Shown here: one piece after another, positions 1 through 64,000 of the stretch
Layout of the letters: each line of letters starts with the position of its first letter
How positions within the stretch are numbered: the stretch's first letter is position 1
Source of the DNA: an uncultured virus (IMG/VR IMGVR_UViG_3300035670_000151)
Lineage: Duplodnaviria > Heunggongvirae > Uroviricota > Caudoviricetes
Strand: one strand, 5' to 3'
IMG/VR virus record: IMGVR_UViG_3300035670_000151
Location: 1-64,000 of that record
DNA: 64,000 nucleotides
Position numbers and translations under genes: made by a program
Notes under the pieces: model-generated
What the model was told of the DNA's origin: nothing
Seen by the model: the letters and a program-made list of their open reading frames with translations, nothing else
Database searches by the model: none

Positions 1-84
1 TCCGGTGATAACTGCATCGTCCAGCAGGTCAACCGCAGTGCGAACCGTCCCGGTGAAGCCAATTACGGCGTAGCGGCTTATTAA
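1..84 (+). CDS. 3' end of a CDS entering from the left (…SGDNCIVQQVNRSANRPGEANYGVAAY*)
   Basis: Frame 1 open to TAA at 82-84, directly before the tRNA. Confidence 0.5.
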   Translation, partial: SGDNCIVQQVNRSANRPGEANYGVAAY

Positions 85-89
85 TTAGT

Positions 90-165
90 GGGCGTGTAGC
101 TCAGTGGTAGTAGCTGGTCGCTCATAACGGCTAGGTCGTAGGTTCGATCCCTACCACGCCCACCA
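90..165 (+). tRNA. tRNA-Met or Ile2 (CAT)
   Basis: Cloverleaf GGGCGTG/CACGCCC, loop CTCATAA, TTCGA T-loop, encoded CCA. Confidence 0.92.
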
Positions 166-170
166 ACAAT

Positions 171-199
171 AAGCCCGCCTCAATGGCGGGCTTTTTTAT
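171..199 (+). terminator. intrinsic terminator
   Basis: AAGCCCGCC-TCAAT-GGCGGGCTT followed by T-tract. Confidence 0.85.
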
Positions 200-211
200 T
201 GAGGTTTTACA

Positions 212-529
212 ATGCGTTTGCTAGAATACAAATTAACAGTTCCTGCTAGCGTTACCACGATGGACAGATATTACCATCTTATGTTTCGTGCGGAACTACC
301 ATATGTCGATAGCAGCGGTAATATTACCGACGATCATATGAAATACGTAAACAAGCACAATCTGGCGCTGAGACTAGAGAGACTTAGTAAACAACACCCG
401 GAAGTAATGTGGGAAATAAAGACCGAAAGCCAGCAAGTGTTTATCTCTAGCTGGACGGCAAGAAACGGACGGGTAACTAGAGTGAATGACAGACTTAATA
501 ATGATGGCGGTAGCAAGCTTGCTGCTTAA
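212..529 (+). CDS. hypothetical protein
   Basis: ORF with GAGG RBS; ends in LAA. Confidence 0.75.
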   Translation: MRLLEYKLTVPASVTTMDRYYHLMFRAELPYVDSSGNITDDHMKYVNKHNLALRLERLSKQHPEVMWEIKTESQQVFISSWTARNGRVTRVNDRLNNDGGSKLAA

Positions 530-707
530 TACTTACTTCCTTCTGGAAGTAATCTTGGTAAGACTATTGCCACAAGCTATTTATATTCGTTCATGGGCGC
601 TGTATGACTGGATTTATCGGGCCGCTGTAAAGCTGGCTCCCTTCGATATCCCAGACATTTACGAGGGCGTTCATGATCGACATGGCCTTGGCGGTCGCCA
701 GAGCTAA
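486..707 (+). CDS. small hypothetical membrane protein
   Basis: Fills the gap between neighbouring genes; hydrophobic N-terminus; start uncertain. Confidence 0.5.
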   Translation: MTDLIMMAVASLLLNTYFLLEVILVRLLPQAIYIRSWALYDWIYRAAVKLAPFDIPDIYEGVHDRHGLGGRQS

Positions 708-1041
708 TCCTGTAGAAAACCTGCCTAAAATGGCAGCGGTTATAGCCCGACGCAAAAAGGTAATAAGCGTCGGGCTAAATTCGTTTAAGACCGATCCTTT
801 ACAGTCTCGCTTTTCCCCGCATCCTTTAGCCATCTGCAAACATGCGGAAATAGACGCTATTAAGAATGCTCTTAAAGCGAAGAAAAGACATGAGCTAAGA
901 GGATCGACAATCTTTGTAGCAAGAGTGGCAAGAAACGGGGCACCAGCGCTTGCTAAACCGTGTGATGGTTGTAGAAAGGCTTTAAAGGCATATGGAATTA
1001 GCCAAGCCTTTTGGACTACAGATAAACACGGAATGAATTAA
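673..1041 (+). CDS. cytidine/dCMP deaminase-superfamily zinc protein
   Basis: HAE and PCxxC motifs (KHAEIDA, AKPCDGC). Confidence 0.85.
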   Translation: MIDMALAVARANPVENLPKMAAVIARRKKVISVGLNSFKTDPLQSRFSPHPLAICKHAEIDAIKNALKAKKRHELRGSTIFVARVARNGAPALAKPCDGCRKALKAYGISQAFWTTDKHGMN

Positions 1042-1526
1042 TGACAGTAATTGCTTGGGATAAGACCTTATTAGTAGCCGATGGTCGGTCTACTATCGGT
1101 GATAATTTAGTTTCAGATAAGGAATGGAAACTAAGAGAAGTAAACCACCCAACCCTAGGGAAGTTCATAGGGGCATTTTGCGGGGCAGTAATGGTTATCG
1201 AACCATGGATCGCCCATATCGAGCAGAACGGTTTTGAGCCGTTTGAAACGCCCGACGATAGCAACTATCCGGGTATGTATGACACCACCGCTATTCTGGT
1301 TAACAAAGCTGGCAGGTGCATCGAGCTAGAGACTACCGGCCTGTTTGCGACGGTCACAGAGCCTGCTGCGTGGGGATCGGGCCAGCACATAGCCCAGCAC
1401 TACCTAAACAACGGCGTTGAGGCTGTAGAGGCCGTCCGCGAGGCTTGTAAGAGCCATCTGTCATGCGGGGGCCGGATCATTGCTTGGGATTTCGCTTCAC
1501 AGAAGTTTCGCGTTTACGAAAGGTAA
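1041..1526 (+). CDS. NTN-fold protease (HslV/proteasome beta-like)
   Basis: N-terminal Thr2 (MTVIAWD…VADGR), GSG motif, C-terminal SCGG. Confidence 0.7.
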   Translation: MTVIAWDKTLLVADGRSTIGDNLVSDKEWKLREVNHPTLGKFIGAFCGAVMVIEPWIAHIEQNGFEPFETPDDSNYPGMYDTTAILVNKAGRCIELETTGLFATVTEPAAWGSGQHIAQHYLNNGVEAVEAVREACKSHLSCGGRIIAWDFASQKFRVYER

Positions 1527-1529
1527 TAT

Positions 1530-1946
1530 ATGAAGATTGATCCATCTAAGAAATATGTAACTGTAAGCGGCCATAATGCCCGCATCATCTGCACTACTAA
1601 GAAAGGCGATTATCCAATTGTCGCTCTAGTAGAAAGCGGCAAGAAGTGGGGCAGTGATGAAGCCCATGAAGAGATTGCTTACTCTTACAATAACGAAGGT
1701 CATTATTGCGGTGCTATTACCGCCTACAACGCCACTACCGGCAAGTATGAACATTCGCAGCATCCGCTAGACCTAGTAGAACCACCGGTGATGATGAGCA
1801 AATATACCAACGTTTACACCGATATTACCGGGGCATATTATGACACTCCAGAGGATGCCAAAAGAAACGCCGGTAAAGATAATCACGCTGGCTTAATCAA
1901 GGTAGACTTTGTAAATGGCAAGTTATCTAACGTCACCGTCCTATAA
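1530..1946 (+). CDS. hypothetical phage protein
   Basis: ORF with RBS, in operon. Confidence 0.75.
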   Translation: MKIDPSKKYVTVSGHNARIICTTKKGDYPIVALVESGKKWGSDEAHEEIAYSYNNEGHYCGAITAYNATTGKYEHSQHPLDLVEPPVMMSKYTNVYTDITGAYYDTPEDAKRNAGKDNHAGLIKVDFVNGKLSNVTVL

Positions 1947-2169
1947 ATGGCCGGAAGAATGGGTTGATTGGCTTCCCGAAGACGAGGAAGAAAGTTAATA
2001 TCCGTTAAAAACGCATTTATACAACTATAATAAAAACAGCCCAAACGTCCTTATAAATGTTTACAAATAAACGCTAAATAAGGGTAATTTGGGCTGTTTT
2101 TAAGAAATGGCTCTAAATTTCAGAGTCGCTAAAAACTCTTGTCGAAACTATCAGCCTCACAGGTGTAGA

Positions 2170-2460
2170 ATGAATGATAAAGAACTAATGATGAGTATGC
2201 ACAATGCCATCGAAGAAGCCATGCAAGAGCAACTAGAAGCTCCCGGTTGGGTCTATAGGGACATCACTTGGACCCGTAGCGATCTATGGAACAAGCTACT
2301 AACCGAAATCATCGGCGTGGAGAACATCAGAATGATATCTGGATCGGAAAGAGTTTGGGACAAGGAAGTATATATCCGGGGTTCCATGCTCATTGCACCC
2401 GCAGGAATGGAAAGACTAAGAGTTTACAATGAAGAAAGAACCAAAAAGAAAGACCCGTAA
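2170..2460 (+). CDS. hypothetical protein
   Basis: AGGTG RBS before ATG 2170. Confidence 0.7.
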   Translation: MNDKELMMSMHNAIEEAMQEQLEAPGWVYRDITWTRSDLWNKLLTEIIGVENIRMISGSERVWDKEVYIRGSMLIAPAGMERLRVYNEERTKKKDP

Positions 2461-2534
2461 TCCCTTTGCGGTAGAAGTCCGCTTCAAAAGGAAGCAAGTT
2501 ATCCCTAATAAGAAGAAAGAAGAGAAACCCTCCT

Positions 2535-2993
2535 ATGACGAATGAGATTCTGGCAACTAATGGGACACCGATTCTAATTGATGAAGAGCTATATCCGTTA
2601 TTATCCTATTATTCTTGGTGGATAGATGAGAATGGCTACGCACAGACTACAATATGTGGACGCCGTATCACGATGCAGCGTTTCATTCTGAATTTAGACA
2701 AGGGTGTGGCGGACCATAAGAACGGAAACCGACTAGATAATAGATTATCCAATCTTAGAAACGCAAGTATAGGCCAAAATGCCTACAATACTAGGATAAC
2801 GAGTAGGAACACTAGCGGCTTTAAGGGTGTCCATTTCGATAAGAAGCGCAATAGATGGTGCGCTAAAATCACTTATAACAAGAAAACAAAGCATCTGGGT
2901 TATTATTCGGACCCAAAGGATGCAGCAAAAGCATACAACCTTGCAGCCATAGAGCATCATGGAGAATTCGCGGTATTAAATGTTGTTGAATAG
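2535..2993 (+). CDS. HNH endonuclease with AP2 domain
   Basis: DHKNGNRLDNRLSNLR, then SGFKGV…W.AKI…HLG…AA.AYN.AA…HGEFA.LN. Confidence 0.92.
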   Translation: MTNEILATNGTPILIDEELYPLLSYYSWWIDENGYAQTTICGRRITMQRFILNLDKGVADHKNGNRLDNRLSNLRNASIGQNAYNTRITSRNTSGFKGVHFDKKRNRWCAKITYNKKTKHLGYYSDPKDAAKAYNLAAIEHHGEFAVLNVVE

Positions 2994-3426
2994 TAAATGG
3001 CAGAACTATTTCGCAAATGTGGCCTTGGCGGTCGCCAGAGGCTCCCTAGACCCTTCTACGAAAGTCGGTGCTATCATATACCGCCCAGACAAAAGCATCG
3101 TCTCATGCGGCTTTAACGGGCTTCCTAGGGGCATCCCAGATAACCTAGAGAGAATGATAGCTGATCGCCAGTGGAAATATGACCGTATCGTCCACGCAGA
3201 AGCCAACGCATTAGACCATAAGAGAGAATGCACTTTCGGATATGGAATGGTTGTAACGCATCCACCTTGTTCTAAGTGTGCATTAAAGATCATATCTAAT
3301 GGCATCAAGACGGTCTATACAATCCCGGCATCTGACGATCTTTTGACGCGATGGGCGGATGAGATTGCCCTTTCGGAACAGCTTTTCGCCGAATCTGGGG
3401 TGAAGCTGCTGCGAATCGAAGATTAA
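2980..3426 (+). CDS. dCMP deaminase
   Basis: S.DPSTKVGA, GFNGLPRG, VHAEANA, PCSKC. Confidence 0.92.
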   Translation: MLLNSKWQNYFANVALAVARGSLDPSTKVGAIIYRPDKSIVSCGFNGLPRGIPDNLERMIADRQWKYDRIVHAEANALDHKRECTFGYGMVVTHPPCSKCALKIISNGIKTVYTIPASDDLLTRWADEIALSEQLFAESGVKLLRIED

Positions 3427-3487
3427 CCCTTGATTTCCACGTCCATCTGCATATGATCGCTGATATCCACGATGGGGTTCGGAGTGA

Positions 3488-4066
3488 ATGGCAGGTAAAG
3501 CTATAGATTATGATGGCATGATAGAAGTATATAATGTCATCAACAAAACTAGGGCGCTAACAAAAGAAGAGCTTGATAGAGTAGAACAACTAATAAAGCG
3601 TAAGAATAAGGCAGAGGTTGACCGAGCTTATAGGCAACGCAATAAAGATAAGATCGCAAAATACGCTAAGGATTACTATAAAACCCCTAATGGTAAGAAG
3701 AATAGGGGTAAAGCGAGAATGCGTTATTATCATAAAGACGTAGCAACTTCTCGCGATAAGTCCAAGGAATGGCGCGATGCTAATCCCGACAAAGTTGCAG
3801 CCTACAAAGACACGAAAGGAAAACGAACTATGTGCCTTGAAGCCTACGCTATGGAGCATCTGGAAGCGCAGGAGCGCCTTCACCATGTCAAGTTCATCCA
3901 TGAGAACCCCAACAAGACTTTCATCGAAGCGCGGCAGACATTGTCCGCCGCTACGTTCCAATATCAGCGCGGGGTGAGTATGGTAAACCGTGGCATTATC
4001 GTTCAGGTGGAATGGTATAAGCCTGACGGTAAACTTCATAAGAAGTGGGCCAAGAAGAAGGCTTAA
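3488..4066 (+). CDS. basic hypothetical protein, possibly nucleic-acid binding
   Basis: GGAG RBS; K/R/Y-rich helical repeats. Confidence 0.7.
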   Translation: MAGKAIDYDGMIEVYNVINKTRALTKEELDRVEQLIKRKNKAEVDRAYRQRNKDKIAKYAKDYYKTPNGKKNRGKARMRYYHKDVATSRDKSKEWRDANPDKVAAYKDTKGKRTMCLEAYAMEHLEAQERLHHVKFIHENPNKTFIEARQTLSAATFQYQRGVSMVNRGIIVQVEWYKPDGKLHKKWAKKKA

Positions 4067-4129
4067 CTTCTTAACATAATAAAATCGTTATAAAACAAAC
4101 ACTTAGCGATATAATGTTAAGTTAAATAT

Positions 4130-4588
4130 ATGAAAGGTTTATGGAATATGAATATTTTACCGTTAACTGCTGGATTATTAATCAGCATGGCAAAGCGTTA
4201 TGACCATAGTTTCGGCTTCAACCCCGCATCTATGGTCATTTTTAGTAGCGGCGAAACCTTGATCGACAAACAAATCAGGCTGATTCGCACTGCTGCCACC
4301 TATTACAAAAATCTAGAGAACTCACGGGAAGGCGAAATCTACAAAGACCCCTTCTCAAACCAGCTTCTAGAAGAAATGACCGGTGAGGGTTTCTACAAGC
4401 CAGAGCTAGAAGATGATTATAAGAGCAAGGCCACAAGAGCAGCCCTTAATGAGGCAGAGCAGATCGCCAATGCCGTCGTAACCTTCGATGGTCCGCAGCC
4501 AACTATCACGATGAGTCCTGTAGAAGTAAGACACGGTTGGTCGCCCCCTACATCACCAGACAATAACCAGCACCTGTTCTTTGACTGA
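4130..4588 (+). CDS. hypothetical protein
   Basis: ORF; start may be 4148. Confidence 0.7.
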   Translation: MKGLWNMNILPLTAGLLISMAKRYDHSFGFNPASMVIFSSGETLIDKQIRLIRTAATYYKNLENSREGEIYKDPFSNQLLEEMTGEGFYKPELEDDYKSKATRAALNEAEQIANAVVTFDGPQPTITMSPVEVRHGWSPPTSPDNNQHLFFD

Positions 4589-4633
4589 TAGTCAATGATA
4601 TTCTGGCATTATAGTTAATGGAAAGTTGGCATT

Positions 4634-5026
4634 TTGGTTTCGCACGATCTACATAATTTAGCATTAATTAGGCTAATAGCGGAAGGCAAGTCATGGGTGC
4701 CAACTAACCGTGAACTATATAAGGTGATAGACTTTCTTAGAGGCGATGATTTCATGGCCTTTAAGATATACGAAGATGACGTAAATAAATGGCCCGGTGC
4801 CGAATACACTTTCTATAGAGACAGTAAAAACCGCCACAAGATCGGCAGTGTAGCTTTCTACGACAAAGGCCATGACAGCAGTTATACCCATGCTGACGAG
4901 GTAGAACAATGGAAGATAGAAGAAGCAATAGCCAAGCTGAAAGAACCGTCTACTGCAACATTATCTTCCAAGATCAAGTGGCATGTGGGTTTGGCTGTGA
5001 AATCATCACTCTCCCCTACAGCGTAG
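4634..5026 (+). CDS. hypothetical protein
   Basis: ORF lying between repeat blocks. Confidence 0.55.
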   Translation: MVSHDLHNLALIRLIAEGKSWVPTNRELYKVIDFLRGDDFMAFKIYEDDVNKWPGAEYTFYRDSKNRHKIGSVAFYDKGHDSSYTHADEVEQWKIEEAIAKLKEPSTATLSSKIKWHVGLAVKSSLSPTA

Positions 5027-5394
5027 TAGCAGCGGGTTGTAGCGTTATCCGGCAAGCTCTACCCGAACGGATAGGCTATGTCCTAGCATTCCAGTATCAT
5101 CACTTTAGAACCGGCAAGGTTGTGACTTTGGATCGCTGGAAATTGGGACTTGAGAACCGCTACTTTTGGGAACCGGCTGACTTCCAATTTTGGGAACCGG
5201 CTGGAAATCAATATAGACTTTTCAAGCCGGGTGAACTGACCCTGTTCATGGCGGGGAGGGTCGGCAGATAAGGTTAGTGCCCTATTTAATCCCGTTCCTA
5301 GAAAATAAATAGTTCGCGATATGGCCCTGATTATGTTACCCCGTAAGGGCAGCGAATCGGGGTGATTCGCGTTATTTAATGTGGGGTTAAATAG

Positions 5395-5580
5395 ATGCTG
5401 GTATTTCATGGCGGAATAACTTATCTGCTAATTGGCGGTAAGTTGTGGATTGACTACGCTAGTTATATCCCCTACGAACAATGGCTGAAAGCCGGTAAGC
5501 AATGGCGCAACATCATATGGAAGCATGGTAATTGCCCCATCCAGCTTAACCCATTTTCTAAAGCGGGAATAAGGAAGTAA
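5395..5580 (+). CDS. hypothetical protein
   Basis: Short ORF abutting the next gene. Confidence 0.5.
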   Translation: MLVFHGGITYLLIGGKLWIDYASYIPYEQWLKAGKQWRNIIWKHGNCPIQLNPFSKAGIRK

Positions 5581-5582
5581 AA

Positions 5583-6029
5583 ATGCCCAAGTCTAGCGAA
5601 CAGATCAAAAATCAAATCAGCGTCTTGAAGCTGGAGCTTGCCCGCGCTGAGGCAGAAGAAACCGCAGCGGCGAAAGAAGCTTACGCTACCGTCAAGAAAG
5701 AATGGGAGTGGCGAGTCGAATGGAAGAATGAGGGCACCGTTCGAATTGAGGTGAAACAAACTCAAGCGACCATCGATAAATATAAGGAACTTAAAGAACG
5801 GTTCCCTTATTATCATTTCTCGACTTACAGCGATCAGACTGTTTGGAACGGGATGACGTATCACATTACTAGGGGTGACTATATTGTTTCCACTGGCGGC
5901 GGCGTGGTAGTTCTTAATCTTAAAAACGATTGGGATGGTGGCCCCACTAAGATAACTCAACAACAATTGGAAGCACTTCTAAAGGGCGAAGTGCCGGAAG
6001 AACTTAAGACCCAATATTACCAAATCTAG
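5583..6029 (+). CDS. hypothetical protein
   Basis: AAGGA RBS; coiled-coil N-terminus. Confidence 0.75.
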   Translation: MPKSSEQIKNQISVLKLELARAEAEETAAAKEAYATVKKEWEWRVEWKNEGTVRIEVKQTQATIDKYKELKERFPYYHFSTYSDQTVWNGMTYHITRGDYIVSTGGGVVVLNLKNDWDGGPTKITQQQLEALLKGEVPEELKTQYYQI

Positions 6030-6054
6030 AATTCGATAAGCCATCTAATAAAGG

Positions 6055-6513
6055 GTGGCTTATTATAACTCTAGTGAAGGTTCGCCTGTGACAGAAGAAC
6101 GCAAATATGAGCCGATGTTTATTGTCGGCGAATCCTATCATACGATAGAAGGAAACCTAGTTACTATCATCGCAGAAAACAGGACGCCTTATTATGAGTG
6201 CGTCAAAGGGGATGATGGTATCTGGCGCTATGACAGGCCGGAAGGGGAATATGACGTAGGCCGGGTTACTGGCACTCATTCCATGCCGCCTGATCCTAGG
6301 AACTTCATTAAAGGATGCAAGCGCCTAAAGCATCCGGCATATATTAATAACATATTTAGGGGCTTTGACAGGAACAACCCGCACAACATTCTATCACTAG
6401 AAGCGGTAGAAAGAGCTTGTAAGGAGCTTGACAGGTTGCAGGAAAAGCTTAGAAGGATCAGCGAAGCCCACGCAAAGGGCGATCGAATCGGGCTAATTCT
6501 AAAGGAAGGCTAA
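6055..6513 (+). CDS. hypothetical protein
   Basis: ORF in operon. Confidence 0.7.
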   Translation: MAYYNSSEGSPVTEERKYEPMFIVGESYHTIEGNLVTIIAENRTPYYECVKGDDGIWRYDRPEGEYDVGRVTGTHSMPPDPRNFIKGCKRLKHPAYINNIFRGFDRNNPHNILSLEAVERACKELDRLQEKLRRISEAHAKGDRIGLILKEG

Positions 6514-6514
6514 T

Positions 6515-6703
6515 ATGTTCCACGTAGTAGACAGCGAAGTAACCGACATTAGCGGCTACGCAGCTTATCCGGTGACGACGGAAGAGGCTAACAACAAGCC
6601 TTACTGTCTGGCTTTGGAACTGGAAGGGGAACGCCCTTTCATTGTCCAGCGCTTCGCTTCCTATGTGGAAGCCCGATTCATCATGCGTAAGAGGAACGGT
6701 TAA
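6515..6703 (+). CDS. hypothetical protein
   Basis: RBS and tight packing. Confidence 0.65.
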   Translation: MFHVVDSEVTDISGYAAYPVTTEEANNKPYCLALELEGERPFIVQRFASYVEARFIMRKRNG

Positions 6704-6704
6704 C

Positions 6705-7067
6705 ATGGACGATATTAGCAACCTTACCAGCGCTATCGCAAAGACATTGCTTGAACAGGCAAATAAGGTCTTTGATAATGTCCGCCCATCGACTCGCTTT
6801 TGTGTTTTCGAGGGCGACAAGCTGGTTGGATGCTGTGGCATCTATGCTTTGGGAGTCGCTAAGGACTATTACCAGAAGGGAATGGTCGTTAATGATTACG
6901 TCATTAGCGAAGCTAATAACAAGGCATATAATGCCATGGCAGAAGCTTCCGCCATTGCTTTGGGTTCTGACAGCCGCAACGCTTCGGTAGTGGATTTCTT
7001 TAATACCCTTCCAAAAAGGGAAGCAATCGAAAGCATGTTCCTTACCGCTAAGACACTTGTGGTATGA
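6705..7067 (+). CDS. hypothetical protein
   Basis: GAGG RBS before ATG 6705. Confidence 0.7.
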   Translation: MDDISNLTSAIAKTLLEQANKVFDNVRPSTRFCVFEGDKLVGCCGIYALGVAKDYYQKGMVVNDYVISEANNKAYNAMAEASAIALGSDSRNASVVDFFNTLPKREAIESMFLTAKTLVV

Positions 7068-7223
7068 AACAGTATTTCGAGATAATAGGTCTTATCCTAT
7101 TGCTTAAGGTTATCGGTTACAATGCCGACGACATTGTTAGCATTGTATTTGTTGCCTGTATTGGTTGGATAATATTCGACCACGTATTTGACAACATAAT
7201 CAAAAAGAAGAAGGGTTAAAGTC

Positions 7224-7412
7224 ATGGCTAATGCAGGTCCAGCGTTGCGCATCGACAACAGCAAGAGGGTTCGGGCTAACATGTTCCCACCCATCCCGGA
7301 AAAGCCCATTTTCCATCAAAGCCGGAACAATGCCTTGATCCAGAAGGTTCTAGACTTTAGGCTCAATCACCCTGAGCTTATCGACCAGATCAAGGAACGC
7401 TACCGGAAATAA
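7224..7412 (+). CDS. hypothetical protein
   Basis: RBS and packing. Confidence 0.6.
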   Translation: MANAGPALRIDNSKRVRANMFPPIPEKPIFHQSRNNALIQKVLDFRLNHPELIDQIKERYRK

Positions 7413-7413
7413 G

Positions 7414-7731
7414 ATGGCCCGTAGTATCATCCCCAATAATGTCAGATCAGACAAGAGCCTAGAGCGCATAGCTGCTAGGCTTGAGTCGCGTTATGATGCT
7501 GACACAAAGCACCTAAGAGATTACCGCGAAGATATCCAGTCAATAGAATTGCTTCTAAAAGAGGGTAAGATTGATAGGGATCATGCGGATATCTGGCGTA
7601 GGAAAGCCCATAACAGATATGAAGCCATCGAACAGAAAATCCTAGATAAGAAACTAAAAGATGAAGGGGTAACGCAAGCAATCAATTACCCGTTCTTTTA
7701 TAGTTTCTTTAAGAAGCTCTTTAGGGAGTAG
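7414..7731 (+). CDS. hypothetical protein
   Basis: RBS and packing. Confidence 0.7.
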   Translation: MARSIIPNNVRSDKSLERIAARLESRYDADTKHLRDYREDIQSIELLLKEGKIDRDHADIWRRKAHNRYEAIEQKILDKKLKDEGVTQAINYPFFYSFFKKLFRE

Positions 7732-7736
7732 CAGCT

Positions 7737-7943
7737 ATGGTAGACGGTATTTTGACGGAAGAACAGCGGAAGGTGAGGGATAAAGCCCTAGTAAATAACC
7801 TTCGCTTTAAGTTCCCGCAACTGAGCAACTATGCGGATGAGGATATCGTCAAAGCTTATGACGATTGGTTCCTAACGGCGGAGAATGTAGGGAACGATTA
7901 CGAAGAAGAGTTTTTGGAATTCCTCCAGCCGGAAGATAAATAA
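7737..7943 (+). CDS. hypothetical acidic protein
   Basis: GGAG RBS. Confidence 0.7.
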   Translation: MVDGILTEEQRKVRDKALVNNLRFKFPQLSNYADEDIVKAYDDWFLTAENVGNDYEEEFLEFLQPEDK

Positions 7944-7970
7944 TGCTGGTTCTAATAGCAAGAGAACGTT

Positions 7971-8237
7971 GTGAGTGAGGTAGACATGAAGGAAAAGACC
8001 CTCTTTGTTAGCTGCGTAGGTCTATCGGCTGTCTTTGGCTCGCTGGTCGGCTCTGTCATCCCCTCCGAAAGGGAAATCACCGTCAACCGGATCATCGAAC
8101 ACAAAATCATCGAAGCCAGAAAACCCGGCTATGATGATTATATGAAAGCGTTCCAGATATGCAGGGAAGAAATCTGGAACATCGAAGCATGTAAGTCCGT
8201 AGCAAAAGAAGCCGTAGCAGCAGGGCAAAACAAATGA
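7971..8237 (+). CDS. hypothetical membrane-anchored protein
   Basis: GAGG RBS favours start 7986; hydrophobic N-terminus. Confidence 0.65.
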   Translation: MSEVDMKEKTLFVSCVGLSAVFGSLVGSVIPSEREITVNRIIEHKIIEARKPGYDDYMKAFQICREEIWNIEACKSVAKEAVAAGQNK

Positions 8238-8455
8238 CAATAAGAAAGCAAATGTATCGCAAGGATATCTATGCGCTTGCTAACCCTGCTAACCGCCCCC
8301 ATGAAAGGCTAGGGCAGGCAATCGTCAATCGCTATCCTGACTATTTCAAAAGCCCCAGCGAACTCTTCCACATGAAAGACGAAGAAGCAAGGGAATATAT
8401 AAAACAGTTCTTTACGGATAACCAAATCCCCTATGAACAAATAGGACAAGATTAA
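8234..8455 (+). CDS. hypothetical protein
   Basis: ATGA overlap with upstream gene. Confidence 0.65.
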   Translation: MTIRKQMYRKDIYALANPANRPHERLGQAIVNRYPDYFKSPSELFHMKDEEAREYIKQFFTDNQIPYEQIGQD

Positions 8456-8807
8456 ATGACAATGCCAATAATCCCAAAACATATGAACAACGAAGAAAGC
8501 AAACTTATTGCCGGAGTCGTTGTTACACATAGGGATAACGAAATCGCCCAAGCAAAACATAATGCAGCACGAACAAGACTGCATAGGTATAAGATTAAGA
8601 AACTCATTGAGGAAGGGCCTTTCTAATGAACGAACATAAATTCACGGTAACGATGAAAGCCGAAACAAGGGAAGAAGCAAGAAAGGAACTAATAGAAGCA
8701 ATAGACAGATATATAGACGGTCAACCTAATAAGGTCCGGTTTGTATCCGTCGATATAGTGAAGGAAGTAAGGAGCCGATAGGATAAAGCTTTACATACGT
8801 GAAGAGC

Positions 8808-8964
8808 ATAAGGAAGGGTTGTATATAGGGGAGAGAAAGGGAAAGGGAGAAGGTAGGGGAAGAGGGGAGGGTTTTGGTAGTTGAGGGTAGTTGATTTGGT
8901 TTGGTTGTATATAGGGAAAGGGATAGATAGGGAGAGTTGAGTTTGTTTTTTGAGTTGGTTGGAT
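8808..8964. repeat. C-free, G-rich low-complexity tract with a direct repeat GGTTGTATATAGGG
   Basis: No cytosine on the + strand over ~157 nt; many GGG runs. Confidence 0.85.
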
Positions 8965-9055
8965 CGGCAGGATTTTATAAGTTAAGATTAAAAAATTTAA
9001 AGCTCACTTAGGTTAGATTAGCGACACACACAATCCAACACCAAAAAGAAAAAAC

Positions 9056-9084
9056 TTGCACTAACCCCAATAACCCCCTAAACC
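9056..9084 (+). promoter_or_regulatory. sigma70-type early promoter
   Basis: TTGCAC-N17-TAAACC with A-tract upstream; CGAATCA at 9099. Confidence 0.7.
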
Positions 9085-9119
9085 AGTCTCAACAGCAACG
9101 AATCACCTAGGAAGCAAAC

Positions 9120-9818
9120 ATGACCAACCGGGACGACATCATCCGCAAGCTGAACGCAATTAAAGCGAAGGCTAATAACGCTGGAACTCCCGAAGAGGCA
9201 ATGGCGTTTGCTAATGCTTTCGAAAAGATGATGGCAAAGTATCGCCTCACTGAGACTGACCTAGAAGTTAAGTCCAGTAAGGTTGAAAGCTTTACTAAGA
9301 AGCCCCGCAAAGAGACGGATAAGATGGAGCTTATCTGTAAGGCCATTGCTAAGCTTACCGATACATATGCGGTTAAAAGCGAAGACAATAAAAACATCAT
9401 CTTTTACGGTCTTCCCGTAGACCTTCAATATGCCAACTGGCTTTATGACCTCATTTCAGATAGCCTTATCACCGGCTATCATAAGCTTCCCATGACTGTT
9501 GCTTATCACCGGCTCATTAACAATGGGGTTAAGGGTGATGAAATCAAGCATAACTTTAAATTGGGGTTCCTTGTGGCGGTTCATGAATCCCTAGTTAAAA
9601 TGATTGCAGAAAAGGAAGTAGCTGGTAACGCTCTTATTGTGCTGAAACAAGATATCATTCTTAGGGAAATGCCCAAAGCCAAAGGGCAAAAGACCAGCAA
9701 GAAAGATATTGCCCTTTACACCGGAAGCCAAGAAATAGCTGGACATGGCTATGAAGAAGGTTCTAAGGTGAAGCTCAGCAAGGGGGTTGAGTCGGAAGTG
9801 AAAGGATATCTGGAATGA
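9120..9818 (+). CDS. DUF2786-domain protein
   Basis: II.KL.A..AKA….T.EEA.AF……MMAKY.L N-terminal motif; F..GF C-terminal motif. Confidence 0.8.
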   Translation: MTNRDDIIRKLNAIKAKANNAGTPEEAMAFANAFEKMMAKYRLTETDLEVKSSKVESFTKKPRKETDKMELICKAIAKLTDTYAVKSEDNKNIIFYGLPVDLQYANWLYDLISDSLITGYHKLPMTVAYHRLINNGVKGDEIKHNFKLGFLVAVHESLVKMIAEKEVAGNALIVLKQDIILREMPKAKGQKTSKKDIALYTGSQEIAGHGYEEGSKVKLSKGVESEVKGYLE

Positions 9819-9869
9819 AGCGCAAGCTAAAGCGGATCATCAAGAAGCTTAAGGAATGGTTATTAGGTT

Positions 9870-9901
9870 GCCCCGCGTCTAAGGATGCGGGGCTTTTATT
9901 T
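9870..9901 (+). terminator. intrinsic terminator
   Basis: GCCCCGCGTC-TAAG-GATGCGGGGC followed by TTTT. Confidence 0.8.
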
Positions 9902-9935
9902 TGCCTTCTAAAGGTTCCCTAATCTAACCTTAGAG

Positions 9936-9951
9936 TGTTCCACGTGAAACA
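9936..9951. promoter_or_regulatory. parS: chromosomal-type parS site
   Basis: TGTTCCACGTGAAACA matches consensus TGTTNCACGTGAAACA; intergenic. Confidence 0.85.
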
Positions 9952-10008
9952 TTTAGATAAGGTTAGCGGGCTTTCTGGTTTCGTTTTATTCTGGTTCAAA
10001 GATATCGC

Positions 10009-10039
10009 TTGACCGAATCAGCGAATCACCCCATAGACA
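10009..10039 (+). promoter_or_regulatory. sigma70-type promoter with two CGAATCA (GANTC) motifs
   Basis: TTGACC-GAATCAGCGAATCA…CATAGACA. Confidence 0.7.
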
Positions 10040-10044
10040 TAAGC

Positions 10045-10132
10045 GTTGACCGGGTGTGTCCTTCCGACGCAATGAAGCCCCCTCATAGCTGGGTTATCCA
10101 CCCCCACCCGAAAACCTAGCTGCCCGGTCAAC
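10045..10132 (+). ncRNA. candidate small RNA (closed stem, C-rich loops)
   Basis: GTTGACCGGGT/GCCCGGTCAAC outer stem, AGCTGGGT/ACCTAGCT inner stem; no ORF; directly after a promoter. Confidence 0.5.
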
Positions 10133-10332
10133 ACCCATCTTTCATTATTAGCCGATTTAAAGCCCCTTAGAGGGCTTTTGTGCGTTCTAGGCTACCCAAC
10201 TACCCTAAAGCCCTTAAAAAGCTCTGAGAAGGGCTTAAAACGCATTCTAGGATATAATCTAAGATTAAATGCTGGTGGGAAGCCCTGAGAACAAGTTTCG
10301 ACAAAAAAAGTTGGTAAGAGTGAAAAAAGCTC

Positions 10333-10361
10333 TTGCACGAATCATCTAAGGCCATTAGCTA
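10333..10361 (+). promoter_or_regulatory. sigma70-type promoter with CGAATCA
   Basis: TTGCAC-N17-TAGCTA. Confidence 0.75.
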
Positions 10362-10417
10362 ATAGTCATCGCCACTGAGAAGGCGAAAACACAAACATCA
10401 GTCGGAAGGAAGACAAC

Positions 10418-11032
10418 ATGAACAAGGAAGCAATCGAACAGGCCGGTTTCACCGTCGATCAGGCCGGCAAGGTCCGTGTCGGTGGCAAGCTGGTGAAGGC
10501 AGAAGTGGCAGAAGCTGCTGCCCGTGGTGGCATCATCGCCAACTTCGATCCCAACGAACTCCGCCGTAAGAAGGTCAATAAGGCCGCACAGGGTGGCAAG
10601 AGCCTTGTGGAAGCCCTCAACGCCATCAGCCCCGATATCGCTCTGCTGAACGTCGGCATGACCGCCAAGGTGGCGATCCCCAAGACTGCCGAGGGCGGCA
10701 AGAACCCCCTCCGTTCGTTCATGATGGGCGTGGTTACGAAGCTCAACAACGTGACGCAGGCAGGCCGGGAATGGGCAGGACGCAAGTTCGACACGCTTTC
10801 GGATGAGGATGGCGAATTCGCCTATATCACCCGTCTGCCGGATGGTGAGCCTCATGTTCGCAAGACTCCGACCTCGCGGTCTGGTGCGGCTGCGGCGAAT
10901 TCCAGCAACAATCTCGCCGAAGCGCTGGCTGGTGCCCGTCAGCATCTTTCGGGCAACTCCGAAGAAAACAAGGAAGAGGGCCAGCAGGAAGGCGGCGAAG
11001 CGAGCGAAGAGGCAACGGTTTTGACGCACTAA
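10418..11032 (+). CDS. hypothetical early protein with host-like codon usage
   Basis: GGAAGG RBS, own promoter and terminator, GC-rich codons. Confidence 0.85.
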   Translation: MNKEAIEQAGFTVDQAGKVRVGGKLVKAEVAEAAARGGIIANFDPNELRRKKVNKAAQGGKSLVEALNAISPDIALLNVGMTAKVAIPKTAEGGKNPLRSFMMGVVTKLNNVTQAGREWAGRKFDTLSDEDGEFAYITRLPDGEPHVRKTPTSRSGAAAANSSNNLAEALAGARQHLSGNSEENKEEGQQEGGEASEEATVLTH

Positions 11033-11066
11033 TAAAAGTGCCTCTTACCACCTTTCTAAACAACTT

Positions 11067-11096
11067 AAGGCAGGGTTGACGCCCTGCCTTTTTTTT
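11067..11096 (+). terminator. intrinsic terminator
   Basis: AAGGCAGGG-TTGACG-CCCTGCCTT followed by T-tract. Confidence 0.85.
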
Positions 11097-11098
11097 GC

Positions 11099-11127
11099 TT
11101 GCCAAACCCCCGAATCGTCTATAGACC
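11099..11127 (+). promoter_or_regulatory. sigma70-type promoter with CGAATCG
   Basis: TTGCCA-N17-TAGACC. Confidence 0.75.
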
Positions 11128-11236
11128 GGGAACAGGTGAGAAAGCCTGAGAACGCAGAAACGAAAGGTGATTGTTGGAACCAAATTAAGGGTCTGCGGTT
11201 TTAACTATGAACCTGCTATCCTTGGAGTAACATCAA

Positions 11237-11470
11237 ATGCCGAAACAGAACGTCATAAAGGTTTTTAAGCCTCATTCCAAAAAGGCTGACTTTACGGTTC
11301 TAGGCGTCACCCCGCAGCAGGGAGTGCGGAAGCTGGGCCAATTGGTCGATGAAGAGGCTTCCGCCAAGGCCCTTAAGGGCTTCCAGTCATTGAAGCGACT
11401 TGGCTTTGACTCCTTGACCTTCCACCATCAGGGAAGGAAGATCAAGATTGAGACGGCAAGGGCAGCTTAA
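11237..11470 (+). CDS. hypothetical basic protein
   Basis: GGAG RBS; ends in RAA. Confidence 0.75.
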   Translation: MPKQNVIKVFKPHSKKADFTVLGVTPQQGVRKLGQLVDEEASAKALKGFQSLKRLGFDSLTFHHQGRKIKIETARAA

Positions 11471-11759
11471 CACTTATTTCCACTCTAATTGGAGGTATAG
11501 GTAATGACCAACAGTTTATTATGATAGGGCAATCTCCCTTATGCCCGTAAATAGGGAGCATGATTCGTGAAGCGACAGCGAATCAGTAGGAGAGCGTTGG
11601 CTTCGGGTCAACCTCTCCTATTTTCGTTTCTAATGGGGTTTCTTATATTCTGGCATTATGGAGTTAATGAGATATGGGCATTTTAGGTTTCTCATTAATT
11701 GGCATTTTGGGATACTACTGTCTATTGATTTTTGGCATTTTGTATCTTACGCGGGAGAA

Positions 11760-12284
11760 ATGAAAGAAACATTCCTCCCCATACCAGAAACACCCTTATT
11801 AATATCCAACTTAGGTAGGGTATTTAATCCGACTACTAATAGATTTAGGAAGCCGCAAGTTACCACACCCGGTTATCTAAATATTATAAGTGGTGGCAAA
11901 GATTATAATATCCATATATGGGTATGCACTTTATTTAACGGACCTAAGCCCACAGACGGTAAATTTGTCTGTAGGCACTTAGATGATGATAAGTCTAATA
12001 ATGTTTGGACTAATTTAGCTTGGGGAACTTACCAAGATAATGCGGATGATGCGGTTAGGAATGGTAAGATAGATTATTCCAAAGCATTAAAAGGCTCTGA
12101 AAAGCCTAATTCTAAATTGACAGAAACAAAAGTAGAAGAAATTAGAAAGCTATTGGATACCGGAATGTATCATAAAGATATAGCTAAACTATTTGGTGTG
12201 CATAAATCCCAAATATCAAAGATAAAATTGGGAACTGGCTGGAAATCAACTTTGAAACCGGGAACCGGCCAACTTTCACCATAG
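11760..12284 (+). CDS. HNH homing endonuclease with C-terminal HTH
   Basis: ISN.GRV, H..V…F.G, CRHLDDDKSNN…NL.WGT..DN, SKLTE..V…IA..FGV…IS.I; start moved to 11760 (GGGAG RBS). Confidence 0.9.
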   Translation: MKETFLPIPETPLLISNLGRVFNPTTNRFRKPQVTTPGYLNIISGGKDYNIHIWVCTLFNGPKPTDGKFVCRHLDDDKSNNVWTNLAWGTYQDNADDAVRNGKIDYSKALKGSEKPNSKLTETKVEEIRKLLDTGMYHKDIAKLFGVHKSQISKIKLGTGWKSTLKPGTGQLSP

Positions 12285-12337
12285 GACTAGCCAGAAGCCC
12301 CTTGGGGTGGGGTGGGAGCCTCGCGGCCCCCTCCCGG

Positions 12338-12490
12338 TCACTCCGGCTTCTCCCGTAGCTGGTAGGTTCCCGGCTCCAGCCCCCACCCCGTAGCGTGGTT
12401 CTCGCATATGTTGCGGGCTTGTCTTTCGCTTTCCGCTTCTACTTCCCCAATCAAGCTACCGTCAAGCCATTCGATCCAGAATTTTTTCAT
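12338..12490 (-). CDS. 50-aa hypothetical protein (MKKFWIEWLDGSLIGEVEAESERQ…), absent from the ORF track
   Basis: AAAGGA RBS and a dedicated minus-strand promoter at 12520-12548. Confidence 0.7.
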   Translation of the reverse strand: MKKFWIEWLDGSLIGEVEAESERQARNICENHATGWGLEPGTYQLREKPE

Positions 12491-12519
12491 GGTAGGTTCC
12501 TTTCGTTCGGTGTGATTAT

Positions 12520-12548
12520 TTAATGGCGAATTATTTAGTGATTCGCAA
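12520..12548 (-). promoter_or_regulatory. sigma70-type promoter overlapping CGAATCA
   Basis: TTGCGAATCA…CATTAAATAAT on the - strand. Confidence 0.6.
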
Positions 12549-12691
12549 GCCCCTTTTTTAATGGGGTTCTATTTAATTTCCTTCCTAGGTTTTTGTGCCG
12601 CCTAGCGAAGGGCATTAGTCCAACAATGAGAAAGAGCCAGTTGCCTCTAGGGGAGGCTGGACCGTCTGGGTTGCCCCGTCCGGTGACTCCC

Positions 12692-12720
12692 TCTTAGGGC
12701 GATTCGGCATTTAATGTCAA
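12692..12720 (-). promoter_or_regulatory. sigma70-type promoter with CGAATCG
   Basis: TTGACA-N17-CTAAGA on the - strand. Confidence 0.65.
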
Positions 12721-12925
12721 ACCTAAAAATCACTTTTCTGGAATGAGATTAAAAAAATCACTTTTCACTTGAAATAACTTTATTTGCTTATTTCCGACCT
12801 TCTTACGAGTCGCACTCTTGAAACGCTCATACAGGGCCGAATCACCTCTTTTAGGTGTTAGGGTAGCTTAGGCCCCCTAAAGGCCCTGTAAGGGGCTTAA
12901 AACGCCTTATAGGGGCTATTAGGTT

Positions 12926-12941
12926 TGGCATGGCTCTTGCA
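12926..12941 (+). promoter_or_regulatory. sigma54 (-24/-12) promoter
   Basis: TGGCATGGCTCTTGCA fits TGGCAY-N5-TTGCW, GG-N10-GC. Confidence 0.6.
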
Positions 12942-13048
12942 ACATACGCGCACGGGTGTCTGTTTGGTATTAGAGCAAGGAATCCGCTAATCTAAGCTAG
13001 CCGTCCGATGAGCTTAGATTAGGGGCAAAAATAATTTCATTTTAGCGC

Positions 13049-13078
13049 TTGACCGAATCACGAATCCGCCCCTAGATA
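13049..13078 (+). promoter_or_regulatory. sigma70-type promoter with two GAATC
   Basis: TTGACC-GAATCACGAATCC…TAGATA; closely resembles the promoter at 10009. Confidence 0.75.
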
Positions 13079-13086
13079 GGGACATC

Positions 13087-13290
13087 GGCGGGAACAAGCC
13101 CCGCCACCTAGGCCCGATGACGGTAAGCCCCTAGGTTAATCGCCTAATGGTTAGGCGTTCCCCTTAGGGGCTAGGTTGGGCCGTTATGTCATCCGCTTTA
13201 CCTAGCAACCCACAATGGGGCTTACTCAATCAGACACTAACGATTGAGCCATTAGGAAAGCGGTTAAGCAATTAACCGCCGTTCCTAAAG
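13087..13290 (+). ncRNA. candidate multi-hairpin RNA or structured leader
   Basis: About 8 consecutive hairpins directly after the promoter; no ORF. Confidence 0.5.
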
Positions 13291-13363
13291 CTAGTGGAAT
13301 AAACTAACCAATCTGGAGTCGGAACCATGACGAATAATCTTTATCTCGATATCGCTTTGGTAA

Positions 13364-13570
13364 TTGCCAATCTTCTTTTCTTGGCTGTTATCGCGGCTTT
13401 CCTCTTTGGGTTTGTCACAAGTGAATAAGCCAATTCGCTATGAAGTGACTAACAAAGTCACCGGAAAAACAAAGCGCTATAAGACAAGCGCTGGTGCAAG
13501 CCGCGCCATGGATAAGGCGGATAACGCCTATGGTGCATATATCACGACAAGAAAGGCGATTTACGCATGA
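13364..13570 (+). CDS. hypothetical protein (start uncertain)
   Basis: C-terminal YEVTNK.TG…Y…DK.DNAYGAY pattern. Confidence 0.55.
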   Translation: MPIFFSWLLSRLSSLGLSQVNKPIRYEVTNKVTGKTKRYKTSAGASRAMDKADNAYGAYITTRKAIYA

Positions 13571-13767
13571 AACAATTTATTAGCGATGAAACAATGAAAC
13601 AGGCAATTAAGGGCATTGAGGATATCGCCGTTAATAAAGATAACTTTTACGCTACTGCCTACGGTAGTTTGTGGGCGTCCAATGTGACGCGGCTCTATAC
13701 TCCCGACCAGATGCGGGAAATTGCCCTTGCATGGGCCGAACGGCATACGGAAATATTCGGATATTAA
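13567..13767 (+). CDS. hypothetical protein
   Basis: ATGA overlap; RBS. Confidence 0.7.
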   Translation: MKQFISDETMKQAIKGIEDIAVNKDNFYATAYGSLWASNVTRLYTPDQMREIALAWAERHTEIFGY

Positions 13768-13826
13768 TTAATGCGCCACTAGCTTTGGGAGCGAAAGACT
13801 CCGCAACATTTAGAAAGGCTTTATTT

Positions 13827-14876
13827 ATGTCCCACGCACTTGACTTCACCCTTGGCAAGGCCGCTATCGCTTACCGCGCTTCGGAGGGTAAGCCATGGCA
13901 TGGCTTTGGCAATCATATCACCGATGATATGGACGCCGCACAAATCGCGCAGGTTGCTGGCCTTGACTATCAGGTCGCAAAGGCCCCTGCCTTCTATTCG
14001 ATCCCTAACCCCAATTTCAAGGAAGGGGATGATGAATCGCTGGCCATGCTGACTCGTTCCTATGAAAACCGCGCAGTCATGTATCGCACTGACACCGGCG
14101 ATCCCCTTTCGGTGATGTCGGAGTCGCACTATGACCCCGCGCAACCCCTTGACCTGCTAGAGGGGCTTATGAGCCTTGTTAAGGGTAACGGCTTTAAGAT
14201 GGACGTTGCGGGCGCTCTAAAGGGCGGTCGCGTTGTATGGGGGCTTGCCAAGCGTGAAGAGGGGCAAGGCGACATCGCTGGCGATATCATCCTTCCCTAT
14301 ATCCTGCTGCTGACTTCCTACGACGGAACCTATGCGCGGACTGCCCGTGCAACGTCGGTGCGGGTTGTTTGTCAAAACACTGTCAGTCTTTCGGCGGTGA
14401 TGAACGCCCAAACAACGGCGAAACAACGCAATAGCGGCGAATTCGACGCTGATAAGCTGTTTACTCAATTGGGCGAATTCGACTCGGCTTTCGCGGAATA
14501 TGTTCAAGCCGTAAAGGCAATGAGCAAGGTCCGTATGACTGATGACAAGCTTTCGCGTTTCTTCGCGAAGCTTTACAGTCCGAAAGCCCTTAAGGATGAC
14601 TCCGATTGGCTTCGCACTGAACTCGATTTTGATCGGGAAGGCGTGACAAGTAACCAGCGCAATAACGTTGCGCAAATGGTCCGCCTTTTCACCGATAGTC
14701 CGGGTGCGGATAAGGCAGCAGCAGATGGCACGCTTTGGGGCGCTCTTAATGCCGTCACCTTCTATCAGGATCACGTTGCCCGCACTAAGGAAGGCAAGCG
14801 GTGGGAAAGCGCCACTATCGGCAACGGCAATCGGGCGAAAGATGCGGCAATGTCGCTGGCGCTTGAAATGCTCTAA
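13827..14876 (+). CDS. DUF932 (TIGR03299-like) phage/plasmid protein
   Basis: PWHG.G, AGLDY.V, AGAL.GG..VW.LA, SYDG, T.VRVVCQNT, GT.WG..NAVT.Y.DH; start 13827 has an AAGG RBS. Confidence 0.92.
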   Translation: MSHALDFTLGKAAIAYRASEGKPWHGFGNHITDDMDAAQIAQVAGLDYQVAKAPAFYSIPNPNFKEGDDESLAMLTRSYENRAVMYRTDTGDPLSVMSESHYDPAQPLDLLEGLMSLVKGNGFKMDVAGALKGGRVVWGLAKREEGQGDIAGDIILPYILLLTSYDGTYARTARATSVRVVCQNTVSLSAVMNAQTTAKQRNSGEFDADKLFTQLGEFDSAFAEYVQAVKAMSKVRMTDDKLSRFFAKLYSPKALKDDSDWLRTELDFDREGVTSNQRNNVAQMVRLFTDSPGADKAAADGTLWGALNAVTFYQDHVARTKEGKRWESATIGNGNRAKDAAMSLALEML

Positions 14877-14915
14877 CTTCTAATAGGGGCGGGCTAGCAA
14901 TAGTCCGCCCTTACT

Positions 14916-15272
14916 ATGAATTTAGATGGAGTAAAAAAGATGGCTGAATATTTCCACATAGCAACGGGAATGCGCGGCGCATATATGCCTGACAATAGCT
15001 ATATTGTTAAGGTTGATAGTCGGCGCGAATTGAAAGCCATTATTGAAAGCGAAGCGGAGTCCATTCGTGACGCTGGTTTTTATGGCGCTAACAAGCGTGA
15101 AGTGACGGCGACTGTCACCGATGCTTGGCGCAATCTAAAGGCTAAGGTTAAATCGCCTTATCCTTTTGTCGTTCCCTACGGGATGAGTCGGGGTAGTTAT
15201 CGGCCCTATGGGATTATGATAGCTCATTCATCCCGCGCTGAGTATCTGGAATATATGGAGAACGAACAATGA
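14916..15272 (+). CDS. hypothetical protein
   Basis: GGAG RBS favours start 14940. Confidence 0.75.
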   Translation: MNLDGVKKMAEYFHIATGMRGAYMPDNSYIVKVDSRRELKAIIESEAESIRDAGFYGANKREVTATVTDAWRNLKAKVKSPYPFVVPYGMSRGSYRPYGIMIAHSSRAEYLEYMENEQ

Positions 15273-15481
15273 TACAAGCCGATGGAGTAACAGCCATGCA
15301 AAATGTTAACGGAGTCGATTACGTTTCTTTTGTGGCGACGGGAGTCGACCGCAACGGAAAGCGCTTTCGCATTACTTCCCCTAACTGGTTTCACATTAGC
15401 TGCATTAACGTTTGGAGGGGTTCCAAATGGGGAATCCGCGCCGATGGGAAGCGAAAGCTAATCCAACGGATTTACAACTAG
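15269..15481 (+). CDS. hypothetical protein
   Basis: ATGA overlap. Confidence 0.7.
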   Translation: MIQADGVTAMQNVNGVDYVSFVATGVDRNGKRFRITSPNWFHISCINVWRGSKWGIRADGKRKLIQRIYN

Positions 15482-15491
15482 GAGTCAGACT

Positions 15492-16169
15492 ATGCAGTCC
15501 GCCCTTTTGGACCTGATACTAGATATCAAAGCCAGTGAGAGTCGCGAAGTCGACTCAATGGTAAAGCGTATCAATTCCGCCCTACTGGAACGCGCTAACT
15601 TTGAGCGGGAAAAGGCCCCTCATAAAAGCCATGTTGAATTGCGTAGGGTAGCGGCTCAATTCGCCGATAGCCGTAATGTTGCGGCTTTCTTCATTGCCCT
15701 TAATGTTGATCCTTGGATCATGTTTAATAAGGTCCGCAAGAATGGATGGCGGACTAACCTTAAGGGGCTTCAAAAGGTCCGCCGTTTGGTTGATTACGTG
15801 ATGGGGAACAAACCAACCCTAGACATGGACTCAACCGCCCTATTTGCCGCAACTATTATTGCGGCTAATAAAGGGATTGAATGGATTAGCAGTAGCGAAC
15901 AAGAATTTATCCTTTCTTCGGAAAGCATTAATTCGCTTCCTAAAGACATTGCTAAGACTATTCATGAATTCCAGTCTAAGCGCATGACTATAGAGGGGGG
16001 ATCAAGGCCGCATTCCTGTGAATGGCGCACTACCTATGCCAATATGGGGCTTTATACCTATAGCAGGGAAGAGGTAGGGGAAGATGATTACTCCCTAGGG
16101 GTTCATATTGACCTTACTAATCCGCTTATTATCTTTCTCAATGAAACATGGGGTTTGAGCAATGTTTAA
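15492..16169 (+). CDS. hypothetical protein
   Basis: AGGAG RBS; long ORF. Confidence 0.8.
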   Translation: MQSALLDLILDIKASESREVDSMVKRINSALLERANFEREKAPHKSHVELRRVAAQFADSRNVAAFFIALNVDPWIMFNKVRKNGWRTNLKGLQKVRRLVDYVMGNKPTLDMDSTALFAATIIAANKGIEWISSSEQEFILSSESINSLPKDIAKTIHEFQSKRMTIEGGSRPHSCEWRTTYANMGLYTYSREEVGEDDYSLGVHIDLTNPLIIFLNETWGLSNV

Positions 16170-16371
16170 GAATTGTCTTCTGTTTGTCATCGCCATTAGC
16201 ATGGCCTGTATTGCACTGTCTGCTATGGTGGCGGTTAATACTTACATACAACCCGCCCCTACTATGGAGGCTAAGCCCATTACTGTAGCGGACCCTGCTA
16301 CTAGTGATGAATGCATGAACCTCTATAAGGGGCCGGATAATGAACCGCGTTACAGGGTAGGCCCTTGCTGA
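16162..16371 (+). CDS. small secreted or membrane protein
   Basis: Signal-like N-terminus. Confidence 0.65.
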   Translation: MFKNCLLFVIAISMACIALSAMVAVNTYIQPAPTMEAKPITVADPATSDECMNLYKGPDNEPRYRVGPC

Positions 16372-16605
16372 TATGCATTACCCCATACAAGCCCCTAGGA
16401 AGCCCCTTAGAGCGCCTTTCTAGGGGCTTGCGCTACTAGGGTAGCCTAGCAGGGCTGGCCCTACTGTATGGGGCTTATATGGGGCTATATGAGTAGGCCC
16501 TACTATATCACATTACTATGTGATGTGATTATATGTGTTGACATTGTTTGTTTTGTTTTTTGGAAGCGCATTAAAAAAGAATGTGAAAAAGAGTGATTCG
16601 CCCTA

Positions 16606-16635
16606 TTGACCTGTTGCGAGTCGAGGGGGTAGGAT
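16606..16635 (+). promoter_or_regulatory. sigma70-type promoter with TGATTCG/CGAGTCG and no downstream gene
   Basis: TTGACC-N18-TAGGAT. Confidence 0.55.
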
Positions 16636-16726
16636 GTCCTAGAAAGTTACGGCTTTGGCCGCTCCATACCATTCACAAATTTAACCCCAAAATTACCTAA
16701 ACCTCACAACCCCCTTAAGCCCCAAA

Positions 16727-17092
16727 CTAGTTACAGCTAGAACACAATCTTTGCCCACAACCGCAAGGATGATCCTCGTCGGTAATAGTAGGCTCAAGTC
16801 CAATAACCCTGTAGCTCGTATCAGTCGTGGTTACTACCACAACTTCCAAACACTGCAAGGTGCTAAGGTCAATTGACCGGATAGACCAGTTGCTAAAACC
16901 TTCCACCGACAGACGCTTAACGTCAGCCTTGAACTCTTCTAGGTCGGCCCATTGACCCGACCAATCCGCCCAAGTGACAGGATCGCAACCAGACACCGGC
17001 AGGCTATTAAGCCAGAAGGTTTGCTCTTTCCCAAGGCGGTTAATACCCTTAACACTAGCCCTGTAGAAAACTTTCCTAGAATAAGACATCAC
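16727..17092 (-). CDS. hypothetical protein with C-terminal Cys cluster
   Basis: CGC…CSSC; overlaps upstream stop. Confidence 0.7.
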   Translation of the reverse strand: MMSYSRKVFYRASVKGINRLGKEQTFWLNSLPVSGCDPVTWADWSGQWADLEEFKADVKRLSVEGFSNWSIRSIDLSTLQCLEVVVVTTTDTSYRVIGLEPTITDEDHPCGCGQRLCSSCN

Positions 17093-17298
17093 CCATCCAC
17101 CAACAAAGCAAACTCAGTGTAGCCATGCTTAGCCGCATTGGTCATAGCATAGTCGGGGTTGCTGGTAGTATATTCCAGCAAACAGCTACCATGAACATGT
17201 GGTCGGTAAAGAACCACCACTTGCCCGCTACCAACCTTCAAATCCCTGCTAGCAAGCTCTATAGGAAGCCAATCTAGGTTTTCAATACGTCTTGTCAT
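17089..17298 (-). CDS. hypothetical protein
   Basis: Overlapping start/stop. Confidence 0.65.
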   Translation of the reverse strand: MTRRIENLDWLPIELASRDLKVGSGQVVVLYRPHVHGSCLLEYTTSNPDYAMTNAAKHGYTEFALLVDG

Positions 17299-17477
17299 CC
17301 CAGCCCCCTCTTCCGCTTATGCCATGGAACGAAAGGCACATAGTCTTCCACCATCCGAAGACTATTTTTACGCCCGAAATTAATTAGGAACTTACCATCT
17401 TCTAGGATGGCAGTTACCTTGCCTACCGCACAGGTTACGGATGGGTTAACGCGGGTTACTAAATCACCTACTTGCAT
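17295..17477 (-). CDS. hypothetical SH3-like protein
   Basis: VGDLV…G.V pattern. Confidence 0.6.
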   Translation of the reverse strand: MQVGDLVTRVNPSVTCAVGKVTAILEDGKFLINFGRKNSLRMVEDYVPFVPWHKRKRGLG

Positions 17478-17483
17478 ATATTA

Positions 17484-17711
17484 TTACCTTATATTTACAT
17501 CAAGGCTCACAGGATTAAAATACCAGCAAAAAGCTAGCATCACAAATCCTATTGCTGGGGGTATCAGGACGGCTTTCTCAAACCTTCCTCCAAAAGCATG
17601 GTTTACCCATACCAACAGTCCACCCGCTACCGTGAGATACGTCCCAAGAGCGAGGACTAGAAAGAAGCCTATGAAAGACCACATTAGTTCATCGTCTCCG
17701 CTAGACCCCAA
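17484..17711 (-). CDS. small membrane protein
   Basis: Two hydrophobic segments; start may be 17684. Confidence 0.6.
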   Translation of the reverse strand: MGSSGDDELMWSFIGFFLVLALGTYLTVAGGLLVWVNHAFGGRFEKAVLIPPAIGFVMLAFCWYFNPVSLDVNIR

Positions 17712-17884
17712 TATTCATAGGGGAGGTTGTAGAGGATAACTAGCAGGATGCTAGATACTATCACCCTAGGAAGGGCTTTCTCTTTGTCGTAGTAGCTGCC
17801 AAGAAACAGGTCCAGCAAGCTCCATACGAAAGTGAAGGCACTAAGTATCCAAAAGAATACTACAATAATCTCGATAACAACCAT
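17684..17884 (-). CDS. small membrane protein
   Basis: GAGG RBS; two TM segments. Confidence 0.65.
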   Translation of the reverse strand: MVVIEIIVVFFWILSAFTFVWSLLDLFLGSYYDKEKALPRVIVSSILLVILYNLPYEYWGLAETMN

Positions 17885-17893
17885 AAAACCTCA

Positions 17894-18301
17894 CTACGCC
17901 GCGATTCTGTCCTCGAAATGAAGCCGATACATCGCGTCTGCTCTTGCGATATCCGATTCCTCGTTGTAGCACAGGCAGATGCCGTGTTCCAGCAAAAGGC
18001 GTCGGGTTGCCTCTTGACCGCTTTGTGTGCCGCCGCGATGGTTACATTCCAGACAGGCCCCATAAAGGTTGTCTAGTTCCCACGTAGAGCCGTAGCAGAT
18101 GGGAATGACATGCTCATAGGTGAAGCTGGTAGGGACTTGTGGGCCTTCATAGACCATATCAACGCCGCAATGAACGCAGCGGTGATTGGACTTCTCCCCG
18201 ATCATATATTTATATTCTAGGGAACGGTATCTACCCGGTTTTCTATTTTTATCTCTTTTAGTGATTAATGGGCTTAGCTTGTTAATTAATAGCAGTTCCA
18301 T
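17894..18301 (-). CDS. HNH endonuclease (McrA-like)
   Basis: CVHCG…T.EHVIP…G…NL..AC..CN. Confidence 0.88.
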   Translation of the reverse strand: MELLLINKLSPLITKRDKNRKPGRYRSLEYKYMIGEKSNHRCVHCGVDMVYEGPQVPTSFTYEHVIPICYGSTWELDNLYGACLECNHRGGTQSGQEATRRLLLEHGICLCYNEESDIARADAMYRLHFEDRIAA

Positions 18302-18315
18302 TATTCCCCCGGAGA

Positions 18316-18669
18316 TTAGTCGGCTAAATATGTATCGCGGATATATTGGGCGATTTCGGGGAAGGTCTTGCCTTCCTTGTCGTTCAACGTGACGAAATCA
18401 GCAAAGCCTCCTTCGTCGATTCCCAGCCATGATGTCGCATCAGCCCGTGCGTTGCGACTGCGGGTGAACATATTACCTGACAAGCTAGCCGTGTTGGTAG
18501 CGAGAGCTAGAGCAACGTGCATACAGCAAAAGCCCTTTTCCTCTTGGCCATAAAGGGCTGGCGTCTGGTGGCCTTCGAAGCTTCCAGCGCCCCAGCTACC
18601 TCTTGCTTGGGGATAGGTGCCCGACTCTAGGGCTTCCGCGAGCTTCAACATGTTCTCTTTATTAGCCAT
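18316..18669 (-). CDS. conserved phage hypothetical protein
   Basis: ALESG.Y.Q..G, FCC, LND..GKTF.EIA..I pattern; GGAGG RBS. Confidence 0.75.
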   Translation of the reverse strand: MANKENMLKLAEALESGTYPQARGSWGAGSFEGHQTPALYGQEEKGFCCMHVALALATNTASLSGNMFTRSRNARADATSWLGIDEGGFADFVTLNDKEGKTFPEIAQYIRDTYLAD

Positions 18670-18673
18670 GGGA

Positions 18674-18889
18674 TTATTCCTCCACAATCCGTTCGCTTAC
18701 TTCGAAGCCGAACTTGCTAAACTGGTTGAGATAAAAGGCGATAAGAAGAGCCTCCATCTTGTTCGTATAGAACTTCTTATATTTATGGAGGCTCTTAGCC
18801 CGCTTCCAAATCGGACCCTTAGGAGTCCCATTAACATGGTCGGGTGCGTTGGTAACTTTGTGAATGATAAACTGTTTCATACGTTCCAA
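18674..18889 (-). CDS. hypothetical protein
   Basis: Packing. Confidence 0.55.
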   Translation of the reverse strand: MERMKQFIIHKVTNAPDHVNGTPKGPIWKRAKSLHKYKKFYTNKMEALLIAFYLNQFSKFGFEVSERIVEE

Positions 18890-18975
18890 AAGATAATGAG
18901 GAAGGAAAGAGCGATCAGAAGACCGATCCCGTTGAGCAATGCTTTAAGACAGCCCATGATAGAAAACAACCCTTC

Positions 18976-19293
18976 TTAGATATTGTTGTCGGGGAAGGTG
19001 AAACCACCGTCTCTTAGGCCACGCAGGGCGGCATATACCAGCCCTCTTGCGTTGCGACCTGTCTTGATCGCTTCTTCGACCTCTTCGATGGCCTTATTAA
19101 CGGCTTCTTCCGGTATTTTTATCGAAATTTCCTTCCAGTTAGTGTTATTATACACCCTGCGAAGGTAAGCTTGGCCACCATCGACAGCTACATTACCGCA
19201 TTTGCAGTATTTAAAGTCATGTCTATGAGCGGAATAGGGCCTATCACCACATGACAGGCACTCTACTTGGTTTGACACTATAATATTAGTCAT
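18976..19293 (-). CDS. zinc-finger phage protein
   Basis: C..CGD…S.HRHDF..C.CG.VAVDGG..YLRR. Confidence 0.8.
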   Translation of the reverse strand: MTNIIVSNQVECLSCGDRPYSAHRHDFKYCKCGNVAVDGGQAYLRRVYNNTNWKEISIKIPEEAVNKAIEEVEEAIKTGRNARGLVYAALRGLRDGGFTFPDNNI

Positions 19294-19398
19294 TTCTTAA
19301 TCTTCCTTTTGCTGGCGTTCTTAATAAAACCCCAATATTCTTTGCTATTTCTTTTGGGATTCCAAAACTTAGCTATCAAGTAAGCTTTAATCTTCCAT

Positions 19399-19929
19399 TT
19401 AATACCGCTGTATTTGCTCATTTGCCAATTCCACCACCGCTGAGTCGTCCATTTCGTCCAAATCTACAGGGGAAAGGGTGCCAGCGCCAACAATATCGAC
19501 CAGATATTGACCGGCCCGGTCATTGTCACCGATCGCTAGGAGCTTGTAGGAGCCTCGTAGAGCGCGAAACCATGCTGCCATGGGCTTGGGGGTCGGCCCT
19601 AGGACCGCGATGGCGTTGTAGCCTAGCCGATGGAGCTTGGCGGCTTTAAAAATGCCTTCAACTACGAATAATTCTGGTCTAGTTTCATCTAAAACGTCTA
19701 ATCCGAACACTCCAATAGTGTTCTTAGGTAATTTAGTGAAGTATCGACCTAATTTAGGGTTATTTTTAACCCCTTTTTCTTCTATTAATGGTCGGTAGTG
19801 TTGATAACCTACCATCTGACCACTTAAATTGTATAAATAGAAGGTGATTTTGTTAGTGGAATAACATTTAGCGTGTCGGTATAGGCTAGGATTCATTCCA
19901 CGTAGTATTAAATGTTCTCTTAATCGCAT
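19399..19929 (-). CDS. TOPRIM-domain primase-like protein
   Basis: NLSGQ.VGYQ.YRP, FVVEGIF.A, AIAVLG, IGDND.AG. Confidence 0.85.
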   Translation of the reverse strand: MRLREHLILRGMNPSLYRHAKCYSTNKITFYLYNLSGQMVGYQHYRPLIEEKGVKNNPKLGRYFTKLPKNTIGVFGLDVLDETRPELFVVEGIFKAAKLHRLGYNAIAVLGPTPKPMAAWFRALRGSYKLLAIGDNDRAGQYLVDIVGAGTLSPVDLDEMDDSAVVELANEQIQRY

Positions 19930-19995
19930 AAAAAACTCCCGTTCGAGCCTTTATAGCAAGAACGGGAGTAATTAAAACGGCTAGTAATATAGCTG

Positions 19996-20535
19996 TTAGC
20001 GGGGCGGAGCCTTGGCAGCGCTGCGACGTTCGGTAGGACCGCCCGGTTTGCCCTTTGGAGCCTCAGGAGCGACCGGGACAGGCTGTTCCGCGATCAGTTC
20101 CACCCGGCCAGCCGGGAAGACCTTAGCGTCCTTGAGAGCGCCTTCCTTGGAAAGGACAGTCGGCATGATCCCGATGAGGGTAAGGCCGGTGACGATTTCG
20201 GTGCGGGTGCCGATAATGCCTTCAAAGCCGGTGATGGTGTCCTTGACCTTCGCGCCCATGGTGAACGCGCTAAAGTGGGCGTTAGGCTCGATACAAGCCA
20301 TACGCCCCTTTTCGATCACCGTCAGGCGCAGGATATCGAAAACGAAAGCATCCTTGGGGTTGCCGTTATCATCCAAGCTGGTCGGAGATACCTCGATACG
20401 GTCGCAACCGTGAAGGTGATAGTCGCGAGCATAAGCAATGCCCTCAAAACCGGTAACTACGTCCTTAACGTAGTCGCCAAGTTCGACACCGGCATTGACG
20501 GGAAGCTCTTGCTTCTTCTTACCCAAAAGACCCAT
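19996..20535 (-). CDS. protein with two tandem SH3-like repeats
   Basis: G..VKD.(V/I)TGFEGI twice; host-like codons. Confidence 0.8.
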   Translation of the reverse strand: MGLLGKKKQELPVNAGVELGDYVKDVVTGFEGIAYARDYHLHGCDRIEVSPTSLDDNGNPKDAFVFDILRLTVIEKGRMACIEPNAHFSAFTMGAKVKDTITGFEGIIGTRTEIVTGLTLIGIMPTVLSKEGALKDAKVFPAGRVELIAEQPVPVAPEAPKGKPGGPTERRSAAKAPPR

Positions 20536-20548
20536 TTAGTAAGACTCC

Positions 20549-20571
20549 AAAAAAAGGCCCCGAAGGGCCTA
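20549..20571 (-). terminator. intrinsic terminator of the RNA operon
   Basis: AGGCCC-TTCG-GGGCCT followed by T-tract. Confidence 0.8.
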
Positions 20572-20728
20572 GGTTAGTCGAAAGGCTAGGTTGCGACACC
20601 GAAGGCCAGTCATATAACGCTGCATATTGAGGGCTTTTACCCCACCGTCCATTAACTACCCACATGCAAGAGGGTATGTCTAGGTGTTTTCTCGCGGATG
20701 GAGACGCCCGCGAAGTTGGCTCTGAAAC
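20572..20728 (-). ncRNA. structured pseudoknotted RNA, possibly manA-like
   Basis: TCGCGG/CCGCGA, ACACC/GGTGT, TACCC/GGGTA stems; loop TGCAT complementary to ATGCA; no ORF. Confidence 0.5.
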
Positions 20729-20729
20729 T

Positions 20730-20813
20730 TGGTGCCCTCTCTCGGACTCGAACCGAGACGGATCAACCGGCAGATTTTAAGTCTGCTGCGCCTACCAATT
20801 ACGCCAAGAGGGC
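20730..20813 (-). tRNA. tRNA-Leu(TAA)
   Basis: Class II cloverleaf, CCA. Confidence 0.93.
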
Positions 20814-20936
20814 TTGGTAGGTCATAACGTAAGAAAATACATAACACCCCACTTAATAAAGAAAGAATACGGATCGACAGCTTTTGGGCAAAAGCAAATT
20901 GAAGAACCAACCCGTATTCTATCACTACTAAGTAAG

Positions 20937-21013
20937 TGGTGGACCCTCTGGGATTCGAACCCAGCACCTACAGATTAAAAGTCCGTCGCTCTAACCAAAT
21001 GAGCTAAGGGTCC
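20937..21013 (-). tRNA. tRNA-Lys(TTT)
   Basis: Cloverleaf, loop CTTTTAA, CCA. Confidence 0.94.
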
Positions 21014-21019
21014 ACTAAG

Positions 21020-21220
21020 AAGGGGAAGTTTATCAGGTCTATAACCTTTCTAGCTTCCCCTAATCATAGCTAGCGTAAATCATCGCTCCTAACACTATGG
21101 ATTAGGTTCACGTAGGAGCCTTGCTTAGGGGCTTGCCTCTATCGCTGGATTTCAGCCCACCGATAATGTGAAACTTAACAAGGTTGAAACATGACAATGT
21201 GCAGACCATCATGTTTCAAT
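21020..21220 (-). ncRNA. structured inter-tRNA RNA
   Basis: 11-bp hairpin TTGAAACATGA/TCATGTTTCAA; GCTCCTA/TAGGAGC pairing; AGGGGAAG/CTTCCCCT. Confidence 0.45.
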
Positions 21221-21229
21221 GTTATTAAG

Positions 21230-21339
21230 TGGCGGGACGGGGAGGGATCGAACCTCCGACTATCTGGCCTTGTCTTGGGGTCCATCACCCTCAAAGGGCT
21301 TAGACAAGGTTTCGTCTTCTACCGCTGAATTACCGTCCC
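21230..21339 (-). ncRNA. tRNA-like RNA with the anticodon arm replaced by a long stem
   Basis: Acceptor GGGACGG/CCGTCCC-G-CCA, D and T arms present, CCTTGTCT/AGACAAGG insert. Confidence 0.75.
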
Positions 21340-21341
21340 GT

Positions 21342-21438
21342 TGGAAGCGCGAGAGGGATTCAAACCCCCGTCTTCAATCCTCCGAAAGCTGTTTTGTCTG
21401 CATACTTCTGTCCAGAAGCACACTCAAACTACCGCGCT
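21342..21438 (-). ncRNA. tRNA-like RNA with expanded D arm and weak anticodon arm
   Basis: AGCGCGG/TCGCGCT-T-CCA, T arm GGGGG-TTTGAAT-CCCTC, extra GTGCTTCTG/CAGAAGTAT stem. Confidence 0.65.
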
Positions 21439-21439
21439 A

Positions 21440-21517
21440 TGGGGCCTTAGGGTTGGATTCGAACCAACGACCTTCCTTATTTATCGGACGCTCTAACCGG
21501 ACTGAGCTACATAGGCC
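21440..21517 (-). ncRNA. tRNA-like RNA with degenerate anticodon arm
   Basis: Canonical D and T arms, CCA; anticodon arm TCC-GATAAATAA-GGA. Confidence 0.7.
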
Positions 21518-21518
21518 A

Positions 21519-21567
21519 TGGTGGGGAAACCGAGCGGTCAGACCAATGACTTTACGCGATTATCCCC
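21519..21567 (-). ncRNA. 49-nt CCA-ended minihelix
   Basis: GGGGATAATCG…CGGTTTCCCC-ACCA. Confidence 0.5.
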
Positions 21568-21574
21568 ATATGTA

Positions 21575-22395
21575 ATTAGCAAGCTGAGAATACACTTACT
21601 AAGGGCAGTCTTAAACCCCTTATTGTTTAGGGCCTTTTCCACTATAACCCGGTCAAGGTATCATAGTAACTACCAACACCGCCATTTTATTAATCGCTGG
21701 CATTTGCGATATCACTACAAGCTACTCATAGTATCTTAATCCCATTGAAGTTTTACCTCCATTAAGCTCCCGCTAAAGAGCAATGAGTTCTTCCACTACA
21801 AACAATCCATCCTTGCGAGACTTCATGCCCCCACTCTAGGTAGGGCTTAGGTGCCTTTCACTTATAGCTGGACAAGGCTTTGCGTTGATGAATCAACTGC
21901 TGGATTTGAACCAACAATCAATGGATTAAGAGTCCATCGCATTACCGTTATGCTAAGTTGTTTCCAGTTAAGACGTGCTTGTCCAATGGTATCATTCCCT
22001 TTTGGGGAACAACATGCCACACGCCTCATGTCTTTCGCCTTGCGGGCTACTCAACGGTTACGTAAAGTGTCTCCACCTTTGGTAACTGGCTAATGCTCTT
22101 CCACGCTAATGGTCGAACTATTACCCTTATGGTTCACTATCGACTTCGAATAAGTTTTGCTTGGTGCAGGTGTTTGCGACTTCACTAGCTCACCGATTAG
22201 CTCTGCTAGTTATCCTTTCGGACCTAAAACCCTTATCCTTCAATCTATCCCCTACTTGTATAGAGGAACCTTTCGGTCAGTTCCATGTTGCTTAAGTTGA
22301 CCTATTACTAGGCGGCTTGGTTTGGCTCCTAACCTTTCACCAGATTACTCTAGCTTATCCGCTTCAAGCAGCGACCGGTTCGTTTCCTTGCCGGT
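21575..22395 (-). ncRNA. GOLLD-like giant ncRNA (~820 nt) with an embedded tRNA
   Basis: ORF-free, many GNRA-capped hairpins, GTAACCGTTGAGTAGCCCGCAAGGCGAAAG and GAAAGGCAC segments, terminal hairpin AGTAAG-TGTATTCTCAG-CTTGCT, own promoter, tRNA-cluster context; recognised from memory of the family. Confidence 0.75.
21891..21962 (-). tRNA. tRNA-Lys(CTT) embedded in the GOLLD-like RNA, no CCA
   Basis: ATGGA-CTCTTAA-TCCAT, D and T arms intact, imperfect acceptor stem. Confidence 0.75.
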
Positions 22396-22401
22396 GATCT
22401 C

Positions 22402-22430
22402 TATCTAGGCGACGAATCGATTCGGTGCAA
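22402..22430 (-). promoter_or_regulatory. promoter of the GOLLD/tRNA operon with overlapping CGAATCG/CGATTCG
   Basis: TTGCAC-N17-TAGATA. Confidence 0.8.
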
Positions 22431-22511
22431 GAGAAAAATGCACCAAGCCCAAACTTTTTTTCTTGGCCCTGATCTTATATTTAATCTAGTATTATTTGAT
22501 TAAGGTCAAAT

Positions 22512-22540
22512 AAAAACGGGGCCGTTAAGCCCCGTTTCTA
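22512..22540 (-). terminator. terminator after terC
   Basis: AAACGGGGC-TTAACG-GCCCCGTTTTT. Confidence 0.75.
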
Positions 22541-22548
22541 TTAGCTTA

Positions 22549-23148
22549 TTAGGAAGTCCAAGACACGATGACTGGAACGTCCTGATAGATCAGATGACCC
22601 GCGATATAGAGGACCAGCAGCAAGCCGAACCAAGCCAGCCAACGATACTTCTCAATGAGTCTCGCTACCGCATTGGCAGCAAAGATCATGATGAAGATCG
22701 ACAACACGATACCGAAGATGAGCGCGAAGTAATGATCCCCGGCAGCACCAGCAACGGCAAGAATGTTATCGATGGACATCGAAAGATCGGCAAGAGCAAC
22801 GGCGAAGAGTGCGGAACGATAGTTCGCAGCAGCCGTTACGTTCTCCGTGCTACCATCAACGATACCATTGTCCCTGATATCCTTGAACATACCCCACGCC
22901 ACATAGAGCAGGGCAAGACCACCGGCGAGTCGGATACCGGGAATCTGTAGCAGGTAGGTCGCGAGGAACAGCAGAACGATGCGGAAACCTGCGGCCATGA
23001 ACATGCCGTATTTGATGACCTTCTTACGCTGTTCGGCGGGAAGGCTGGCGGCTTTTGCCCCGATAATAACGGCGTTATCACCGGAGAGAACGATGTCCAG
23101 CAGAACGATACTACCGAACGTCATCAGGTTAGCAAGTAACCATTCCAT
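22549..23148 (-). CDS. terC: TerC/YjbE family membrane protein
   Basis: DIVLSGDNA.II, ADLSMSIDN.LAVAGAA; start 23148 overlaps the terB stop (TAATG). Confidence 0.92.
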   Translation of the reverse strand: MEWLLANLMTFGSIVLLDIVLSGDNAVIIGAKAASLPAEQRKKVIKYGMFMAAGFRIVLLFLATYLLQIPGIRLAGGLALLYVAWGMFKDIRDNGIVDGSTENVTAAANYRSALFAVALADLSMSIDNILAVAGAAGDHYFALIFGIVLSIFIMIFAANAVARLIEKYRWLAWFGLLLVLYIAGHLIYQDVPVIVSWTS

Positions 23149-23594
23149 TATAGCGCATACTCCTGCGGGCGAAGACCGAGCTTGACGCAAATGGCCCGCG
23201 CCACCTGCTGTTCGGAGGGTTGGAACTCATTGTCGGCATTGGCCACGGCCAACATGCCAAGCATGATGACCTTTGCACCATCAGTGCCAGCAGCCTTTTC
23301 GATGCTCTCCATAAGAGCAACCTTACCAGCTACGGCAGAGAGGGACATTTCTTCGGCGCAGTCATCGATTGCCTTAGCAACCTCCGACGACTTGAAGGAA
23401 GGAAGTTTCTTGGCGATGACGCGGCCAAGAACCACCTTCTCTTCATCCGATACGTTGCCATCAGCGGCAGCGACCAGATAGGAAGCTTGGACGGTGCGAA
23501 TGAAAGTCGCCTTGTCGGACATGCGGCTAAGAGCCTTTTCAGCATCAGCCATGAAGTTGGAGGCGATGCCTTTGAGGCTATCGAGGAAACCCAT
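23148..23594 (-). CDS. terB: TerB-family protein
   Basis: LVAAADG.VS.EEK … VANAD.EF..SE…..IC..LGL. Confidence 0.9.
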   Translation of the reverse strand: MGFLDSLKGIASNFMADAEKALSRMSDKATFIRTVQASYLVAAADGNVSDEEKVVLGRVIAKKLPSFKSSEVAKAIDDCAEEMSLSAVAGKVALMESIEKAAGTDGAKVIMLGMLAVANADNEFQPSEQQVARAICVKLGLRPQEYAL

Positions 23595-23705
23595 ATTAAA
23601 CCCCGCTACTAAAAGGGGTAGTAGAAGCATTTCTTCCTACTTCTACTACCCCAAGGTTATTCAGAACGATACCAACTAACTAGGTTGGTGATGTATTGCC
23701 GGCGA

Positions 23706-24305
23706 TTAGTCGGCAATGGCCTTGTTGATGAGGGCCAGCGGTTCCATCGAGTCCGCTTCGGTGACGCTCACAACGTCCACGATGTCGAACTTGCCGGTCA
23801 ACTGGTCGTCCAGATGATCGAGATAGTTCCGCGCCGCCTTGTCGTCGCCGATCTGGATGAAGAGGAACGTCAGGTCTTCATCCTTCGCGATGTTGTTCGA
23901 AGCATCGGTGATGAGCTTGGCGACCAGCGCCTGATCGTTCGGCTCGCCATCGGTGAAGATGACGGCGAAGGTCTTCTTGCCGGTCTTCTTCTGCTTGTCG
24001 ATGGTCCACGCGATGGCATCATGCAGCGGGGTCGAACCACGCGGACCACGCGAAGCGAACAGCTTGTCGATGGTGGCGGACGTAACGCCTTCTTCGACTT
24101 CGAAGTTCGGGCCGAACACACCGACATCGATGCCGTCAGCGTCGAACGGTTCGATGGCGCGGATGAAGCCCAGCAGCGACTCTTGCATTTCCTGCCAGCG
24201 GGTCTTCCCCGGCATCTTGACGGACGGATTGCCCATCGAACCCGAAGCGTCGATCAGGGCAACGAAATCGAATTCAGATGCCGTTTCGGCGTTCAACTGA
24301 GTCAT
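23706..24305 (-). CDS. vWA-domain protein (Ter-associated)
   Basis: MIDAS DASGSM, GSTPL, IFTDGEP, FIQIG.D..A..YL..LDD. Confidence 0.92.
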   Translation of the reverse strand: MTQLNAETASEFDFVALIDASGSMGNPSVKMPGKTRWQEMQESLLGFIRAIEPFDADGIDVGVFGPNFEVEEGVTSATIDKLFASRGPRGSTPLHDAIAWTIDKQKKTGKKTFAVIFTDGEPNDQALVAKLITDASNNIAKDEDLTFLFIQIGDDKAARNYLDHLDDQLTGKFDIVDVVSVTEADSMEPLALINKAIAD

Positions 24306-24379
24306 GGTAATACCTCTTACCAGAGCGGTTAAAAAAGGAACCTACTAACTAAACCACCCGATAGCCAGTAGATGATTTC

Positions 24380-24408
24380 GGTCTAGCGACCTGAGATTCG
24401 CCCGTCAA
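24380..24408 (-). promoter_or_regulatory. promoter of vWA-terB-terC
   Basis: TTGACG-N17-TAGACC (GCTAGACC) with CGAATCT in the spacer. Confidence 0.75.
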
Positions 24409-24442
24409 CAGAAAAGTTTGGCGAGAGAAACTTTTTCTTACC

Positions 24443-24814
24443 TTAGCTGTAACGGTAAACTACTTCCGCCATTACTAGGTAAGTTAGTGAATGGATTAGT
24501 TGGTCGAAACCTGTCCAAACCCAAAACTCATAATGGGTGTTACACTTCCACCCCATATGTGCATTCAACTTCATCTTGAAGTAGTCCATATGGTAGTGAA
24601 CGATGAATTCGAACGCTACCAGATAGGCTATTACTGACTTATCATCAATAAAGAATGGCAATATTACGGCAGAAGCTATCCCATGTTGAGCGGAATGAAC
24701 TAGTCCGCCCCAATGCCCGTATCTTCCTTTGTTCTGCCATTGATAGGCTGGTTGATAAACGAAATCGAAGATGAAATGCTTAATTACCAAGCATACTAGC
24801 AAGGTTATTATCAT
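24443..24814 (-). CDS. DUF3307-like membrane protein
   Basis: KHF..DF..Q…KG, HS..HG, HY..DY.K, G.DQL.H. Confidence 0.85.
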   Translation of the reverse strand: MIITLLVCLVIKHFIFDFVYQPAYQWQNKGRYGHWGGLVHSAQHGIASAVILPFFIDDKSVIAYLVAFEFIVHYHMDYFKMKLNAHMGWKCNTHYEFWVWTGFDQLIHSLTYLVMAEVVYRYS

Positions 24815-25074
24815 ACCATCAGTTGCGGGGCTGTCTCAAACCAGTAAGCATAGCCTTCTTCCGCTTCTTCATTCTGCTGGTCGCAATATTCTTGGGCGTC
24901 GATCCGGTTGTAAAGGTAGCCCTTCACTTCATCGGATAATTCGGGCTTAGCAGCACACCCATACAAAATTACGTAAACTTCCACCGCTCATAACTCCCCA
25001 GAAACGAAAAGGGCGGGAATCGCCCTGTATTGAAACAGATAGCGATTCCCGCCCGTGTAGGAAAGAGGAAAATT

Positions 25075-25398
25075 TCAATTTCCGAAGCGTAACGTCTTAT
25101 AATTCTTGAACACTTCCCTAGTCGGACCTCTTACCGGGACTGAGGCGACGGCTGTTAGCTCATCGTCCATGGCCCCTTCATTAAAGGTAGAATAAGGAAT
25201 GTCATTGTCAGCCATTAGGAGCGCAGCTTTGTGAAGCTCCCTTTCGTTTCTAACTCCGATCCCAACGAAATGAACATACTCCCAAAGCTTATCGGGACTC
25301 TTAGCGCCTGCCTTAGCAGCAACATGCCCAAATTGGATTAGTTGCTGCTCCGGTGTTATATCTTGGCGCACAAAGATATAGCAATAATATGGAGTCAT
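25075..25398 (-). CDS. Pth2-like peptidyl-tRNA hydrolase
   Basis: YIFVRQDI…Q..IQ..HV…, V.NE.EL, F.E..MD.ELTAVA..P. Confidence 0.7.
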   Translation of the reverse strand: MTPYYCYIFVRQDITPEQQLIQFGHVAAKAGAKSPDKLWEYVHFVGIGVRNERELHKAALLMADNDIPYSTFNEGAMDDELTAVASVPVRGPTREVFKNYKTLRFGN

Positions 25399-25724
25399 TA
25401 TGCTACGCCTTTGGTGGCTTGGAAAATTACTTCCCAAGCGCCTTGTTCGGCTTCTGTTAGATATTCTTTCGTTAGATAACGATATTTCAGGCTGGCTTCA
25501 TAGCGAGCGTGATTGATGCCCCAATACTGTAGAGCGCCGTTGGCGACCTTAGTAGGGTTTGTGGGCTTAGTGAAAGCCTTCTTTAGTAGGGCGATTGCAA
25601 CGCCAACCTTGTCCTCGCTCTTAGCACGAATGGCCTTGATGATGCAGCGAGTATAAACGTCTGCTCTTGAAACGTCTTTGTTGTTGGCTAGGGTATTGTA
25701 ATGGTCGAAATAGTTCTTAGTCAT
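25398..25724 (-). CDS. hypothetical protein translationally coupled to the Pth2-like gene
   Basis: AAGGA RBS; TAATG overlap; L.KAFT..TN..K.ANG motif. Confidence 0.8.
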   Translation of the reverse strand: MTKNYFDHYNTLANNKDVSRADVYTRCIIKAIRAKSEDKVGVAIALLKKAFTKPTNPTKVANGALQYWGINHARYEASLKYRYLTKEYLTEAEQGAWEVIFQATKGVA

Positions 25725-25786
25725 GTGTATTGTCCTTTAATCTTAAAATAAATCAGTAAATCGCTTTGGGTTAGATACTGACTACT

Positions 25787-25816
25787 TTAAGGAGGACGAT
25801 GGGGCAGCTAGTGCAT
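25787..25816 (-). promoter_or_regulatory. leader peptide M-H-amber-L-P-H-R-P-P-ochre
   Basis: AAGGA RBS; ATG CAC TAG CTG CCC CAT CGT CCT CCT TAA; 3' part pairs with the downstream RBS. Confidence 0.6.
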
Positions 25817-25842
25817 TCTACTTTCCTTCTGTAGTGAGCTTT

Positions 25843-25871
25843 CAATATAACACGTAATTCTAAGTTGTCAA
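25843..25871 (-). promoter_or_regulatory. sigma70 promoter
   Basis: TTGACA…GTGTTATATT. Confidence 0.7.
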
Positions 25872-25948
25872 GCGGGCCGGTTGCTACCCCGGAAATGGCA
25901 CGAAACAAGCGACCTTCAATGCTACATTACCCTTGCCACTAGTTATAG

Positions 25949-26287
25949 TTAGTGGCGAACGTTCTTAGCCCACTGTTTGCGGGCCTTAGTCCCAAGCTTC
26001 CAAGACTTGCCGCCCCACTTAGAGATATGTTCATCGTCCCATTTAGTGGGGACGTTCATACGTCTGCTGCGAAGCTTGACCTTGTAGTGCTGGATTTCTT
26101 CGTCTTTGCGAGCGTTACGATTTTGACGCTTCTCGTTCATAACCCGGTGACGATCACCGAAGTTTTCGAGGGCGTAAAAATTACGTCGCCACCAGCCAAT
26201 ATCTCTAGGGCCATAAGAGGCGAGGACGCCCGAAAGTCCCCAAAGGCGGTTTTGAACTTTGTTAATTTCGTAGTGTTGTTTCTTCAT
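25949..26287 (-). CDS. basic Arg/Lys-rich phage protein
   Basis: R..R….P..WDD……KSWK…K.RKQW pattern; GGGAG RBS. Confidence 0.8.
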   Translation of the reverse strand: MKKQHYEINKVQNRLWGLSGVLASYGPRDIGWWRRNFYALENFGDRHRVMNEKRQNRNARKDEEIQHYKVKLRSRRMNVPTKWDDEHISKWGGKSWKLGTKARKQWAKNVRH

Positions 26288-26421
26288 GAATATCTCCCTT
26301 CATATTCGGGAAATATCATGCTCCATATAGTTCATATTTAATTCCTTACTTAATAAGGCGGAAGGCTACTATGACCGAGTAGGCGTAACTTCGCTTTAAG
26401 AGGGATACTCACCTTAGAAAC

Positions 26422-26498
26422 TGGTGCGCGTTACAGGGATCGAACCCGTGGCCTGTCGGATTAGGGGCCGACTGCTCTACCAACTGAGCTAAACGCGC
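26422..26498 (-). tRNA. tRNA with an 8-nt anticodon loop (CCCCUAAU), identity undetermined
   Basis: Otherwise canonical 77-nt cloverleaf, stem GTCGG/CCGAC, CCA. Confidence 0.8.
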
Positions 26499-26531
26499 TT
26501 GATTTTCAGGGCTATAGCCGATTCGGGAACG

Positions 26532-27107
26532 TCACGCAACCTTTGTTTCTGACATTCTTTTAACCGCTAGTCCTACTACGTCTTCTAGTCGATTCCACAG
26601 AAGAGCGTCTTTCGTTGTGTTTGTCATAAGAGGGCGGACATTATTAGAAAAATCCCCGAACTCTCTAATATACATTCCTAGTTGCTTGCTCTTATTGATT
26701 ACACTGAACTTCATATTAACAATACGATCAGCTACTTTAACCGGCGCTGCTGCGGGAAGTGCTGCTAGTTTTTTGTAGACGCTAGCATTGCGTTCCTTAC
26801 GATTGGCCCCTTCGCCAGTGCAAGCGAACACCATAGCAGCAATCTCAGAGCCGAAGCATTCGGCCAGCCTGTTAATAGACATATCGCAGTCTTCTAGGAC
26901 ATCGTGAAGCCATCCGCTAGCTCGATATTTAAAGTCATCGTAGCCATTTGCTACTAGAGTTTCTTCTACATGGGCTAGGTGGAAAGGATAAGGGAAGTCA
27001 CCATAACGCTGATCGCCATGAAGTCTAATAGCAAAAGAGCGGAAGTCTTCTATATAACCTTCTAATCTAGGTGTTGCAGGTGTTGTTAATAGAGTTATCA
27101 TTAGCAA
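26532..27107 (-). CDS. HD-domain (p)ppGpp hydrolase-like protein (SpoT/Mesh1 SAH)
   Basis: H..Q.YG..PY..HL..V, WLHDVLED, VKVADRI.N. Confidence 0.88.
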   Translation of the reverse strand: MLMITLLTTPATPRLEGYIEDFRSFAIRLHGDQRYGDFPYPFHLAHVEETLVANGYDDFKYRASGWLHDVLEDCDMSINRLAECFGSEIAAMVFACTGEGANRKERNASVYKKLAALPAAAPVKVADRIVNMKFSVINKSKQLGMYIREFGDFSNNVRPLMTNTTKDALLWNRLEDVVGLAVKRMSETKVA

Positions 27108-27155
27108 TCCTTTGTAATTGTGTTATACTTCGGCGCAACAAAGTAAGGAATAACT

Positions 27156-27602
27156 ATGAGCAGCCAAAGACAGCCTAGATATGACCACGGAACGAACGTT
27201 GACACAAGGCTTTCTAGATTAGAGACTATCATTGATAGCATTTCATCTACTCTAGATAAGATTCAAAACAAGTTAGATACCGAGTCGAAGATTAACTGGA
27301 CACCCATTGGTATCGGCATTACTATTTTCATGACTGTAGTAGGTTCTTTTGGGACTATCTACACCACGCGAATGAATGCAACCGACTCCAACCTCAAAGC
27401 AATGACGGAAGCTACACAAGCTCTTGCCGTCGCTTCTACCGAACAGCGTATTACGTTACAGACTGTTAAGGATCGCCAAGATGACTTCAAAACGCAGACA
27501 ACCTCCAAGTTTAATGAAGTTGATGGAAGACTATCTAAGTATTCTGATCGCCTTAGGGCACTTGAGGCCGTTACGCCTACTAAAGTGAAGGTAGCGGAGT
27601 AA
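27156..27602 (+). CDS. single-TM coiled-coil protein, holin or lysis candidate
   Basis: Lone + strand gene; TGTTATACT promoter; AAGGA RBS; one TM between coiled coils. Confidence 0.75.
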   Translation: MSSQRQPRYDHGTNVDTRLSRLETIIDSISSTLDKIQNKLDTESKINWTPIGIGITIFMTVVGSFGTIYTTRMNATDSNLKAMTEATQALAVASTEQRITLQTVKDRQDDFKTQTTSKFNEVDGRLSKYSDRLRALEAVTPTKVKVAE

Positions 27603-28001
27603 TTAACTCCACCACCATTGTCTATAACCGCAATCCATGGCATAGGGCTTCCAAGCCATAGGTAGAACACAGTTCATGCTAGCCAAGGCGAACATTGGCC
27701 CTATGTCATCATGCGAGTAACCAGCTAGGCCAGTTCCTAGCGCAGTAACTTTAAAAGTTATATCAGAATTCCGCTCTGCGAATTTGAGAAACTTATCTAC
27801 GTGCATTTTAATGGTCCTGAGGGGCAAAACCTTTAAAGCTGCATCCTTGGTAGGGACAGCGTAGGATTGGCCCTGTAGACCCTCTCCCTGCCCGTAAATC
27901 GCCCCATATTGAAGCCTAGCTATAGAAGCGGCACCTTTGCCATGCCTTCCTGCTAAATTGCTACCGAAAACAAAGATCGGTTTAGTAACGTCCGTATTCA
28001 T
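27603..28001 (-). CDS. A1S_2505-family phage protein
   Basis: IFVFGSNLAG.HG.GAA..A…YGA..G..EG..GQSYA.PTK; VT.LG.GLAG. Confidence 0.85.
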   Translation of the reverse strand: MNTDVTKPIFVFGSNLAGRHGKGAASIARLQYGAIYGQGEGLQGQSYAVPTKDAALKVLPLRTIKMHVDKFLKFAERNSDITFKVTALGTGLAGYSHDDIGPMFALASMNCVLPMAWKPYAMDCGYRQWWWS

Positions 28002-28416
28002 GGAGTTGCTTTCTTTCCATCATAATTAATTTGGGGTCGGGTGGTGGTTCGGGTAGCTTATCTGCCTTAGGCGGTGGGCGTTGACCCCAATCGACCGGTC
28101 TGGATGATACCGGGATAATCTTTTCTGGCTCAAATCGATATACGACTCTGCCTGTCTCTAGGCATCGATCACTTTTCTTTCGAGCTTCCAGAATTACCGA
28201 ACGCATATGGTGGAAGAAATGCTCATATTCCTCCCTACCATTTAACATTACACGCATCATATCGATGCGATACCCGTAGGTGTTGCTAGAGGCGTATTGC
28301 TCGACAACTCTTATGTTGATTTCTTGGTTTAGCTTATCTTCATAAGAGTCGACTTTAAGGTGCAGTTCTCTAGCAAGCTCCCTACAAAGGTCTTCCAGAA
28401 CTGGAGCGCTAGCCAA
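27982..28416 (-). CDS. hypothetical protein
   Basis: Overlapping operon packing. Confidence 0.7.
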   Translation of the reverse strand: MASAPVLEDLCRELARELHLKVDSYEDKLNQEINIRVVEQYASSNTYGYRIDMMRVMLNGREEYEHFFHHMRSVILEARKKSDRCLETGRVVYRFEPEKIIPVSSRPVDWGQRPPPKADKLPEPPPDPKLIMMERKQLHEYGRY

Positions 28417-28969
28417 GCTTCCCTACCTCGTCGCCAACCTTAGTCCAATCCTTGCGGTAGGTATTGCGGGCGAACATTTCTAGGTAAGGGCCGTCATAAA
28501 GCCGCTCGATAAAGTCATAGACTTCATCAGGCTTACGACTATGCTCTCTTACTGTTGATTGGAAGACCTGCCTAACGCCACGGTCTTTAACTCTAGGCGG
28601 ATTACCTCGACGCCCTAGTAGAACCATTTCCATACCGGCCCTAGTGTAGTAGCCGGTGGACATGTGTTTCTTGCCATGCTTGGTTAGCTTATCCCAAACG
28701 AAAGCAATTGACTTATAATCAAAGCCCCAAGCGTCCATTACTTCGAACGCTTCTGGAAGAAGGGGCTGATAAACCCACATTAAAAGAATAGAGTCTTTAG
28801 CAGCTACCTCTTTAACAGGTAGCGCACAAATGTCTGCGATAGACATTGTTTTATAATGCTTCGAAGGGGATTTATCTTCACCCTTGGCACTGTATGTTTT
28901 GAATGTCCAAGCCGGATCGGCGTAGATGACCGGGAACTTTCGGCCTTCCTCAATTAACTTATCTAACAA
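28409..28969 (-). CDS. MT-A70 family N6-adenine methyltransferase
   Basis: IYADPAW, HY.TM, L.MW, WGF.YK..AFVW.K, HSRKP, LEMFAR. Confidence 0.93.
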   Translation of the reverse strand: MLDKLIEEGRKFPVIYADPAWTFKTYSAKGEDKSPSKHYKTMSIADICALPVKEVAAKDSILLMWVYQPLLPEAFEVMDAWGFDYKSIAFVWDKLTKHGKKHMSTGYYTRAGMEMVLLGRRGNPPRVKDRGVRQVFQSTVREHSRKPDEVYDFIERLYDGPYLEMFARNTYRKDWTKVGDEVGKLG

Positions 28970-28973
28970 ACAA

Positions 28974-29303
28974 TCACTTACCTGTTGCGATATCTATCCA
29001 TCTTTTGGAGTTGGAGATATAGGTTTCTATCTCTTTCCGCATGTTCTGATCTGGGCCTACCAGTAGAAGAGTCGGAAGAGGTTGGTGCTTATCGATGCTA
29101 AGTTCCACAATGGCTTTAGCTACTCTAAGACCGTTGATATTTTCGCCATGAAAGCAGTCAATAACTACGTGACCAACCTTGGTAGCAGCGAAATTAGCAT
29201 CGAAACTAGAAGTAGTTTCAACATGCTCCCATTCCAACTTATCCATTCCCTTAGGGAACTTAATGTTAGCGGGCTTAATGCGTTCGCTGGCGAAAATATT
29301 CAT
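28974..29303 (-). CDS. hypothetical protein
   Basis: Packing; RBS. Confidence 0.7.
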   Translation of the reverse strand: MNIFASERIKPANIKFPKGMDKLEWEHVETTSSFDANFAATKVGHVVIDCFHGENINGLRVAKAIVELSIDKHQPLPTLLLVGPDQNMRKEIETYISNSKRWIDIATGK

Positions 29304-29452
29304 TTCTTGTTACCACCTTCTAGAGCTTCTTGACCTAGTTTGAGCCAGTCGATAGGCTCATCATCTACTAGGACTTCAACTAGCCATGGCTTTTCGGGAT
29401 TCCTTTTCCACTTGGTCACTTGACCTTTAGCGTTAGTAAAGGAACCCTCCAT
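29300..29452 (-). CDS. small hypothetical protein (MEGSFTNAKGQ…)
   Basis: Trimmed to avoid overlap with the lipoprotein gene. Confidence 0.5.
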   Translation of the reverse strand: MEGSFTNAKGQVTKWKRNPEKPWLVEVLVDDEPIDWLKLGQEALEGGNKK

Positions 29453-29468
29453 TTTCAAATGGCTGTAA

Positions 29469-29846
29469 TCAGCGGCGGCTTCGGAAGGAACCACGGCTTG
29501 AACTACGGAAGGTTGACCGCGAGGGCGAGGAAGAGTAATAGCGGGTCGCCGCTGGGCGGGAAGGACGGCTGTAATAGCGGGGACGCGAATAGTTCCGGTC
29601 ATTGCGGTATTCCCGCTTGGAAGCGGCCTTACCGGCGAGATAGCCGACGCCGCCAGCTAGGATCGCATCGCCATGACGATCAAGGAAACCGGGCTGTGCC
29701 TGCTGGACAGGGGCAGGGGCGTATTGCTGCTGCTGGACAGGCTGATCGTAATACGCCTGCTGTTGGGGTTGATTGGATGGGGCGCAAGAGCAGCCAGCAA
29801 CTAGGGTTGCGAGCGCTGCGCTAAAAAGAACAAATGATTTACGCAT
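29469..29846 (-). CDS. lipoprotein with Gln-rich linker and Ser/Arg-rich tail
   Basis: Lipobox LVAGC, GG..GYL.G motif, SR-rich C-terminus. Confidence 0.8.
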   Translation of the reverse strand: MRKSFVLFSAALATLVAGCSCAPSNQPQQQAYYDQPVQQQQYAPAPVQQAQPGFLDRHGDAILAGGVGYLAGKAASKREYRNDRNYSRPRYYSRPSRPAATRYYSSSPSRSTFRSSSRGSFRSRR

Positions 29847-30041
29847 TTTTCATATCCTTCATTAAAGTAGCTATGATATCTTCGATGGTTGACGGTTTAC
29901 CGTTTTTGACATTGTTACATTCCCAATGCCGGGGGCCGGGAATCGCGGGACCGTAACGCAACGCGCCATCCTCTACAGGGCGTCCGCAGTAATCGCAAGC
30001 CTTCGTATCCATGTTTGCTACTCAATGTTGTTAGTGGGGAA

Positions 30042-30118
30042 TGGTGGGGCCACCGGGCATCGAACCCCGGTTCTGCTGGGTGAAAACCAACTATCCTAGC
30101 CACATAGACGATGGCCCC
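30042..30118 (-). tRNA. tRNA-Glu(TTC)
   Basis: Cloverleaf, CCA. Confidence 0.92.
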
Positions 30119-30147
30119 GATTAAATAAACCCTTATTAGGGATTGTT

Positions 30148-30372
30148 ATTAGTAAGCGAAGAATGCCGAAGCCTAATCGATATAGTCGGCTGTTCAACGG
30201 GTCTTAATTAGCATTGCGGCGATGCGCCTCCTACAGGCTTCTTTCCACTTAGTTCCGACGCTCTTGGTTCAGGAACTGACTAATTAAACTCTAAGGCTGT
30301 TGCCCCGCGCTATCTACTAACATGCTGTAGGTCACATGCTTTCTACTAGCGTTTACTTCTTCGCTTACTAAT
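30148..30372 (-). ncRNA. ~225-nt structured RNA closed by a 16-bp stem
   Basis: ATTAGTAAGCGAAGAA/TTCTTCGCTTACTAAT; internal stems; CCTACAG/CTGTAGG pseudoknot. Confidence 0.65.
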
Positions 30373-30374
30373 TC

Positions 30375-30450
30375 TGGCTGACTAGGCAGGGGTCGAACCT
30401 GCATCTGACTCATTAACAGTGAGTGGCTTTACCGGTTAAGCTACTAGCCA
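30375..30450 (-). tRNA. tRNA-Asn(GTT)
   Basis: Cloverleaf, CCA. Confidence 0.93.
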
Positions 30451-30460
30451 AAAATTCTTA

Positions 30461-30766
30461 TTACCAGCGATCTTTACTCTCTACACGATCACCGACCATA
30501 TGCCAAGTGATTTCTGTCTTAGTAACTACTTTTTCTTGTCTTTCGACTTCGAAAATCTCTGCTGGGTTGTAATACCAATCCGAATGATAAGAGCCGGAAC
30601 GGCTTTCGTTGATCTGGTAAAACTTGCCGTCCTCATACTTGATAATGTAGGAACGATACTGGTATTTATGATCCTGAACCCAATCGGAGTCAGTCTTATC
30701 GACAATATAGTCTTCTAGACCCCAACTGTCTTCATTGTAAATTTCTAATACTTTTTCTAAGCTCAT
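30461..30766 (-). CDS. conserved phage hypothetical protein
   Basis: W..D.KYQ…, RSGSY.SDW.Y motif. Confidence 0.8.
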   Translation of the reverse strand: MSLEKVLEIYNEDSWGLEDYIVDKTDSDWVQDHKYQYRSYIIKYEDGKFYQINESRSGSYHSDWYYNPAEIFEVERQEKVVTKTEITWHMVGDRVESKDRW

Positions 30767-30783
30767 TTAAATTCTCTTATAAA

Positions 30784-30858
30784 TGGCAGGGGAGCAGGGA
30801 ATCGAACCCTGATCTGAGGATTTGGAGTCGACTGTAATAGCCATTATACTACACCCCT
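30784..30858 (-). tRNA. tRNA-Trp(CCA), weak anticodon stem
   Basis: Loop CTCCAAA, CCA end; two mismatches in the anticodon stem. Confidence 0.82.
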
Positions 30859-30865
30859 AAGTTGA

Positions 30866-31273
30866 TTATCTAGTAGTTGAAATAGTGTTACTTGCTACCT
30901 GTCCGCCAGCAATTGTTACTGAGCTTGATGCGTTACGCCAATCCGACAAATTCGTTGCACAAATAGAATGGGCTACAATCTTGTCTGCGGTAATAGAGCC
31001 ACCTATAATATGATTACCAGAAACGATCCCGCCTGTGGCATAGATTAACTTATTAAGCTTCTCAATAATAGCTGAGACCTGCTCCTGCGTTAGGAGAGAA
31101 GGGTTAGCTGTTAGTTGCTTTAGTTCTTCTTCGAGAAAATAAAGCTCATCCATCTTCTTTTCGTGGGCTTTAATGGCACCATCTAATCGTTCATCGAAAT
31201 AAACAAGCTGGTTTAGTAAGCCTGTTAATCGTTGCTCGTTACGTTCTTGCTTTAGTTCGTCAAAACTCTTCAT
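30866..31273 (-). CDS. coiled-coil protein with tail-fibre-like GSITADKI repeats
   Basis: AGGA RBS before ATG 31273; the longer ORF overlaps a tRNA. Confidence 0.7.
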   Translation of the reverse strand: MKSFDELKQERNEQRLTGLLNQLVYFDERLDGAIKAHEKKMDELYFLEEELKQLTANPSLLTQEQVSAIIEKLNKLIYATGGIVSGNHIIGGSITADKIVAHSICATNLSDWRNASSSVTIAGGQVASNTISTTR

Positions 31274-31288
31274 AATTAATCCTGTATT

Positions 31289-31365
31289 TGGTCGTGACGG
31301 AGGGATTCGAACCCTCAACTGCGGAATCACAATCCGCCATGTTCACCGTTTACACTACGCCATCG
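31289..31365 (-). tRNA. tRNA-His(GTG)
   Basis: GCGGA-TTGTGAT-TCCGC; A discriminator; irregular acceptor end. Confidence 0.88.
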
Positions 31366-31371
31366 ATAGTT

Positions 31372-31480
31372 TGTGGTAGGAACGTCTTCCTTTAGTTATT
31401 GCTAGCGCCACTCACTCCACTAGCTCACCCTAACACCTAATAACCGGTTAGGGAGCGGCGAAGGGATTAGCGCCCCTTCT
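31372..31480 (-). ncRNA. structured inter-tRNA RNA ending in ACCA
   Basis: Four hairpins plus GCCGCTC/GAGTGGC pairing. Confidence 0.45.
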
Positions 31481-31486
31481 GACAAA

Positions 31487-31560
31487 TGGCGAGCTATAGG
31501 GGAATCGAACCCCTGCTGCCGGATAGACAATCCAGCGTCCTACCATTAAACGAATAGCCC
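31487..31560 (-). tRNA. tRNA-Asp(GTC)
   Basis: Cloverleaf, CCA. Confidence 0.92.
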
Positions 31561-31570
31561 GTATTTGAAT

Positions 31571-31645
31571 TGGATCAGGGAAAGGGACTCGAACCCCTAT
31601 TAACTGGATCAAAACCAGTTGTCCTACCCATTAGACGATCCCTGA
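31571..31645 (-). tRNA. tRNA-Gln(TTG)
   Basis: Cloverleaf, CCA. Confidence 0.92.
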
Positions 31646-32115
31646 ACATGCACCCAAGTTCTACCCGTTCTTATTTTGGATATAGTTGAATGCTTGACGC
31701 CAAACATAGCGCCTAATTCTTTATTGTTAAAAGTATCTAGTAGAGATTTGATTTTAGCGACTTTAACATCATCCAAGATGGCATTATTATTTGCTGACCC
31801 TAGTTGGACTAAAGGTGGAGGTTGCCTACCCTTAGCCCACATATCCCTAATGTTATCCTCATCAGTTCCTAAAAAAAGATGATCTGGATTGCAACACTTT
31901 CTGTTGTCGCACTTATGACAGACTAGAAGTTCGCCCAATTCGCCTTTATATTTCATATAAGAATATCGGTGCGCTCTTATAGTTCTTTTATTACCTTCTT
32001 TTCTAGAACCCATGTTGAAAACGCCATAGCCCTTTTCACTTAAAGCGCCTTGCCATTCCCAACAGTTTGTTTCAGAAACTAAAATATAAGATAAAAACCT
32101 ATCTAATTCTGTCAT
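31624..32115 (-). CDS. HNH homing endonuclease with HTH
   Basis: CWEWQG…GYG…AHR.SY…VCHKCDNR.C.NP.HL.LGT..DN..DM..KGR; stop codon lies inside tRNA-Gln. Confidence 0.92.
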   Translation of the reverse strand: MTELDRFLSYILVSETNCWEWQGALSEKGYGVFNMGSRKEGNKRTIRAHRYSYMKYKGELGELLVCHKCDNRKCCNPDHLFLGTDEDNIRDMWAKGRQPPPLVQLGSANNNAILDDVKVAKIKSLLDTFNNKELGAMFGVKHSTISKIRTGRTWVHVQGSSNG

Positions 32116-32133
32116 AAGTGCCGTATTTAATTA

Positions 32134-32207
32134 TGGTGCGGACTAAGAGAATCTAACTCTTGCCTTCTGGTTGGAAGCCAGACACGCTAACACTACGCCA
32201 AGCCCGC
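32134..32207 (-). tRNA. tRNA-Gly(TCC), non-canonical T-loop TTAGATT
   Basis: Cloverleaf, CCA. Confidence 0.88.
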
Positions 32208-32258
32208 GTTAGGAATTTTGAAAGGACTGTGGCAAGTCCGAGCAACCGAAGTTGTAAA

Positions 32259-32334
32259 TGGTGGGAGGGGAGAGAATTGAACTCTCGACACTGAGATTTT
32301 CAGCCCCATGCTCTACCAACTGAGCTACCGACCC
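32259..32334 (-). tRNA. tRNA-Phe(GAA)
   Basis: Cloverleaf, CCA. Confidence 0.9.
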
Positions 32335-32340
32335 GTATTC

Positions 32341-32437
32341 TGGAGGAAGCAGTAGGATTCGAACCCACGGTGGACTTGTTTAAGGCCCACTCTCGCTTTC
32401 AAGGCGAGCGCGATAAACCAGACTCTGCCATACTTCC
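32341..32437 (-). tRNA. tRNA-Ser(TGA)
   Basis: Class II cloverleaf, CCA. Confidence 0.92.
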
Positions 32438-32448
32438 GTTATTTAATC

Positions 32449-32525
32449 TGGTGGAGAATAAGAGGTTCGAACTCTTTGCCTTCGCAGTGCAAGTGCGACG
32501 CTCTACCCAAATGAGCTAATTCCCC
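32449..32525 (-). tRNA. tRNA-Ala(TGC)
   Basis: G3.U70 pair, CCA. Confidence 0.94.
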
Positions 32526-32582
32526 ATTAAGGCAAGCTTCTATCGAAGCTCTTTACCGTAGTGTTCCGGCCTTAATTATTAA

Positions 32583-32665
32583 TGGAGCTAGTGGTGGGAT
32601 TCGAACCCACGATCTGGAATTCCGACTTACAAGATCGGTGCAATGGACCACTATGCGACACTAGC
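32583..32665 (-). tRNA. tRNA-Thr(TGT) with an 11-nt variable region
   Basis: Cloverleaf, CCA. Confidence 0.88.
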
Positions 32666-32672
32666 ATGTCTT

Positions 32673-32924
32673 TTAAGCTTTTAGACGCTCTGCGTCTTCT
32701 TCATCTATATAGCCGTAGTCAACTAGGTAGTCAACTACTTCTTCTAAAGTTTCGATATTAATTCCAGTAACAGAACCGTCAATATCCATCCAGTCGCCAC
32801 CTTCGCAACCGCCATATCCTTCTAGGTCATGCTCTTCTAAAAGGTCGATACACTTCTTACTTTCGAAGAAATGGACGCTTGAAGAACCATCACCATTGTT
32901 GCTAGCGGCAAAATAGATACGCAT
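32673..32924 (-). CDS. acidic hypothetical protein
   Basis: NGDGS.S..F motif; ORF between tRNAs. Confidence 0.75.
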   Translation of the reverse strand: MRIYFAASNNGDGSSSVHFFESKKCIDLLEEHDLEGYGGCEGGDWMDIDGSVTGINIETLEEVVDYLVDYGYIDEEDAERLKA

Positions 32925-32951
32925 TATTAGATACTCTTATTAGTGTTAAAC

Positions 32952-33041
32952 TGGCGGATCATGTTGGATTCGAACCAACGGCACCGGTTAAGGTGCATGT
33001 CCTTAGCAGGGACACGGCATAAACCACTCGCCCAATGATCC
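32952..33041 (-). tRNA. tRNA-Ser(GCT)
   Basis: Class II cloverleaf, CCA. Confidence 0.93.
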
Positions 33042-33114
33042 AATGAATTAATCGGTGGAGGCGAACTTTAAAACTAGCCTTCTTTATAACCAACCTAAGC
33101 TAGTCACCCTGAAA

Positions 33115-33522
33115 TTAGTAATTAGATTTATATTCTTTTAGATATTTAGAACGTCTAGATGACGATCCTTTATTTTTAATCCCATAATTATCAGTCTGAG
33201 AATGACAATTAGGACACAAAACTCTTAAGTTATAAGGGGCGTTGTTATCACTATCGCCATCAAAATGATCGATCTGTAATGATAACTTCTTACCTTCCCA
33301 AAACTCTCCTACTCCACACTCTGAGCAATAAGGAGTATCTTTTAGAAGTCTATCTCTTAATTGTTTGGCGTCCGTCAAACCTAAAAGAATATTCGGCCTA
33401 GTAACGAATTCATATCTATGATCTTGAAAACACTGGTTAGAACAAAACTTACCAGTTCTTTTCGAATCACAATATCTGAATTCTACATTGCAATAATTAC
33501 AGTTTGTTATTTTGTATGTCAT
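33115..33522 (-). CDS. HNH endonuclease
   Basis: KFCS..C; C..CG…W….L.LQ.DH.DG…NN…NLR.LCPNCHSQT; start trimmed to after tRNA-Val. Confidence 0.92.
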   Translation of the reverse strand: MTYKITNCNYCNVEFRYCDSKRTGKFCSNQCFQDHRYEFVTRPNILLGLTDAKQLRDRLLKDTPYCSECGVGEFWEGKKLSLQIDHFDGDSDNNAPYNLRVLCPNCHSQTDNYGIKNKGSSSRRSKYLKEYKSNY

Positions 33523-33528
33523 AATAAA

Positions 33529-33602
33529 TGGTAGCCAGTAGCGGTTCTGCCCCGCTGATCCCCACTTGTAAGGAGGGTAGTTTACTATTAACGTAACCGG
33601 CC
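33529..33602 (-). tRNA. tRNA-Val(TAC), non-canonical T-loop GCAGAAC
   Basis: Loop CTTACAA, CCA. Confidence 0.8.
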
Positions 33603-33662
33603 ATATATGGACAATTAAGTCCCGTAATTCGTCATAACTGGCCAAATGAGGACAGTTTAAAT

Positions 33663-33737
33663 TGGTCGGCGAGGGAAGAATCGAACTTCCATCTGCCCAT
33701 TATCAGTGGGATGCACTAACCGTTATGCTACACGCCG
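33663..33737 (-). tRNA. tRNA-Ile(GAT)
   Basis: Cloverleaf, CCA. Confidence 0.9.
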
Positions 33738-33746
33738 TTATTAAAA

Positions 33747-33828
33747 TGGACCCCTAGACAGGATTCGAACCTGCATTTTCAATCCAGTTACGTTACTAGC
33801 GGTTCGTAGCCGCCGTTGTTACTAGGGG
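33747..33828 (-). tRNA. tRNA-Arg(ACG) lacking a D arm, with a long variable region
   Basis: CCCCTAG/CTAGGGG, GGCGG-CTACGAA-CCGCT, canonical T arm, CCA. Confidence 0.75.
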
Positions 33829-33885
33829 ATATAGATTATCCACCCCATTGCTGGTCTGGAATATCTCTTGTTCTACAACTACTCA

Positions 33886-34440
33886 TTATACTAAACCTCC
33901 ATCACGAAGCGCTCTTTCGAACACCTGCGCATAATCTTCAATTAGGTCGGCTTTATCCGATCCATTGATGATTGTTCTTGCTTTCATGTATTGCGCTCTA
34001 GTAGCTACGCCTCTCATTGGTAGGCAGTCAGATAGCTTTACGTTAGTAAACCATCCCTCATCCATACCTAGGCGCATAACCTTAGCAGCAATCTTAGGTT
34101 CCATAGCACGATCAGGATTAGCAAGTAAAGTCCCTTTTAGACCAAGTTCTTTATCTGCTCTCTTGTAGTTATATTCCCATGTTAATTGAACATAACCGCG
34201 ACCATGCCAAGGATAGTATCTTAAGTTCTTCTTACGCCATGCTTCCGAAAGCCAATAGGCTTCGACAACAGGGAGCATAGTTTTATTGGTTTCATGCCAA
34301 GCAGTTGCGAGCGAATACGCTCTGTGCGAAAGAGGTTGACCCTCTAGCGCATCTAGCACTGTCTCAAAGCCATTGATTTGTGATTGTGTAAGAGAGCCTA
34401 GTTTAGCTCTTACCGTAGAATAGAATTTTGATCTGTCCAT
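33886..34440 (-). CDS. GH19 endolysin
   Basis: L.QSQ..G, AY.LATAWHET, GRGYVQLTW.YNY, AR.IING.DKA; GAGG RBS before 34440. Confidence 0.92.
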   Translation of the reverse strand: MDRSKFYSTVRAKLGSLTQSQINGFETVLDALEGQPLSHRAYSLATAWHETNKTMLPVVEAYWLSEAWRKKNLRYYPWHGRGYVQLTWEYNYKRADKELGLKGTLLANPDRAMEPKIAAKVMRLGMDEGWFTNVKLSDCLPMRGVATRAQYMKARTIINGSDKADLIEDYAQVFERALRDGGLV

Positions 34441-34491
34441 GTTATTACCTCGTTTGTGAGGATAATAACATAGTTTCTTATTAAAATAAAC

Positions 34492-34577
34492 TGGTGCGGG
34501 ATGAGAGACTCGAACTCTCAATCCTTTCGGCGTATGCTTCTAAGGCATATGTGTATATCCAGTTCCACCAATCCCGC
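34492..34577 (-). tRNA. tRNA-Leu(TAG)
   Basis: Class II cloverleaf, CCA. Confidence 0.93.
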
Positions 34578-34648
34578 ATTGAGCTTTTAGGAACTAGCCA
34601 AAGTTCCAAGGTATTTGTTTTGCTCACCCAAGCAGCCGTAGCTGTAAA

Positions 34649-34726
34649 TGGTCGGGAATGTAGGATTCGAACCTACGACCTCACCCCTCCAAAGGGCACA
34701 CGCTGACCAGACTGCGCTAATTCCCG
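34649..34726 (-). tRNA. tRNA-Pro(TGG)
   Basis: Cloverleaf, CCA. Confidence 0.93.
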
Positions 34727-34744
34727 AAAGCCTTTAAGGCTAAA

Positions 34745-34930
34745 ACTTGCCGGTTTTTGCTATAAGCAGGATGACCGTAAACCCGGTGGTATCATTACCG
34801 CAGCAAGCCGTAGCTTCTGAGTGGTAATCTCCCGTCACAAACAAATAAACCTATGACCTCTGCAAACCCTTGCCTCAGGGATTTAACGTGCATCAGCAGT
34901 TGTCCATAGATACCTTAGCAAGACGGGCAT
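34745..34930 (-). ncRNA. structured inter-tRNA RNA
   Basis: CCCGTC/GACGGG, CTATGG/TCATAG, AAATCCCT/AGGGTTT, ATTACC/GGTAAT stems. Confidence 0.5.
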
Positions 34931-34961
34931 ATACTTTAGTCGTTACTAAGTTGTTTAACTG

Positions 34962-35037
34962 TGGTGGGGAAGGTTGGACTCGAACCAACGCACAAGCCCT
35001 AAAGTGGCTTTGCTCTATCCAACTGAGCTACTTCCCC
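34962..35037 (-). tRNA. aberrant tRNA, anticodon loop ACUUUAG (no U33)
   Basis: Perfect acceptor, D and T arms; AAGCC/GGCTT stem; CCA. Confidence 0.75.
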
Positions 35038-35044
35038 GAAAATC

Positions 35045-35122
35045 TGGATGCGGGAGAGGGATTTGAACCCTCGACCTCCACCTTATGAGAGTGGCGAGCT
35101 ACCAGACTGCTACTATCCCGCA
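35045..35122 (-). tRNA. tRNA-Met(CAT), initiator-like
   Basis: GGTAGCTCG, loop CTCATAA, TTCAAAT T-loop, CCA. Confidence 0.88.
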
Positions 35123-35404
35123 TCAATACGAAGAGCTTGTTTCAAACTCTCTGTAATAATCTCTTAATTCTTTTTGATAAGTTGTGAGTTTATCATCGAA
35201 TTCATCAAAGTCAATATCTAAAATGAATGTCTCGCGACTTTCTTTTTCGTAACTATAACCATATTCAATAGTTGTGCTATGATTTTTGGTCTTACCTACG
35301 TAAGAGAAAACCTTGTCAAACTCAATTCTTACTTTCTTCCCGTCAGTCGTGGAAAAGACCGCGCTGCGTTCTGGTGGTTGCTTTTTATCAGTTTCGTCGC
35401 CCAT
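35123..35404 (-). CDS. hypothetical protein
   Basis: RBS; stop abuts tRNA-Met. Confidence 0.7.
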   Translation of the reverse strand: MGDETDKKQPPERSAVFSTTDGKKVRIEFDKVFSYVGKTKNHSTTIEYGYSYEKESRETFILDIDFDEFDDKLTTYQKELRDYYREFETSSSY

Positions 35405-35415
35405 GTAAACCCTTC

Positions 35416-35916
35416 TTAAAGATATCTTCTAATCGCTCTTTCAACGGTGTCTCTTAGGTCATCTAAGCTACCATCGTTGATGATGATACCATCGTTCCGG
35501 CCTTTATAGAAGTCATCGAAGGAATTACCTGTATCAATGGCTCTATTGCTAATTACCTGAAAGACGTAGCCGGGGAAGTCTCTAGGCTGTTCCTTGCGTA
35601 GGGCGTCCACTACGATGCGTTTACCTTCATAAAAGGCGGGGTTTTTAAGTTCCCGTTCGATCATGTAGGAGTCGCCCCATAGCTTTTCCGCTACATTGCC
35701 AATCTCACCCATGATCTTCCTACGTTCGACGCCTTCGAACAGAGTCTGTTTTTGCTCTTGGGTGATAAAGTCATCTGGACTTAGGCCGGTTAGTTTAGCG
35801 GCCATTTCGCGTAACACTTGTTTGGTATCTAGGGTATAGAACCCATATACCTCTTCTAAAATTTTCTTAACCTCGGTCTTACCGGACCTAGGCATACCAC
35901 ATAAGCCTATTAACAT
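35416..35916 (-). CDS. deoxynucleoside monophosphate kinase
   Basis: IGLCG..RSGK P-loop; I.NDGSL.DL. Confidence 0.85.
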   Translation of the reverse strand: MLIGLCGMPRSGKTEVKKILEEVYGFYTLDTKQVLREMAAKLTGLSPDDFITQEQKQTLFEGVERRKIMGEIGNVAEKLWGDSYMIERELKNPAFYEGKRIVVDALRKEQPRDFPGYVFQVISNRAIDTGNSFDDFYKGRNDGIIINDGSLDDLRDTVERAIRRYL

Positions 35917-37365
35917 TTAATCAAATATACTCCAATCTAGCTGTTCGTGCATCCCTAGCAAATTCTCACTAAAGCCGGGTGTGTCACGGACGATCTTATA
36001 ACGCTCTCTATAGTGGTCATGAAGATGGACGTTATGATCGTCCAGAAAGTCCACTACGAAGCATATGTTTGGTCCGGTAGGTTTGCTGCGAAGGCCACGG
36101 CCAATTCGCTGCCTGTATCCTACCTCGGCTTTTCCGCCACCAGCGATAATTAGAACGCCGATCATGGGAACGTCAACGCCTACGTCTAGGATTGTTGATC
36201 CTATTAGTGCGTCAATCTTACCCTCGGCTAGTTCCTTTAGAGCTTCACGACGCTTCTTGCGAGTGCTTTCCCCAAAGATGAACTTAGTCCTGATGCCAGC
36301 GGCTAGGAACATTGCTTCTAGAACCTTGCCGTGATCCTGTCTAGCAATTAGCGTTAAGACAGGCAACCCTCTCTTATGAGCTTCTAGTGCGTTTTCTAGG
36401 ATAGCTTTATTACGACTTTCGCAATGAGTTATTCCAAACTCCACTGCCTTCTGATAGTTGCTATTATATTTGCACTTAGCTGGTGGAGAATAGGTAGTAA
36501 ATTTGATCTTAGGTGTGGCATTTACGCCACGGTCAATTAGAAGCTTCTCAGAAACGTTAATGCCGACAGGACCAAAAGCCCCTAGCAGCTTCATATTAGC
36601 TTCGCCTACGTCCTTCATGAAAGGAGTAGCGGTAAGAGCCAGCTTGTAATAGGCATTAGGACATGATTTTACTACATTCCAGTAAGAGTCGTCGCTAATC
36701 TCATGAGCTTCTTCGCCGATGATGAATTCGACCGACTTTAAATATTCCTGAATAGCCGGTTCATGAAGTCTGTTCTCCAGCGTCTGAGCCATAGCTACGG
36801 TGATTTCGGGGTTAATGTCCATCTGACTATCACCGATTGTTCCAGCTTTGTAGCCGAAAGTCTCAAGGCGCTCTACGAACTGGTGTAGCAGCGGAGTCCG
36901 CTTAGTCAGGATCAGGGTGGGCCGTTTGATCTTGGTGTAGCATAAAGCTGCTGCGAAAGTCTTACCAGCGCCAGTAGCTAAACGGGCGATCATCATACCA
37001 GTTTCTTCTAGCTTACGGACTAGTTTCCACTGGTAATCATACTTGTCTGTGTATTCGAACCCGCCAAGCGTCCTAGGGAGCTTTCCTAGCGGTTCTGGAA
37101 GCGATTTAGCTAGGTTACGGACCTGATACCCCTCTTGCGTCAACCTAGCGTTCACGGCGCTTAAAAAGCCCCTAGGGAAGGAAGCGGTATGCCAATCGAA
37201 CATTGTCGATTTACCGTTCCAAGTTTGGTTCTTGTAAGAGTAGGTGTTTTCGTAGCCCTTCACGTAGTAGCTAACAATGTCGCTAACAACTTCCATAGCG
37301 TTAACGTCAGCATCTAATAGCTTGGAGGTAAAAGCATTGCTAGCAATAGTGATAAGTTTTGACAT
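35917..37365 (-). CDS. superfamily II helicase (UvsW/Rad25-like)
   Basis: YQ, ATGAGKT, EEAH, LTATP, GVDVP, QRIGRGLR. Confidence 0.93.
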   Translation of the reverse strand: MSKLITIASNAFTSKLLDADVNAMEVVSDIVSYYVKGYENTYSYKNQTWNGKSTMFDWHTASFPRGFLSAVNARLTQEGYQVRNLAKSLPEPLGKLPRTLGGFEYTDKYDYQWKLVRKLEETGMMIARLATGAGKTFAAALCYTKIKRPTLILTKRTPLLHQFVERLETFGYKAGTIGDSQMDINPEITVAMAQTLENRLHEPAIQEYLKSVEFIIGEEAHEISDDSYWNVVKSCPNAYYKLALTATPFMKDVGEANMKLLGAFGPVGINVSEKLLIDRGVNATPKIKFTTYSPPAKCKYNSNYQKAVEFGITHCESRNKAILENALEAHKRGLPVLTLIARQDHGKVLEAMFLAAGIRTKFIFGESTRKKRREALKELAEGKIDALIGSTILDVGVDVPMIGVLIIAGGGKAEVGYRQRIGRGLRSKPTGPNICFVVDFLDDHNVHLHDHYRERYKIVRDTPGFSENLLGMHEQLDWSIFD

Positions 37366-37387
37366 AATTCCATGTTTCTGTTAAATA

Positions 37388-38035
37388 ATGACGATTTTTA
37401 TAGCAAGAAAGAACAAAAAGTCAATGGAACTATTACATATTAATCCCTTCAAGCTAGCCCCTAATCCTTGGAACTCGAATAAGGTAGGCAGGGCAGCATT
37501 TGAGAAACTAAAGCAATCACTTACGAAACACGGGGCGTTTAAACCCATTGTAGTTAGAGAACTAGCCGATGGAACATTAGAAATCCTAGGCGGCTATCAC
37601 CGCAACGAAGCGGTAAAGGAATTGGGTTGGGAAGAAGTTCCCGTTCTAAATCTAGGGAAAGTCTCAGAAGACCGCGCAAAAGAGATTGGCCTAATTGATA
37701 ACACCAGATACGGTGAAGACGACAAAGAGCTACTAGACAAGCTCCTAGCGGAAATGGACCTAGACAGCCTAGACGCTACCCTACCAGACGGGGAACTATT
37801 CGAATTAACGCCAGAGGATACCGAACTAGAGGAAATGCTAGAGGAAGGCGTTAGAGAAGTCGAAGAAAAAGAAGACACCCATAGAACGATCAAGATTAGA
37901 CTTGAACTAGATGAAGCCGACGAAGTGGAAGACCTTCTGCTTAAGGTAGCCGCCGATCATGATTATAAGTTTTCAGATGGCTATTCCGATTTCGGTAAAG
38001 CCCTCTACCACATTCTATTTTTAGAAAAGAGATAA
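37388..38035 (+). CDS. ParB/Srx-domain protein with acidic C-terminus
   Basis: PNPWN.N…KLK.S….G..KPIVVRE…EILGG.HR. Confidence 0.88.
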   Translation: MTIFIARKNKKSMELLHINPFKLAPNPWNSNKVGRAAFEKLKQSLTKHGAFKPIVVRELADGTLEILGGYHRNEAVKELGWEEVPVLNLGKVSEDRAKEIGLIDNTRYGEDDKELLDKLLAEMDLDSLDATLPDGELFELTPEDTELEEMLEEGVREVEEKEDTHRTIKIRLELDEADEVEDLLLKVAADHDYKFSDGYSDFGKALYHILFLEKR

Positions 38036-38037
38036 TC

Positions 38038-38193
38038 ATGGACGAAGAGTTTTTTGAATCAGATAAATTTGAAGACTGTGCAGAATGTAAACATAGATTC
38101 TGTGAAATAACCTGTTTCGATTGCGGTTTAGGAGAAGAATTTGAACCGGAAGATATGGAAGAGGTTGATGCTCATTTTGGAGGGCGATATTAA
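38038..38193 (+). CDS. 51-aa acidic Cys-rich protein, absent from the ORF track
   Basis: MDEEFFESDKFEDCAECKHRFCEITCFDCG…; fills the gap exactly, TAATG overlap. Confidence 0.7.
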   Translation: MDEEFFESDKFEDCAECKHRFCEITCFDCGLGEEFEPEDMEEVDAHFGGRY

Positions 38194-38447
38194 TGAAAGA
38201 AATTAGATTTACAGCTAAGCAGATTGAAATTCTATCTGTTATCAAAAAAGGAAACCCTGATAAGTCTCCGGTATCAGTTTATGATATCCTAAATCATATA
38301 AGCTATGAATGTAAGAGAGACGCTATGTTACACTCTATTAAAATTCTAGTAGAAAATGGGTTTGTAGAACGCCGTGATATGGTTGAGAGAGAGGGGAAGA
38401 AAGTAAGGGTATTTATGGTCACTACAAAGGCTTTAGATTACGTCTAA
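38193..38447 (+). CDS. winged-helix DNA-binding protein
   Basis: T.KQ.EIL..I…SI..LVE.G.VER…T.KA. Confidence 0.8.
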   Translation: MKEIRFTAKQIEILSVIKKGNPDKSPVSVYDILNHISYECKRDAMLHSIKILVENGFVERRDMVEREGKKVRVFMVTTKALDYV

Positions 38448-38462
38448 CCAAATAGGTTATAA

Positions 38463-38531
38463 ACCTGTCAAGAAAAAAGTGAACGAAAAAACCTAGGATT
38501 TCCGCCACTTTTCACATTTAGCTTGACAGGT
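38463..38531. promoter_or_regulatory. back-to-back TTGACA elements forming a 10-bp inverted repeat
   Basis: ACCTGTCAAG … CTTGACAGGT, followed by GTTATAAG. Confidence 0.55.
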
Positions 38532-38650
38532 GTGACTTTTCGGTTATAAGGGAGTCTCACTCCCCCTTATTAAAAATAAATATATTTAAATTTTATATTT
38601 TTTCTCTATCGTGTTATATTCCCTCTGATTATCTACTAGAGGGGATATAA

Positions 38651-40429
38651 ATGTCGTTCCTATATTCAAAACCTAATTTTAACACTATCACTCTTTCTTC
38701 TCTAAGTGGAACAGAGAATAGTAACTTAACCGTAACAGTTCAGAATAGAACTACTAATACTGAATTAGCTTTAGTTAGTTTTAGTTCTGGTTCATTTACT
38801 CTTAATGGAAACACTTTAACAGGAACTAATCTGGTTCCCGGAGTAGTTAAGGTTGTTTTAGTAGAGTATGAATTTGAATCAGCTTACGGATACAGAAAAG
38901 AAACTACCTTTTCCATTACAGTAGCAGAAGCAAATAAGCTTCCGGTTAATACAGCTAGGCCAACTCTTTCTGGTAGCTTTAAGATCGGTGGAACAATCAC
39001 TGTTTCTAATGGAACTTGGACTGGTTTTCCTGCTCCAACTTACTCTTACCAATGGACTTCCGAAGGTATTAATATTACCGGAGCTACCAGTGCCTCTTAT
39101 ACTTTTAAGAGAATTGATGCTGGTAAGATTATCCGCTGCAATGTAACAGCTACTAACTCTAGCGGATCAGTTACGGTTGCCAGCCATGGAACTCCTTACA
39201 CTGGTAAATTCCCACAAGCTAAAACCCCTACTGTCATTGCAAATACAGCGGCTCTAACAGGCTGGACTGTAGCCTCAAACATGACAAATACGATCAAAGC
39301 TTATCCGGTTGCAGCCCCTAGCGGTAAAACATCTGGTTTAAGCCTCTCTAAGCCTGCTACAGGCACTTTTGCTGGCTCTCGCTATGCTACCAGTGCTTTC
39401 AAGCTTTCAGAAGTCTCAGTGGTCGGATTTTGGGTCTATTGGACCGCTACAGCCGGTTCAATCTCAATTCGCTTCTCAAGCGATAATTTCGCAGCCAAAA
39501 GAACGGAATTCTCATGGGCCTATCCCGGTCAACTTCATCAGGGATGGAACCTACTAACTGTTCGCCCTAACGGGACCGGAGCTACAGAGCCTAATGGTTC
39601 GGCTTGGGTGGTTACAGGTGGTCAAACTCTAGACGAAACGATTAACAGCGTTCAAATCAGCTTAAGCACTGGTAACAACGTTGCTAATGAGGTTTACCTA
39701 GATACGGTCTTCTACCATAAGGAAATCCCTACAAGAGGTTCTGTAGTTATTGGTTTCGACAAGTTTGGCGAAGAGTCGATTCCAAACCTTGCATACCCAA
39801 TCCTTAGAGACGCCGGTATCAAAGCTTATTGGGCTGGTGATGGCAATCTTATCGATGGTGCGACGAATGCTAACGCCCTTCTGAGAAAAGTATATAACGC
39901 AGGTTGGGACGCCATCAGCCAAGGCATGAACCATCCAGACTATGTTGCGGTAGGAGCTACCCAACTAGGAACGGACTATGACACCGCCAAAGCCATTTTC
40001 ACCGCACAGGGCTTCACCAGAGGCATTGACCTATTCTCATACCCTCTATCGTCTAATGACGCTTCTACAGACGCTATGCTAGCTTCTAAGGGCGTTAAGA
40101 TGGCTAGATCGGGTTGGGGCTGGTGGATACACAATAACGAATACAACGCTGGTCCAAAGCTATTAGGTCATGGCGCTGTAAACATCGGTGGTAAGACGCT
40201 CGCACAAGCCAAGGCTTTGGTCGATGCTGCTGTTTATAATGGCGTAACCATTTTCTTATTCTGTCACGGTATAGCCGCAGGCGGGACAGGGACAACCCCT
40301 CCTGCCGATACCCTTTACTGGTATGAAAATGACTTTAAGCAATTGGTAGCTTATATCGCTGCTTATCGTGATGCTAATATGCTTTATGCAGACAGTGCTA
40401 CAGAGTGGTATACCAGACAGTCAGTATAA
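38651..40429 (+). CDS. Ig-like plus NodB-type polysaccharide deacetylase protein
   Basis: PVNT..P..SG…GTW.G.P…YSYQW; IGFD, SQG.NH, FSYP, F.HG. Confidence 0.8.
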   Translation: MSFLYSKPNFNTITLSSLSGTENSNLTVTVQNRTTNTELALVSFSSGSFTLNGNTLTGTNLVPGVVKVVLVEYEFESAYGYRKETTFSITVAEANKLPVNTARPTLSGSFKIGGTITVSNGTWTGFPAPTYSYQWTSEGINITGATSASYTFKRIDAGKIIRCNVTATNSSGSVTVASHGTPYTGKFPQAKTPTVIANTAALTGWTVASNMTNTIKAYPVAAPSGKTSGLSLSKPATGTFAGSRYATSAFKLSEVSVVGFWVYWTATAGSISIRFSSDNFAAKRTEFSWAYPGQLHQGWNLLTVRPNGTGATEPNGSAWVVTGGQTLDETINSVQISLSTGNNVANEVYLDTVFYHKEIPTRGSVVIGFDKFGEESIPNLAYPILRDAGIKAYWAGDGNLIDGATNANALLRKVYNAGWDAISQGMNHPDYVAVGATQLGTDYDTAKAIFTAQGFTRGIDLFSYPLSSNDASTDAMLASKGVKMARSGWGWWIHNNEYNAGPKLLGHGAVNIGGKTLAQAKALVDAAVYNGVTIFLFCHGIAAGGTGTTPPADTLYWYENDFKQLVAYIAAYRDANMLYADSATEWYTRQSV

Positions 40430-40468
40430 ACTTTACTATCGTTAATTAATGATATATAATCGTTTATT

Positions 40469-41092
40469 ATGAGTGAAGAAAAATTAACAACAGAACCTAC
40501 TAAGAGACTTAAGGAATCGGAGTGGATCGTCATTAGCGCCCTATGGGAGCGTGGCGAAACCACCCTTAAAGAACTGTCCGAAAAGTTTAAGATTTCAGAA
40601 GCTGCCCTTTCACAAGGGTTAAAGCGTCGCGGTATTAAACGCGGCGCTAAAGCTCATCACATCGCCAAAGAAGTTGCGGCTAAAGCAGATGAAGAAGCCG
40701 CCAAGATGGTCGAAGAAATCTACAACTTCAAGAAAAGATTCCTACGCTACGGCGACTTCCTAATGACTTCCACCATGAATCAGATCATGGAGGCGAAAAA
40801 GGAAGGCAAGAAACTCGCTACAGTAAGGCAAGAAGTAGAAACTATTATCGCGGCTACGAAGGTCTACAAGACTATTCGTAATGATATGTATCACCTTTAC
40901 GATCTATATAACCCGGATAATAAGCCAGATGAAAACCTAAACTTCAACATCGGTGTATATTCTGAGGCAGATATTTTGGCTTTAAGAGAAGCACAGAGAA
41001 TTTCAGCGGAAACTTCCGGTGGTGTTGATGATGAGGAAGACGAAACCGACAACCTCATTATGGAAGGTTTAGAAGACGAAGAGGGGGAATAA
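40469..41092 (+). CDS. terS: terminase small subunit (putative)
   Basis: N-terminal HTH; position before the large subunit. Confidence 0.75.
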   Translation: MSEEKLTTEPTKRLKESEWIVISALWERGETTLKELSEKFKISEAALSQGLKRRGIKRGAKAHHIAKEVAAKADEEAAKMVEEIYNFKKRFLRYGDFLMTSTMNQIMEAKKEGKKLATVRQEVETIIAATKVYKTIRNDMYHLYDLYNPDNKPDENLNFNIGVYSEADILALREAQRISAETSGGVDDEEDETDNLIMEGLEDEEGE

Positions 41093-42351
41093 TGGTAGTC
41101 CCTACCCCCTTATTCAATCTAAGGTTACATTCCGCCCAAGCCAAGGTCTTTAACGACAAAGCTCGTTTTAAGGTCATGGTTTGTGGTAGACGTTTCGGTA
41201 AGACACAGGCTCTTAAAGCGGAAATCATCAAAGAGGCTTTCGCTAAGCCCAAGTCTGTAATCTGGTATGTAGCTCCTACATACAAGCAGGCTAAGCGTCT
41301 AATGTGGTCGGAGCTTAAAGAAGCTGTCCCCAAATCATTCATTAAGAAAACATCAGAAGTAGAACTAATCATGGAGCTTAAGAACGGCTCTAAGATTTCG
41401 CTTTTCGGTGTCGATAAGCCAGACGGTCTACGCGGTTCATCGCTAGACCTTCTTTGCATGGATGAGTATCAGGACTTCAACAGCGATGAAATCTTTAGCA
41501 AGGTTCTATATCCTACCCTAACCGACCGTAGAGGCCGAGTTGTGGTAGCTGGAACCCCTAAGAGCTACAACCTACTCTATGACCTTTATATGCGCGGCTT
41601 TGATCCGGCTTGGAAGAAGCATGGCTGGAAATCATGGCAGTTCGTAACCGCCGACAATCCCTTTATCCCGGAAGACGAAATCGAGGCTGCTAGACGTAAC
41701 CTTGACCCTAAGTCGTTTAATCAGGAATTCATGGCTTCCTTCGAAACCATGCAGGGTAAAGTCTACTACGCTTTCGACCGTAAGCTACACGCTAGCAGGT
41801 TCCTTCCGTTTAACCCCAGCCTTCCTATCTGGATCGGGCAGGACTTCAACATCGATCCTATGTCATCGGTGGTCCTACAACCGCAACCTAATGGGGAAAT
41901 ATGGATCGTAGACGAAATCCACTTACGTAACGCTTCCACCCATGAACTTTCAGAAGTCATCGAACAGAAGTTCTTTAGACACAAACGAGCGGTGGAAATC
42001 TATCCTGACCCTGCCGGTGCTGCCAGAGGCCATACTAGAGGCGAGTCAGACTTAGATATCCTAAGACAGATGGGCTTTAGAAAGCTTTTCTACAAGCGCA
42101 AGCATCCTCTAGTAGCAGATCGTATTAACGCTGTTAACAGAATGTTCCTAACAGCCAGCGGAGAGTCTAGACTTTTCGTAAGTAATAATTGCAGCCAGCT
42201 AATTCGTTCGCTTGAGCAGACAATCTATAAAGAGGGAACTAGAGAAGTTAACAAGAAACTAGGCACGGAACACATGACCGACGCCCTAGGATACGTAATT
42301 GATTTCAGATTCCCCGTGCAAAAGAAACAATATTATGGTATTAGCAGATAA
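41092..42351 (+). CDS. terL: terminase large subunit
   Basis: GRRFGKT, WYVAPTY.QA, LRG..LD…DE, F.QE..A.F, GQDFN.DPM, H..DALGY. Confidence 0.96.
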   Translation: MVVPTPLFNLRLHSAQAKVFNDKARFKVMVCGRRFGKTQALKAEIIKEAFAKPKSVIWYVAPTYKQAKRLMWSELKEAVPKSFIKKTSEVELIMELKNGSKISLFGVDKPDGLRGSSLDLLCMDEYQDFNSDEIFSKVLYPTLTDRRGRVVVAGTPKSYNLLYDLYMRGFDPAWKKHGWKSWQFVTADNPFIPEDEIEAARRNLDPKSFNQEFMASFETMQGKVYYAFDRKLHASRFLPFNPSLPIWIGQDFNIDPMSSVVLQPQPNGEIWIVDEIHLRNASTHELSEVIEQKFFRHKRAVEIYPDPAGAARGHTRGESDLDILRQMGFRKLFYKRKHPLVADRINAVNRMFLTASGESRLFVSNNCSQLIRSLEQTIYKEGTREVNKKLGTEHMTDALGYVIDFRFPVQKKQYYGISR

Positions 42352-42367
42352 TATTTAAGAGAGAAAC

Positions 42368-43942
42368 ATGGTAGATTTAACTAGTATCAACCCCTTTATT
42401 GAGAAGAAGCACCCAGATTACGATAAGTATGCCGCCGAATGGAAGTTCTTTAAGGACACCTATGAAGGCGGTAAACACTGGTTTGCTGACAACATCGATA
42501 AGTATTTTAAGGAAGGCCACGAAGAGTTCAACGAACGTCTAGACCGTGCCTACCGCTTCAATCATACCCGCGAAGTCGTGGACCTTGTTAATAAGTATAT
42601 TTTCAAGGCCGATGTCGCACGTAAGGAAGACGCCGAACAGTATGTGAGGGACTTTTGGAACGCTACCACGCTACAGAAGCGTGATATCGACCACTTCATG
42701 ACAATGGCGTCGGCCCAAGCTTCAATCTTTGGTCGCGTCTGGATTGTCGTAGACAGCAACGCAACCGACAACCTTTCTGTTGCGGAAGCTAAAAAGAACA
42801 AGAAGCGTGTCTACGCCTACACGGTAAGCCCGCTAGACGTTCTGGACTTATCTCTAAACGATGACGGCGAACTTAACTGGATTAAGATCAGGGAAATCGT
42901 TCGTGATGATAGCGATCCGTTCGAATATACCGGCAAGATCGTAGAGAAGATTCGTCTATGGACCCGCGACAAGTGGTATCTATTCACTTCTGAAAGCAAT
43001 GGCGATACTCCTAGCGAATACGCCCAAGCTAAATGGGGCCTAGAAGATGAAGGGACACACGGCTTAGGTATCGTTCCTGTAACCTATCTAGACCACAACG
43101 AAACCGAAAACCCATACACTTCAACGGCTCTAATCGCGGATATCGCTTACCTAGACCGTAAAGCGGCCAACTATCTATCGAACCTAGACGCGATTATCCA
43201 AGATCAGTCTTTCAGCCAGCTAGTTATCCCAGCGGAAGCCGTCGCCTTCGCAGATGATGACGGTAAAGGCATTGGCCAGAAGATGCTTGAATTCGGCACA
43301 AAGCGTATCTTCCTATATCATGGCGGTGAAGGTGGTAATAAGCCAGACTACATCAGCCCTGACCCAAGCCAGCCTGAAATGATCCTTAACGTCGTTAACA
43401 AGATCATCGGCGAAATCTACCACTCGGTTGGTATGGCTGGAGAACGCACCAAGCAAGATAACGCTGTAGGTATCGACAACTCATCAGGCGTAGCGAAAGC
43501 TTACGACTTTGAGCGTATGAACGCCATGCTAGCTAACAAGGCTAAAGCCCTACAGTATTGCGAAAATAGAATCGTAGCTATTGTTAAAGCATGGAATGGA
43601 GTAGCCATTTCATCAGACGAACTAGAAGCTTATGTTACTTACTCAAAAGACTTTGACGTAAGAAATCTAGGAAATGAATTTGACATTGCTACAGTTTTGA
43701 CTACAATAAAGGCTCCTAATACAGTCCGTCAAGAACAGATGAAAGGATTAGTGGACAAACTATGGCCACAAATCTCTAAGAAAGCTCGCGACGCTATGTA
43801 TAAGGACATCGAAAAGGAATGGCTACAAAAGCAGGAAGAGGAAGCTAAAGCGAAACTAGCTCCTAAGCCTACTGCTAGCGCAACCGGATCGAAAACTGGA
43901 TCGCAGGGCCAGAATAATAAACCCGCAGACAAGTCCAAGTGA
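42368..43942 (+). CDS. portal protein
   Basis: HP.Y…W…D.Y.GG, H.LG.VPV, SGVAK.YD; position. Confidence 0.92.
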   Translation: MVDLTSINPFIEKKHPDYDKYAAEWKFFKDTYEGGKHWFADNIDKYFKEGHEEFNERLDRAYRFNHTREVVDLVNKYIFKADVARKEDAEQYVRDFWNATTLQKRDIDHFMTMASAQASIFGRVWIVVDSNATDNLSVAEAKKNKKRVYAYTVSPLDVLDLSLNDDGELNWIKIREIVRDDSDPFEYTGKIVEKIRLWTRDKWYLFTSESNGDTPSEYAQAKWGLEDEGTHGLGIVPVTYLDHNETENPYTSTALIADIAYLDRKAANYLSNLDAIIQDQSFSQLVIPAEAVAFADDDGKGIGQKMLEFGTKRIFLYHGGEGGNKPDYISPDPSQPEMILNVVNKIIGEIYHSVGMAGERTKQDNAVGIDNSSGVAKAYDFERMNAMLANKAKALQYCENRIVAIVKAWNGVAISSDELEAYVTYSKDFDVRNLGNEFDIATVLTTIKAPNTVRQEQMKGLVDKLWPQISKKARDAMYKDIEKEWLQKQEEEAKAKLAPKPTASATGSKTGSQGQNNKPADKSK

Positions 43943-43976
43943 TAGGACCAAGTGATACCAAGAGAAAGGTAAATGA

Positions 43977-44810
43977 ATGACTACTGAAACTACAACCGAT
44001 ACAGTGGAAGATACCGCTGAGAAGATTCGTGAAGGCTTAAAAGGCAATGATACCACGGATACGACGACTGATACCGTTGATGACAATTCCGGTGCAGACG
44101 ACAAAGAAAAAGATTCCAAACCCAAAATTAGCGATAACGAAGCTAAGCTCCTAAAGGAAGTTATGAAGCATAAGGAAGCGGCTAAGAAAGCTGCTGCTGA
44201 CCTAGCTGCTCTAAAGACTACCGTAGATGGCCTAGATATCGAAGCTGTTCGCCAGATGCTTGCCGATAAGGAGACTGCTGAAAACGCGGCCCTTGAAAAG
44301 AAGGGCGAGTATGAGCGTCTTCTAACTAAGCAACGTGAAGCTGCCGACGCTAAGGTAAATGCCGAAAAGGAACGTGCGGACAACGCAGAAGCTGAAAAGG
44401 CTAAGCTCCTAAAGCAGATCGAAGATTTAACAGTAGGTAATTCATTTGCCAATTCGAAGTTCGTGACTGACAAGCTAACTTTAACTCCGAACAAGGCCAA
44501 GGCTCTATATCAGTCTCACTTCGAATTCGTAGATGGCAAGCAAGTAGCTTATGACAAGCCTAAGGGCGAAGCAGATAGAACCATGATTGTTGACGCTACA
44601 GGCGAAGCAGTTTCGTTCGAAGCCGCTATCGAAGCTATCATTAATGCTGACCCGGATAAAGATTATCTACTAAAAGCTCCAGCAAAGAGCGGTGCAGGTT
44701 CAAAGCCTAGCAGTGTAGAGAAGCCCGCAAAACAGCAGGATTACGTAGATACTACCGACAAGATCGCTGCTGGTCTTGATGCGCTGATTAAAGGCATCAA
44801 TAAAAAGTAA
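43977..44810 (+). CDS. capsid scaffolding protein
   Basis: Acidic N-terminus, coiled coil, SGAGS motif; position before the capsid gene. Confidence 0.85.
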   Translation: MTTETTTDTVEDTAEKIREGLKGNDTTDTTTDTVDDNSGADDKEKDSKPKISDNEAKLLKEVMKHKEAAKKAAADLAALKTTVDGLDIEAVRQMLADKETAENAALEKKGEYERLLTKQREAADAKVNAEKERADNAEAEKAKLLKQIEDLTVGNSFANSKFVTDKLTLTPNKAKALYQSHFEFVDGKQVAYDKPKGEADRTMIVDATGEAVSFEAAIEAIINADPDKDYLLKAPAKSGAGSKPSSVEKPAKQQDYVDTTDKIAAGLDALIKGINKK

Positions 44811-44833
44811 TTAACTCCGAAAGTGGCAAACTT

Positions 44834-44860
44834 AAAGGGCGCTTAAATTAAGCGCCCTTT
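44834..44860. terminator. bidirectional terminator
   Basis: AAAGGGCGCTTAA-A-TTAAGCGCCCTTT. Confidence 0.75.
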
Positions 44861-45244
44861 TATATATTCTGCTATTTTCACATGCTCTTCCGCCGTGCCA
44901 TCATTCTTAATTCTATTGGCTCGCCATGATATAATTTCAACATTCCCTTTCACATACCCTTTAGTATTATCAATGCGATCCATTGAAGGGCTGTTATCGG
45001 AACGACCGGGTTTAGAAAAGTCTATGGCTATTCCGAGGACGGGGCAATAATCTGGGAAAATTACGTCTTCATACGTTAAGTCAAAATCTAGCCCATTTCT
45101 AATAGCTCTTCCTTTGATCGCGGATAAGAAGCGAACTTCATATCTGCAATTGCTGGCTCTGCCAGTTAGTAATCTTTGCTTCTCTCTATATCTTTTAGAA
45201 GAATCTTTTCTGGCTTGTTTTCTTTCTTCGTCGGTTGAATACAT
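44843..45244 (-). CDS. HNH-type endonuclease, antisense within the head operon
   Basis: CPVLG…SPS.DRID..KGY..GNV.IIS.RAN.IK. Confidence 0.9.
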   Translation of the reverse strand: MYSTDEERKQARKDSSKRYREKQRLLTGRASNCRYEVRFLSAIKGRAIRNGLDFDLTYEDVIFPDYCPVLGIAIDFSKPGRSDNSPSMDRIDNTKGYVKGNVEIISWRANRIKNDGTAEEHVKIAEYIKGRLI

Positions 45245-45373
45245 TCTTGTGTCCTTTTCTGTGCCTATATTACTATTGATGCACAGAAATTACAAGTAGA
45301 ATTAAATAATGCTTTGTTAATACATATACTAGTGTTAATATTATCTCCGTAATTAAAGAAAACGGAGTTAAAC

Positions 45374-46279
45374 ATGCCACTTTTAAAAGTTGATGCCCAG
45401 AGACTATCGAATAACCTTCTAGTCCAAGGCGTTGTAGAAGAAATTATTAAGCGTGACGCCATTTATGCGCTTCTACCTTTCGTGCAGGTGAACCATAAGG
45501 CTTACGTATACAACCGTGAGAACACCATCCCAACTATCGATTTCATCGATGTTAACAGCGATATCTCAGAAGGTGGAAGCACTTTCACAGACGTAACCGT
45601 GACCCTAAAGATCATGGCTAAGAACGTCGATATCGACAAGTTCCTATCAGAAACGATGGGTGACACTAACAGCCAGATCGCTCTACAGCTTCAAGGTGCT
45701 GCTAAGGCAGTTGACCAGAAGTTCCGTCAGACAATGGTTACAGGTGATAGCGCAACAAACGCACTAGAATTCGATGGCTTCCGTAAGCTAGTAACTGCCG
45801 GTCAGACGATCACAGCAGGCGCTAACGGTGCGGCTCTAACCTTCGAAATGCTAGACCAGCTAATCGACCAAGTTCCTAACCGTCCAGATGCTATCTTTAT
45901 GCGCCACGGCACATATCGCGCTCTTAAGACGCTAATGAGAACATCAGGTGGTATGGTTCCTGAACAGCTAAAGCTACGTGACTTCGATGGCACAGTTCCA
46001 GCTTATGACGGTCTACCAATCATCCTATCAGAATACCTACCGGGTAACGAAGATCAGGGAACAAGCACAGGTAACACTTGCTCAATCTATGCGGCTCGTA
46101 TGAACACGGTTGACGGTCTACACGGCCTATACGGTGGTGATGCAGCGGGTATTCGCGTTGAAAGCCTAGGAACCCTAGAGCTACGCGACAGCGTTCGTTA
46201 CAGACTAAAGTGGTATACCGCTATGGCTCTAAAGTCAACGAAGAGCATCGCTCGTCTAAAGGGTATCACAAATATCTAA
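45374..46279 (+). CDS. major capsid protein
   Basis: LPF..V…Y.YNRE, GD…..FDG..K; position; strong RBS. Confidence 0.92.
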   Translation: MPLLKVDAQRLSNNLLVQGVVEEIIKRDAIYALLPFVQVNHKAYVYNRENTIPTIDFIDVNSDISEGGSTFTDVTVTLKIMAKNVDIDKFLSETMGDTNSQIALQLQGAAKAVDQKFRQTMVTGDSATNALEFDGFRKLVTAGQTITAGANGAALTFEMLDQLIDQVPNRPDAIFMRHGTYRALKTLMRTSGGMVPEQLKLRDFDGTVPAYDGLPIILSEYLPGNEDQGTSTGNTCSIYAARMNTVDGLHGLYGGDAAGIRVESLGTLELRDSVRYRLKWYTAMALKSTKSIARLKGITNI

Positions 46280-46299
46280 TAGATAGTTCGAAACTGAAT

Positions 46300-46336
46300 A
46301 AAACGAAACAGGCCGCTTTATGCGGCCTTTCGTTTG
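46300..46336 (+). terminator. terminator after the capsid gene
   Basis: AAACGAAA-C-AGGCCGC-TTTAT-GCGGCCT-TTCGTTT. Confidence 0.75.
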
Positions 46337-46383
46337 TCTGTAATATACGCTATAATGGCTTATTAAATTTTAAGAGGTTACTA

Positions 46384-46797
46384 ATGAGCAAGATTAAAAT
46401 CGACGTTGCTGGGTATGAAGCATTTGATGGCTTCCTAGGCACACTACAGTTTGAGGGCGGTGTCTCTGTAAGAGAGGCGACCGACATGGAAATTAGACGT
46501 ATCGGGGCTAATATCAAGATCGTTAAGGTGGGCAATGATGAACAAGTTGGACCTGCGACTGTTATGGTTGACGCTCGTAATGTATCAGCAGTCGTTGAAA
46601 CTGCTCTACAAAAAGAGTCAGACGAACCAGCGACAGACGCTACTGAACTAAAGTATACAGAAGAACAACTGATCGAAATTGGATCAGAAAAGGGAATTAA
46701 AGGCATTCGTGAAATCGCAGCGGAATTTGGCGTTAAAGGCGTAAGCATTGATGCAATGATCGCGGATATCATGGAAGCCCAAAAGAAGGCGGCATAA
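46384..46797 (+). CDS. head-associated protein
   Basis: GAGG RBS before 46384; F.G.LG…F..GVS; GI.GIREIA..FGVK. Confidence 0.75.
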   Translation: MSKIKIDVAGYEAFDGFLGTLQFEGGVSVREATDMEIRRIGANIKIVKVGNDEQVGPATVMVDARNVSAVVETALQKESDEPATDATELKYTEEQLIEIGSEKGIKGIREIAAEFGVKGVSIDAMIADIMEAQKKAA

Positions 46798-46798
46798 T

Positions 46799-47593
46799 AT
46801 GGAAGAGTTCGCAGCAGGAACGGACGTATTTATTACGATCCCACATGTCAGCAATGGCAACAATCTAGACGTTACTGATCTACAGTATCAGGTGTTAGAC
46901 GCATACGGGGAAGAGCTAATTGCTTTTACCACGGCTCCTAGCTTTGACCCTGCTGCAAGCTCTACCATGATTACTGTATTAGCTACGTATAACAGCAGCG
47001 CACAGAAGATCGACGTAAGGCAGCTAAACGTAAAGCTAGTAACCGCCCAAGGAACATACAAGCAAACCATTCTGTATAAGCTTGTCGGAGACGTTACTAA
47101 GCTAACCCCGATGGTAGATAGCTTTATGACCTACCCGGAAAGCGTAATCATCAGAGCCAAGCTAAGTGAAGACCTTAAATTCTTCGATATGCTTACGGAC
47201 GAAATCAAAGCCGTCGCTTTAGAGAATGCTTATGAACGCATCATCAAAAGCAAGTTCGATTTCGCCCCTGTAGGCCGCTGTCAGGAGCGAGGGACGGATA
47301 TTAGCACTTACACCCTAGACCAGTTCAAAACGCTCCCTGTAGCCTTTCAAGAGGCTGTAAAGAAGGCACAGCTTGTAGAAGCTAATATGCTTGTTGAAAA
47401 CAGCCCGATTAGAGAGAAAATTAGAACAGGTATCGTGTCGGAAACCATTGGCGAAAGCTCAATGTTCTTCCGTCAATCTGCCGTTGGAGGCTCTAAGCTA
47501 ACTAACATGTCCGATGAGGCTTATTCCCACATTAAGGATTGGATTTGGTGGAGCGCTACCAACGCACAGATTTGGAGACTAGCGAGGGCATAA
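46799..47593 (+). CDS. head-tail adaptor (putative)
   Basis: GI.SETIGESS..F; position. Confidence 0.7.
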   Translation: MEEFAAGTDVFITIPHVSNGNNLDVTDLQYQVLDAYGEELIAFTTAPSFDPAASSTMITVLATYNSSAQKIDVRQLNVKLVTAQGTYKQTILYKLVGDVTKLTPMVDSFMTYPESVIIRAKLSEDLKFFDMLTDEIKAVALENAYERIIKSKFDFAPVGRCQERGTDISTYTLDQFKTLPVAFQEAVKKAQLVEANMLVENSPIREKIRTGIVSETIGESSMFFRQSAVGGSKLTNMSDEAYSHIKDWIWWSATNAQIWRLARA

Positions 47594-47958
47594 TGTTTAG
47601 ACCTAACAACTTCTGCTACGTCCGTAGAAAGCTTCCCGGCTATAACAAATACGGTGAAGAGAACTACGGCGATAAAGAGAAAATTCCTTTCGCGCAAGTC
47701 CGCTACGATACTAAAAAAGAAGATAGCACTGTAAGAGCGGACTCAAGCGCTACAAGAGGAAACATTAAAGAATACCATGCTAGCGGAAGACTCCTAGTCC
47801 CCGTTAGCGTTAAACCCGATTGGGGCGATTTGTTTATCGTTCATGGTAAGGTTTTCAGAGTTAAGCAGCTAGAACCACGTTACAACGTGCTAGGGCAGCT
47901 AGACCATTACCAGATCGACTACGAAAAAGCCGCAGACTTATTTGGAGACGAAACCTAA
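47593..47958 (+). CDS. head closure protein (putative)
   Basis: S.VRADSSATRG…; TAATG overlap. Confidence 0.7.
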   Translation: MFRPNNFCYVRRKLPGYNKYGEENYGDKEKIPFAQVRYDTKKEDSTVRADSSATRGNIKEYHASGRLLVPVSVKPDWGDLFIVHGKVFRVKQLEPRYNVLGQLDHYQIDYEKAADLFGDET

Positions 47959-48404
47959 TGGCAATGGCATACTCAGGCGGCTTCAATCCCGAAAAGCTAA
48001 AACAATCTCTTTTCAGGAAAGCCGACAGAACAGAAAAAGCAGTGGTAGAAGCGGTAGAACAAGCCGCCGAACTAATCAGGGATGAAGCGAGAGCTAACGT
48101 CCCCGTAGACACGGGTAACCTTGAGTCTGCCATCCATATCAGCAATCGCAAGACACGCAGAGGGAACCACGCTGTAGATATCGAGGTTAGCGGAACTGGC
48201 GAAGACGGCAGAGACGTAGCTTCATATGCCATGGAAATCCATGAGAACTACCAGAGCTACAATCCCGGTGAGAAGACCCAAGCTAAAAGAGCAGCGGACC
48301 CAACGCACTACGTGGGCGAAAAATATATGGAACGTGCGGTAGACGAGAAGAAAGAGGAAGCCGTAGACCTCGTTCGTAAAGCAGTAAGACAGGCAATGAG
48401 ATAA
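47958..48404 (+). CDS. HK97-gp10-like tail completion protein
   Basis: A…VPVDTGNLE.AI, YA..IHE, KYMERA. Confidence 0.88.
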   Translation: MAMAYSGGFNPEKLKQSLFRKADRTEKAVVEAVEQAAELIRDEARANVPVDTGNLESAIHISNRKTRRGNHAVDIEVSGTGEDGRDVASYAMEIHENYQSYNPGEKTQAKRAADPTHYVGEKYMERAVDEKKEEAVDLVRKAVRQAMR

Positions 48405-48787
48405 TGTATCAGATTGAAACCATCGCAAACCTAATCGAAGAAGCTAATCTAGCTACTCTTAATAAAGACATGTTCTTATATTCTGCTAATGCGGAAATGA
48501 ACAATGGTATCATCCTGTATCCCTCAAACGATCCGCCGATTATCGATCCTGATACGCCCCGCTACTTTAAAGGGAAGTTTCAGATCATTGTCCGTAACAT
48601 GAGATACGAACAAGGGATCGCTTTATGCGAAAATCTATCTAACGCCCTTACCTTGTTTAATAAAGATACGCCTGCCATGTTTATTAAATATGTAAGGCCC
48701 CTATATCAAGCTAGGGTTTATCGCAGAAGTGATAGCGGGATTATTGAGTTTAGTGTTACCTATGAAATTAGGTTTGTTGCTAAATAA
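48404..48787 (+). CDS. tail terminator (putative)
   Basis: FQIIVR motif; position. Confidence 0.75.
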   Translation: MYQIETIANLIEEANLATLNKDMFLYSANAEMNNGIILYPSNDPPIIDPDTPRYFKGKFQIIVRNMRYEQGIALCENLSNALTLFNKDTPAMFIKYVRPLYQARVYRRSDSGIIEFSVTYEIRFVAK

Positions 48788-48850
48788 CTAATTTGATTTC
48801 TAATATCCTTGTGTTATAATCTATTCCGATTTAAATATTGGAGTTAATAA

Positions 48851-49387
48851 ATGGTTATGACCTCGGACGTAAACAACATTCAACTAGGTGCCTGCATCGT
48901 TACTTTCGACGGTGATGACCTAGGTTTAACAAAGGGTGGTGTAGAAGTTACGCTATCTACTACTACTTATAAGATCACTGTTGACCAGTTTGGTGGAACG
49001 GAAGTCAATGAGTATATCACTGGACGCACAGCGACCGTAAAGACGCCTCTAGCTGAAACATCGCTTGATCGTCTACAGGTAGCTTTCCCCGGTTCAACTC
49101 TTGTTACCGACGCTACGGTTCAAACAAAGAAGAAGCTAAACGGCGCTACTGGCGTTGGTATTTCGCTACGTTCTCTAGCTGGCGAACTAAACCTACACCC
49201 TAAGCCTCTAGCTACAAGCGACAAGTCACAGGACTTCACTCTACCTATCGCTTCACCTAAGGGCGATCTAACCTTCTCATACAAGCATGACGAAGAAAGA
49301 GTGTATTCTATCGAGTTCACTGGCTACCCAGACTTGACAACTGGACTACTATTCATTATTGGTGATAAGAGCGCAGCCGCGACCTAA
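48851..49387 (+). CDS. major tail tube protein
   Basis: I.LG…V…G.DLG.TKGGVEV, DQFG, ER…IEF..YPD. Confidence 0.9.
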   Translation: MVMTSDVNNIQLGACIVTFDGDDLGLTKGGVEVTLSTTTYKITVDQFGGTEVNEYITGRTATVKTPLAETSLDRLQVAFPGSTLVTDATVQTKKKLNGATGVGISLRSLAGELNLHPKPLATSDKSQDFTLPIASPKGDLTFSYKHDEERVYSIEFTGYPDLTTGLLFIIGDKSAAAT

Positions 49388-49406
49388 TCATTAATAAGGA
49401 TTTTAA

Positions 49407-49745
49407 ATGAAAGTTGTAAACTTAGATCAGATTGTCACTAATAAAGAAAGAGCAATCATCCTTGGCGGTGTGGAGCATGTCATGCACACTCCCACCGTCG
49501 AAGACTATATCGAACAGATGAAGCGAGCCGAGAAGATCGAAAAGCTCGGTGGCGAAAGCGAATTAGATACCGCATCAAAGATGCTGGAACTAACGATTGA
49601 AACGCTTTTAAAGAGTTTCCCTACAGTAACAGAAGAACAATTCCGCAAGCTGACAATGGCGCAGCTATCAGCTATCCGTATGCTAGCAGAAGACGCTAGT
49701 TCGGAGGACGCAGGCGAGGGGGAAGCACAGGGGGAGACAGGGTAA
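49407..49745 (+). CDS. tail assembly chaperone (gpG-like)
   Basis: Lies between tail tube and tape measure genes. Confidence 0.85.
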   Translation: MKVVNLDQIVTNKERAIILGGVEHVMHTPTVEDYIEQMKRAEKIEKLGGESELDTASKMLELTIETLLKSFPTVTEEQFRKLTMAQLSAIRMLAEDASSEDAGEGEAQGETG

Positions 49746-50050
49746 CACGCCTTGATCTTCCCTTTTATATTACCCGCGTAAGCCATTTCTATGGCTTCAA
49801 ATACCAAGACGTATTATCACTTCCCCTTAAAGTATTTACGCTATATAATAGCAACATAAGTCGATTAAGAGCCGAACAAGATATTCGGCTACTTACCGTC
49901 ATGGCTAGCTCACAATCCGGTGAAGCAGCTAATAGCCTCATCAAGAAGCTAGAAGAAGAGACGGGCAATCCCATCGTAATTGAACGCGGCATGGACCCGG
50001 ATGCGATGGAAAGACTACAAGCATTAAGTGGGAAGATGAATGGCAGATAG
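49718..50050 (+). CDS. -1 frameshift extension of the tail chaperone (gpGT-like)
   Basis: Open -1 frame (…RVTRLDLPFYITRVSHFYG…) without its own start; slippery G GGG GAA and G GGG GAG. Confidence 0.75.
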   Translation, partial: GGSTGGDRVTRLDLPFYITRVSHFYGFKYQDVLSLPLKVFTLYNSNISRLRAEQDIRLLTVMASSQSGEAANSLIKKLEEETGNPIVIERGMDPDAMERLQALSGKMNGR

Positions 50051-53000
50051 ATTAGTAATTACGATTGACGGTGATGCTTCGGGTCTTATTAAGACGCTAG
50101 AGTCAACAGAACGTCGTCTTAACTCCTTTAACACACGCATTAGTAATTCTAGTCGTGCCCTAACAAACATGATGAAGACTCTTAACGGAATGAACAGTTC
50201 CGTTAGGGGTGTTACTACTGGTCTTAACCAGATTACGCAGGCTCTAGGCAACGCCACTAGCCGTATTAACTCTTTCACCCAATCAATGAACAACATGTCA
50301 AGAAGTTCGACTTCTGCCCGTCATAGTGTGGGTGGATTGAACACTGGCATTCGTGATCTAATCCTAGCCGTTTACTCGGTTAGAGCGATCCTATTTACGG
50401 GTCAATCCCTATTCGGCGGCGTTCTAGGTGACGTTATCGAGACTAACTCTCAGTTTGAGAAGATGCAAGTTCTTCTAAAGAACGTAGCTGGCGGCGCTAG
50501 CGAAATGGAGAACGCAGTAATTGGTAAGTCGGACAGCAGATACATTTGGAATCTAGCTGACAACGCTCCATTCAAGATCGAAGCCCTAACAAAATCATTC
50601 GTAAAACTAAAAGCTTCCGGTATCGATCCTACCCAAGGGACGATGCAAGCTCTAGTAGACACAGTTGCGTTCTTCGGTGGTTCTACCGACGAAATGAACC
50701 GCGCTGGCATTGCTCTATCGCAGATGCTTTCAAAGGGTAAGGTTACAGCCGAAGAACTAAGACAGCAGTTGGGTGACGCTATCCCTAACGCCATGAAGGA
50801 CATGGCGGAAGCTTTAGATATGACTATCCCAGAGCTAGACGCTAAAATGAGAAAAGGTCTAGTCCTTTCTGCCGATGCTGTTCCCAAGCTAATGGAGCTA
50901 TGGTCCATCAAGTATAAGGGCGGGGCAGAGAACATGATGGCTACGTGGGACGGTCTAATGGTTCGTATGCAGAACGCATGGCAAAAGATGATCCTTCGCG
51001 TCACAAGTGACGGCGGCTCAAACAGCTTCTTCAATGTGATTAAGAAAGAGGTTTCGGAGCTAACTGAATTCCTAAACAGCGCTTCGGGCGATCAGTTTAT
51101 GAGAGAAGTAACCGAAGGTCTAGGAACCGTCGCTATTGCTTTCTCTAACGCCATTAAGTTCGTATACGAATACAGAGAAGAGATTGCGCTTCTTCTAAAG
51201 GTAGCTGCTGGCTTCTTCGCCTTCAACGCAGCGACTAGCATTATCAGAAACTTAGGAAGCGTGTTCCTAGGTGGCGCAGGAACTATTATCAAGTTCCTAA
51301 CCCCACTAACTCAAGTCAAAATGATTATTGCGACTCTATCCGCACCCGCTACAGTAGCCGCTAGAGCAACTATAATCCTTGGCGAAGCTTTCACTGCCGC
51401 CGCTACAGCGATGGGCATCTTTAACCGTGCTGGAGCTATAAGCCTTGCGGCTCTAGCTGCCGTAGCTGCGGAAGTTGTTCTAGTCGGTGCGGCAATCGGT
51501 GGTCTAATTTATTTCCTAACCAGAAAGAAAGAAGCTACTCAGCGTGACATTGACGCCAGCATCCAGCATGAAATGGCTAGCAAGAACCTAAAGAACGCTC
51601 AGAACGCTCTAGAGGACGCATTTGATAAGGTTAGAACCGCAACCGCCGAAAACCGTGCGGAGCGTGTTCGCGATCTTAACACAATTAAAAACCATACCGT
51701 AGAGCTAATGAAGAACGCCAAGGCTGCTCTAGCTAACGCTAGAGCCAGAATGGTTGGCGCTCAAATGGACCTAAACGACGCTAAAAAGAAAGAAGATGCC
51801 GAAAGAAAAGAAAATGGCGGGATGCTTGATCCGGGTTGGGGAGGTATCAATCTATTTAAGCGCTACGTCCTAGGCCAAAAGACAGAGTATGAGAAAGCTA
51901 CAGATAATCTAAACTTTTATTCTGGCGAAACCCAAAAGTATGCGAAGGAGCTACAGGATAGTGCTAACCTAGTAGAGCAAGCTACCATCATGGTTAATTC
52001 GGTAGACTTAACCAAGGGAGTAGAAAAGCAAGTTGCTGCGGTTAATACAAATACCAAGGACAAGCTAGGCAGCTTAGACTCTTCTAGAAACCAGCTAGTA
52101 AACTTCATGATGAAGGTCAAGGAGCTTAACGCAGAGTTAGCGACTACGCCTGAAAACGACGCCATCGGCAACTTCAACGATAACCGCGAGGAAATCGAAG
52201 CGGAAGTTCGTGCCTATGTCGCGGCTATCAAGGTTCAATCGACTCTAAACGCCGAAACCCTAAAATATAAGAACATGATTCCTTCGCTAAAGGAAGACGT
52301 TAAGAAGCATAAGGACGAAATCACTGCTCTAGCTAAGGCACAGCAGAATCTAGAGCGTCTACAAACTGCGGTTAACGATCAGAATCTACAGGCACAAGAT
52401 GCTCTAGGTTCCCTAGAGGTTGGCTATTCTAACGTATCTAATCAGGTTGATAGATACATTGCTAAGTTGCGCCAGCAATATAGCGAAAACCTAAAGTCTA
52501 CCAACCAAGGCATCGTCACCAAGACACAGGAAGAAATCAATAAAGCTGCCCATGATCGCCGACTAGAACTAATGGCTCTAGAGGCTAAGAAGGCGCAAGA
52601 AAGCACTATTGAAATCAATGATGCTCTTCTAACGGAAGACCAGCAAAGAGAAGCTAACTACCAACGTGAAGTGGCCCGTATACAGGGTCTAATTGACGAA
52701 ACGCAGAACCTTTATGGTCCGGAGGGTAGGAAGATTGCCGACCAGTATTACAACTACCTAAAAGCTCTAGCGAAAAAGAATAACATCGCTCAAAGCATGT
52801 TCGGAAGCTGGGCACAATCCGCCGCTGATCTAAAGGGGCAGTTAGGAAGCACTCTAACTAGCTCAATGGATAGCTTCATTGACGGTTTAGCTCGCGGTAA
52901 GTTAGCGTTCGGTGATTTCGTAAAGTCGCTTCTAATCGATATCACAAAGATCATTATCCGCGCATTGATCGCGAAAGCAATTTTGAGCGCAATTGGCCTA

Positions 53001-53435
53001 GGTTACAGCGGTTCGAATAACTTCGCCGCCGATGGGCTAGCTCCAATCGCCGCTTTCAACAGCACCCCAACGTTCCATAGGGGAGGGACGGTTGGTTCGG
53101 GTTCACCGGGAAGAACGACGGTAGACCCTGCTATCTTCGCTTTCGCCGAAAGATACCACACAGGGGGCATGGTAGGTCTAAAGCCTAACGAAGTCCCAAT
53201 CATCGCGGAGAAGGGTGAAACCGTCCTAACTCCCGAACAGATGAAAGCAATGGGATCGTCTGGCAGCAAGCAAGCTCCAGAAACAACCGTAAACATCATT
53301 AACCAGTCAGGCACTCAGATGGACGCAACGTCATCACAACCGCGCTTCGATGGTGAAAAGATGATTATCGATGTGATCCTAAAGAACATGTCTAAGCCGG
53401 GTCCATTAAGAGACAGCATGAAAGGAATGAAATAA
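50040..53435 (+). CDS. tape measure protein
   Basis: APF….LT.SF..L, AL.QM.SKG.V..EELRQQLG..IP; FH.GG.VG…EVP.I..GE.VL. Confidence 0.95.
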   Translation: MADRLVITIDGDASGLIKTLESTERRLNSFNTRISNSSRALTNMMKTLNGMNSSVRGVTTGLNQITQALGNATSRINSFTQSMNNMSRSSTSARHSVGGLNTGIRDLILAVYSVRAILFTGQSLFGGVLGDVIETNSQFEKMQVLLKNVAGGASEMENAVIGKSDSRYIWNLADNAPFKIEALTKSFVKLKASGIDPTQGTMQALVDTVAFFGGSTDEMNRAGIALSQMLSKGKVTAEELRQQLGDAIPNAMKDMAEALDMTIPELDAKMRKGLVLSADAVPKLMELWSIKYKGGAENMMATWDGLMVRMQNAWQKMILRVTSDGGSNSFFNVIKKEVSELTEFLNSASGDQFMREVTEGLGTVAIAFSNAIKFVYEYREEIALLLKVAAGFFAFNAATSIIRNLGSVFLGGAGTIIKFLTPLTQVKMIIATLSAPATVAARATIILGEAFTAAATAMGIFNRAGAISLAALAAVAAEVVLVGAAIGGLIYFLTRKKEATQRDIDASIQHEMASKNLKNAQNALEDAFDKVRTATAENRAERVRDLNTIKNHTVELMKNAKAALANARARMVGAQMDLNDAKKKEDAERKENGGMLDPGWGGINLFKRYVLGQKTEYEKATDNLNFYSGETQKYAKELQDSANLVEQATIMVNSVDLTKGVEKQVAAVNTNTKDKLGSLDSSRNQLVNFMMKVKELNAELATTPENDAIGNFNDNREEIEAEVRAYVAAIKVQSTLNAETLKYKNMIPSLKEDVKKHKDEITALAKAQQNLERLQTAVNDQNLQAQDALGSLEVGYSNVSNQVDRYIAKLRQQYSENLKSTNQGIVTKTQEEINKAAHDRRLELMALEAKKAQESTIEINDALLTEDQQREANYQREVARIQGLIDETQNLYGPEGRKIADQYYNYLKALAKKNNIAQSMFGSWAQSAADLKGQLGSTLTSSMDSFIDGLARGKLAFGDFVKSLLIDITKIIIRALIAKAILSAIGLGYSGSNNFAADGLAPIAAFNSTPTFHRGGTVGSGSPGRTTVDPAIFAFAERYHTGGMVGLKPNEVPIIAEKGETVLTPEQMKAMGSSGSKQAPETTVNIINQSGTQMDATSSQPRFDGEKMIIDVILKNMSKPGPLRDSMKGMK

Positions 53436-53791
53436 TGGCAGACTTTCCAACTTTCGGTGATCGCGAGGCCACCGATAAATTTGGACTAAGTTTGGAAGAC
53501 GTAGGTATCCGCTCTGAAATGGAGGGCGGATACGTATTAACCAGACCAAGACATACACGTAGACCGCGCAGAACATGGACAACGGGTTTCACCGATCTAT
53601 CAAATGCGGAAAAAGAAACGTTCGAAACATTTTTTAATAACAATGGGACTTACAAGGTGTTTACTTATTTAGTAAAAACTAGTAATGAAACTGTGCAAGT
53701 TCGCTTCGCAGGAGTTCCGACATTTGACTATAAAGGTTATGGTTCGAACTATAGATGGGACATTACAGGAATTAAGTTAGAAGAAGTATAA
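53435..53791 (+). CDS. distal tail protein (gpM-like)
   Basis: EGGY..TRPR.TR..R; VRF; LEEV. Confidence 0.85.
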   Translation: MADFPTFGDREATDKFGLSLEDVGIRSEMEGGYVLTRPRHTRRPRRTWTTGFTDLSNAEKETFETFFNNNGTYKVFTYLVKTSNETVQVRFAGVPTFDYKGYGSNYRWDITGIKLEEV

Positions 53792-54405
53792 TGGCAAGAC
53801 ATTTAAGCGTAGGTAGTATCATTGAAAAGAACAAGATCGCATCGGAAGAGCTATTCCTTGTTCTAATTAAAGTTGACGTAAAGAACGAAGAAGGCGAAGA
53901 GGTTAATACCCTAACTTTCGTAAAGAACAGCGAGAACGTTGTGTTCGACGGTCTTACCTATCAGGCTTCTAACTTTGATCTAGACATCACTGTAGAGAAT
54001 AATACTGAGCCAACAATCAAGCTAACCGCTCAAGACCAGACCCGCGTTCTTATGCAGTATGTGGAAGCTTACGGCGGTCTAGTTGGTTCTAACGTAACCA
54101 TGACCGTAGTTAATAGCGGCGCTATGGATGCACCAGCAGAAATCCAAGAAACTTTCAAGGTTCTAGCGGCTACCAACACTGAGTATGTTGTAGAATTCGA
54201 TCTAGGAACCGACAGCGCAGTAAACAAGCGCTTCCCTAATTACCGTCAGTTTAAAGACCGTTGCGCATGGAAATACAAAGGCCCACGCTGTAAGTATGCT
54301 GGCCCTCTAGCAAAATGCGACCTAACCCTTCTAGGAACCAACGGCTGCATCGCCCACGGCAACATTGCTAACTTCGGCGGATATCCGGGTCTAAACGCAG
54401 CGTAA
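53791..54405 (+). CDS. minor tail protein (gpL-like, Cys cluster)
   Basis: C.W.YKG..C.Y.G….CD…..C..H.N…FGG.PG. Confidence 0.9.
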   Translation: MARHLSVGSIIEKNKIASEELFLVLIKVDVKNEEGEEVNTLTFVKNSENVVFDGLTYQASNFDLDITVENNTEPTIKLTAQDQTRVLMQYVEAYGGLVGSNVTMTVVNSGAMDAPAEIQETFKVLAATNTEYVVEFDLGTDSAVNKRFPNYRQFKDRCAWKYKGPRCKYAGPLAKCDLTLLGTNGCIAHGNIANFGGYPGLNAA

Positions 54406-54782
54406 TGAGAAACTATACTAACTATATCGGTATCCCATTTAAATATGGGGGAAGAGACAGAAAAGCACTAGACTGTTACGGACTTTATATGCTATTATCT
54501 AAAGAATTAGATGGCGTCCAAGTTCCTGACGTTACTTCCCCCGACACATTAGAAGTTATTGCCGACGTAGTATCGGTCGAGAAACTTAAGTGGAGAGAAT
54601 GCGGCCTAGAAGAAGGCGCATTAGTTCTCTTCTCTATCAAAGGTTATGGTGCCCACGTAGGTTATGTAACCGGCCCAGATACAATGATCCACACATGGGA
54701 AAAGACTAACGGCGTAACCATCGAACGCCTTTCAAGAGGATGGACACACAGGATTTTAGGTTGTTATAAATATGAAGACTGA
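54405..54782 (+). CDS. NlpC/P60 tail assembly protein (gpK-like)
   Basis: IGIPF..GGR….DCYGL; HVG; MIH. Confidence 0.9.
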   Translation: MRNYTNYIGIPFKYGGRDRKALDCYGLYMLLSKELDGVQVPDVTSPDTLEVIADVVSVEKLKWRECGLEEGALVLFSIKGYGAHVGYVTGPDTMIHTWEKTNGVTIERLSRGWTHRILGCYKYED

Positions 54783-57700
54783 GAAGTTTATTAAGGTTGG
54801 TATTCTGTATAATGCGTTCGACCCATCAAAGGTTGAACACAGTGAGATTCTATATAGAAAGAATACGACACTAGCACGCTATCTACACGACCTACCAAAG
54901 GATTGTGAATGGAAGATCGGCCTTAATGGGACTCCGGTAACTCTTGAAGAACATGGTAAGACACGCCTAAAGCCTACTGATACAATTCAGCTAGTTGTAG
55001 TTCCCCGTGGTGGCGGTGCCAAGAACATTCTACGTATGGTGGCCATGGTCGCCCTTGTCGTAGGTGCTTTCTTCCTATTTGCCCCAGCCGCAATTGGTGG
55101 TCTAGCTCTTCTAGGTGGTTCAGCCCTAGCGGTTGGTATCGGTATGTCGGTATTCACCCTAGCTGGTGGTCTACTAATTAACGCCCTATTAGCTCCTAAA
55201 ACTCCTAAAATCGACAACGAAGAATCCTCATCATACGGTTATGATGGGGCTAAAAACACGGCTAAAGAAGGCGTAGCAATCCCGGTAGTATACGGGGAAT
55301 ACCGTGTAGCTGGTAACTATGTTGACCTTTACACCGAGAACGTAGGCGACGACCAGTATCTATATGGTAGAACTGTTCTATCAGACGGTCTAATCGATGG
55401 CGTTTCAGCGCCTTACCTAAACGATCAGCCAATCACAAGCTACGATGCCGTAACTTGGGGATTCACTGCTGGTAGCGCAACAGAAACTGTAAACCCTCTA
55501 TTCAGCCGTTCAATTAGTCAGGTAACAAAGAATGCCGAACTAACATACGCCAACGGCTACATGACACACACTACTACGGAAGAGATTGACCGCTTCCAAG
55601 TTAATCTAGCTTTCCCTAAGGGTATTGTCCACTTCACTACGAAGAAGGGCAATAAGGATTGGCATGAGTCGGTTGTAACCGTAGAATACAAGCTAGCAAG
55701 CGCTTCAACTTGGACGCAGCTAAACGGCGGCAATACAGACCCTCGTTGGCCTTCATGGGCGTTCAACTTCACCGATAAGCGCGCTAAAGTAATCCGTAAA
55801 ACCATCGAATCACAGACTCTAACTCCGGGTATCTATAATATCCGCGTAAGAAAGATTACGCAGAACCTAGACGAAGATCATGATATGGACCAGACGATTG
55901 TAACCGATATCGGTGAAATCGTTACTGGTGGAACGACTCTACGTCACGTAGCTAACGCCTACTACAAGATCAAGATGAACGAACAGCTAAGCAATGTTCC
56001 TAACATTACTTGGCTAGTAAAGGGTGTTAAGGTCAATCACTATGACATTAACGGTAACGTAACCCAAAAGGCATGGACAGACAACCCAGCGTGGATTGTT
56101 CTAGACATGCTAATTGGCGAAGAGCGCGGAACACCCGGAATCTATTCTATCGACTTCCCAGCGTTCGTAGAATGGGCGCAATGGTGCGAAGACAACAGCC
56201 TAAAGTTTAACGGTGTATTCGACACCACAACTACCCTATGGGATGCTTGCGTTGACGTTCTAAAGATCGGTCACGCTGCATTCTCTCGCGTAGGAACAAA
56301 GCTATCACTAGCTATCGATAAGCCACAACAGCCAGTAATGCTATTTGGTCCGGGTAATATCTTCAAAGATACATTCTCGATCAGCTACATTGCTATGGCA
56401 GACAGAGCTAATGAGTTCGAAATTTCTTATTACGATAAGGAAGACCTAAACACTCAGAAGACCATCCGCGTAGTCGATCCAGAGGCAGACCAGAGAGGCG
56501 ATGTCCCTCGCGCTGTTTCATACTCAGTTCCGGGTATCGACAACTTCGATCAGGCTCTACAGGAAGTTTGGTATCAGCTATATAATAACCGCTATCTAAG
56601 ACGCACTGTAAGCTTTGAAGCCCCGGTTGAATCAATCGGTCTAGGCATTGGTGACGTTGCCCTAATTCAACACGATGTTGTTAATTGGGGTGTATCAGGC
56701 CGTCTAGGCGCTGGTTCAAACGAACTAGTCATCAAGCTAGATCGTCCAGTAACAATGGAAGATAACAAAGACTACTCGATCCTAGTAATCGGTAACGCTG
56801 CCTCAAGAGGCACTTATCAGGTTGTAGGCAGCAGCGGTAATGTTGTAACCCTAGCTGGAACTAACGGTAAAGTCCTAACCCTAGAAAACTGCAAGCGTCT
56901 AGTTCAAGGCGAAGTAGATCGTTCAATCGAAGCTATCAACGTAGTTGGTAACAGCGCTTACGTAACTGTAGGTGGTGATAACGATTTCGTAACAGGAACT
57001 AACGCTACCGTTTGGGACACTGATGTTATTGAAGAAAGAGACGTTGTTTACGTTGAAGGCACAACCGATACCATTACGGTTGCTACAGCTTTCGGCGCTG
57101 CCCCTGCTCAATATTCTAACTTCATGTTCGGCGACAAGGAAATCGTAAAGAAGCCTTACCGTCTAAAAGCTCTAACGGGAACTGGTTTCGACCAGCGTAA
57201 GCTAACGTTCGTAGAATATAACGAAGCCATTTACAATCCGCCAGAAACAATCGTGCCTTATCCAGCTACAACAGAGCCAAAGACGGTTCTACATGTTCGT
57301 AGCTTAGCGTTTGCGCACGACCAGTATGGTTCATACGACAATACGTCCGTAGACGGCGTTCTATCATGGCAGACAGGTCACATTAAGAACTATGGCGGTG
57401 CCGACATTTACATGTCAATCGGTGACGCCGAATTCACATTCTATCAGACTATCTTCAACACAAACGAATGCCAGATCAAGGTAAGCACTGACCAAGAAGT
57501 AGCGGTTAAGGTAATCTCATTTAACACCGATCTAACAAGAGCAAGCTCAGGTGCGGCTCCTACTCTATCTCTAGAGGTTGACAGTAAAGCATCCGTTCTA
57601 GACGCCCCTACAGCCCTGTCAGTGGCCCAGATCAGCTATTTGGCTACCGCACTAGTGGAAGTGATTTGGAACGGCCCTGATGGGCTTACAACCGACGAAC

Positions 57701-60700
57701 AGACACGTATCCGCTATCGTGTTCAAGTGAAACCAGAAGGCAACACCGAATGGGACGAATATGGCGTAACAGATCAATATTATCTAAGAGTGGGCGACTT
57801 AAGAGTTGGAACGCATGAATTCCGCGTTCGCTCTGAGATTGGTAATTCATTCTCAGATTGGAGAACTGTAAACTTTACAACTTTCACTACTACGGAAACT
57901 ATTCAACCCGGTGCTACTAATGGCTCAAGCCCAAGCGAACAAGCTCTACTTGAACAATTAGAAAGAGACGCGGAAGCTGCTAAAGATAGCATCGAAGAAT
58001 TAATTGAGACTTATGGAACGACCGCATCAGCCGCTCAAAGTGCTGCCGAAGCGGAAGGTTTTAAAGTTGCTGCTGAAAACGCTAAAACAGCTACGGAAGG
58101 TTTAAAATCTGATGCTGAAATCGCCGCTGCTGCTGCCGAAGTAAGTAGACAAGCTAGCGAACAAGCCGAAACAGATGCTAATTTACTTAAGCAAGCTGCC
58201 GAAGCTGCAAAAACTGCTTCTGAACAAGCTAGAGATAATGCTAGTGGATCGGCTAACGCAGCTAATGGTTCAGCGCAAATCGCTTCTACTAAAGCTGATG
58301 AAGCTGGAATTAGTGCAACCGCTGCCCAAGCAAGTGCGGTTGTAGCCTCTACGGCCGCCCGTGCGCTACTACCATCTACATTTACCAATGCGGATAGCTG
58401 GTCCAGTAATTGGGTCGGCGCAACTGGTAAAATCACAGACGACGCTAGGTTCACACTAGTCAATGATACTACCTTTGGCAATGTACTTAATGTTAATAAC
58501 GTTCCTGCGTTTGCACCTCATATTGTGCCTAAGGGCGACATTGAGCTTGTTCCTGATCGTATTTTTGAAATCTCTGTCCAATGGATGCTTCGCTCTGGTC
58601 AGAATGGCGATAACCCTGTCAACGGCATTCTATGGGCTGTAGGTATTAAACCTGATGGTAACGCAAACGGCACGTATAATATTCCAATTAATATCACAGT
58701 AGGTGGTGTTGGTTGGGGCACAGGCTATGGCTTCAAGTTAGATAAATTCGATGTCCCTTCTAATGCTTTATTAGCAGACGGTTATACTAAGATTAGACCT
58801 CTAATCCGTATTGATAATCAGGGTGTGTTCTCTTTACGCACTCTGTCAATTCGTGATGTCACTGCCGAACGTGCGGCTAAAGGCTTTGCCGATGCGTCTG
58901 CCGAATCCGCTAGTACTGCAAGTATTAAAGCTACCGAGTCTGGAAACTCAGCTTCATCAGCTAATACAAGTAGAGTTAATGCTGAAACTGCGGCAGGTAA
59001 CGCGAACGCTTACCAGCAGCAAGCAAGCCAGTCCGCACAGGATGCTTCCGGTAGCGCTCAAACGGCGGGCAATCAGGCTGGTGCCGCTGCAACATCGGCT
59101 TATAATGCTGGGCAATCTGCGAATGCCGCATCTAACAGCGCTCAAACCGCTTCTACTAAAGCTGATGAAGCTGGGAATTCAGCCAACGCAGCTAATAGCA
59201 GCAAAGTAGCAGCGGAGAGCGCCTTTGCTTCCGCCAAGGGCATTCTTGTAAATTCAGGACCAACCTCTTTTAGAGACTTGTATTCTTGGACACAAGATTT
59301 TAGCGGCGGCGCAGGTGATCTTTCTGGTGACGCACGTTTTAGTGTTAGAACTACTAATGGCGTAACAGGTCTTGGTGTCGATAACCGTCCACACTTTAGC
59401 CCACATATTGCAAGCAAATCCTTATTCACTCTATCACCCGGTCGCAGGCTTCGTGTCAACCTTAAGTGGTTGATTGTAGATGCGAGTTCTGGGAATCCGC
59501 AAGTCTCCTTGTATCTTATCGGTCGTCGCTCTAATGGCACTGATTGGGGTATTAGTACAGCCTTTACTATTCAATCTGGGCAAAATGGCTGGGGTGAAGG
59601 AAGTGTCTATGCGCATCATAGTTTTGAATGCTCCGCAGATGATTTCATCGCACAAGGTGTTTACGCTGCACGTACATTAGCTCGAATTGATGTTGGTGGT
59701 TACTACAAACTTGACTCTATGTTTGTAGAGGATATTACTGACGTATACAATAGCTGGAACAATGCTAATGCATCGGCAAGTAGCGCTCAAACTGCGAGTA
59801 CAAAAGCCGATGAAGCAAGCCAGTCTGCTAATGCTGCAAGTCAAAGTAAAACCGATGCGCAAACTGCAATGGGCCAAGCTCAGACTTTTGCCGGTAACGC
59901 AAGCACTTCTGCAAATAATGCAGCGGGTCATGAAGGTAATGCCTACACTTATTCACAGAATGCTAGCCAATCCGCAAATAATGCTAACAATTCTGCTAAC
60001 GCTGCTGCTGGTAGCGCACAAACAGCTTCTACAAAAGCAAATGAAGCGAGTGTTTCTGCTAACGCTGCTGAAACTTCTAAAGTTTCAGCTTCTAATATCG
60101 TTCGTGCTAATTACCCTTCTGTTTTTAATGATCTGAATGATTGGTCATGGGATTGGGGTACAGCGTCCGGTTCCCTTAGCAGTGATTCACGTTTTATTCT
60201 AGACGAGTCTAGTGATGGTCTTGGTAGAAAATTGGGGGTTAGCAATGTTCCTCATTTCACACCCCACATTGTTTCTAAAGGGTATTACCCAATTGTTCGT
60301 GATCGCAGATATAAGATCACGTCTAAGCTGCGTCTTCGTGGTGGACAAACTGGCTCATCTGTCAGCTTTGCACTTTTCTTTATCGGTATAAAAGACGGTA
60401 GTTTTCAGTCAGGCGATTATTGGAATAATGCTTCACAGAGCTTCACTGTTGGGGAAGGCCAAGAAGGCTGGGGCAATGGTCTTAATACTTCTTACATTGA
60501 AGTTAATTCAAACACACTATGGGATAATGGTGTTCGTTGGATTCGTCCTCTTCTACGCATTGATAGTCAGGGTTACTATTGGGTTACTTCACTACAACTT
60601 GAAGATATCACTAGCGCTAATACAGCTAAGAATTATGCTGATGCAGCGGCCCAAAGTGCAAGCACTGCAAGTATAAAAGCCGACGAAGCTGGAAATTCGG

Positions 60701-63700
60701 CTTCTGCTGCTAACACAAGTCGTACTAACGCCGAAACAGCCGCCAATAATGCTAATACTTATCGCGGTCAAGCCGAAACCTTCCGCAATGAAGCAAGTGT
60801 TTCCGCTAGTAATGCATCAGGTAGTGCAAATACAGCAAGTCAACAAGCAGGTCTTGCTAGTGGCTCTGCTTATAATGCAAGCCAGTATGCAAATGCTGCA
60901 AGCAATAGCGCAAATACAGCCACAACTAAAGCCAACGAAGCAAGCAATAGTGCATCTGCCGTTAATGTGTCTAAGATCGAAGCATCTAGTTACGCATCTG
61001 GCAATCTAATCGGTAAAGCTAATTTTACTGATGGTCAGAAGGGTAACTGGTCCGGTGCAGTTACTGTACAATGGGACGGTGGAATTAATGCATACGTCCT
61101 TCAACAAACAGCGCGTGATGTTCTTGAAGGCGAGCTTAAGGATGGAAATTGGGCTAGCCGTCGCTTCCGCATGACAGGTAATGCCGCTGCGTGGAATGGT
61201 GTTCCTGCACGTATCGGTTTCCAAACTAAAGACGTCAATGGTAATATCAACTACCCTACGATTCTTGCTCGACCGGCTGGCACAGGTTATGGCGACTTCT
61301 CCGGTGAATTTGTTCTAGGCAACGATGTTGTACAAGCGCGGCCTTTCCTGCAATCGGCTAACGATAATGGTGAAACAACTCACGGCATTAATTGGCGTTG
61401 GTTCCGAATTGAGGATATCACCTCTGAAAAGAATGCAGAGAGTTTTGCAAATGCCGCATCAGGTTGGTCTAATTCAGCCAGTAGTGAGGCCAATCGTGCA
61501 AGTGGTCGCGCTGATGCCGCTAATGGTTATGCCAATAGCGCCGAGTCTTATCGTAACGATGCTTATACTCATTCGCAAAATGCTTCAACCTACGCTTCAC
61601 AGGCGGATGGTTATCGTAGTGCTGCACAGTCTGCTTCTAATCTAGCTGCTACCTATTCCGCAGGTGGTGGTAATATGATTGGTAACAGCGAATTCTTGTC
61701 TAAAGATGGCTGGTCAGCTTATGCTAACGGCGCGGGCTTTGACCAGTGGGAAATCAACTACCCATTAGGTGACGCATGGCATCCCGAAGGCAAGAATGTA
61801 TTAACTATCCATCAGAATAATGGAGATACTGGTCTATATGGGCAGTGGTTCTATGGGTTCATGCCTGTTGTCGGTGGGCAATTCTATGAATTCACGGCTA
61901 AAGTGGCTGCGCATCGTGCTAACGCCGAAGTACGTATTGATTGGTACGATGTCGATGGTAACGGTATAAGCTCTACCTATTCGGGACAAATGGCTACGTC
62001 TAGTGGTGGTCGTCAAATCGGTAATTACAGCCATATGGTTGCAAGAGGCTACGCACCTGCTAATGCCGCCAAAGCGCTTGTTGTAGTGCTTAAGATGGGC
62101 ACTTTCTCTGGTCAAGGTGATAGCTGGCTTTGGTTCTGTGAGCCTATGTTCCGTAAATATTATGAAGCAGGACAATCCCCTTCTACTTACGCTGCCGGTA
62201 ATGGTCTTGATACCACAAAGACTTTAACAGCCAACGTAGCTCAGAATGCCATTGCAATTGCTGATGCGAACACGCAACTTGGTAGCCTTCGTACTACCGT
62301 TCAAGCTGGTAATCCTAACCTGCTAAAGAATGGCGGGTTTGAGCGGGGCATTACCGGTTGGGTCAACGGCTATGGCAGTTGGACGGCCATTTCCAATACT
62401 TGGGGGCCTTACGCTTACATCTGGGTGGGCGCTACCATGACGCAAGACCGTTACTATTACATGGACTCTGCGCATATGGAAGTTGATCCAAATACGCAGT
62501 ATACTTATAGCTGTACCTATGGTGTTAGTGGTAATAATGGCAACATTCGCGGTTACACCGAAATTCTCTGGCTCAATAGTAGTGGTCAAGAGGTGAGTCG
62601 CAATGGCGCCACCAGCCGTAACGCAAGCTTTTGGTTTGAGCAAAACAGACGTGAAGTTGCTACAGTAACAAGTCCTTCTAATGCTGTAAAAGCATTGGTA
62701 CGTGTCATCCTATACGCACCTAATGGGGCTACTGTAGACCAAATGGCGGTTCGTCAACAGAAGTTTGAGAGAGGCAGTGTTGCAACACCTTACTCGTCAG
62801 AAGCGACCGTCAACACAATCAACGAGGCTATCGTTACAACAGATGGTAAAGCTACAACTGCACTTGCCCGTGCTGCTGTGAAGGTTGATGTCAATGGTTT
62901 AATTACTGGATGGGAAACCAATAACAACGGGCAAACTGGTAACTTCAAAGTGTTTGCAGATAACTTCTCTGTGGAGCCTTCTAGTAGCAGTGGAAATCGT
63001 ATGGCATGGTCTGATGGTACGCTACGCATCTATGCTGGTGACACGATGTACGTTGTCGGTAAAGGCTTCGGTTCTTCAAACCAGTTCCTTGAATGGACAG
63101 GACCAGCCCAGACTAACCTTGCTAACTGCACAGAAGCTAACGCCATCAAGTTTGTGAAGACTAACGGCCAAGCTTACTACGCTGGTGGTATCATTGCTGG
63201 AACTCTAAAGAACTCAAACGCTTGGAGCGGCCTAGCAGCAACCGGGTCTACAACGGCAGGTCCGTTCGGTTCTAACGGTAATGATATCGCGGTCAATGCT
63301 TCATATTCAATGAGTTGCAACGGCCTACTATCATTCCCTGCTACCTCAACAGGATTGAATAACTATAACTCGGCAATCTCAAACTTGCAGAGCAACGGTT
63401 ACAATATTTCAGGAAGCAACCAAGACGGTCACTACGGTGGCAAGAGTGACAATAGAACAACCGACTTTACCCTGTCACTAGTGAAAGGTTCGACTACCGT
63501 AAGTACCCTAAACACCTGCAACGGGTCCATCACACTAGAAGGCCAAGCGCCTGTTCCGGGCGATAGTCAGGCCGGTTGGATCAAAAGGACATATAACTAT
63601 TGGGCATCATTCACTTGGAACGATACCGAAAAATCAACAGCTAACAGAACCTTCACCGTTAACATGTCACGTTTCAATCCGCCAGACACAATAGCGTCAC

Positions 63701-63732
63701 AAAGAGTAAGTATAACAACAACGGAGTGGTAA
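54772..63732 (+). CDS. giant tail tip/central fibre protein (gpI-gpJ-like with repeated CBM-like modules)
   Basis: PVVYGE…AGN, WTDNPAW…D, FN3-like region, Ala/Ser linkers alternating with globular domains, NLLKNG.FE domain. Confidence 0.93.
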   Translation: MKTEKFIKVGILYNAFDPSKVEHSEILYRKNTTLARYLHDLPKDCEWKIGLNGTPVTLEEHGKTRLKPTDTIQLVVVPRGGGAKNILRMVAMVALVVGAFFLFAPAAIGGLALLGGSALAVGIGMSVFTLAGGLLINALLAPKTPKIDNEESSSYGYDGAKNTAKEGVAIPVVYGEYRVAGNYVDLYTENVGDDQYLYGRTVLSDGLIDGVSAPYLNDQPITSYDAVTWGFTAGSATETVNPLFSRSISQVTKNAELTYANGYMTHTTTEEIDRFQVNLAFPKGIVHFTTKKGNKDWHESVVTVEYKLASASTWTQLNGGNTDPRWPSWAFNFTDKRAKVIRKTIESQTLTPGIYNIRVRKITQNLDEDHDMDQTIVTDIGEIVTGGTTLRHVANAYYKIKMNEQLSNVPNITWLVKGVKVNHYDINGNVTQKAWTDNPAWIVLDMLIGEERGTPGIYSIDFPAFVEWAQWCEDNSLKFNGVFDTTTTLWDACVDVLKIGHAAFSRVGTKLSLAIDKPQQPVMLFGPGNIFKDTFSISYIAMADRANEFEISYYDKEDLNTQKTIRVVDPEADQRGDVPRAVSYSVPGIDNFDQALQEVWYQLYNNRYLRRTVSFEAPVESIGLGIGDVALIQHDVVNWGVSGRLGAGSNELVIKLDRPVTMEDNKDYSILVIGNAASRGTYQVVGSSGNVVTLAGTNGKVLTLENCKRLVQGEVDRSIEAINVVGNSAYVTVGGDNDFVTGTNATVWDTDVIEERDVVYVEGTTDTITVATAFGAAPAQYSNFMFGDKEIVKKPYRLKALTGTGFDQRKLTFVEYNEAIYNPPETIVPYPATTEPKTVLHVRSLAFAHDQYGSYDNTSVDGVLSWQTGHIKNYGGADIYMSIGDAEFTFYQTIFNTNECQIKVSTDQEVAVKVISFNTDLTRASSGAAPTLSLEVDSKASVLDAPTALSVAQISYLATALVEVIWNGPDGLTTDEQTRIRYRVQVKPEGNTEWDEYGVTDQYYLRVGDLRVGTHEFRVRSEIGNSFSDWRTVNFTTFTTTETIQPGATNGSSPSEQALLEQLERDAEAAKDSIEELIETYGTTASAAQSAAEAEGFKVAAENAKTATEGLKSDAEIAAAAAEVSRQASEQAETDANLLKQAAEAAKTASEQARDNASGSANAANGSAQIASTKADEAGISATAAQASAVVASTAARALLPSTFTNADSWSSNWVGATGKITDDARFTLVNDTTFGNVLNVNNVPAFAPHIVPKGDIELVPDRIFEISVQWMLRSGQNGDNPVNGILWAVGIKPDGNANGTYNIPINITVGGVGWGTGYGFKLDKFDVPSNALLADGYTKIRPLIRIDNQGVFSLRTLSIRDVTAERAAKGFADASAESASTASIKATESGNSASSANTSRVNAETAAGNANAYQQQASQSAQDASGSAQTAGNQAGAAATSAYNAGQSANAASNSAQTASTKADEAGNSANAANSSKVAAESAFASAKGILVNSGPTSFRDLYSWTQDFSGGAGDLSGDARFSVRTTNGVTGLGVDNRPHFSPHIASKSLFTLSPGRRLRVNLKWLIVDASSGNPQVSLYLIGRRSNGTDWGISTAFTIQSGQNGWGEGSVYAHHSFECSADDFIAQGVYAARTLARIDVGGYYKLDSMFVEDITDVYNSWNNANASASSAQTASTKADEASQSANAASQSKTDAQTAMGQAQTFAGNASTSANNAAGHEGNAYTYSQNASQSANNANNSANAAAGSAQTASTKANEASVSANAAETSKVSASNIVRANYPSVFNDLNDWSWDWGTASGSLSSDSRFILDESSDGLGRKLGVSNVPHFTPHIVSKGYYPIVRDRRYKITSKLRLRGGQTGSSVSFALFFIGIKDGSFQSGDYWNNASQSFTVGEGQEGWGNGLNTSYIEVNSNTLWDNGVRWIRPLLRIDSQGYYWVTSLQLEDITSANTAKNYADAAAQSASTASIKADEAGNSASAANTSRTNAETAANNANTYRGQAETFRNEASVSASNASGSANTASQQAGLASGSAYNASQYANAASNSANTATTKANEASNSASAVNVSKIEASSYASGNLIGKANFTDGQKGNWSGAVTVQWDGGINAYVLQQTARDVLEGELKDGNWASRRFRMTGNAAAWNGVPARIGFQTKDVNGNINYPTILARPAGTGYGDFSGEFVLGNDVVQARPFLQSANDNGETTHGINWRWFRIEDITSEKNAESFANAASGWSNSASSEANRASGRADAANGYANSAESYRNDAYTHSQNASTYASQADGYRSAAQSASNLAATYSAGGGNMIGNSEFLSKDGWSAYANGAGFDQWEINYPLGDAWHPEGKNVLTIHQNNGDTGLYGQWFYGFMPVVGGQFYEFTAKVAAHRANAEVRIDWYDVDGNGISSTYSGQMATSSGGRQIGNYSHMVARGYAPANAAKALVVVLKMGTFSGQGDSWLWFCEPMFRKYYEAGQSPSTYAAGNGLDTTKTLTANVAQNAIAIADANTQLGSLRTTVQAGNPNLLKNGGFERGITGWVNGYGSWTAISNTWGPYAYIWVGATMTQDRYYYMDSAHMEVDPNTQYTYSCTYGVSGNNGNIRGYTEILWLNSSGQEVSRNGATSRNASFWFEQNRREVATVTSPSNAVKALVRVILYAPNGATVDQMAVRQQKFERGSVATPYSSEATVNTINEAIVTTDGKATTALARAAVKVDVNGLITGWETNNNGQTGNFKVFADNFSVEPSSSSGNRMAWSDGTLRIYAGDTMYVVGKGFGSSNQFLEWTGPAQTNLANCTEANAIKFVKTNGQAYYAGGIIAGTLKNSNAWSGLAATGSTTAGPFGSNGNDIAVNASYSMSCNGLLSFPATSTGLNNYNSAISNLQSNGYNISGSNQDGHYGGKSDNRTTDFTLSLVKGSTTVSTLNTCNGSITLEGQAPVPGDSQAGWIKRTYNYWASFTWNDTEKSTANRTFTVNMSRFNPPDTIASQRVSITTTEW

Positions 63733-64000
63733 TGAAAAAACTAGCACTAATAATGACCGTCTTATTGGCGGTCTTATTAGGAAGCTGCATGACGATGGGC
63801 GGTAGGACAGACTTCTACCAGCTAGAGCGCCAAGAATATGTTAAACAGGAAGTGGCCGTGTCATTTGTAGACTATCCTAATCAGAAAGAATTCGATCAGG
63901 CTTTAAAAAAATATGACGTTCAGGAGAATCCCTCTAGAAAAGTTATGTCATTTGCGGTATTAAAGCCTAAAGAGAATAAGTGTGAGATACACACTATCGA
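63732..64000 (+). CDS. lipoprotein-like protein, truncated by the window end
   Basis: MKKLALIMTVLLAVLLGSC; TAATG overlap. Confidence 0.65.
   Translation, partial: MKKLALIMTVLLAVLLGSCMTMGGRTDFYQLERQEYVKQEVAVSFVDYPNQKEFDQALKKYDVQENPSRKVMSFAVLKPKENKCEIHTI

Follow-up and report, generated by a model that had tools for sequence, protein, structure and literature searches.

Four tRNA-like units, each ending in an encoded NCCA, lie head to tail on the minus strand of an uncultured tailed phage, 13 nt past its GOLLD RNA. As read from the sequence, they may well be tRNA-derived, non-decoding modules that are kept as RNase P/CCA processing marks and that also set the 3′ end of GOLLD, an explanation that we hold as plausible and still tentative. 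The anatomy of the units, a single terminator downstream of them, modular variation among strains and the recurrence of their designs in a relative are the observations from which it is drawn. All coordinates refer to the window, i.e. the whole stretch of 64,000 nucleotides that was analyzed. A preliminary description of the window had reported four CCA-ended tRNA mimics in tandem directly after GOLLD, and their coordinates, their spacing of 1–2 nt and their anatomy were confirmed by the sequence itself, by Rfam searches and by folding.

The window is part of the genome of a phage that encodes terminase, portal, major head and tape-measure proteins. Its genome record is 72 kb long, and an identical contig of 108 kb was found in IMG/VR. 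The portal protein is 44–50% identical to those of Rhizobium RHEph10-like, SSU5-like and Pseudomonas Nickievirus phages, and with a portal identity of ~50% the phage is a distant relative of the SSU5 group. A portal search of genome contigs returned relatives at 44–52% identity. Protein-anchored scans of IMG/VR yielded only the identical 108-kb contig and one relative, designated G001, whose portal is 73% identical to that of the window and whose genome is collinear with the window from 22561 onward. A metagenome search with a TerC alignment found homologues at only 38–45% identity, which were judged too distant to represent close phage relatives. BLAST against 50,697 phage records gave matches to generic tRNA parts only, and a first DNA pattern for GOLLD, which was over-strict, had the identical contig as its sole match. 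GOLLD was absent from four cultured relatives when searched with a tool that detects it in the window's own genome. ARAGORN predicted 22 tRNA genes in the whole window. CCA is encoded in 21/21 free-standing tRNA genes of the phage, and HNH endonuclease genes are present in or near the tRNA arrays.

The four units belong to a non-coding stretch of ~1.9 kb that runs on the minus strand from a promoter-like site through GOLLD, the units, further hairpins, tRNA-Lys and tRNA-Leu to a terminator. The promoter-like site (22402..22430, minus strand) was read from the sequence and consists of TTGCAC and TAGATA with a 17-nt spacer containing two GANTC sites; a simple sigma-70 scan did not list it. A similar promoter design, TTGAC..GAATCGAT..CCTAGAT, precedes the syntenic RNA region of G001. 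The conserved 3′ domain of GOLLD (21581..22029, minus strand) matched Rfam RF02032 with 183.6 bits over the full model (1–416), and the variable 5′ domain probably extends to ~22395. A tRNA-Lys(CUU)-like domain without encoded CCA is embedded in GOLLD (21890..21962, minus strand; ARAGORN; 61.3 bits with the Rfam tRNA model). The units themselves lie outside GOLLD, because the RF02032 model ends at 21581 with its last position (416/416) and the units begin 13 nt further on, after a linker (21568..21580, minus strand) that contains neither a T-run nor a terminator.

Downstream of the units, a structured spacer of 216 nt (21014..21229, minus strand) folds with −70.9 kcal/mol (z −4.59; 0/200 shuffles as good). 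It holds two hairpins, one of 56 nt (21229-21174) and another of 39 nt (21060-21022), the latter closed by GGGGAAG/CUUCCCC and lacking CCA. The spacer is followed on the same strand by two canonical genes with encoded CCA, tRNA-Lys(UUU) (20937..21013) and tRNA-Leu(UAA) (20730..20813), both identified by ARAGORN and Rfam and checked in the sequence. The intrinsic terminator found by a terminator scan at 20549..20570 (minus strand) marks the end of the RNA operon and is the sole convincing one; the other minus-strand terminator-like site (21939-21919) is located inside the embedded tRNA, and from GOLLD to 20570 no terminator was detected besides that hairpin. A direct-repeat search of the operon revealed nothing more than T-arm likeness. 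In a metatranscriptome run, exact contigs of 151 nt bridge unit 1 and GOLLD (21527-21677) as well as unit 3 and unit 2 (21361-21511), which gives a weak hint of co-transcription, assembled contigs of this kind being unable to show RNA starts or ends.

None of the four units was called as a tRNA by ARAGORN, which made no call in the interval 21230-21567. Against the gathering score of the Rfam tRNA model RF00005 (29 bits), units 2 and 4 score above and unit 3 below. Unit 1 (21519..21567, minus strand) is a 49-nt hairpin of the form GGGGA...UCCCC-ACCA. Its minimum-energy fold is one irregular hairpin of 16 bp (−18.4 kcal/mol, z −2.92; 3/200 shuffles as good) with a 5-bp terminal stem, and it has no T loop and no Rfam tRNA match. 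Unit 2 (21440..21517, minus strand; 78 nt) is tRNA-like, ends in CCCA and scores 33.4 bits. Its D and T arms are canonical and its variable loop is AGGUC, and the anticodon arm has the form UCC-GAUAAAUAA-GGA, i.e. a 3-bp stem with a 9-nt loop. The acceptor of unit 2 is imperfect in every register, the best one (6/8) consisting of five good pairs, A.A, U.U and then G-C.

Unit 3 (21342..21438, minus strand; 97 nt), which ends in UCCA, aligned over its full length to the tRNA model with 18.3 bits. It has an acceptor of 7/7 bp, a T stem of 5/5 bp and the T loop UUUGAAU, and its D loop of 31 nt, compared with the usual 7 nt, contains a hairpin of 8–10 bp according to folding. The heptaloop UUCGGAG of unit 3 sits on an anticodon-like stem of five pairs with one C.A mismatch and two G.U pairs, and the tRNA-like fold is only 0.4 kcal/mol or less from the minimum-energy fold. 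Unit 4 (21230..21339, minus strand; 110 nt) is tRNA-like, ends in GCCA and reaches 36.9 bits, with 7/7 acceptor and 5/5 T-stem pairs. Here 53 nt replace the 17-nt anticodon arm and comprise an 8-bp stem, CCUUGUCU/AGACAAGG, plus an inner hairpin; the tRNA-like fold that uses the 8-bp stem lies 5 kcal/mol above the minimum-energy fold. The spacers between consecutive units are U, U and AC (1, 1 and 2 nt), and base −1 is U except in one unit, where it is C. None of the units has an anticodon stem of 5 bp that carries a 7-nt loop with U33, unit 3 coming closest on a poor stem. The units are considered to be non-decoding, as a 7-nt anticodon loop is missing from units 1, 2 and 4 and is weak in unit 3.

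A closing stem followed by NCCA is by itself common by chance, as a naive scan found 132 such cases compared with ~90 in random sequence. What makes the array significant is therefore the pair of Rfam scores for units 2 and 4, together with the acceptor, T arm and CCA of unit 3 and the close tandem order; unit 1 taken alone has weak significance against chance. Pairwise comparison revealed no parent tRNA for any unit, all scores being within the background. Our own script detected two further aberrant NCCA-ended elements in the main tRNA array of the window (33828-33747 and 33602-33529), neither of which was reported by Rfam at E values up to 0.5.

Natural variants of the array were sought in the assembled contigs of four runs. 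Two contigs from two other studies, X5 from a soil DNA run and X6 from a wastewater run, join 21438 directly to 21518 and thus skip 79 nt. The deletion, which occurs at a 4-nt repeat, corresponds exactly to unit 2 plus one spacer U; units 1 and 3 remain whole on either side of it. Unit 1 is identical in both contigs. The unit 3 allele of X6 is the same as that of the window; X5 carries a different one within flanks that are 99.3% identical (6 differences/812 nt and 8/1151 nt). The 265-nt piece of X5 that corresponds to 21174-21438 shows 18 differences and 2 single-base gaps, and 13 of the 18 differences are listed and were mapped by hand, the other 5 lying within 30 nt of an alignment end. Seven of these 13 changes are located in loops, namely one in the T loop of unit 4, four in the T loop of unit 3 (UUUGAAU to UGCAAGU) and two in its heptaloop, and the remaining six are in the 3′ strand of the hairpin inserted in unit 3. 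No listed change (0/13) affects an acceptor, D, T or anticodon-like stem or a CCA, in agreement with the earlier view of a kept core and a remodelled lower part. The X5 match ends at 21174, which is the foot of the 56-nt hairpin. Because the borders of the deletion and of the match coincide with those of units and hairpins, the region is taken to evolve by whole structural modules. Gaps in cover were not counted as evidence in the case of two further runs, one of which covers only 21602-22372 (X7) and the other of which does not cover the coding flanks (X17). Apparent joints from 21006/7 to 21451-3 were dismissed because their sides are short and derive from the tRNAs of other organisms.

The X5 allele also bears on whether any unit could be a working decoder of odd shape, the best candidate being unit 3, which could be taken for a tRNA-Pro(CGG) whose D loop is enlarged. 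The heptaloop of unit 3 differs at one position from the UUUGGAG of the phage's tRNA-Pro(UGG), in X5 the CGG is unchanged and the loop differs only at the two positions that follow it on the 3′ side, and the tRNA-like fold is energetically within reach. However, we consider decoding very improbable, as the mismatched and G.U-containing stem under the loop is poor, the T loop lacks C56 and reads UGCAAGU in X5, the D loop is without the usual elbow partners, and the Rfam score is only 18.3 bits; units 1, 2 and 4 are unable to decode. Still more remote, and in our judgement hardly credible, is the idea that the interval is a plus-strand protein gene with incidental tRNA likeness. An open frame (ORF 21219-21575, 118 aa) does cover the entire array, but it matched nothing in Pfam or PHROG at E values up to 0.1, its frame is shifted by the natural 79-nt deletion seen in X6, and the opposite strand carries two units above the Rfam tRNA threshold.

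The relative G001 shows similar designs in other genes. GOLLD was not found in G001 by a search that gave GOLLD in the window's own genome as a positive control. At the same spot, after TerC and the similar promoter, G001 has a tRNA look-alike (45 bits) that ends in GCCA and whose anticodon arm carries an insert of 52 nt; a structured RNA of 465 nt (z −6.55) comes next. Its main array gave 11 Rfam tRNA matches at E values up to 0.05, of which 10 were above the gathering score, compared with 6 ARAGORN calls, and one additional look-alike with a GCAA tetraloop cap, not covered by any tRNA match, was found by reading. Including the look-alike at the same spot, G001 has seven aberrant genes, and six of the seven end in NCCA (12/13 when the aberrant tRNA-like genes of the window and G001 are taken together). 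Among them are a gene whose D loop measures 32 nt, another that has a 9-bp stem and inner hairpin at the anticodon position, one in which a GCAA tetraloop caps the anticodon stem, and two with odd T loops, one of which, UGCAAGU, is the T loop of unit 3 in X5. The sizes of two designs recur, the D loop being 31 nt in unit 3 and 32 nt in G001 and the replacement of the anticodon arm 53 nt in unit 4 and 52 nt in G001. This recurrence bears out the earlier observation that acceptor ends, CCA and mostly the T arms are kept and the decoding parts are rebuilt as paired structure. No recognizable orthologue of units 1–4 was found in G001, where pairwise scores stayed within the background. The presence of tRNA look-alikes in a phage without GOLLD also means that the proposed tie between the two is not obligatory.

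These findings have to be weighed against a serious rival, namely that the units are decaying pseudo-tRNA genes without a function of their own, young leftovers of the fast gain, loss and recombination that phage tRNA arrays usually undergo. This is a real possibility, although on the unlikely side. Decay would account for the presence or absence of unit 2 among near-identical strains and its two acceptor mismatches, as well as for the lack of orthologues in G001, and the HNH endonuclease genes in or near the arrays and the hairpin 21060-21022, which resembles an acceptor stem minus its CCA, are also in its favor. The changes in units 1 and 4 (0 and 1) are close to the expectation from the 99.3% identical flanks, so these two units give no sign of constraint and change no less than under neutrality. 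Random change, however, is expected to break helices and not to create an 8-bp stem and an 8–10-bp hairpin at the positions of arms. Moreover, units 3 and 4 retain all acceptor and T-stem pairs, two designs recur in G001 at similar sizes, and the unit 3 allele of X5 alters loops and the insert but no visible core stem position. The preliminary description had argued that the remodelling speaks against simple decay. This holds as far as the new helices and the loop-only changes are concerned, but the dispensability of unit 2 and the missing G001 orthologues count against it. The CCA, on which that argument had also drawn, is indeed present on all four units but is less telling than supposed, since it is the default state of the free-standing tRNA genes in this phage.

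The processing marks that we favor would work as follows. The units, GOLLD and the two real tRNAs would be co-transcribed from one promoter. Each unit retains the determinants for bacterial RNase P and 3′ trimming, i.e. a closing acceptor-like helix (7/7 pairs in units 3 and 4), mostly a T arm, and the encoded discriminator and CCA (NCCA on all four), with U at position −1 in three of the units. RNase P would cleave at the 5′ end of every unit, and the cut at unit 1 would free GOLLD with a 13-nt tail; it would thereby make the 3′ end of GOLLD, because GOLLD here has no terminator of its own. Later cuts would leave the preceding unit with a trailer of 1–2 nt, which exonucleases would trim back to the CCA, so that four small RNAs of 49, 78, 97 and 110 nt would be produced. 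Selection would act mainly on the top half of each unit, and the lower half would be free to be rebuilt, exchanged or lost. As far as the accessible parts of two papers go, it is established that RNase P can cleave small non-tRNA substrates in an RCCA-dependent manner and that it processes tRNA transcripts that are polycistronic (PMC12710915, PMC2190699); for the present locus we infer co-transcription, cleavage and stability of the products. The processing reading leaves it unexplained why there are four units, since the cut at unit 1 would be enough to free GOLLD. It is further weakened by unit 1, which has no T loop and modest fold support, by unit 2 with its two acceptor mismatches and its dispensability in nature, and by the absence of unit orthologues from G001, and the retention of CCA may be mere youth, since every tRNA gene of the phage encodes it.

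The released RNAs could also have a function as tRNA mimics, either as sponges for defense enzymes that read the acceptor and CCA (toxSAS CapRel/FaRel2, MenT and CCA-end nucleases have been considered) or as tRNA scaffolds stabilizing and displaying variable hairpins, possibly docked to GOLLD. We regard this as unlikely. In the available text of one study, the CCA-pyrophosphorylating toxin FaRel2 reads acceptor pairs 1, 2, 4 and 5, this toxSAS acts efficiently on a synthetic acceptor/T minihelix, and the SAH of phage SSU5 reverses its tRNA modification (PMC11559606); the phage studied here is a distant relative of the SSU5 group. A RelA/SpoT-type HD hydrolase of 191 aa is encoded 5 kb from the array (26532-27107) and matches solved Rel hydrolase domains, Mesh1 and a Small Alarmone Hydrolase, which provides context and not evidence, and such hydrolases occur in many large phages irrespective of arrays. 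The mimic idea fits the retention of the tops and the variability of the lower halves. It also fits the GCAA tetraloop-like caps in the remodelled loops of relatives, given that GOLLD cages are built by tetraloop-receptor contacts according to the accessible portion of a review (PMC12990946). On the other hand, unit 2 is dispensable, the 'cargo' of unit 3 differs between strains and G001 has no conserved orthologue. The more specific proposal of a counter-defense RNA class, in which the CCA tops of a GOLLD operon soak up acceptor-attacking host enzymes alongside an alarmone-hydrolase-type enzyme, and exchangeable lower halves tune the targets or dock to the GOLLD cage, seems to us quite doubtful. 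Decoys against anticodon nucleases, which had also been suggested, appear implausible because units 1, 2 and 4 offer no anticodon loop.

To place the window among other GOLLD loci, a GOLLD 3′-end pattern was run against IMG/VR and gave at least 119 matches, of which the 80 with flanks formed the survey set. Rfam confirmed GOLLD in 20/20 of the survey loci that were checked (156–328 bits). A T-rich run immediately follows the GOLLD motif in 40/80 loci, a same-strand ARAGORN tRNA starts 7–20 nt past the motif in 12/80, and neither was seen in 28/80. One of these 28 loci (L148) has a 113-nt Rfam tRNA match, missed by ARAGORN, 7 nt after GOLLD, so that a tRNA or look-alike is present 7–20 nt after GOLLD in 13/80 loci (~1/6). 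Unit 1 of the window begins at nt 16 after the motif, in the same slot as in the surveyed loci. In Caulobacter phage BL57, GOLLD is directly followed by a hairpin and T-run, readable as a putative terminator, with no array.

GOLLD is one of the largest bacterial/phage RNAs and has no known function. If its 3′ end is set by look-alikes, as it seems to be here, the maturation of GOLLD would be linked to the tRNA-processing machinery in a concrete way that can be tested, and the tRNA or look-alike in the same slot of about one-sixth of the surveyed GOLLD loci points to the same link. Phage RNAs that lack an anticodon, end in CCA and escape standard tRNA finders are growing in number, and the units are among them. 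Should it be true that any of them decoys CCA-targeting toxins, it would represent a new kind of RNA-based counter-defense; if they are not decoys, they still matter for annotation and for the turnover of phage tRNA arrays.

Several known systems resemble the array in part. Morgado and colleagues reportedly described in 2020 tRNAs that are embedded in or adjacent to GOLLD, and the phage GOLLD studied here likewise lies beside tRNA genes and has a tRNA-like domain in its linker. In the accessible parts of the literature, GOLLD is placed close to tRNA islands and may have tRNAs embedded in it (Kretsch et al. 2025, PMC12286853; review PMC12990946), and the cryo-EM work, in which GOLLD forms cages, speculates on tRNA cargo (PMC12286853). 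As far as those accounts go, the published GOLLD-linked tRNAs are ordinary ones, whereas the slot after GOLLD is here occupied by four non-decoding look-alikes, of a kind that those accounts do not mention. Our full-text search, which covered literature mostly outside the subscription journals, gave no description of phage tRNA arrays with tRNA-like genes that end in CCA and do not decode.

Like tmRNA and YrlA, unit 4 combines an acceptor/T module with a non-tRNA extension at the place of the anticodon arm. The units differ from these RNAs in that they contain neither a tag reading frame nor a Ro-binding stem, and their termini are arranged otherwise than in YrlA. The closer likeness to YrlA and tmRNA that had been suggested was not borne out by ARAGORN and Rfam: ARAGORN found no tmRNA in the window, the best Rfam tmRNA score was 7.1 bits against a gathering score of 47, YrlA (RF02553) gave no match at E values up to 10 in 20500-22800, and the YrlA match in G001 reached 19.8 bits against a gathering score of 69. 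Small stable RNAs with no assigned function have precedents in phage T4 RNAs C and D (species 1 and 2 of the T4 tRNA cluster) and in the M3 hairpin RNA of phi80, which are co-transcribed with tRNAs and matured by tRNA-processing enzymes; we know of none that is linked to GOLLD.

RNase P accepts minimal RNAs that consist of a helix and NCCA. Such a helix with NCCA is present in unit 1 and in the upper half of each of units 2–4, as it is in synthetic acceptor/T-arm minihelices, although the latter are ~35 nt long with 12 bp and a T loop, whereas unit 1 has 49 nt, is irregular and lacks the T loop. Finally, the t-elements of plant mitochondria (Forner et al. 2007, PMC1920247) are organellar, flank mRNAs, are neither in tandem nor defined by an encoded CCA, and share no homology with the units. 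They are nevertheless tRNA-like structures within longer transcripts at which tRNA-processing enzymes generate transcript ends, which is the mode proposed here for the four units.

In the main tRNA array of the window, two aberrant tRNA-like elements ending in NCCA were recognized on the minus strand (33828-33747 and 33602-33529) by a script search combined with reading by eye. Neither had an Rfam match at E <=0.5 or was called by ARAGORN. On inspection by eye, the first element lacks a D arm, retains a canonical T arm and bears a CUACGAA loop that resembles that of an Arg(ACG) tRNA. By the same reading, the T loop of the second element, GGCAGAA, is close to GGCAGAG in an element of the related phage G001.

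At a locus of another IMG/VR phage, L148, a 113-nt segment (752-864) that begins 7 nt after GOLLD and precedes tRNA-Trp matched the Rfam tRNA model with 40 bits and received no ARAGORN call; it appears to contain two T-arm-like modules. The main tRNA array region of G001 (L015 4640-6710) harbors six aberrant tRNA-like genes, one of which begins 2 nt after tRNA-Leu, as well as an HNH-type reading frame (~4930-5340 on L015) that was assigned by eye. G001, which has no GOLLD, carries another tRNA look-alike at the spot matching the RNA operon of the window, and a 465-nt non-coding stretch (L016 2681-3145) follows it. The predicted fold of this stretch comprises three long-stem domains with a free energy of -174.2 kcal/mol (z -6.55), which was equaled by none of 100 shuffles, and the stretch had no Rfam match at E <=1. 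This modeled structure may represent an undescribed large RNA in the place held by GOLLD in the window.

The acceptor GGGGAAG/CUUCCCC of this G001 look-alike is shared by a hairpin of the window (21060-21022) and by the second copy of tRNA-Lys(UUU) (34962-35037, minus strand), identified by ARAGORN and sequence reading. This copy is one of three Lys tRNA genes in the window, including the one embedded in GOLLD, and its anticodon loop, ACUUUAG, has C at position 33, where U is near-universal in tRNAs. ARAGORN also assigned a four-base anticodon, 'ccta', to a minus-strand tRNA at 26422-26498 (Rfam tRNA, 57.3 bits) with an anticodon loop of 8 nt, and it could act as a suppressor, either of the amber type or reading quadruplets. 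The 83-nt tRNA-Thr(UGU) at 32583-32665 (minus strand; ARAGORN and sequence reading) has a variable region unusually long for a class I tRNA. The minus-strand spacer at 21014-21229 is unusually structured (z -4.59) and opens with a near-perfect hairpin of 56 nt. The match to X5, a contig haplotype assembled from a soil DNA run, ends exactly at the end of this hairpin and is followed by 150 unlike bases.

The following protein genes of the window lie on the minus strand. A cluster encoding TerC, TerB and a VWA-domain protein (22549-24305) is located directly upstream of the RNA operon, and G001 keeps TerC and the adjacent reading frames. An MT-A70 family methyltransferase (28409-28969) may be linked to the GANTC sites of the promoter-like motifs of the phage. 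The 191-aa HD-domain protein encoded at 26532-27107 is probably a phage alarmone hydrolase: its PDB matches include Rel/SpoT hydrolase domains, Mesh1 and a Small Alarmone Hydrolase. Homologues are carried by Caulobacter, Pseudomonas, Vibrio and Nodularia phages.

Follow-up and report, generated by a model that had tools for sequence, protein, structure and literature searches.

The window, i.e., the whole 64,000-nucleotide stretch of DNA analyzed here (positions 1 to 64,000 of the uncultured virus record IMGVR_UViG_3300035670_000151 of IMG/VR), carries 22 tRNAs together with genes for a large terminase, a tape-measure protein, and a GpJ-like tail protein, as called by ARAGORN and Pfam. On its minus strand, genes for VWA-domain, TerB, and TerC-family proteins are followed by a long RNA gene of the GOLLD family and by a series of tRNAs and tRNA-like elements. 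The features of this locus are listed below in the direction of transcription.

24305..23706, minus strand: VWA-domain protein, further upstream (Pfam PF00092, E = 1.1e-6)
23630..23148, minus strand: TerB, further upstream (Pfam PF05099, E = 4.6e-16)
22549..23190, minus strand: TerC-family membrane protein of 213 aa, the upstream gene (Pfam PF03741, E = 4.2e-44)
22510..22541, minus strand: intrinsic-terminator hairpin with U-run, ending the TerC transcript just upstream of GOLLD (fold)
22402..22430, minus strand: putative promoter TTGCAC-N17-TAGATA with -10 core CTAGAT (motif and recurrence)
22374..22395, minus strand: leader hairpin, downstream of the promoter and ahead of the first conserved helix of GOLLD (weak fold: -7.2 kcal/mol, z = -1.45)
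22053..22374, minus strand: GOLLD 5' domain, as assigned by a profile HMM, two covariance models built from relatives, and a fold z-score
22032..22052, minus strand: junction motif GAGUAG-hairpin(GCAA)-GAAAG, conserved, linking the 5' domain to the 3' domain
21581..22029, minus strand: GOLLD 3' domain, the part modelled by Rfam (RF02032)
21890..21962, minus strand: tRNA-like module with anticodon CUU (Lys) in the GOLLD linker (ARAGORN; Rfam tRNA, 61.3 bits)
21444..21516, minus strand: degenerate tRNA-like element with a 9-nt anticodon loop, 65 nt beyond the 3' end of GOLLD (Rfam tRNA, 33.4 bits; no tRNA called by ARAGORN)
21233..21339, minus strand: 107-nt tRNA match carrying an insertion (Rfam tRNA, 36.9 bits, sensitive scan only; no tRNA called by ARAGORN)
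21013..20937, minus strand: tRNA-Lys(UUU), CCA encoded (Rfam and ARAGORN)
20813..20730, minus strand: tRNA-Leu(UAA), CCA encoded (Rfam and ARAGORN)
20555..20570, minus strand: terminator-like site, the first same-strand one downstream of GOLLD (6-pair stem with 5 G-C pairs, T-run)

The GOLLD RNA gene and its two domains

The original prediction had described this region as a GOLLD-like RNA of some 820 nt, devoid of a credible ORF and rich in GNRA-capped hairpins, and had proposed its examination by Infernal with the GOLLD and ROOL models. Performed with both models, this examination upheld the assignment. GOLLD (RF02032) is matched at 22029..21581 on the minus strand with 183.6 bits, above its gathering score of 150, and no match to ROOL or other large-RNA families is present among the 23 Rfam matches that reach the gathering score in the window. 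The RF02032 match covers model positions 1–416, the full length of the model without truncation, and lies far beyond chance, since its E-value is 4.7e-50 for the 64-kb window. Membership of this RNA in the GOLLD family, said to go back to Weinberg et al. 2009, can thus be considered confirmed on sequence grounds. The longest stop-to-stop frame in 21575..22430 comprises 80 aa, and the four longest ATG/GTG/TTG ORFs in or adjoining the region (80, 73, 55, and 118 aa) give no Pfam match at E ≤ 0.01. The hairpin motifs of the original prediction are all present on the minus strand, namely CCGAAAGG at 22276..22269 and 22221..22214, CCGCAAGG at 22045..22038, CCCCAAAAGGG at 22007..21997, and, as the terminal AGTAAG...CTTGCT element, AGTAAGTGTATTCTCAGCTTGCT at 21600..21578.

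Counted from 22374, or from 22395 with the leader included, to 21581, the RNA is ~794–815 nt long. It shares with the GOLLD family a length of ~800 nt, a variable 5' and a conserved 3' domain, its phage origin, the neighborhood of a tRNA array, and a tRNA in a variable linker, whereas it comes from an uncultured siphovirus and not from Lactobacillales, Mycobacterium, or a lake sample.

The 5' half of the RNA, which lies outside the Rfam model, was compared with models built from 17 other phage GOLLDs, leaving out the window and the seed motif. Two short covariance models (R1 and R2) were used in place of one, and the middle of the 5' domain is covered by the sequence HMM only. The HMM matches 22311..22099 (E = 3.3e-6), R1 matches 22374..22288 (20.7 bits, E = 8e-4), and R2 gives a borderline match at 22127..22046 (17.3 bits, E = 0.05), the E-values of R1 and R2 being rough values from shortened calibrations. 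Each of these two covariance-model matches is the sole one up to E = 10; the HMM listed two further weak matches elsewhere in the window (E = 0.86 and 5.1). Together, the HMM, R1, and R2 matches are colinear, lie on the correct strand, and span 22374..22046. Moreover, the 5' region folds with z = -2.40 on the minus strand versus z = -0.02 on the plus strand, and in the 5' alignment of the relatives compensatory changes are seen in 59 of the 84 predicted pairs. This covariation comes from the clade and not from the lineage of the window, since only identical or near-identical copies of the window RNA were found and no close relative. Judged by these homology searches, the 5' half is the GOLLD 5' domain and belongs to a well-populated clade of phage GOLLDs. 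The two domains are joined by the junction motif, which is 93–96% identical over 21–29 nt to GOLLDs that are otherwise unalignable and was found at 27 viral loci by an exact pattern search.

A decaying relic, or a chance match with no functional RNA behind it, would be in keeping with the modest z-scores of the leader hairpin (-1.45) and of the tRNA fold (-1.39), and with the fact that covariation specific to the lineage of the window has no closely related lineage to draw on. Nevertheless, the family match covers the complete model and exceeds the curated cut-off, both halves of the RNA are matched, a 100% identical copy resides in a second, independent contig of 108 kb, and near-identical sequences, most pieces at least 99% alike, occur in library contigs of four studies. 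This explanation, which we consider extremely improbable, is already contradicted by the Rfam, 5'-domain HMM and covariance-model, and identical-copy results. As a whole, the region ~22395..21581 on the minus strand is best explained as a GOLLD RNA gene, a new member of a known family, a reading to which we assign a probability of roughly 0.85.

Transcription, source phage, and distribution

The TerC gene is closed by a hairpin of -21.6 kcal/mol (z = -6.49), whose stability was reached by none of 200 shuffled sequences (0/200), although it is absent from the list of a simple terminator scan. Right behind it, TTGCAC at 22430..22425 and TAGATA at 22407..22402 (minus strand) are separated by a 17-nt spacer. 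The original prediction had taken these boxes for the promoter of the RNA; they are indeed present, and a promoter of its own for GOLLD at 22430..22402 is plausible, albeit inferred from sequence: the boxes match the E. coli-type consensus weakly, at 6/12 positions by our own count, and a sigma-70 scan of the window did not call them. The plausibility derives from their location behind a strong terminator, their recurrence in a syntenic relative, and their resemblance to the RpoD boxes of Caulobacter, given as TTGaCgS / GCtANAWC in the available text of PMC8144410. In the syntenic contig (L026) of a related phage, the same arrangement, TTGACG-CGAATCGAT..CCCC-TAGATA, follows TerC and has one further occurrence, and it is also found in the window at 13049..13078 on the plus strand. 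Among the relatives, 8/17 carry a promoter with 10–12 of the 12 consensus positions upstream of the 5' domain, at a distance of 48–56 nt in seven cases and 135 nt in one. Hairpins equivalent to the leader are also located behind the promoter of L026 and behind the canonical promoters of relatives. Across the window, the pattern TTGNNN-N16-18-TAGAT[AT] shows a weak excess, with 10 sites versus a mean of 4.6 and a maximum of 8 in 30 mononucleotide shuffles. A further pattern, GAATCG-N8-13-TAGAT, occurs once in the window and is not significant on its own, since 24/100 shuffles also carry one. At the other end, the site at 20555..20570 is the likely end of a GOLLD–tRNA transcription unit.

The source phage is a siphovirus of ~108 kb and 45% G+C that bears GOLLD in a tRNA-rich arm; the identical GOLLD copy lies in an IMG/VR contig of 108,412 bases. 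Its terminase is nearest to those of Rhizobium phages (54% identity) and of SSU5-like phages. The alphaproteobacterial phage of the original prediction is only suggested, through the promoter type and these Rhizobium-phage terminases.

No close relatives of this GOLLD were found beyond identical and near-identical copies, and its likeness to other GOLLDs is limited to short motifs. A BLAST comparison of the locus with 50,697 phage records yielded nothing beyond matches of 42–89 nt, in 18 Caulobacter phages. At E ≤ 0.01, GOLLD was detected in 0/5 of the phages with the nearest terminases (B1VFA, RHph_X66, and RHph_Y2_11 of Rhizobium, and hairong of Pseudomonas) and the L026 contig, and in the last no GOLLD was found by cmscan either. 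A scan with the pattern P1 returned 21 loci, of which 20 were scanned with Rfam, leaving out L019 (the phiCbK-type phage Karma); GOLLD reached the gathering score in 11/20, a count that includes one copy of the source phage and two duplicate pairs, and seven P1 loci are apparently chance matches in coding DNA. In the genomes of 185,579 species, the junction motif was confined to two MAG contigs, one labelled Rickettsiales and the other Bryobacterales, so that no usable host signal was obtained. Metagenomes returned nothing for a 34-nt pattern specific to the window and two distant GOLLDs for a 22-nt junction motif.

Contigs from RNA-labelled libraries of four studies (X6, X9, X15, and X16) carry parts of GOLLD, mostly at 99% identity or higher; the RNA labels of X6 and X9 are guesses, and DNA carry-over is possible in the libraries. 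The X6 contigs at 21602..22372 and the X15 contigs at 22050..22301 lie inside GOLLD and none falls on TerC or the flanking tRNAs, although missing cover is uninformative as to a discrete transcript or its ends. Contig matches of 90–95% over the tRNAs, with apparent 'joints' at 21006 and 21453, were discarded as stemming from the tRNAs of other organisms.

The tRNA-like module and its variation

A tRNA-Lys without CCA in the middle of the RNA formed part of the original prediction and was borne out by ARAGORN, which calls tRNA-Lys(CUU) at 21890..21962 on the minus strand with no CCA behind it, and by Rfam (61.3 bits). The module occupies the linker left unpaired by the model (positions ~63–160), which separates the first 3'-domain hairpin from the helix that follows. 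According to the available portions of PMC12286853 and PMC12990946, embedded tRNAs of other GOLLDs are likewise placed in a variable linker after this hairpin.

In a canonical bacterial tRNA-Lys, the 3' CCA is encoded or can be added behind a discriminator that is not paired, the acceptor stem is paired throughout, and orthologues share the anticodon. The module has no CCA, starts with A1, contains an A2.A71 mismatch, and extends its acceptor helix by two pairs into the flanks, and its anticodon is not conserved. Missing CCA alone is no bar to tRNA function, and RNase Z-type trimming followed by a CCA-adding enzyme could mature such a module. However, it is the only CCA-less tRNA among the 22 of the window, and weight can be given to this absence because the other 21/21 encode CCA. 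The relatives exhibit the same partition: a linker tRNA is called by ARAGORN in 24/32 of their loci, and CCA is encoded in 1/22 unique embedded tRNAs versus 65/76 unique flanking ones. Of the 11 flanking tRNAs that lack it, ten belong to L016, where no tRNA carries CCA, and one to L042. This near absence of CCA on the embedded tRNAs, and its near universality on the other tRNAs of these phages once L016 is set aside, suggest an insert meant to stay in the RNA.

The variation of the module is concentrated in its anticodon arm, while its elbow is conserved (GG in the D-loop and GGUUCAA in the T-loop). On similar bodies, the linker tRNAs of the relatives display anticodons for Lys, Arg, Ser, Leu, Gly, His(AUG), Ile, Gln, Cys, and Met, those for 'Ser' and 'Leu' without a long variable arm. 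All five embedded anticodon loops inspected (the window and four relatives) retain U33 and have a purine at position 37. In the closest GOLLD pairs, the flanks are 0.91–0.92 identical and the tRNA modules just 0.68. Moreover, a 532-nt contig of the public run X6, whose RNA label is a guess and which may contain DNA, covers the module and extends by more than 31 nt beyond it in both directions, and 6/6 of its differences from the window fall inside the 73-nt module, a distribution with a chance of (73/532)^6 = 6.7e-6 if sites are assumed equal and independent. These differences convert the anticodon CUU into UCU and, in a compensatory manner, the pair A30-U38 into C30-G38. The embedded tRNA-Lys therefore looks like a non-standard, built-in, and fast-changing module and not like an ordinary tRNA gene.

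It is conceivable, though unlikely in our judgment, that the module is a working tRNA-Lys(CUU), cut out by RNase P and a 3' nuclease, completed with CCA, and used to decode AAG for the phage, GOLLD being its precursor or a timed store ('inhibited storage'), in which the assembled cage would protect the tRNA against processing for as long as it stays closed. Such a storage role has been published for tRNA-Phe in a Mycolicibacterium GOLLD, as stated in the available part of PMC12990946. The module also gives a full-length tRNA match (61.3 bits, model positions 1–71) with a canonical cloverleaf, U33, and A37, the constancy of U33 and purine 37 would also fit real decoding, and it is the sole CUU Lys isoacceptor in the window, both free-standing Lys tRNAs being UUU. 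Against this role stand, besides the nearly exclusive lack of CCA on the embedded tRNAs and the defects of the acceptor end, homologous bodies with anticodons that they could not serve (Ser and Leu without the long arm, His AUG), the passage from Lys to Arg in a near-identical variant through two anticodon changes, and the splitting of GOLLD in two that excision of the module would entail. In addition, the 'pseudo tRNA' within the GOLLD of M. aubagnense gave no separate Northern signal, i.e., no processed form was detected, in the experiments described in the accessible text of PMC6582537.

The predicted cage and the possible role of its insert

GOLLD RNAs of known structure form cages: the env-38 GOLLD is a 14-mer whose linker faces the interior (PMC12286853, available sections) and the S. 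agalactiae GOLLD a 12-mer, with PDB codes 9MEE and 9L0R, respectively (PMC12990946, available sections). The window RNA shows the same order of domains as both, with the linker likewise after the first 3'-domain hairpin, and two of its hairpins map to the branched P21 region of the model in the Rfam alignment, a mapping of our own with low posterior probability. By contrast, the linker of env-38 is disordered and ~42 nt long, whereas that of the window holds a 73-nt tRNA-shaped fold, and the 5' domain measures ~320–345 nt in the window versus 420 nt in env-38. The tRNA-array GOLLD of Mycobacterium/Mycolicibacterium (J13/15) contains a tRNA-like gene, as does that of the window (PMC6582537 and PMC12990946, in the parts available), from which the window differs in the CCA present on all of its 21 other tRNAs and in the anticodon change between near-identical variants. 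ROOL, another large RNA found in phages and associated with tRNAs, also forms a cage and has its linker inside (PMC12286853, same sections); its sequence and fold are unrelated to those of the window RNA.

In cultured phages, the comparison leads to the phiCbK-type phages of Caulobacter, where RF02032 scores 165.3 and 169.7 bits (JX100813 and PQ287320) and 18 records have matches in all. Identity to the window reaches 93% over 42 nt across the junction motif and the first 3' hairpin's stem, and the linker contains, at the position of the window's module, a tRNA-like element of type Gly UCC that also has no CCA. In contrast to the source phage, these phages are cultured, of jumbo size, and high in G+C, and their 5' domains cannot be aligned to that of the window by BLAST. 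In the GenBank records of the 18 Caulobacter phages, no feature is annotated under the RNA part matched by BLAST; the two phiCbK-type records inspected have no GOLLD annotation and only the inner tRNA-Gly is annotated. A limited literature search, over texts available in part, did not turn up a paper that connects GOLLD with Caulobacter phages.

As part of the reading as a GOLLD RNA gene, the following mechanism is proposed. An RpoD-type promoter of its own (22430..22402), directly downstream of the TerC terminator, would drive GOLLD, and the transcript may continue through the two degenerate tRNA-like elements and the pair of tRNAs as far as the terminator at 20555. The RNA would, by homology with the cryo-EM structures of env-38 and S. 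agalactiae GOLLD, assemble without protein into a dihedral nanocage of 12 to 14 copies, with 5' domains as caps, 3' domains as rings, and linkers extending into the lumen. Since the linkers would point into the lumen, about a dozen copies of the embedded element would be displayed inside the cage. This element appears made to remain in the RNA instead of being excised as a decoding tRNA, as indicated by the absence of CCA, the flawed and extended acceptor helix, the conserved D- and T-loops, and the freely changing anticodon.

A more specific and quite doubtful extension regards the insert not as releasable cargo but as the working surface of the cage, a multivalent tRNA decoy whose dozen-odd anticodon stem-loops, on a conserved elbow with an exchangeable anticodon arm, would bait or titrate a host factor that reads anticodon arms, e.g., an anticodon nuclease of phage defense. 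Anticodon nucleases are known to target Lys and Arg tRNAs. An arms race with such a factor would alter the anticodon and explain the rapid diversification, from Lys to Arg between near-identical strains, and the loss of CCA together with the flawed acceptor end would keep the insert from processing. The variable arm on a conserved elbow, the X6 variant with its six differences confined to the module and its pairing kept (6.7e-6), and a module identity uncoupled from the identity of the surrounding GOLLD are in line with this role. However, the binding partner is hypothetical, the variation could equally result from recombinational cassette exchange or relaxed constraint, and a protein would have to enter the cage, given that the linker faces its interior in the structure reported by the available sections of PMC12286853. 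If true, GOLLD would be an RNA-only organelle of counter-defense.

For the reading of the locus as a GOLLD RNA gene, the wider meaning lies in the comparison that it prompted. To our knowledge, the function of GOLLD has remained unknown since its description in 2009, despite the solution of the cage structure in 2025, and the example in the window adds little to the definition of the family. The comparison yields three leads. Firstly, the embedded tRNA almost never carries CCA in phages that encode it on nearly all their other tRNAs. Secondly, no part of the RNA changes faster than the anticodon arm of the insert, which varies even among near-identical strains, a sign of where selection is at work. 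Thirdly, the cultured phiCbK-type phages with their unannotated GOLLD offer, together with Caulobacter, a genetically tractable host–phage pair.

Identity of the RNA

A GOLLD RNA had been predicted on the minus strand of the window at 21575..22430, and this prediction is supported by the Rfam covariance-model check. A search of the window with RF02032, the Rfam GOLLD model, gives a match at 22029..21581 (-) that covers model positions 1-416 and scores 183.6 bits (gathering score 150; E=4.7e-50). Two further scans reproduce it, and the window has no match at gathering score to any other large-RNA family of Rfam. All motifs of the original prediction were found in place on the minus strand, including the hairpins CCGAAAGG (twice), CCGCAAGG and CCCCAAAAGGG (once each). 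The stretch is also as devoid of credible reading frames as had been claimed, its longest open frame being 80 aa, and Pfam matches none of the four longest ORFs that lie within it or next to it.

Features of the GOLLD locus, 5' to 3' on the minus strand
22430..22425 (-): TTGCAC, putative promoter box (sequence check)
22407..22402 (-): TAGATA, separated from TTGCAC by a 17-nt spacer (sequence check)
21890..21962 (-): tRNA-Lys(CUU) predicted inside the RNA, called by ARAGORN; Rfam tRNA model 61.3 bits
21600..21578 (-): GOLLD 3' end, AGTAAGTGTATTCTCAGCTTGCT (sequence check)
21516..21444 (-): degenerate tRNA-like element, Rfam 33.4 bits, whose anticodon loop has 9 nt and whose acceptor stem is flawed; no ARAGORN call
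21339..21233 (-): 107-nt tRNA match, Rfam 36.9 bits, which by its length carries an insertion; no ARAGORN call
3' of GOLLD and of the two non-standard tRNA matches (-): tRNA-Lys(UUU), then tRNA-Leu(UAA)
20570..20555 (-): first terminator-like site 3' of GOLLD

Since the Rfam model describes the 3' domain only, the upstream 350 nt were tested on their own. In BLAST, this 5' region lacks similarity to the 5' regions of other GOLLDs save for its last ~25 nt, which form the junction motif GAGUAG-hairpin-GAAAG. An exact search of IMG/VR with this motif returned 27 loci, from which three with too short an upstream sequence and four duplicates were excluded, together with the window's own phage (L057), a phiCbK-type phage (L054), and a divergent locus (L043). 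The 5' domains of the remaining 17 relatives were aligned after removal of the seed motif, and RNAalifold predicts 84 pairs in this alignment, with compensatory changes in 59 of them. The resulting profile HMM has a single significant match in the window (22311..22099, E=3.3e-6 for 128,000 bases searched), the further matches listed having E=0.86 and E=5.1. Two covariance models were built from the same alignment, and each matches the window once, the first 102 columns at 22374..22288 (20.7 bits, E=8e-4) and the last 88 columns at 22127..22046 (17.3 bits, E=0.05). The three matches are colinear and adjoin the junction motif and the RF02032 match. Moreover, the 5' region folds better than its shuffles on the minus strand (z=-2.40) and not on the plus strand (z=-0.02). 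Taken together, the 3' match, the colinear 5' matches, and the minus-strand folding identify the RNA as GOLLD over its entire length (about 22374..21581, with a short leader in addition), adding one more member to a known family.

Putative transcription unit and gene neighbourhood

A TerC-TerB-VWA cluster encoding tellurite-resistance-type proteins (22549..24305 (-)) lies directly upstream of GOLLD and is kept in L026, a related IMG/VR contig. A highly stable hairpin that carries a U-run (22541..22510, -21.6 kcal/mol, z=-6.5) closes the TerC gene and is followed by TTGCAC-N17-TAGATA and then GOLLD. This site, originally proposed as the RNA's own promoter, is present, but its match to the E. 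coli type is poor and a promoter scan made no call. L026, which shares with the window 67% DNA identity in the TerC region and 66% amino acid identity in TerC, carries an equivalent site 3' of TerC (TTGACG-CGAATCGAT..CCCC-TAGATA), followed by a hairpin as in the window; the promoter-like motif also occurs at a second place in L026 and at window 13049..13078. The boxes of this motif are similar to the RpoD consensus of Caulobacter, TTGaCgS / GCtANAWC (PMC8144410). Eight of the 17 relatives have, ahead of the 5' domain, a promoter that agrees with the consensus at 10-12 of 12 positions, at a distance of 48-56 nt in seven and of 135 nt in one, and in some of the others a tRNA takes its place. GOLLD would be transcribed from its own putative promoter and may be co-transcribed with the downstream tRNAs.

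An inverted repeat, GGTGCA-N9-TGCACC (22424..22444 (-)), overlaps the putative promoter's -35 box; it could act as an operator or form an alternative hairpin at the 5' end. Behind the shared promoter-plus-hairpin, L026 contains no GOLLD: positions 4640..5380 hold ~700 nt with no ORF >54 aa, a region whose ends form a long inverted repeat (GACGCTGGA...TTCCAGCGTC), and a tRNA match of 115 nt whose anticodon arm contains 52 inserted nt. Besides this tRNA match, no Rfam family is found there at E<=1.

The tRNA-like module of the linker

The embedded tRNA occupies the unpaired linker of RF02032, 3' of the model's first hairpin. As predicted, it encodes no CCA, whereas all 21 other ARAGORN tRNAs of the window do. 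Its acceptor end begins with A1, contains an A2.A71 mismatch, and has its helix extended by two pairs into the flanks, features by which the element appears to differ from an ordinary tRNA. In the relatives, ARAGORN finds a linker-position tRNA at 24 of 32 loci, and Rfam recovers two that it missed (L014, L020). Among unique sequences from 29 sources, one of 22 embedded tRNAs encodes CCA (locus L032), against 65 of 76 flanking tRNAs; ten of the 11 flanking exceptions come from L016, a locus where every tRNA lacks CCA. GG in the D-loop and GGUUCAA in the T-loop are common to the embedded elements, and their anticodons, borne on closely similar bodies, are those of Lys, Arg, Ser, Leu, His(AUG), Gly, Ile, Gln, Cys, and Met; a long variable arm is missing from the 'Ser' and 'Leu' elements. 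Module identity is lower than GOLLD-flank identity in 55 of 78 pairs: the closest scaffolds are 0.91-0.92 identical, yet their modules only 0.68, and some distant scaffolds have modules 0.93-0.94 identical.

Alternatively, the module may be a stored tRNA, an idea put forward in PMC12990946. All five embedded anticodon loops that were read retain U33 and have a purine at position 37, and the absence of CCA does not by itself rule out maturation, both of which count against a built-in module. However, the sequence evidence favours retention of the module within the GOLLD RNA, and a Mycobacterium study likewise reports no separate transcript for its 'pseudo tRNA' (PMC6582537). A retained module could, speculatively, serve as a display or decoy surface.

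Parts of the window stretch occur in twenty public runs from 11 studies; four DNA runs are its possible source, and four runs labelled RNA were compared with it. These data are contigs, so neither depth nor absent cover carries information. The contigs lie at 21602..21755, 21756..22287, and 22258..22372 (run X6), at 21609..21870, 21938..22187, and 22769..22907 (X9), at 22050..22301 (X15), and at 21361..21511 and 21527..21677 (X16), the last of which runs across the 3' end of GOLLD. The X6 contig of 532 nt spans the embedded tRNA and differs from the window at six positions, all within the 73-nt module (chance of such clustering 6.7e-6, assuming equal, independent sites): two changes turn the anticodon CUU into UCU, two replace the pair A30-U38 with C30-G38, and two convert Watson-Crick pairs into G.U pairs. 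These differences are certainly strain variation; since the RNA label of X6 and X9 is a guess, their contigs only possibly reflect expression.

Among the free-standing tRNAs of the window, C occurs at the first anticodon position only in Met (CAU), Trp (CCA), and an odd CCUA tRNA, and all those of four-codon boxes have U-first anticodons, a minimal-set pattern from which the embedded CUU departs. The CCUA tRNA (26422..26498 (-), Rfam 57.3 bits, CCA encoded) has an 8-nt anticodon loop (CCCCUAAU), read by ARAGORN as a four-base anticodon, and could be of the frameshift- or amber-suppressor type; the window's large ORFs are open under code 11. At another GOLLD locus, L045, a tRNA with anticodon CUA (1997..2073; amber suppressor, 'Pyl' in ARAGORN) and encoded CCA lies ~630 nt downstream of the module.

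The phage, its relatives and the predicted GOLLD cage

The IMG/VR record holding the window comprises 72,366 bases (estimated 65% complete), and over the GOLLD locus the window is 100% identical to a contig of 108,412 bases. Pfam identifies a large terminase, a tape-measure protein, a helicase, TerC, TerB, and VWA proteins, and a GpJ-like tail protein. The latter is a single ORF (54772..63732 (+)) whose FNIII-A domain, of GpJ type, lies close to the N-terminus; its 2,986 aa are an unusually large size for a tail-tip protein of a siphovirus. Terminase identity is highest to Rhizobium phages (54%), followed by Pseudomonas phage hairong (53%) and SSU5-like phages (50%), and the five related records searched contain no GOLLD. 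The G+C content is ~45%. An alphaproteobacterial host is suggested by promoter type and terminase neighbours only.

Among cultured phages, BLAST of the GOLLD locus matches only 18 phiCbK-type Caulobacter phages. RF02032 scores 165.3 bits in phiCbK and 169.7 bits in BL57, each with a tRNA-Gly-like element in its linker, and the GenBank annotation within GOLLD is limited to this inner tRNA. A literature search combining GOLLD and Caulobacter returned nothing on GOLLD in phiCbK-type phages. On the strand opposite GOLLD, about 500 nt ahead of the 3' domain modelled by Rfam, both phages carry a permuted tmRNA (1611..2050 of the phiCbK locus L002, 1545..1984 of the BL57 locus L003; Rfam 71 bits) whose ARAGORN tag peptide ends in AREAIAA, at a site with no annotated feature in either GenBank record.

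According to PMC12286853 and PMC12990946, GOLLD folds protein-free into a closed cage, seen by cryo-EM as a 14-mer (env-38) and a 12-mer (S. agalactiae), with 5' domains as caps, 3' domains as rings, and the linker directed inward. By homology, the window GOLLD would form a like cage, with about a dozen tRNA-shaped modules expected in its lumen. What this RNA adds lies in the features of its embedded module and in its pointer to culturable Caulobacter phages, which provide a test bed for GOLLD.

Follow-up and report, generated by a model that had tools for sequence, protein, structure and literature searches.

Leader peptide attenuators such as trpL, hisL and pheL sense charged tRNA. Arrest peptides encoded in upstream open reading frames (uORFs) include ApdA, ApdP and SecM (RAGP), in which, according to the available portions of the reports, a ribosome stalled at R-[A/G]-P-P unmasks the Shine-Dalgarno (SD) sequence of the next gene (PMC10987492, PMC7897499, PMC12992588); arrest at RAPP and RGPP is resistant to EF-P, and short, varied N-terminal contexts suffice for it, as described in the accessible part of the last of these (PMC12992588). 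Amber codons have also been built into leaders by design: Liu, Qi, Yanofsky and Arkin (2011) engineered a leader TAG such that expression needs tRNA-CUA (section 6 and Fig. 8 of the review PMC6412442), and section 5.3 of the same review gives multiplexed TAGs as reducing near-cognate leak. In phages, suppressor tRNAs together with stop recoding are described as a late-gene timer in the available text of bioRxiv 10.1101/2021.08.26.457843, in which the words 'leader', 'sensor' and 'hydrolase' have 0 occurrences each. A published description of an amber-gated, suppressor-sensing leader was not found in the literature searched.

A candidate for such a leader is present in an uncultured member of the Caudoviricetes (IMG/VR record IMGVR_UViG_3300035670_000151), of which positions 1 to 64,000 were analyzed; this stretch of 64,000 nucleotides is referred to as the window. 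We consider it likely, from sequence comparisons, that the leader acts as a translational switch reporting whether UAG is decoded as sense. The two genes that follow it, A and B, are probably made only under UAG read-through, which would make the leader a natural sensor of suppressor-tRNA activity. The features of the locus are as follows.

26422..26498, minus strand: tRNA whose 8-nt anticodon loop (CCCCUAAU) includes CUA, candidate amber suppressor (ARAGORN, Rfam)
25844..25871, minus strand: sigma-70-type promoter, TTGACA at 25871-25866, 16-nt spacer, TGtTATATT ending at 25844 (promoter scan)
25824..25828, minus strand: leader Shine-Dalgarno AAGGA (from sequence)
25787..25816, minus strand: leader ORF ATG CAC TAG CTG CCC CAT CGT CCT CCT TAA, M-H-UAG-L-P-H-R-P-P-UAA
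25810-25808, 25798-25790 and 25789-25787, minus strand: within the leader, the gate TAG, the RPP codons and the stop TAA
25732..25797, minus strand: SD-sequestering hairpin, 5' arm 25797-25776 (GUCCUCCUUAAAGUAGUCAGUA), 3' arm 25758-25732
25733..25737, minus strand: gene A Shine-Dalgarno AAGGA, paired in the hairpin (fold)
25398..25724, minus strand: gene A, 108 aa, all-helical, SD AAGGA (ORF and model, pLDDT 94)
25400-25396, minus strand: TAATG coupling of gene A to gene B
25075..25398, minus strand: gene B, 107 aa, PTH2-fold protein, TAATG-coupled to A (profile and model, pLDDT 94.9)
25010..25053, minus strand: two terminator-like hairpins directly 3' of gene B, the second at 25026-25010 and followed by TTTTCGTTTCT

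The promoter matches the consensus at 11 of 12 positions, has an extended -10 (TG), and is the top of 14 promoter-like sites in the region 22000-30000. When both strands of the 72-kb contig are scanned, the window leader is the only gated Pro-Pro match with an SD. Among the differences listed for assemblies elsewhere, none falls in X9 record 15 (25672-25913) or, in X5, between 25699 and 26017, which does not amount to proof of conservation; no run listed for the stretch holds RNA, X6 being probably DNA. The promoter, AAGGA and leader ORF of the initial annotation were re-read and are correct, and its TAATG coupling of gene A to the downstream ORF was located; its hairpin between the codons after the amber and the gene A SD was likewise recovered, with the arms given above.

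The 5' arm of this hairpin begins within the Arg/Pro-Pro codons (anti-SD GUCCU) and the gene A SD lies inside the 3' arm, with five SD-region nucleotides paired with the Pro-Pro codon region in the window fold. By itself the hairpin is unremarkable (dG -22.4 and z -1.29 against dinucleotide shuffles for 126 nt, which is not significant; z -4.0 against mononucleotide shuffles for 86 nt), and the case beyond chance is the comparison with relatives. Within 25000-26600, an Rfam search at E<=10 returned nothing beyond the tRNA and chance matches. A role for the leader as a transcription attenuator was considered and rejected, as no U-run follows the hairpin (AAUACACAUG is there instead) and the terminator scan called none at that site.

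As to whether ribosomes stall, which way the switch works and what its output does, we infer the following. The first cistron of the mRNA made from the strong host-type promoter would be the leader, nine codons long and with UAG in third place, and the SD of gene A would be locked in a hairpin whose base is formed by the Pro-Pro codons of the leader itself (CCUCC, an anti-SD). In the OFF state RF1 would terminate at UAG, leaving the ribosome 10 nt short of the first paired base and 12 nt short of the Pro-Pro codons, with the SD still masked. In the ON state a suppressor tRNA, for which the phage's own upstream CUA tRNA is the candidate, would win the competition at UAG, and the ribosome would translate six further codons and then linger at R-P-P-UAA. 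Pro-Pro followed by a stop is a slow-termination context. The paused ribosome would cover the anti-SD and so free the SD, such that gene A would be translated and gene B would follow through TAATG coupling; in relatives, R-[G/A]-P-P, a known EF-P-resistant arrest motif, would serve as the pause site.

The comparison set consists of 43 distinct phage loci with a gene B homologue, the closest B relatives (52-59% identity) being left out of it, and up to 750 nt upstream of B was searched for a strict pattern of SD and ATG, a stop, an optional second stop, and then CCNCCN. The pattern is present in 26 of the 43 loci (the window and 25 others), although these loci are kin by descent and the counts therefore exceed the number of independent events. 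A background rate of 19 matches in 514,040 nt predicts ~1.1 in the 29,938 target nt, an enrichment of ~25-fold. The Pro-Pro codons (CCNCC) of the gated mini-ORF act as an anti-SD and make up the base of a hairpin that covers the following gene's SD. The reading frame was analyzed in 24 loci where one CCNCC alone falls 54-71 nt ahead of the start of the gene; in the Pro-Pro frame, the nearest upstream stop lies 4-13 sense codons before Pro-Pro and is TAG in 23 loci and TAA in one, and of the 42 cases in the other two frames, 12 have TAG as the nearest stop. Gate and Pro-Pro are separated by a variable distance, of at least 4 codons, while the frame is kept, and ten loci have double in-frame TAG gates. 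Leaders ending in R-x-P-P account for 17 of the 24 (RGPP 13, RAPP 2, RSPP 1, RDPP 1), with Arg encoded by CGA, CGC, CGT or AGA and Gly by GGT, GGC, GGG or GGA, and this synonymous variation suggests selection at the peptide level; conservation of Pro-Pro is partly at the RNA level, because CCUCC is in any case under selection as an anti-SD. The window leader ends in HRPP-UAA and not in the R-[A/G]-P-P core, and the same CGT CCT CCT TAA ending is present, in zero frame, at locus L046. A metagenome scan for B loci gave at most 39% identity among the matches listed, and a motif scan of viral contigs with GGAGGACCACGN{9,39}CTA gave at least 118 stretches; among 80 loci from the motif scan, a real leader is present only in L124, which shares a contig with L039.

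All 21 loci that were folded have a paired SD in the minimum free energy structure, and in 16 of the 21 its partner is the Pro-Pro codon region. Duplex energies average -17.0 kcal/mol for a locus's own two arms, compared with -8.5 (sd 3.3) for arms taken across loci, and in 14 loci the own arm outranks all others among the 24; for the window, pairing with its own 3' arm gives -20.1 kcal/mol, and pairing with those of the other 23 loci averages -9.4. An alignment of 21 hairpins with MAFFT and RNAalifold gave no consensus structure, because stem lengths differ between loci.

The candidate suppressor tRNA is encoded 606 nt upstream of the leader ATG, on the same strand and with one ORF between. 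It matches the Rfam tRNA model (RF00005) with 57.3 bits and one extra loop base, folds as a cloverleaf, and is given a 4-base anticodon, 'ccta', by ARAGORN. Its CUA lies in a loop of 8 nt, and each of the 22 CUA tRNAs at other loci has a 7-nt loop; contigs from two other studies (X5 record 2, X9 record 16) span the 8-nt loop free of gaps. Given this odd loop, suppressor activity of the window tRNA is uncertain. We note that the initial annotation did not mention this tRNA, and that it was the sole match when the window region was compared with phages by blastn.

Among the compared loci, the fetched DNA includes a suppressor tRNA in 19 of the 26 that are leader-gated, in all seven where the gate lies in B itself, and in none of the eight ungated ones; counting only tRNAs that match the gate, the figures are 26 of 33 gated and 0 of 8 ungated loci (Fisher p 6.7e-5). 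In the seven leader-gated loci of the 26 where no suppressor tRNA was found, three have at least 3.5 kb of fetched DNA on each side. Gate and neighboring tRNA correspond codon to anticodon, not only as TAG with CUA but as TAA with UUA in L012 and TGA with UCA in L026. What the comparison with relatives brings out is therefore the architecture, the frame, the type of gate and the linkage to tRNA. The initial annotation had proposed testing whether the in-frame amber, the Pro-Pro codons and the anti-SD pairing are conserved, and all are kept in 26 of the 43 distinct loci; it had held that an absence of conservation in homologues would count against the idea, and this is not the case, since those 26 loci keep the element. 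Its reading of the locus as a stop-codon read-through switch gains support from the conserved gate, Pro-Pro and anti-SD and from the manner in which the gate codon tracks the tRNA anticodon.

A variation on this arrangement is presented by seven loci (L026, L027, L031, L032, L047, L049 and L054) in which the gate is inside B itself and there is no separate leader; Salmonella phage Arash and Acinetobacter phage ME3 likewise carry directly gated B genes, and in L026 the gate is a TGA beside a tRNA(UCA). These directly gated genes share with the window module the B family, the tRNA neighbors and a predicted read-through-dependent expression. They differ in that the stop is codon 3-6 of B, with neither hairpin nor Pro-Pro, whereas the window has a separate leader, which would turn read-through into unmasking of an SD and give a protein without a suppressor-inserted residue.

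Gene A has neither a Pfam nor a PHROG match, and searches with its model gave no clear match with Foldseek (best E 0.11), a best VIA Z of 6.1, which is within the chance range for helical proteins, and no usable match in the protein atlas; no relative was found by word-index search, and a viral-contig search gave only the window's own contig. Gene A is fused N-terminally to gene B in many relatives, and A and B thus presumably act together. For gene B, word-index search gave three relatives at 52-59% identity and viral-contig search its own contig only. Its family profile matches PDB 24bt_A, 'peptidyl-tRNA hydrolase' (E 2.5e-5), and the model has the four strands and four helices of the Pth2 fold (~115 aa). 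Among the 11 best Foldseek rows (E 3.5e-6 to 1.1e-4; TM by query length 0.70-0.82), nine are archaeal or human Pth2 chains, and the other two are 1wn2, from P. horikoshii structural genomics, and 1rlk, titled 'unknown function'. Gene B matches no Pfam family at E<=0.01 and falls short of the PF01981 gathering score, and PTH2 Pfam matches at E<=1 are present in 4 of 33 gene B family members, the best at 6.2e-4. The description 'Pth2-like' in the initial annotation consequently stands at the level of fold, from Foldseek on the model, and falls short of the Pfam cut-off. The catalytic residues of the Sulfolobus Pth2 enzyme are Lys and Asp. In an alignment of gene B with a solved chain, Q22 is opposite Q and H25 opposite H, the two lysines of the chain (GKKCVQ) are opposite the conserved Q18-Q19 of the family, and its D (KDAG) is opposite E74. 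The output of the A-B pair most likely serves, as a putative function, in the handling of peptidyl-tRNA or stalled translation under suppression, and we infer its 'ribosome-rescue' role from the PTH2 fold of B alone.

Several other readings of the locus deserve attention. Read-through is a competition between RF1 and a tRNA, and the leader thus necessarily reports the ratio of the two; it could be sensing the capacity to terminate at UAG, through RF1 level or activity in host stress or defence, and not a suppressor tRNA. The seven leader-gated loci with no suppressor tRNA in the fetched DNA fit this account, as does the atypical tRNA of the window, but it is made unlikely by the gate codons that follow the anticodon in L012 and L026, by the lack of suppressor tRNAs in all eight ungated loci, and by the double TAGs, which would damp weak near-cognate read-through and fit a strong dedicated suppressor. 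The 8-nt loop raises a different prospect, that the tRNA decodes UAG with a +1 shift in a quadruplet-like manner and that the ribosome opens the hairpin by transit, translating C-P-I-V-L-L-K-V-V-S-I until it meets a UAA in the loop of the hairpin (25773-25771), and not by an RPP pause. The 4-base anticodon assigned by ARAGORN, the +1 frame open to 25771 and the recurrence of the loop in assemblies of two further studies point in this direction; against them, the base after UAG is C and is unpaired with CCUA, the Pro-Pro codons are in zero frame in all relatives, where the loops are of 7 nt, and L046 shares the RPP-TAA end in zero frame, such that we view a +1 shift as decidedly improbable.

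Two further readings dispense with a gate altogether. M-H-stop is just three codons, anti-SD hairpins are common and that of the window is not significant alone, and one could suppose an ordinary SD-masking hairpin, involved in coupling or acting as a thermosensor, beside a chance mini-ORF whose UAG has no role. This is hard to reconcile with the constant frame and with a TAG as gate in 23 of 24 loci although their spacers range over 4-13 codons, or with the ~25-fold excess over background and the synonymous variation of Arg and Gly codons, and we give it little credence. Suppressor tRNAs are a hallmark of recoded phages in the available text of bioRxiv 10.1101/2021.08.26.457843, and TAG might accordingly be a normal sense codon here (code 15), with the leader a plain, ungated RGPP arrest peptide. 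This we regard as extremely improbable: TAG ends 32 of 130 window ORFs, one or two TAGs in every leader of 10-45 codons far exceeds the frequency of a sense codon, and coding density shows no gain specific to TAG. ORFs of at least 100 aa cover 0.83 of the window under code 11, and treating TAG as sense adds no more to this than treating TAA or TGA so; 16 loci of 5.9-8.4 kb likewise show no TAG-specific gain. By density and TAG ends the window phage uses the standard code, and its classification as stop-codon-recoded was rejected.

If the leader is a switch that senses decoding of UAG, its consequences reach beyond this locus. Suppressor tRNAs, which many standard-code phages carry, would gain a concrete candidate target, and the leader would be the first natural leader peptide to sense stop-codon decoding, with the remaining steps (arrest motif, anti-SD hairpin, translational coupling) all being known mechanisms. 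An operon would in this manner be made conditional on a change of code with no suppressor-inserted residue in its protein, and phage PTH2-type hydrolases would be linked to suppression, and not to tRNA-cleaving defences alone. The element would also be a natural counterpart to the amber switches of synthetic biology, doubled gates included, and, at ~150 nt, a compact part for reporting amber suppression in vivo. It is conceivable, although we doubt it, that the suppressor tRNA, the leader with its gate and putative arrest site, and the PTH2 module of A and B together make up a single, self-contained circuit concerned with the state of the genetic code. In it, suppression would be measured by the leader, and the induced PTH2-type enzyme would clear both short peptidyl-tRNA(Pro) from arrest (or drop-off) on its own leader and peptidyl-tRNAs from genome-wide read-through, closing a homeostatic loop. 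Were this so, orphan suppressor tRNAs would have a defined job, and the circuit would be an evolutionary stepping stone toward full recoding.

The proposed switch has features of several described systems but coincides with none of them. As in RAPP/RGPP arrest peptides, there is a uORF directly upstream and a putative arrest site overlapping the SD-masking structure, and RGPP or RAPP is found in 15 of the 24 related leaders, whereas the HRPP-stop of the window differs. The known RAPP/RGPP members are, in the available accounts, bacterial secretory or membrane 'monitoring substrates' that are freed by pulling force; unlike ApdA, ApdP and SecM, the leaders described here are of 9-45 residues, phage-encoded and without a signal sequence, the window leader having just nine codons in all and no N-terminal localisation signal, and, unlike in the RAPP/RGPP uORFs, the putative arrest site would be reached only after suppression of an in-frame stop. 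With trpL, hisL and pheL the window element would share a short leader, one tRNA species that decides passage and remodelling of a downstream hairpin, but those leaders respond when a sense-codon tRNA is scarce and target a transcription terminator, whereas this one would sense the presence of a stop-reading tRNA and act on an SD. The natural double gates parallel the multiplexed TAGs of engineered switches; the engineered amber leaders, as covered in the sections of the review cited above, are tna/trp-based and act on transcription via Rho, whereas the window element is natural and would act on translation. Finally, in recoded phages, as in the window operon, expression appears to be conditional on a phage suppressor tRNA, but the available text on those phages places in-frame stops in many structural and lysis genes, whereas the window phage uses the standard code and confines the gate to one small leader-gated operon.

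The elements named in the initial annotation, namely a promoter, a ribosome-binding site, an amber-interrupted leader, a hairpin over a Shine-Dalgarno (SD) sequence and TAATG coupling of two genes, were all confirmed on the minus strand of the window at these positions:

25871-25844, minus strand: promoter TTGACA, 16-nt spacer, TGtTATATT (11 of 12 positions match, extended -10; the top of 14 promoter-like sites in 22000-30000)
25828-25824, minus strand: leader SD AAGGA, read from sequence
25816-25787, minus strand: leader open reading frame ATG CAC TAG CTG CCC CAT CGT CCT CCT TAA, read from sequence
25797-25776, minus strand: 5' arm of the hairpin, starting within the Arg/Pro-Pro codons
25758-25732, minus strand: 3' arm of the hairpin, carrying the AAGGA SD of gene A
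25724 (ATG), minus strand: start of gene A, 108 aa; TAATG at its end is the start of gene B
25075 (end), minus strand: end of gene B, 107 aa, which starts in the TAATG

Two terminator-like hairpins lie downstream of gene B, and with promoter, leader, two genes and terminator present the sequence describes a compact unit. When both strands of the 72-kb contig were scanned, this leader was the sole SD-preceded match to the pattern.

Conservation was examined in loci retrieved with an alignment of gene B and its three closest relatives, which yielded at least 21 metagenomic and 31 viral loci, one of the latter being the window itself. Nine loci whose upstream sequence duplicated that of another (L004, L016, L034, L036, L038, L044, L051, L052 and L053) were removed, leaving 43 distinct loci, all of which apart from the window have at most 39% identity to its gene B product. 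In the 750 nt preceding B, 26 of these loci match a strict search pattern: an SD and ATG, then at most 20 sense codons, a stop with or without one more of the same kind, no more than 14 further codons, and CCN CCN. About 1.1 matches are expected in the 29,938 target nucleotides from a background of 19 matches in 514,040 nt elsewhere in the same loci, both strands included. Matches in L032, L047 and L050 were judged to be chance and taken out, and L035, L037 and L042, real leaders missed by the SD and length filter, were added from translations, so that the number of leader-gated loci is again 26. The in-frame stop followed by Pro-Pro codons is thus conserved among homologues, and this comparison across the 43 loci supports the reading of the leader as a stop-codon readthrough sensor.

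Detailed analysis covered 24 of the 26 leader-gated loci, with L046 and L048 checked apart. Each of the 24 has a single CCNCC located 54-71 nt ahead of the gene start. Reading back from the Pro-Pro codons in their own frame, the first stop (the gate) is reached after 4-13 sense codons. That stop is TAG in 23 loci and TAA in one, whereas TAG is the nearest stop in just 12 of 42 cases for the other two frames; ten loci have double in-frame TAGs. The leaders end in RGPP (13 loci), RAPP (2), RSPP (1), RDPP (1), CGPP (1), VGPP (2), IGPP (1), LKPP (2) and HRPP (1), the last being that of the window and not of the form R-[G/A]-P-P, and a stop follows Pro-Pro immediately in six of the 24. The leader of L046, on a 441-kb contig, ends S-R-P-P-TAA with codons CGT CCT CCT TAA identical to those of the window, so this variant is not unique. 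Since the Arg codon varies among CGA, CGC, CGT and AGA and the Gly codon among GGT, GGC, GGG and GGA, selection acts on the peptide as well as the RNA. The leader frame is open into gene A without a stop in L017, L019, L021 and L028, where escape from arrest would give an N-terminally extended A.

The hairpin is kept in form, its sequence not being conserved. Minimum free energy folds pair the SD region in 21 of 21 loci, its partner being the Pro-Pro codon region in 16 of them. Duplex energies for all combinations of 5' and 3' arms across loci averaged -17.0 kcal/mol for own arms versus -8.5 (sd 3.3) for arms of different loci; among 24 candidate 3' arms the own one ranked first in 14 loci, and in 23 loci at most two foreign arms equalled it. 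Anti-SD pairing of the kind proposed for the window recurs among these loci. RNAalifold on a MAFFT alignment of the hairpins gave no usable consensus because stem lengths differ among loci.

The type of gate tracks the anticodon of a linked suppressor tRNA. A same-strand tRNA with anticodon CUA (ARAGORN) is present in 17 of 25 leader-gated loci, the window not counted, usually 17-900 nt upstream of the leader. The sole TAA-gated locus, L012 (200-1278), has a tRNA with anticodon UUA, and its leader terminates at TAG. Seven loci without gene A have the gate inside B itself, at codon 3-6: B starts M-x-TAG in L027, L031, L032, L047, L049 and L054, each with a CUA tRNA, and M-E-H-TGA in L026 (1592-1760), adjoining a tRNA with anticodon UCA. 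With L009 and L023, which are cut upstream, left out of the tally, a suppressor tRNA accompanies 26 of 33 gated loci but none of the eight ungated ones in the DNA fetched (Fisher p 6.7e-5, a guide only since the loci are not independent). Two cultured phages, Acinetobacter phage ME3 and Salmonella phage Arash, also have ATG-NNN-TAG at the start of B and a nearby CUA tRNA. The amber-gated start is overlooked in the public annotation of either PTH2-like gene (Arash, L056, 1486-1818; ME3, L057, 1474-1809); the Arash gene is annotated as two pieces, gp85c and gp84c, and the tRNA of that phage at 2804-2878, CUA by ARAGORN, as tRNA-Phe. A phage tmRNA (tag VANDNDIVDFALAA) lies directly upstream in L005 (2737-3076), followed by the CUA tRNA, leader and A-B. 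L006 has the same tmRNA (tag VANDNDIVDFALAA) at 3107-3446 and retains an ungated B; it looks like a deletion variant minus the tRNA, leader and most of A.

The candidate suppressor tRNA of the window, absent from the initial annotation, is encoded at 26422-26498 (minus strand, 57.3 bits against Rfam); it shares the strand of the leader, whose ATG follows 606 nt downstream. Its anticodon loop, CCCCUAAU, holds CUA in 8 nt, and ARAGORN gives the anticodon as 'ccta'. An assembly error is unlikely, as contigs assembled from the sequencing runs of two further studies (X5 record 2 and X9 record 16) span the loop without a gap, placing it in assemblies of three studies in all. Judged by its loop, this tRNA could read UAG, or else the four-base codon UAGG, and may shift the reading frame. 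The +1 path after the leader UAG reads C-P-I-V-L-L-K-V-V-S-I as far as a UAA within the hairpin loop (25773-25771), and it would also unwind the 5' arm. A recoded genome, in which TAG would be sense throughout, was ruled out by coding density and by the use of TAG as terminator of 32 of 130 open reading frames in the contig. Frames of at least 100 aa span 0.83 of the contig under code 11, and coverage rises no further when TAG is taken as sense than when TAA or TGA is; the same crude test found no TAG-specific gain in 16 loci of 5.9-8.4 kb.

The window is phage contig sequence containing 22 tRNA genes, a GOLLD RNA, an MT-A70 methylase and Ter genes, and in a comparison over 8.3 kb it was identical to an IMG/VR contig. 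The GOLLD RNA (RF02032, 183.6 bits, full length; 21581-22029, minus strand) lies at the edge of the tRNA cluster with tRNA-Lys(CUU) embedded in it at 21890-21962, and a phage-borne cluster of TerC, TerB and vWA (TerF-like) genes (22549-24305, minus strand) is directly downstream of the operon. Between tRNA and leader, a 112-aa open reading frame (25949-26287, minus strand) is hypervariable across strains: run X5 shows at least 36 differences within 26018-26225, against 4 among those listed for 25000-25950.

Architecture, frame, gate type and tRNA co-occurrence come from comparison of sequences, and the switch proposed from them would work as follows. During termination at UAG, a ribosome extends some 9-10 nt past the stop. 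Since the first paired base of the window's hairpin is 10 nt after UAG, with the Pro-Pro codons from 12 nt, and since the spacer from gate to Pro-Pro is never below four codons in any locus, termination at the gate would leave the SD of gene A masked. If the stop is suppressed, the ribosome would arrive at the Pro-Pro codons, which are themselves the anti-SD. Pro-Pro before a stop slows termination, as would apply to the R-P-P-UAA of the window. RGPP and RAPP arrest translation in varied, short N-terminal contexts and are not relieved by EF-P, according to the available text of PMC12992588. A ribosome held at these codons would keep the anti-SD unpaired, so that gene A could initiate, and gene B would be translated after it through TAATG coupling.

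The description of gene B as Pth2-like holds for its fold, and the protein of the window has no Pfam match. Its AlphaFold model (pLDDT 94.9) gives nine archaeal or human Pth2 chains among the 11 best Foldseek rows (TM by query 0.70-0.82), the other two being 1wn2 (P. horikoshii structural genomics) and 1rlk ('unknown function'). A profile of 33 family members matches a solved 'peptidyl-tRNA hydrolase', 24bt_A (E 2.5e-5), and four of the 33 touch PF01981. The conserved Q18-Q19 of the family align with two lysines of 24bt_A, and hydrolase activity is not assured. The PTH2 fold alone suggests a role for the A-B module; ribosome rescue has been proposed for jumbo-phage PTH2 in the available part of Iyer et al. 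(PMC7824862). In L046 an in-frame stop at 4157-4159 splits the B homologue into two frames. Gene A is predicted to be an all-helical domain (pLDDT 94) with no convincing match in structure, family, PHROG and protein-atlas searches. Exhaustive searching with HMMER recovered 57 proteins with E<=0.001, query included; many of the 56 relatives are proteins of 220-270 aa with A then B in one chain, and the two genes of the window thus represent the split form of one two-domain protein. P0008, P0012, P0014, P0025, P0032, P0033 and P0061 are giant proteins of 1000-2000 aa, each with 4-9 separate stretches matching about residues 29-61 of gene A; the A motif, or a look-alike, is a repeat in them.

Full-text searches of the literature turned up no account of an arrest leader that is natural and gated by a stop codon. 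'Phage', 'suppressor' and 'readthrough' do not occur in the available text of PMC12992588, nor 'leader', 'sensor' and 'hydrolase' in that of the Borges et al. preprint (bioRxiv 10.1101/2021.08.26.457843). The nearest published idea, as given in section 6 of the available text of PMC6412442, is synthetic, with TAG inserted in the tna or trp leaders, whereas the element of the window is natural. On this comparative evidence, the putative switch is a new form of leader- and arrest-peptide control, with stop-codon suppression as its input.
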